DNA from: Promethearchaeota archaeon
Lineage (GTDB): Archaea > Asgardarchaeota > Odinarchaeia > Odinarchaeales > JBHLKK01
Assembly: GCA_048939465.1 (NCBI GenBank)
Contig: JBHLPL010000063.1
Location: 1 to 11,574 of the forward strand
Direction of reading: 5' to 3'
Length of the DNA stretch: 11,574 bases
Of the stretch, positions 1 through 11,574 are shown piece by piece (the first letter of the stretch is position 1; each line of letters opens with the position of its first letter). The translations under genes and the position numbers were made by a program. The notes beneath the pieces are model-generated. The model saw only the letters and a list, made by a program, of their open reading frames with translations, ran no database searches and was not told the origin of the DNA.

Positions 1-1
1 A

Positions 2-211
2 TCCGTAAGAGACATTATAAGATCGAGCTTTGAGTTCGGAGGCACAATCTACGGAGTTGGACTGCATAATTCCATGTATATGGACTTAATCCATGATTCT
101 AAGCTTCTGGATCTGATGAGATCTGTAAAGAAGAGACTCGATCCAAACGGAATCATGAACGCCGGCAAAATGATCGAATGCCGCATACCACCAATACTCA
201 GGGGGAGTTGA
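2..211 (+). CDS. FAD-linked oxidoreductase (GlcD/D-lactate dehydrogenase/VAO superfamily), C-terminal fragment, 5'-truncated by window edge
   Basis: Not in the ORF track. Frame 2 reads SVRDIIRSSFEFGGTIYGVGLHNSMYMDLIHDSKLLDLMRSVKKRLDPNGIMNAGKMIECRIPPILRGS* (TGA 209-211). The 'K..LDPNGIMNAGK' ending is the hallmark C-terminus of FAD-oxidase_C domains. Confidence 0.85.
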   Translation, partial: SVRDIIRSSFEFGGTIYGVGLHNSMYMDLIHDSKLLDLMRSVKKRLDPNGIMNAGKMIECRIPPILRGS

Positions 212-219
212 AACACAGA

Positions 220-1545
220 ATGAATGAGATCAATGGATTGACAGAAGATTTGGAAGATTTCCTGGGTTCTGAGAATGTCTTCAAGACTCAGGAAGAACTC
301 GCCTCATATTCAACTGACCCCTATACTAGACTCGAGAAGAAAGCCATTTTGGCGGTGAAGATTCATGAACCCCAGCAGTTGAACAGAATAACCTTTCTCA
401 TAAAGCGGTTTAACCGAGAGAAGAAACCCAAGATATCAATTACGCCACGTGGTTGCGGTCTTGGCGTCTCGCAAGGTACATTATCTTCAGATAACATAAT
501 TGTCGATCTGAGTGAACTGAAGGAGATTGACATAGGTGAGGATGGCGAGACTGTGAATGTTCAGTGCGGAGCCACTTTCGAACAGATATCAAGAATGTTA
601 AACGAAAATGATTTATGTTTAGGTGTAGAACCGACGACCTCACCTAAGTCCACGATAGGTGGCTTCATAGCCTCAGGCGGGTTAGGATTCTCATCCATCA
701 GGTACGGCTCTGTCTCAACTCGTATTAGAAATTTGAGGGTCTTCCTATCCACCGGCTCTATGATTGAGACCGGTATGGAGAAAGTTTTTTCCTACGGAAC
801 TGGCTATGATTTGACAAGAATATTTGTCGGATCTGAAGGAATTCTTGGGATTATTGTTTCAGCCGTTCTTGGTGCTTTTCCTAATCCCATATACACCTCT
901 AATAATTTAGCAAGAGTCGCCAGCTTCAATAGGCTTCAAGAACTTGCATCGAAAGTCGTTAAAACGAACTCAGTTTCTACGGTTCTTCTTTTAGGAGGGG
1001 AACTGTGGGGAGTAGAACGCAAGGGGATAGAGAAAACGTACCCGATGTTAGTGAGACTGGAAGGAGACAAGGATATTTTGGACTCGTCTCAGGATGTTTT
1101 GAAAAAAATTTGCGGTAAACTCGAAGGAGGAGACGACCTCTGGGAGAAACGATTCATTCATTCAGCGTTAGATAAGCTTAGCAATCCTGTTTCTATCGAC
1201 CAATTTCTTATACCAACAACAAAGCTGGCTTTGACACTCCAAAATCTGAAGGAAAACGCAGAGAAGGTCGGGATCGAGTATGCTTTTCACTCTGTACCAG
1301 TAGCAGCAAATGCGTGGCTAAGCAGTCTACTGTTTATATCAGATAGTCTTCAGTCTATTGAATCAGGAAGAAACTATCTACTAGATACGCTCAGCAGTCT
1401 TCAGGTTGTGCCTTACTGCGTTGGAACTCGCAGGATAGAATACTTCAACATGAATTTCCCTGAAGCGGCAGATCTAGTGAGGAAGATCAAATCTGTATTC
1501 GACCCCTCAGGAATAATGAATGAAGGTGTGCTATTGCCGAGGTGA
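220..1545 (+). CDS. FAD-binding oxidoreductase, GlcD/GlcE-like (PCMH-type FAD-binding domain plus FAD-oxidase_C)
   Basis: Motifs ITPRGCG, 'TIGGFIASGGLGFSSIRYGS', 'GYDLTRIFVGSEGILGII' and C-terminal 'KIKSVFDPSGIMN'. The track start at 178 overlaps the upstream gene by 34 bp. ATG 220, 8 bp after the upstream stop and preceded by GGGGAG, is more likely. Confidence 0.88.
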   Translation: MNEINGLTEDLEDFLGSENVFKTQEELASYSTDPYTRLEKKAILAVKIHEPQQLNRITFLIKRFNREKKPKISITPRGCGLGVSQGTLSSDNIIVDLSELKEIDIGEDGETVNVQCGATFEQISRMLNENDLCLGVEPTTSPKSTIGGFIASGGLGFSSIRYGSVSTRIRNLRVFLSTGSMIETGMEKVFSYGTGYDLTRIFVGSEGILGIIVSAVLGAFPNPIYTSNNLARVASFNRLQELASKVVKTNSVSTVLLLGGELWGVERKGIEKTYPMLVRLEGDKDILDSSQDVLKKICGKLEGGDDLWEKRFIHSALDKLSNPVSIDQFLIPTTKLALTLQNLKENAEKVGIEYAFHSVPVAANAWLSSLLFISDSLQSIESGRNYLLDTLSSLQVVPYCVGTRRIEYFNMNFPEAADLVRKIKSVFDPSGIMNEGVLLPR

Positions 1546-1549
1546 TATA

Positions 1550-2506
1550 TTGACACTTGAAGAAGAGCTCAAAGGTATCGCAAAGGCGGTAGACCTGAGG
1601 ATAAATGAGCTTCTTTCCACGGTGGATGATATCTTGCTCGAGCCTTCGAAATTCGCCGTTGAAGCGAGGGGTAAGAAGATTAGGCCTGCTATACTGGTTT
1701 TGGCTTGCATGGCTACCGGAGGGGATGCTGAAAACGCACTTCCATATGCTGCCTCAATTGAACTGGTTCATACAGCCTCTCTCATAATTGATGATATAAT
1801 AGATAGCGGCAGCCTTAGACGTGGAGTTTCGTCTCTTCATGAGAGGTTTGGACTGAATGCGGCCATGCTTACCGGAGTAATTCTTAGTAGCAAAGCTTTT
1901 AATGTTCTTTCGAGGAATCCTTCAATCAGCCAGACCGTAACGGAAGCAATTTGTGATATGACTGAAGGGGAGGCGCTGGACAGCACATCTAGCGTATTCA
2001 ATTGCGTCGAAGAGGACTATTTCAGAGTAGTATCCAAAAAGACAGCCTCTTTATTCAGCTGTGCTGCTAAAGTTGGCGGATTGATTGGCATGGCCTCAAA
2101 GGATGATTTGGTTTCTTTGTCGAGATACGGCCACCATGTTGGAATAGCATTTCAGATTCACGATGATATATTGGGACTCACCTCATCTGAGGGGACCTTG
2201 AGAAAATCCGTGGGTGCTGATCTCAAAAGCGGAAAGATCAATCTTCCACTTCTCCACGCTGTGACCAGTATTTCTCCGCAAGACCGCTACGAGCTCCGCA
2301 ATTTCCTCTCCGATATTTCTCCGGACAAAGAGAAGCTAAGAGAAGTTCTAGAACTCCTCAGGAGAACAGGCTCAGTTGAATATTCCAGACGAAAAGCTGA
2401 AGAGTCTGTTCAGAAATCGAAGAAACACCTTCACACTCTTGACTCTTCAAAAGCTCGTGATATGCTTGAAGGCCTGGCAGACTACATCATTGCGAGAACT
2501 AACTGA
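1550..2506 (+). CDS. trans-polyprenyl diphosphate synthase, probably long-chain type
   Basis: GKKIRP, FARM 'ELVHTASLIIDDIIDSGSLRRG', 'EGEALD', 'KKTASLF', SARM 'FQIHDDILG' and 'GADLKSGKINLP'. Start placed at TTG 1550 behind SD GAGGTGA (1539-1545, overlapping the upstream TGA) instead of track ATG 1520. Confidence 0.93.
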   Translation: MTLEEELKGIAKAVDLRINELLSTVDDILLEPSKFAVEARGKKIRPAILVLACMATGGDAENALPYAASIELVHTASLIIDDIIDSGSLRRGVSSLHERFGLNAAMLTGVILSSKAFNVLSRNPSISQTVTEAICDMTEGEALDSTSSVFNCVEEDYFRVVSKKTASLFSCAAKVGGLIGMASKDDLVSLSRYGHHVGIAFQIHDDILGLTSSEGTLRKSVGADLKSGKINLPLLHAVTSISPQDRYELRNFLSDISPDKEKLREVLELLRRTGSVEYSRRKAEESVQKSKKHLHTLDSSKARDMLEGLADYIIARTN

Positions 2507-2517
2507 GTGGGCTTGTT

Positions 2518-3651
2518 ATGCTTCAGATTCCAGAATTCAAAAAGGAACTATATATTTGTGCAAAATGTGGATACTGCAGAGAATCTTGTCCTACTCGTAG
2601 ACTCATTGGGTTCGATCGAATCTGTCCTCGTGGCCTTATCGTATCTATGAAACACTTCCTTGAAAAGCAAAAACCAATTTCAAAAGAACTCACGGAAAAT
2701 TGGTATTTCTGTACAACATGTGGCCGTTGTAAGGAAGTCTGTCCTGCGGATATTGATCTGCCCGAACTAATAAGGAGCATCAGAATAGACATGATTCAAA
2801 AGGGACTTCAAATGCCAGCGTATTTCACAACCGCTGTGAACGGTATACTGGACGATGGCAATCCTATCGGCAAGGTCAAGGAAGAGAAGACTGATCTGTT
2901 GTCAGGCAGTCTCATCACTCCAAAAAAGTCTAAGTATCTATACTTCGCAGGGTGCATGGCCTCTTACTGGCTGCCTGAAACGGCGAATGCAATCTCTGAG
3001 ATTCTCAAGTTGGCGAGCTTTGATTTTGGCACCCTTGGACTTGACGAATCATGTTGTGGTCTAGTGCCAGCTTGGAGCGGAGACATGGAGTCAACAAAAC
3101 AAGTTGTTAAGAAGATCATGAAGTCAATCGAAGAGTCTGGAGCCTCAACGGTTTTCACGTCGTGCCCAGGTTGCTATACAACCTTTAAGAATGATTATCC
3201 TAAGATTTCTGGAAATCCAGGTTTTGAAGTTCTTCATGTGCTCGAAGTCTTCAAGGAATTGATAAATCGAGGCGACTTAACCTTCAGAAAAAAGATCGAC
3301 TCAACTGTTACTTACCATGACCCATGTCATATAGGAAGATTTCATGGAATGTTCGAGACGCCGAGGGAGATTATCCAGGCAATTCCTGGTGTTAGACTGG
3401 TTGAGATGGAATATAACCGGAAAGAAGCAAACTGCTGCGGGGGTCCGCTGAGAACCGGCGGATGGATAGATCAGGCATTGACGATAGGAAAATGGAGGAT
3501 TGAAGAAGCCAAGGAAGTTGGGGCAGACTTATTGGTGACCTGCTGCCCCCAATGTGTTATAAACCTGCGACAAGCAGCTTTGGGATCAATTGAAGTCATA
3601 GACTTTCCTATTCTTCTGGCCAGAGCACTGAACCTAAAGCTGGATTATTAG
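2518..3651 (+). CDS. (Fe-S)-binding oxidoreductase subunit, GlcF/GlpC/HdrD-like (2x[4Fe-4S] plus two CCG domains)
   Basis: CAKCGYCRESCP and CTTCGRCKEVCP ferredoxin motifs. CCG-domain motifs YFAGC, ESCCG, TSCPGCY, TYHDPCHIGR, NCCGG and TCCPQC. Confidence 0.93.
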   Translation: MLQIPEFKKELYICAKCGYCRESCPTRRLIGFDRICPRGLIVSMKHFLEKQKPISKELTENWYFCTTCGRCKEVCPADIDLPELIRSIRIDMIQKGLQMPAYFTTAVNGILDDGNPIGKVKEEKTDLLSGSLITPKKSKYLYFAGCMASYWLPETANAISEILKLASFDFGTLGLDESCCGLVPAWSGDMESTKQVVKKIMKSIEESGASTVFTSCPGCYTTFKNDYPKISGNPGFEVLHVLEVFKELINRGDLTFRKKIDSTVTYHDPCHIGRFHGMFETPREIIQAIPGVRLVEMEYNRKEANCCGGPLRTGGWIDQALTIGKWRIEEAKEVGADLLVTCCPQCVINLRQAALGSIEVIDFPILLARALNLKLDY

Positions 3652-3657
3652 GAAGAT

Positions 3658-4578
3658 TTGGTGGCAGAATTGGGAATAATAGATATTCTATTTGGCCATC
3701 CAACAGAAAAGGACAAAAGACTCTTGAGACCTACCATTAAAGGCAAGATAATGGGACTTTTGTGCCTCCAACGACCCTTGATTGCATTCATGGCTGTAGT
3801 TTTGGGTGGAGTAGGTGCTGTTTTTGCATTGGGGAGATTTCCCAGCCCTTTTGAGACCTTGGTCGGAGCAATTGCTGCATATTCCCTTACCGTGTCAATT
3901 CACATTCTCAACGATATCCTTGATTCTCAGAGAGATAGGCGAAAATGGTCGGCCAGGCCCCTGCCTTCTGGCCTGATCAAAAGGAGCCACGCTTTTTCAT
4001 ATTTTGCAGTAATGGCAGCGATCGGACTTAGTCTGGCATATATCTTCTTCAATTGGCAAACTGCCGCTCTCGGTGCAGTAACGCTTACTCTAGGAGGAAT
4101 CTATACGGCTTTCCTTAGAGACAGAGTCGGATACATGACACTACCTTGGATTCCTGCCCTGATAGTAATTGGAGGATGGACAGCCTTTTCACCAACCGAT
4201 ATACTATCCAATCACGTACCGTGGTTGCTATACTTCCTGTTTGTGCTGTGGCAATCATTTCACATAGTATTGGAAGAACCATATGGCCTTGTTCCTACCA
4301 GGGCATTTGGCCTAGTATTGAGACCGAAAAGAGCAGTCTGGATTAGCATATCCCTTTCAATACTGACCTTCGCTCTGGGGATCGTAATATACCTCATCCT
4401 GCCTTTACACTGGATCTATCCTATCCTCTTAATAGGCAATTCACTTATGTTTTGGATCTCAGTAGTTCCTTTAGCAAAGGAGCCTACGTCTCCAGAATAT
4501 GCCATGAGAGGTTTTCAGGTCGCGACAATCTATAATATTATATTATGCCTAGCTTTGATGCTGGCAACAATACTATGA
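3658..4578 (+). CDS. UbiA-superfamily integral membrane prenyltransferase (atypical)
   Basis: First Asp-rich motif NDILDSQRD followed by RPLPSG, and about 8-9 hydrophobic segments. The start could be TTG 3658 or GTG 3661. Confidence 0.88.
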   Translation: MVAELGIIDILFGHPTEKDKRLLRPTIKGKIMGLLCLQRPLIAFMAVVLGGVGAVFALGRFPSPFETLVGAIAAYSLTVSIHILNDILDSQRDRRKWSARPLPSGLIKRSHAFSYFAVMAAIGLSLAYIFFNWQTAALGAVTLTLGGIYTAFLRDRVGYMTLPWIPALIVIGGWTAFSPTDILSNHVPWLLYFLFVLWQSFHIVLEEPYGLVPTRAFGLVLRPKRAVWISISLSILTFALGIVIYLILPLHWIYPILLIGNSLMFWISVVPLAKEPTSPEYAMRGFQVATIYNIILCLALMLATIL

Positions 4579-4597
4579 CGACAACAGGGAGAGAACC

Positions 4598-5575
4598 ATG
4601 AAAAAGCTAATCTTGTTCGGAGGGAAAGGGGGGACCGGAAAAACCACACTTGCTGCGGCAACCAGTACACTCATCTCTAGGGAATACAGAACGCTTGTGA
4701 TATCTTTTGATATCGCCCACAGCTTGTCTGATGTGTTTGGGATTCATATAGGGCCAGAAGTAAGGATGTTGAAGAAAAATCTATATGCACTTGAGCCTGA
4801 TACGGAAGAAGTGGCAAAAGAATCTTCAGAAACGCTCCTGAGCAACCTCAGAAATATGTTGATGTCGACAAAGGTTGACAGGATCTTTCCAGAAATAGGA
4901 GAAATGATCAAATTCTTGGACCCTAAGTTTCTACCCTTATCTATTAAGAACAGTATGTTCTTTGAATACATCCTCCAAAATGAGTATAAGTATGACGTAA
5001 TTCTTGCAGATTTTCCTCCAACCGGATCAATGTTTGCACTCTTGGAGATTCCGGAAACTCATCTAACTAAAGTCTTGGGAACAGGGGTCAAAATGAAGAA
5101 GAGACCGGTATTGTACTATCAAGTACTTGGTAGGCTTCTCTCCCCCTCAAAAATCCTAGATGGTTCTTCAGGTCTGTTTAGAGAGGGATTTCTCAAAGAA
5201 GCAGAAGCTTTGAGCCGGAGAGCTGACAGAATTCTCAAACGTTTGAGCGAGGCCTCCCTTAGATTGGTGACCCTACCAGAGAAAGCCTCAGTAGATGAAA
5301 CTTACAGATCTGCTAGACTCTCCCAACATTATGCAAATCTGGATACAATATACATAAACCGTGTGATAACGGGAGATATAGCAGAGTCTCAATTCTTAAA
5401 GAAGAAGAAGCGTCTGCAAGACAAGTATATTCGTGAACTAGGCAGAAGCTTTAAGGACAAACTGATAATTGAAGTCCCGGACCTGAGCTTTGAACCATGC
5501 GGTCTTAAGAATCTAGAAAAGCTTTCACTACTGATCTATGAGAACTCAATCATAAACGCTGTACCTTTTGGGTAG
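4598..5575 (+). CDS. ArsA/GET3 (TRC40)-family ATPase, single domain
   Basis: Deviant Walker A GGKGGTGKTT, switch I-like SFDIAHSLSDVF, switch II-like DFPPTGS, 'VTLPEKASVDET' and 'INRVI'. SD-like GGGAG upstream. Confidence 0.88.
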   Translation: MKKLILFGGKGGTGKTTLAAATSTLISREYRTLVISFDIAHSLSDVFGIHIGPEVRMLKKNLYALEPDTEEVAKESSETLLSNLRNMLMSTKVDRIFPEIGEMIKFLDPKFLPLSIKNSMFFEYILQNEYKYDVILADFPPTGSMFALLEIPETHLTKVLGTGVKMKKRPVLYYQVLGRLLSPSKILDGSSGLFREGFLKEAEALSRRADRILKRLSEASLRLVTLPEKASVDETYRSARLSQHYANLDTIYINRVITGDIAESQFLKKKKRLQDKYIRELGRSFKDKLIIEVPDLSFEPCGLKNLEKLSLLIYENSIINAVPFG

Positions 5576-5716
5576 CGCCTCTTCCTCTGCCAGAGCTGCC
5601 CAGATTTCAGCCAGAAACTAAATCTTTTGATCAGTGTTGTGGAAATCTGCAATTAAGTACTCATCTTCTTTGAGAAGGACTTGGAGACTGAGGATCGTAG
5701 AGTATTGAGGATTGCC

Positions 5717-5731
5717 GGAAAGGGTTATATA
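5717..5731 (+). promoter_or_regulatory. archaeal BRE+TATA promoter
   Basis: GGAAAGGG-TTATATA. The TATA lies about 25 nt upstream of ATG 5753, consistent with a leaderless or short-leader transcript. Confidence 0.6.
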
Positions 5732-5752
5732 CGCCCTAGCACCTAACTCAGA

Positions 5753-6679
5753 ATGGGGGGGAGCAAAGGAATGATATCAAAATCGAAGAAATATCTCTTT
5801 CTGGCTATAATGCCTCTTATGGTGTTGTCTCTACTTAATTATCCCTTTACATCGGCAGCCCCTCAACAACTTACTCCAGGTGCATACATTACTGAGAGCT
5901 TTTCTATGAGTCTGACCTCATCGGGTGGTTCAGCTGAAATAAAAGGAACCTACAATTATACAGTCATCCAAGTATCTCCTACAAGTCTGACATATACTGT
6001 CGTTTGGGACTATACATCCATAACGAGGACCTCTGGAGGAACAACGACAGAACAAGACACTAAAACCGGAACTGTAACTGTGGATGTTAATTCACGTTTA
6101 GTCATCTCCTCAACCTGCTCCGACTTCTATCTGGAGGTGGGACATTACTGTGACCTATGGATTCCTACTGATGTAGGCATAGGTAGCGAGCTAGTAACCT
6201 TTGATGATAATCTTGTCGTAAGATCCTCAACGTTCTTTGATGGTTATGAGTGTTGGAATCTGGTGCCATCTCTTGGGCTTTCCGGCTTTGGTCAGCATGC
6301 CTATTATGAAAAAGAGACGGGCATATATCTTGGCGTTTATATGGAGGGTAATCTAGCCTCTATGGGATATCTTAAGGCTCAATCTGTGGTAACGAGTACG
6401 AATATCGATGCCTTATCCAACATAACTGGCCGGATTGGAGGATTTCCGTGGTGGATCATAATTGTCGTCGTAGTTGTCGTGATAGTGGCGGTATCCATTG
6501 TGGTGATATGGAGAAGAAGAAGGAAGGTTACCCCGCCCCCGGAAGGAGCCCCAGAAATTCCAGAAGGGGGACCAGCGGCCCTGCCACCCTCCAGGTTCTG
6601 TCCTTATTGCGGGACCGAGAATCTTCGAGAGGCGCTTTTCTGTGCGAATTGCGGCTCGAATCTAGAAGGGGCAGACTAA
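5753..6679 (+). CDS. secreted/type I membrane protein with extracellular Ser/Thr-rich beta domain, single TM helix and C-terminal double-CxxC zinc ribbon
   Basis: Signal-peptide-like N-terminus (SKSKKYLFLAIMPLMVLSLL...SAA), TM 'WWIIIVVVVVVIVAVSIVVIW' plus RRRRK stop-transfer, Pro-rich linker, and CPYCGTENLREALFCANCG. Alternative start ATG 5771. Confidence 0.8.
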   Translation: MGGSKGMISKSKKYLFLAIMPLMVLSLLNYPFTSAAPQQLTPGAYITESFSMSLTSSGGSAEIKGTYNYTVIQVSPTSLTYTVVWDYTSITRTSGGTTTEQDTKTGTVTVDVNSRLVISSTCSDFYLEVGHYCDLWIPTDVGIGSELVTFDDNLVVRSSTFFDGYECWNLVPSLGLSGFGQHAYYEKETGIYLGVYMEGNLASMGYLKAQSVVTSTNIDALSNITGRIGGFPWWIIIVVVVVVIVAVSIVVIWRRRRKVTPPPEGAPEIPEGGPAALPPSRFCPYCGTENLREALFCANCGSNLEGAD

Positions 6680-6845
6680 GTACGTCCGTATCGAATGAGT
6701 TAATTGCAGTCCAAAGGGGCTGAGACACAAGAATCACTCGGACTTGACTGATTGGATGTAGAACATTATTGGCCGTCTTCCTAGCCGTCAGCATTAAAAA
6801 CCACTTCGGTCAATAAGATCCTCTAATGAACACCAGGAGCGACAA

Positions 6846-7112
6846 ATGTCTATGCCGTATATAATCGAGGTGACAGTAAAGAGTCAGGAGGGAAAATGTG
6901 TTTTTGGTCACGAAGTCGGGGATAGGATAGTTTTTGATGGAAAATCAGTCAAAGGTGATATCTGCTACAGCGCCTTGATGGTGATACTTCCCAAGGTTTT
7001 TGCTATGCGTTATGGAGTTGAGTTTCCGTGGGCTGAAGATAACGGCACAATCTCCAATGTCTGCCCAGATCCTAGGAATCCGGTCGTGTTTGAAATTCGT
7101 CAAGCTGAGTAA
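6846..7112 (+). CDS. TIGR04076-family-like small Cys protein
   Basis: Pattern 'GKCVFGHEVGDRIVF ... ICYSAL ... VCPDPRNPVVFEI' matches my recollection of this family. SD CAGGAG upstream. Confidence 0.7.
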   Translation: MSMPYIIEVTVKSQEGKCVFGHEVGDRIVFDGKSVKGDICYSALMVILPKVFAMRYGVEFPWAEDNGTISNVCPDPRNPVVFEIRQAE

Positions 7113-7198
7113 CGGACTACCAAAGGAATCTCGGTTCGCTATCGATGAGCGTAAATGGATAGATCTTATCAGACTGTCCCATTTCTGATCACTCCCCC

Positions 7199-7213
7199 AA
7201 AAAAGGTTAAATA
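7199..7213 (+). promoter_or_regulatory. putative archaeal BRE+TATA promoter for the DUF2085 gene pair
   Basis: AAAAAAGG-TTAAATA. It lies inside the 5' part of the track ORF, which argues that the real start is further downstream (7284). Confidence 0.45.
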
Positions 7214-7283
7214 TGATAAACCAGCTACTAATGAGCGTGAGCGGAGAATTCTGCCGCGGGGGGAGCGAGAGGAGACGCCTCTT

Positions 7284-7760
7284 ATGGTTAATGACGAATT
7301 CAAGAGGGAGTTCTCAGATACTTTCAATCGGCTTTGGCTCGTGTTTTTCGCACATCATACTCCCGATAAGTTCCATCGATGTCTGAAAGTCCAAATAAGA
7401 GGGAAGAAACTCTATTTTTGCGCTCGATGTACCGGAATACTATCTGGCACCTATACTGCCATTTTCTTATTTCCGCTGTTCCAGAGTCTTATTTCTCCGC
7501 TAATTGCTTCGATTATTCTTATTGCTTTTCCACTGCCTGTCATAGTAGACTGGCTATCACAATATGGCGGAAAGAGGGAAAGCAATAACAAAACTCGCGT
7601 AGCGAGCGGTTTTCTTTTAGGTTTTTCGATAGTGTCTCTCACCCATTCTGGAGAATATATATTAAAACTTATCACAATCTCTTTGTATGTTATTCTCGTT
7701 GTGCTTACAATCCTAATAATTAAGAATAAGGGAGGTAGTGTTATTCATGGGAGCGGGTAG
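7284..7760 (+). CDS. DUF2085-like predicted membrane protein
   Basis: 'HH..DK.HR ... FCARCTGILSG' and 'P...DWLSQY..KRESNNKTRVASGFLLG' fit the DUF2085 pattern as I recall it. Start revised to ATG 7284 (SD GAGGAG about 7269-7274, TATA at 7207). The track start is 7155. Confidence 0.72.
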   Translation: MVNDEFKREFSDTFNRLWLVFFAHHTPDKFHRCLKVQIRGKKLYFCARCTGILSGTYTAIFLFPLFQSLISPLIASIILIAFPLPVIVDWLSQYGGKRESNNKTRVASGFLLGFSIVSLTHSGEYILKLITISLYVILVVLTILIIKNKGGSVIHGSG

Positions 7761-8319
7761 AATTGCCGGAGCAAGTCTAATCGGAGTAATTGTACTGATT
7801 GTTTTAATGCCGCTTTCTCTTATGCTGGGGATCATTGGAGATATTGTGGCTTCTATCTTCGCAGGTTGTGCCGCAGGTTTCATAATGAATAATCCAGAAG
7901 GAGGAGCCTTAGCAAGCTGTTTCGTGGCACCCATCTGCGCAGGAATAGTGGCCTTTGTTGTTACGCTGGTTGGATTTGCAACTATTGGTCCGCTGTTCGG
8001 GCTATACGCAGGAGCAGCGAGTTTCTTTGATCTTCTAATCGCTTTTGTGCCGATCTGGCTCTGCTCAATGCTTGGCGGCCTAGCCGGTGGGATAATGAGT
8101 GCAGAAAAAGATGGAGAAGGACTGAGAATTGGTCCACGACTTCGAGAACGTGCAGGTCCCAGATTCGATGAGCCGGACGAAGGACCCAGGGTTCCTGCCG
8201 ATACTGAGTCAAGAATCAGAGAACCACCAGTAGATTTCGTAATATGTCCCAACTGCAATACAAAGGCCCCTTCTGACGCCATTTTTTGTCCGGAATGTGG
8301 TGCCCACATATCCGAATGA
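7747..8319 (+). CDS. multi-pass membrane protein with C-terminal zinc ribbon
   Basis: About 4 Gly-rich TM segments, a charged Pro-rich linker and CPNCNTKAPSDAIFCPECG. SD GGAGGT at 7731-7736 fits ATG 7747 better than GTG 7738. Confidence 0.75.
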   Translation: MGAGRIAGASLIGVIVLIVLMPLSLMLGIIGDIVASIFAGCAAGFIMNNPEGGALASCFVAPICAGIVAFVVTLVGFATIGPLFGLYAGAASFFDLLIAFVPIWLCSMLGGLAGGIMSAEKDGEGLRIGPRLRERAGPRFDEPDEGPRVPADTESRIREPPVDFVICPNCNTKAPSDAIFCPECGAHISE

Positions 8320-8494
8320 AGATCATTGAGAATCCTCCGACGAATCTGCGTTCTGCCACTGGAGCAACTGAGATTGCTGCAGGAAGATTAAGCGGATCCG
8401 CTGTGTCCGTGAAATTCCGATCTGCTTGGGGCCGGTCACAGAAATCGACCCTTATGTACCGTAACCACAGTACGATAATTCTGCCAAGGTTTTG

Positions 8495-8508
8495 AGGTAA
8501 GTTTATAA
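8495..8508 (+). promoter_or_regulatory. putative archaeal TATA promoter of the CxxC-x17-CxxC gene
   Basis: AGGTAAG-TTTATAA (TATA 8502-8508). Predicted TSS about 8531-8533. Confidence 0.55.
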
Positions 8509-8601
8509 GGCGACTCGCTAATTATTTGAGTACACGAGAATTCTAGAATTCACTCAGAATCCTAATTCTTCGTTAATTTACGATGTGGAGGTGTAAGTCG
8601 C

Positions 8602-8742
8602 TTGTCTTATAGAGGGTCCAGAACTATGTACAAGGCAGTCTGTTCTGAATGCGGTCAAGACTGTGAAGTCCCATTCAAGCCAGATCCCAGCAGACCAGTC
8701 TACTGTCGAGACTGCTGGAGCAAAAAGAGAAACAGATATTAG
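8602..8742 (+). CDS. CxxC-x17-CxxC domain small protein (candidate zinc finger, TIGR04272-like), 46 aa
   Basis: Below the track cutoff. Reads MSYRGSRTMYKAVCSECGQDCEVPFKPDPSRPVYCRDCWSKKRNRY*, with exactly 17 residues between the CxxC pairs. Strong SD GGAGGTG (8587-8593) before TTG 8602; in-frame ATG at 8626. Confidence 0.88.
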   Translation: MSYRGSRTMYKAVCSECGQDCEVPFKPDPSRPVYCRDCWSKKRNRY

Positions 8743-8774
8743 TCATCATTTCAGATCATCCGTTTCTTAAATCG

Positions 8775-8813
8775 TTTTTTGTTTTTCTCGAACATCTTCT
8801 TTTTTTCTTTTTT
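8775..8813 (+). terminator. archaeal-type oligo-T terminator region
   Basis: Several T5-T7 runs (TTTTTTGTTTTT...TTTTTTTCTTTTTT) starting about 30 nt after the CxxC-x17-CxxC stop, between convergent genes. Confidence 0.5.
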
Positions 8814-8887
8814 GGGTTCCTTCATTTGAATCAATTTGGATTCAGTATCTGTTATGTCACGTTGGGTATTCTTCTCCTTGTCTCTCG

Positions 8888-9637
8888 TCACTTTTCTGCA
8901 ACAGCTACTAGCCTTTTAGCCATATGATCGTAAGCGGAGCCTGAAAGATCGCCATATATTCTTACCATGCTAAAACCGCTTCTTTCCAATGCAGCTAGTA
9001 GTTCTGAAGCCGAATAGAGTCGATGTGAGACCAGGAAATCCTTCCTGTTTTCCCCCTTGATTATGATCCAGCGGCTTTCTAACCAACTCCAGTTCCTCTT
9101 GACCTTCCGTTCCTCCAGAATGATGATTCCATCCCTTTCATACCAACCCCTTTCTCGGAAAACCCGTGCTAATTCCTCTTTCCCTCTCGTTTCCAATACT
9201 AATACTCCACCCTTCTTAAGCGAGCGAAAGATATTGACCAAGACCTGAATATCGTCTGACGGGTTTTTGAAATAGCCAAAAGTCGTGAACATGCTTATCG
9301 CACCATCAAAAGCATCAGGTCTGCAGAAACTTCTTATGTCATCTTCTACGAAGTCAACAATCAGGTCCTCAGACTTCGCTTGCTTTCTTGCTTTTTCCAA
9401 GTAGGCAGCCGTTCTGTCGACTCCGGTAACGCGAAAGCTTCTTCTGGCCAATTCCAATGAGTGCCTTCCAACGCCGCAACCTAAATCGAGAATCGCAGCT
9501 CCGGGCCTAACCTTCATAAAACTTAATACTTGATCAGTCTCGGTTGGTGTGGCAGCCCAGCGCTGTTCATCGAACATTATGGGTTCTGCCCATTCCCAAA
9601 ACTCATCATCTTCGTACCATTCTCTCTCTCTGCTCAT
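8888..9637 (-). CDS. class I SAM-dependent methyltransferase
   Basis: Motif I ILDLGCGVGRHS, 'VTGVDRT', 'FDGAISMFTTFGYF' and 'LKKGGVLVLE'. SD GGAGG upstream of ATG 9637. Confidence 0.92.
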   Translation of the reverse strand: MSREREWYEDDEFWEWAEPIMFDEQRWAATPTETDQVLSFMKVRPGAAILDLGCGVGRHSLELARRSFRVTGVDRTAAYLEKARKQAKSEDLIVDFVEDDIRSFCRPDAFDGAISMFTTFGYFKNPSDDIQVLVNIFRSLKKGGVLVLETRGKEELARVFRERGWYERDGIIILEERKVKRNWSWLESRWIIIKGENRKDFLVSHRLYSASELLAALERSGFSMVRIYGDLSGSAYDHMAKRLVAVAEK

Positions 9638-9790
9638 ATCATATCCTCCGAGGAAACCTATAAAAAGTGAGAGTCATCTTTTGAGGCTTAATTAAGTATG
9701 ACTGCCCAATAATAAAAGATACTGTAATTGGCCGCAGAGAAGTCATTTTTGCGGAAAGGCCAGCAAAATAAGAACAACGGGTGAGGCAGT

Positions 9791-11023
9791 ATTAACTCAA
9801 TAGCGAAGATCAACGGAGGCACAGGCGAAAGGAAGCTATATCTTGATAGGAATCTTCAGATTATTTTCGGAGTCACACTTATGGCTATCCTCGGAGTTGC
9901 CAGTATTGCTCCTGCACTTCCGGAAATAAGAGACGCTTTTGGAATAAGTGACCAAACAGTAGGACTGCTAATCACCTTTTTCACACTTCCAGGTGTTATA
10001 CTGACCCCCGTCCTCGGAATCCTAGCCGATCGGTATGGCAGGAAGAAGATACTGGTGCCTTCCCTTCTTCTGTTTGGTATTGCTGGCGGAGCTTGTGCTT
10101 CTGCTACTGACCTAGCAGTTCTGTTGGTATTTCGATTCTTTCAAGGAATCGGAGCTGCCTCCTTGGGAGTACTAAATGTTACGATTATTGCTGATCTCTA
10201 TTCTGGCAAGGAAAGAATTATGGCCATGGGATACAATGTAAGCATTCAGGGTGTAGGGACAGGAAGCTGGCCGCTGATCGGAGGATTTTTGGGAGATTTG
10301 GGCTGGCCCTTTCCTTTTTTGCTTCCGCTGGCTGCTATTCCTATTGGTTTAATTGTCTTATTCTCACTCAAGAATCCTGAGCCAAAGATTGAGAAGAGCG
10401 TGAAGGAGTATTTTGACGGCATTTGGAAGATAATAAGAGAATATCAAGTGCTTATACTCCTTGTTGCTGCCATCATTAATTTCTTCCTTATTTATGGAGT
10501 GCTCATAACCTACTTCCAGTTCTACCTAGAAGGGTCATTTGGGGTAGACGTAAGAATAAGGGCCATAATTCTTGCAGCAGTCTCCTATATCTCTGCTCTG
10601 GTTTCTTCTCAGATTGAGGTCTTTACTAGGAGATTCGCCAAATGGAGGCTCGTAAAGATGTCATACGTTCTCTTTGCCCTTGCGCTAACTATTATTCCAT
10701 TTGCTACCAATATCTGGCTCATTTCTATCCCGATCTTGATATTCGGATTCGCCATGGGCATTCTTATGCCCATCATTGTGGACATTCTGACGGGATATGC
10801 CCCCACTAAGCAACGGGCCGGGGTCATGTACGTCTACGGAATGACTCTACGACTGGGGCAGTCTTTGGGACCGGTTGTAATGTCGCTATTCTTCATATTG
10901 GGGGGAATTACTCTTGTTTTCTTTGCCGGAGCTTGTTTTTCGATAGCCATGTTTGCGGTACTGTCTTTGACAGTACGAAGAAACAGCAACTCTGACCCGG
11001 GGAACCGCAAAACCATTAAATAA
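9791..11023 (+). CDS. MFS transporter (drug:H+ antiporter-like)
   Basis: MFS motif A GILADRYGRKK, 'RFFQGIG' and 'GPVV' in about 12 TM segments. The first ATG is 9881, but the frame is open back to TGA 9782 and TM1 appears to begin upstream of the ATG. Start tentatively placed at ATT 9791 behind SD GGGTGAGG. Function confidence is high; start confidence is moderate. Confidence 0.85.
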   Translation: MNSIAKINGGTGERKLYLDRNLQIIFGVTLMAILGVASIAPALPEIRDAFGISDQTVGLLITFFTLPGVILTPVLGILADRYGRKKILVPSLLLFGIAGGACASATDLAVLLVFRFFQGIGAASLGVLNVTIIADLYSGKERIMAMGYNVSIQGVGTGSWPLIGGFLGDLGWPFPFLLPLAAIPIGLIVLFSLKNPEPKIEKSVKEYFDGIWKIIREYQVLILLVAAIINFFLIYGVLITYFQFYLEGSFGVDVRIRAIILAAVSYISALVSSQIEVFTRRFAKWRLVKMSYVLFALALTIIPFATNIWLISIPILIFGFAMGILMPIIVDILTGYAPTKQRAGVMYVYGMTLRLGQSLGPVVMSLFFILGGITLVFFAGACFSIAMFAVLSLTVRRNSNSDPGNRKTIK

Positions 11024-11068
11024 CCAAAACACTATATTCAATAGTCAAAAAGGTAGGGGAGGGAATCT

Positions 11069-11574
11069 ATGGCTGAGGGTAAAAGAAGGACTGCTGGTAT
11101 ATATGTCATTACCATTCTACTGCTGGTGGCAGCTTTTATCTGGTTCGTGGACGGCCTTATACACCTCAATATCGTCGAGATGTCAGGACTGGAAGTTCTT
11201 TTTGGAGCTATCTTTCTTGGAATTCGCTATATCTTTCTGCTGCTTCTGGGGGCTACTCTTACAGTAGAGTTTTTCACGATGATGGGCTATATAATGCTGG
11301 TCTGGGGAGTACTTAACGCGCTAATGGCGTTCTTATTGATATCGACCATGAGCAACTGGGCAAGGATGGCAACACTCGGGGTTGGAGTAATTGGACTTAT
11401 AACCGCGGTTATATCACTAGGTGTATTCGCGGGGATACTAGAGTTAATCACAGTTGTTTACCTATCTGGCAGTGAACATCTTAATTGGGTTTTAACCAGA
11501 ATTACTTTAGCAGGGGCACTCTTTTTAGGATTAGTTGCGGTTTTGCCTTCGTTAGCGCAAAATGTAACTGAAGC
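11069..11574 (+). CDS. uncharacterised multi-pass membrane protein, 3'-truncated by window edge
   Basis: Not in the track because it has no stop. ATG 11069 with SD GGGGAGGG. Reads MAEGKRRTAGIYVITILLLVAAFIWFVDGLIHL...AGILELITVVYLSG and stays open to the window end, with several hydrophobic helices. Confidence 0.75.
   Translation, partial: MAEGKRRTAGIYVITILLLVAAFIWFVDGLIHLNIVEMSGLEVLFGAIFLGIRYIFLLLLGATLTVEFFTMMGYIMLVWGVLNALMAFLLISTMSNWARMATLGVGVIGLITAVISLGVFAGILELITVVYLSGSEHLNWVLTRITLAGALFLGLVAVLPSLAQNVTE
11471..11574 (+). other. secY: segment resembling bacterial SecY TM9, in frame at the end of the last ORF
   Basis: SEHLNWVLTRITLAGALFLGLVAVLPSLAQNVTE matches the bacterial SecY pattern 'T..YL..VLTRITL.GALFLG.IAVLP' from memory; not verified by search. 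Confidence 0.55.

What the first reader, a model, noticed from the sequence alone, without database searches (positions are those of the whole stretch)
2..5575. Candidate undescribed archaeal operon coupling a GlcDEF-like flavin/Fe-S oxidoreductase with synthesis and trafficking of a prenylated membrane cofactor
Seen in the sequence: six co-oriented genes separated by only 8, 4, 11, 6 and 19 bp (FAD oxidoreductase x2, polyprenyl-PP synthase, CCG Fe-S protein, UbiA prenyltransferase, ArsA/Get3 ATPase). The prenyl synthase sits between the flavoprotein genes and the Fe-S gene, so the redox and isoprenoid modules are interleaved rather than just adjacent. Established: GlcD/GlcE plus GlcF form a membrane-associated dehydrogenase that passes electrons to quinones, and a polyprenyl synthase plus UbiA is the minimal kit for prenylating a head group. 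Inference: the operon either builds its own lipid-soluble electron carrier (a quinone-, methanophenazine- or prenyl-heme-like molecule) for the dehydrogenase, or uses the flavin/Fe-S enzymes to tailor a prenylated product. I do not recognise this gene combination as a described pathway.
Basis: partly seen in the sequence, partly recalled or inferred. Interest (0 to 1): 0.8.

Follow-up and report, generated by a model that had tools for sequence, protein, structure and literature searches.

The report
Flavin/Fe-S genes tied to prenyl-cofactor genes
An uncultured Asgard archaeon carries a tight six-gene operon that joins an unusual flavin and iron-sulfur oxidoreductase to its own isoprenoid-chain synthase and a rare membrane prenyltransferase, and because the same gene families recur together in other lineages, it probably makes and uses an undescribed lipid-anchored redox cofactor.

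Summary
Six co-oriented genes sit 8, 4, 11, 6 and 19 bp apart: FAD oxidase 1 (cut by the contig start), FAD oxidase 2, polyprenyl-PP synthase (IDS), an HdrD/GlcF-like CCG Fe-S protein, a UbiA prenyltransferase and an ArsA/Get3 ATPase.

- **Conservation.** Congener contigs carry the whole cluster between TATA-like elements. The core FAD1-FAD2-IDS-CCG, with the synthase interleaved, also occurs in two other Asgard families of another class.
- **UbiA.** It belongs to a rare, unassigned clade (about 40 representatives in 1.8 billion proteins). The clade has W-Q-x-x-H, as in heme O synthases, in place of the second Asp-rich motif.
- **Co-occurrence.** Strong clade UbiA matches appeared only in genomes that carry the core: all 4 carriers of 301 sampled, and 3 of the 4 carriers among 151.
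- **Recurring neighbours.** In unrelated contigs the clade again sits beside an FAD oxidase, a CCG protein, a polyprenyl synthase, multiheme or b-type cytochromes and UbiE-type methyltransferases.
- **Not housekeeping lipid genes.** The genome holds a separate DGGGPS-like UbiA and two other synthases.

The product is unknown. Heme is unlikely, because no ALAD and no c-type cytochromes were found.

The parts
2..211 (+). 3' end of FAD1, a VAO/GlcD-fold FAD-linked oxidase. It is 458 aa when joined to contig C110:2645-3824. Its active site is non-canonical: GxGGSM...M and TI-YGVGLHN replace GHxGDGNxH and SAEHGxG.
220..1545 (+). FAD2, a second and more degenerate FAD-linked oxidase. The FAD_binding_4 domain is kept, and only the last ~35 residues match FAD-oxidase_C. 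It is probably a GlcE-like non-catalytic partner. An alternative start lies at 178.
1550..2506 (+). A dedicated trans-polyprenyl diphosphate synthase (IDS). FARM is DDIID with Ala-Ser at positions -5/-4, and SARM is DDILG. An alternative ATG start lies at 1520.
2518..3651 (+). HdrD/GlcF/GlpC-type iron-sulfur subunit with two ferredoxin-type CxxCxxCxxxCP motifs and two complete CCG domains.
3658..4578 (+). UbiA-superfamily prenyltransferase of a rare, unassigned clade. NDxxDxxxD, Y149, R154, Q199, H202 and I203 are invariant. W-Q-x-x-H-I stands in place of the second Asp-rich motif.
4598..5575 (+). ArsA/Get3-family P-loop ATPase (GGKGGTGKTT). It lies 19 bp after the UbiA gene and is preceded by GGGAGAG. 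Linkage to the module was seen only in this genus.
5725..5731 (+). TATA-like TTATATA 22 bp upstream of the next gene (ATG at 5753). It marks the probable 3' boundary of the operon, within a 177-bp spacer.
   Evidence: read from the sequence. Promoter function is inferred.
8888..9637 (-). Class I SAM methyltransferase with weak UbiE/MenG-type matches. It is conserved 3.3 kb downstream in congeners. It is only a possible accessory gene and is not shown to belong to the module.
   Evidence: It is not the best own-genome match to the clade-linked UbiE genes.

Best explanation
The cluster is a self-contained module for a polyprenylated, membrane-bound redox cofactor and the oxidoreductase that works with it. 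The synthase extends an isoprenoid diphosphate, probably beyond C20. The heme-O-synthase-like UbiA enzyme attaches that chain to a small head group that is still unidentified and is not heme in this genus. FAD1 and FAD2 form a VAO-fold flavoprotein pair. Together with the HdrD-like CCG protein they form a peripheral membrane enzyme with the architecture of GlcDEF, YdiJ or GlpABC. This enzyme passes electrons between a soluble substrate (not a classical D-2-hydroxy acid) and the prenylated carrier through the CCG clusters.

Shown: gene content, gene order, conservation of the core, genome-level co-occurrence, motif states and recurrent neighbourhoods.
Inferred: chain length, that the UbiA enzyme is catalytically active, the nature of the acceptor, the direction of electron flow, and co-transcription.
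For: Gaps of 4-19 bp, with TATA-like elements only outside the cluster. The six-gene cluster is intact in congeners. FAD1-FAD2-IDS-CCG is kept in families f30 and f31 of another class, at 29-49% identity, whereas the usual Asgard arrangement is only an FAD-CCG pair. Clade UbiA at E<1e-85 was found only in core-bearing genomes. In the phylum sample of 301 genomes, those were G000, G001, G002 and G296. In the class of G296, those were 3 of the 4 core carriers and 0 of 147 others. Independent contexts of the clade: GcvH, FAD oxidase, CCG, 264-aa protein, UbiA, multiheme cytochrome c, polyprenyl synthase; CCG, degenerate FAD2-like protein, UbiA, 11-heme cytochrome; cytochrome, IDS, UbiA, where that IDS best matches the window IDS; CCG, UbiA and an FAD1 orthologue at 42% identity; Psr-like Fe-S protein, NrfD, molybdopterin oxidoreductase, cytochrome b, UbiA, radical SAM, UbiE methyltransferase; SdhC/D, UbiA, cytochrome b, UbiE methyltransferase. 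The CCG protein has all cluster-binding cysteines. The genome has its own DGGGPS-like UbiA and two other synthases. The cluster IDSs carry Ala/Gly-Ser before FARM and group with octaprenyl-type synthases, not with archaeal Phe-type GGPP synthases.
Against: No head-group pathway was identified: MqnA was not found, and the only UbiD fits the archaeal mevalonate route. No quinone-dependent complex was recognised in this genome. Its two complex-I-like modules keep the NiFe cysteine motifs and so are membrane hydrogenases. The UbiA clade lacks the canonical second Asp-rich motif, so its activity is unproven. In families f30 and f31 the UbiA gene is not adjacent to the core (130 kb away in G303). 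Kin are not independent: the Asgard evidence amounts to about three lineages. The genome is 91% complete. No expression or chemical data exist.
Confidence: 0.45

Rival explanations
1. This is a purely biosynthetic gene cluster. FAD1/FAD2/CCG are tailoring enzymes that oxidise, reduce or condense a polyprenyl-bearing intermediate made by IDS, with UbiA acting later. They are not a respiratory dehydrogenase. The end product is a modified isoprenoid lipid or cofactor.
For: The synthase is embedded between the flavoprotein and Fe-S genes in three families, as expected if all act on one pathway. FAD1 has lost the 2-hydroxy-acid catalytic site. VAO-fold enzymes do act on lipid-linked substrates, such as DprE1 and alkyl-DHAP synthase (established knowledge; weak matches). 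In G303 a CrtI-like amine oxidase and a GGR-like flavoprotein lie within 6 kb. A GGR-like gene sits next to a clade UbiA.
Against: No VAO/CCG enzyme is known as an isoprenoid-tailoring enzyme. Neighbourhoods of the clade are dominated by electron-transfer proteins (cytochromes, NrfD, SdhC/D, Hdr-like proteins) rather than lipid enzymes.
Confidence: 0.28
2. This is chance or loosely selected juxtaposition. An ordinary D-lactate/glycolate-type dehydrogenase happens to sit beside isoprenoid lipid genes and a housekeeping Get3, with no shared function.
For: FAD-CCG pairs are very abundant in Asgard genomes, with up to dozens of candidates per genome. ArsA linkage is confined to the genus. Polyprenyl synthases and UbiA enzymes are needed for archaeal lipids in any case.
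Against: The interleaved order is conserved at 29-49% protein identity across two classes. Core and UbiA clade co-occur in the same genomes. The same families reassemble around the clade in unrelated contigs. Lipid paralogues exist elsewhere in the genome. FAD1 lacks the lactate/glycolate catalytic residues.
Confidence: 0.1
3. The UbiA enzyme is a heme prenyltransferase (a heme O synthase analogue) that uses a longer chain supplied by the adjacent synthase.
For: W-Q-x-x-H aligns with the WQxPHF motif of bona fide heme O synthases. The profile comparison ranks heme O synthase first (99.1%, 9e-19). All 14 clade members tested match the cyoE_ctaB model. Clade neighbours include multiheme cytochromes, cytochrome b, CcmE and an AhbD/NirJ2-like radical SAM enzyme.
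Against: ALAD was not found in any of the three genomes of the genus, which are 91, 78 and 82% complete. No ORF in this genome has two or more CxxCH motifs. Scores to the heme O synthase models are far below their cut-offs (54 against 210 bits), and DGGGPS-type models score about equally. The acidic (D/E)(D/E)Y...PMLP segment of heme O synthases is not conserved in the clade.
Confidence: 0.07
4. This is a polyprenyl-phosphate-linked sugar pathway like mycobacterial DPPR synthase (a UbiA enzyme) plus DprE1 (an FAD oxidase).
For: There are weak matches of FAD2 to DprE1 (5e-8, FAD domain only) and of the UbiA to decaprenyl-phosphate phosphoribosyltransferase (3e-4; profile against 8j8j 2e-8, N-terminal part only). 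Other windows of this scan hold such modules.
Against: The matches are much weaker than those to DGGGPS or heme O synthase models. The FAD proteins carry the FAD-oxidase_C end, not a DprE1-type C-terminal domain. No glycosyltransferase, phosphatase or PRPP gene lies nearby. A CCG Fe-S subunit and cytochromes have no place in that pathway.
Confidence: 0.04

Closest known systems
GlcDEF glycolate oxidase, the D-lactate/D-2-hydroxyglutarate dehydrogenases (LDHD, D2HGDH) and E. coli YdiJ
   Same: Two VAO-fold FAD proteins plus a subunit with two [4Fe-4S] motifs and two CCG domains. The best solved matches of FAD1 are LDHD (2e-37), glycolate oxidase and LctD. The best solved match of the CCG protein is a 1042-aa 'iron-sulfur-binding reductase' chain.
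   Different: FAD1 lacks the second His and the Glu-His of the metal and catalytic site, and in this genome even the first His is Tyr. The C-terminal domain of FAD2 is degenerate. A polyprenyl synthase gene is inserted between the flavoprotein and Fe-S genes.
Heme O synthase (CtaB/CyoE/COX10) branch of the UbiA superfamily
   Same: NxxxDxxxD, the same spacing of W-Q-x-x-H, a full-length alignment to TIGR01473, and the best profile-profile match among the four subfamilies tested.
   Different: 54 bits against a cut-off of 210. The acidic motif after WQxPHF is not conserved. The host genus shows no tetrapyrrole synthesis and no cytochromes. No heme-copper oxidase context was seen.
Quinone prenyltransferases with their polyprenyl synthases (MenA/MqnP/UbiA with IspB-type synthases; UbiE/MenG methylation)
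   Same: A long-chain-type synthase plus a UbiA-family enzyme. Clade members lie beside UbiE-type methyltransferases, SdhC/D, NrfD-type complexes and cytochrome b in Chloroflexota.
   Different: Profile similarity to MqnP is lower (1.5e-14) and to MenA much lower (1.6e-5) than to heme O synthase. No Men or Mqn head-group genes were found here. The second Asp-rich motif is absent.
HdrDE with methanophenazine in Methanosarcinales
   Same: An HdrD-type CCG protein that works with a polyprenylated, non-quinone membrane carrier whose biosynthesis is still unidentified (PMC6315138).
   Different: No HdrE-like cytochrome b is present here. No clade UbiA was found in a Methanohalophilus genome. This is an analogy of function only.
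Archaeal DGGGP synthase with GGPP synthase (membrane lipid route)
   Same: Same two superfamilies. DGGGPS is the best solved match of the UbiA (6m31, 1.8e-6).
   Different: The genome has a much better DGGGPS-like paralogue (176 against 67 bits on PRK12884) and two further synthases. The window UbiA lacks the DxxDxxxD second motif that the paralogue keeps.

Membership tests
GlcD/LDHD/D2HGDH-type D-2-hydroxy-acid dehydrogenases | FAD_binding_4 plus FAD-oxidase_C fold | tested here: met
   Congener FAD1 (the window holds only its last 69 aa): PF01565 3e-38 and PF02913 2e-18. FAD2: PF01565 1e-23 and only the tail of PF02913.
GlcD/LDHD/D2HGDH-type D-2-hydroxy-acid dehydrogenases | Metal and catalytic site His...His (GHxGDGNxH) and Glu-His (GEHGxG) | tested here: not met
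   FAD1 has GHGGSMLVM (GYGGSM in this genome) and TI-YGVGLHN. Nine generic Asgard GlcD-like proteins in the same alignment keep both motifs.
GlcD/LDHD/D2HGDH-type D-2-hydroxy-acid dehydrogenases | Score above the curated glcD/glcE equivalog cut-offs | tested here: not met
   114.5 bits against 567.9 (glcD) and 72.3 against 284 (glcE) for FAD2.
HdrD/GlcF/GlpC CCG iron-sulfur proteins | Two CxxCxxCxxxCP motifs and two CCG domains with all cysteines | tested here: met
   PF02754 in two stretches (2e-35) and Fer4_8. The cysteines are invariant in six orthologues.
trans-Isoprenyl diphosphate synthases | FARM DDxxD and SARM DDxx(D/G) | tested here: met
   DDIID and DDILG. DDxxG occurs in 24 of the 110 SARMs read among the query, its relatives and paralogues. 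PF00348 6e-61.
Short-chain archaeal GGPP synthase (type I) | Bulky aromatic residue at position -5 before FARM | tested here: not met
   Ala-Ser at positions -5/-4. The Phe-type archaeal sequences form separate clades. Product length itself cannot be tested here.
UbiA superfamily | First motif NDxxDxxxD with a downstream RP(L/I)PSG-like segment | tested here: met
   D86, D89, D93 and R100 are invariant in 18 clade members.
UbiA superfamily | Second Asp-rich motif (DxxxD) in loop 6-7 | tested here: not met
   It is replaced by W-Q-x-x-H-I, with Q199, H202 and I203 invariant. The genome's DGGGPS-like paralogue keeps MEDVEGD.
Heme O synthase (TIGR01473) | Score above cut-off, WQxPHF, and the acidic (D/E)(D/E)Y...PMLP segment | tested here: inconclusive
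   W-Q-x-x-H is present and aligned. The score is 54 against 210 bits, and the acidic segment is not conserved in the clade.
MenA / MqnP quinone prenyltransferases | Profile similarity and curated model score | tested here: not met
   hhalign gives MenA 1.6e-5 and MqnP 1.5e-14. NCBIfam MqnP matches only 2 of 15 aligned sequences at about 4e-9.
ArsA/Get3/TRC40 ATPases | P-loop and curated subfamily score | tested here: met
   TIGR00345 143 bits against a cut-off of 135. GGKGGTGKTT is present. A tail-anchor targeting function was not tested.
DPPR synthase / DprE1 lipid-linked pentose pathway | DPPRS-type UbiA, DprE1-type oxidase, and glycosyltransferase or phosphatase neighbours | tested here: not met
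   Only weak partial matches. No such neighbours appear in the window or in congeners.

The most novel reading that the evidence does not exclude
Some Asgard archaea, together with scattered Chloroflexota and bacteria rich in multiheme cytochromes, make a so far unknown polyprenylated redox carrier. It is built by a heme-O-synthase-like UbiA clade and a dedicated long-chain synthase. It is reduced or matured by a non-canonical VAO-flavoprotein/HdrD-type complex. This would give membrane-level electron transfer to archaea thought to have neither quinones nor cytochromes.
Probability: 0.3. Interest if true: 0.85.

Novelty: new variant of a known kind. Interest (0 to 1): 0.62.

Why it matters
Asgard archaea are the closest known prokaryotic relatives of eukaryotes, and how they conserve energy is debated. 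Most reconstructions give the anaerobic lineages no lipophilic electron carrier. A conserved module that makes and uses a prenylated membrane cofactor would add one and would make it directly testable by co-expression plus LC-MS. It would also assign a function to a rare UbiA clade and to the many non-canonical FAD-CCG pairs of these genomes. The same UbiA clade sits inside respiratory gene clusters of Dehalococcoidales and other Chloroflexota and beside 10- to 11-heme cytochromes. The chemistry may therefore matter for anaerobic respiration and extracellular electron transfer more widely.

Tried and rejected
- **The search for related loci with an FAD2 alignment.** It returned no orthologues, so it says nothing about distribution.
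- **Word-indexed protein searches with UbiA and FAD2.** These found only near relatives. The exhaustive HMMER search was needed to find the clade.
- **Look-alike stretches in earlier scan notes.** None were found.
- **Complex prediction, CCG protein with UbiA as partner.** The job returned no verdict, so it counts neither for nor against binding.
- **Link to methanophenazine.** No clade member was found among the four UbiA genes of a Methanohalophilus genome, so no homology-based link exists.
- **Weaker UbiA matches in Asgard genus g12 (1e-31 to 1e-38).** The one copy inspected (G016) is a canonical enzyme with an intact second Asp-rich motif and is not a clade member.
- **Complex-I-like genes as evidence for a quinone.** Rejected, because both large subunits keep the NiFe-binding CxxC pairs.
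- **SARM DDxxG as a sign of an inactive synthase.** Rejected, because it is common among the related synthases compared.
- **Heme prenylation and DPPR/DprE1-type readings.** Both were considered and are kept as low-probability rivals.
- **Literature searches.** None described this gene combination. The library is incomplete, so this is weak evidence of novelty.

Full report
**What is in the window.**

The window is an entire 11.6-kb contig (C119) of a 1.96-Mb, 91%-complete MAG. NCBI names for near-identical proteins are 'Candidatus Hodarchaeota' and 'Promethearchaeota archaeon', so this is an Asgard archaeon. In the genome library its class holds only seven genomes in two genera.

Six genes lie on the + strand:

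| Coordinates | Gene |
|---|---|
| 2-211 | FAD1, C-terminal 69 aa only |
| 220-1545 | FAD2 |
| 1550-2506 | polyprenyl-PP synthase (IDS) |
| 2518-3651 | CCG Fe-S protein |
| 3658-4578 | UbiA prenyltransferase |
| 4598-5575 | ArsA/Get3 ATPase |

Pfam and NCBIfam confirm all six families. The missing 5' part of gene 1 lies on contig C110, which overlaps the window start by 14 bp in frame. A TATA-like element lies about 50 bp upstream of FAD1. Another (TTATATA, 5725-5731) precedes the next gene after a 177-bp spacer.

**Conservation.**

- Congener contigs carry the intact cluster in this order: Band7, a spacer of about 150 bp, FAD1-FAD2-IDS-CCG-UbiA-ArsA, a spacer of about 200 bp, then a Zn-ribbon membrane protein.
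- Among 301 Asgard genomes, orthologue-level matches to the CCG protein were found only in G000 and G002 (G001 has an assembly gap at this gene) and in G296 (49% identity). All other matches were 40% or lower.
- G296 has FAD1-FAD2-IDS-CCG in the same order.
- In the class of G296 (151 genomes) the CCG orthologue occurs in G296, G301, G303 and G304, from two families. Where the contig extends upstream, as in G303 and G304, the synthase is again interleaved. The G303 FAD1 is 48% identical to the FAD1 of this genus.
- Twenty other Asgard loci with the next-best CCG matches hold only an FAD-CCG pair, without a synthase.

The conserved unit is therefore the four-gene core. UbiA and ArsA are attached to it only in this genus.

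**The individual proteins.**

*FAD1* aligns end to end with mitochondrial D-lactate dehydrogenase (2e-37), glycolate oxidase and LctD. However, GHxGDGNxH is replaced by GHGGSMLVM (GYGGSM in this genome), and SAEHGxG is replaced by TI-YGVGLHN. Nine generic Asgard GlcD-like proteins keep both motifs. FAD1 is thus not a classical D-2-hydroxy-acid dehydrogenase.

*FAD2* keeps the FAD-binding domain but has a degenerate C-terminal domain.

*The CCG protein* has two ferredoxin motifs and two complete CCG domains. All cysteines are invariant among six orthologues.

*The synthase* has intact FARM and SARM motifs, with Ala-Ser at positions -5/-4.
- Its nearest relatives outside the genus (38% identity or less) are mostly labelled octaprenyl-PP synthase.
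- In a maximum-likelihood tree the cluster-linked synthases fall with that Ala-Ser group.
- They stand apart from archaeal Phe-type GGPP synthases and are far from the genome's two other synthases.
- A product longer than C20 is inferred, not shown.

*The UbiA protein* belongs to a small clade.
- There are about 40 representatives with E<1e-10 among 1.8 billion proteins.
- The first motif NDxxDxxxD is invariant, and W-Q-x-x-H-I replaces the second Asp-rich motif.
- This aligns with WQxPHF of verified heme O synthases.
- Profile comparison ranks heme O synthase (9e-19) above MqnP (1.5e-14), DGGGPS and MenA. These reference profiles were small, of one to four sequences.
- Curated models of both heme O synthase and DGGGPS match every clade member far below their cut-offs.

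**Not the housekeeping lipid genes.**

The genome has exactly two UbiA genes. The other, on C138, scores 176 bits on the archaeal prenyltransferase/DGGGPS models, against 67 bits for the window gene, and keeps the second Asp-rich motif. Two further polyprenyl synthases lie on C84 and C18.

**Link between the UbiA clade and the core.**

With a profile of the clade, strong matches (E<1e-100) in the 301-genome sample occur only in the three genomes of this genus and in G296. Weaker matches in genus g12 include a canonical enzyme and are not clade members. In the class of G296 the clade occurs in G296, G303 and G304 and in none of the 147 genomes without the core. These counts represent about three independent lineages.

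Outside Asgard, neighbourhoods of clade members repeat the same families:

| Clade member (locus) | Neighbourhood |
|---|---|
| P0008 | GcvH, FAD oxidase, CCG, 264-aa protein, UbiA, multiheme cytochrome c, polyprenyl synthase |
| P0009 (L150) | CCG, a degenerate FAD2-like protein (hhalign 64%), UbiA, 11-heme cytochrome |
| P0011 (L151) | 10-heme cytochrome, IDS, small membrane protein, UbiA; this IDS best matches the window IDS |
| P0006 (L033) | CCG, UbiA, an FAD1 orthologue at 42% identity |
| Dehalococcoidales (L152) | Psr-like complex with NrfD, cytochrome b, UbiA, AhbD/NirJ2-like radical SAM, UbiE methyltransferase |
| Chloroflexota (L153) | SdhC/D, UbiA, cytochrome b, UbiE methyltransferase, SdhA/B |
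| G296 (L171), Asgard | HdrA-MvhD, HdrC, HdrB, then a 266-aa membrane protein and UbiA |
| G303 (L172), Asgard | a CCG-FAD pair 2.5 kb from the UbiA gene |

**What the product is not likely to be.**

ALAD was not found in any of the three genomes of the genus. No ORF here has two or more CxxCH motifs. A heme acceptor is therefore unlikely in this host. MqnA was not found. The single UbiD fits the archaeal mevalonate route. The two complex-I-like modules keep the NiFe cysteine pairs and are membrane-bound hydrogenases.

**Interpretation.**

The best-supported reading is a module that both makes a polyprenylated membrane cofactor (IDS plus UbiA) and contains its redox partner (FAD1/FAD2/CCG). 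The partner has the architecture of GlcDEF or YdiJ but a different, unknown substrate (confidence 0.45). The main rival is that the flavin/Fe-S proteins are biosynthetic tailoring enzymes of the same pathway (0.28). Chance juxtaposition (0.10), heme prenylation (0.07) and a DPPR/DprE1-type lipid-sugar route (0.04) are less likely.

ArsA/Get3 is probably co-transcribed here, but nothing outside the genus ties it to the module. A second paralogue exists on C138.

Literature searches found no description of this combination. Methanophenazine biosynthesis, the nearest functional analogy, was reported as unidentified in 2018.

Noticed in passing
own genome contig C109 (L148:709-12207): Two tandem complex-I-like modules (fused NuoC/D, NuoB, NuoH, NuoI, an antiporter-like subunit). 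Their large subunits keep the RxCGxC and DPCxxC NiFe motifs, so they are group-4 membrane hydrogenases. An HdrB-like CCG gene precedes them.
   Followed up: partly
window 7112-7155, compared with L139:15615-16403: Congeners carry a 236-262-aa ferredoxin-like gene on the opposite strand between the 87-aa ORF and the DUF2085 gene. This genome has no room for it, so the gene was lost or gained within the genus.
   Followed up: no
window 5753-6679 and 7738-8319: Two membrane proteins end in a zinc ribbon. The first has a weak Loki-CTERM sorting-domain match around its transmembrane segment. Their function is unknown, and they are conserved downstream of the cluster in congeners.
   Followed up: no
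L125, L137 (Asgard genomes G022, G274): Other Asgard FAD-CCG pairs also lack the GEHG-type catalytic motif (GGVP-YWAGL, GG-GPYTIGL). A whole set of non-canonical VAO/CCG enzymes of unknown substrate therefore exists in this phylum. L137 holds three FAD-CCG pairs in tandem.
   Followed up: partly
own genome C110:2645-3824 plus window 2-211: The FAD1 of this genome has Tyr (GILGYGGSM) where congeners have His (GILGHGGSM). Even the one remaining His of the classical metal site is therefore not conserved within the genus.
   Followed up: no
own genome C33 (L154:2733-5743): An AhbD/NirJ2-like radical SAM/SPASM protein (268 bits, below cut-offs) lies next to a LarA-family nickel-dependent 2-hydroxy-acid racemase, in a genome where no ALAD was found. 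Its substrate is probably not a tetrapyrrole.
   Followed up: no
L152:4882-12850 (Dehalococcoidales MAG): A Psr/Nrf-like molybdoenzyme operon runs straight into cytochrome b, the clade UbiA, an AhbD-like radical SAM enzyme and a UbiE methyltransferase. This could be a compact, undescribed carrier-biosynthesis set in Dehalococcoidales.
   Followed up: partly
L150:2344-3792, L151:618-1973: Membrane-anchored cytochromes with 10-11 CxxCH motifs are encoded next to the clade UbiA. A third, 500-aa multiheme cytochrome beside the UbiA on P0008's contigs (no DNA held) has a weak NapC/NirT-type N-terminal match.
   Followed up: no
L035:7418-8674, L143:2082-3344, L144:1219-2496: In family f30 the four-gene core is followed on the same strand by an acyl-CoA dehydrogenase gene. 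In G296 an unknown Cys-rich 283-aa protein lies in between.
   Followed up: no
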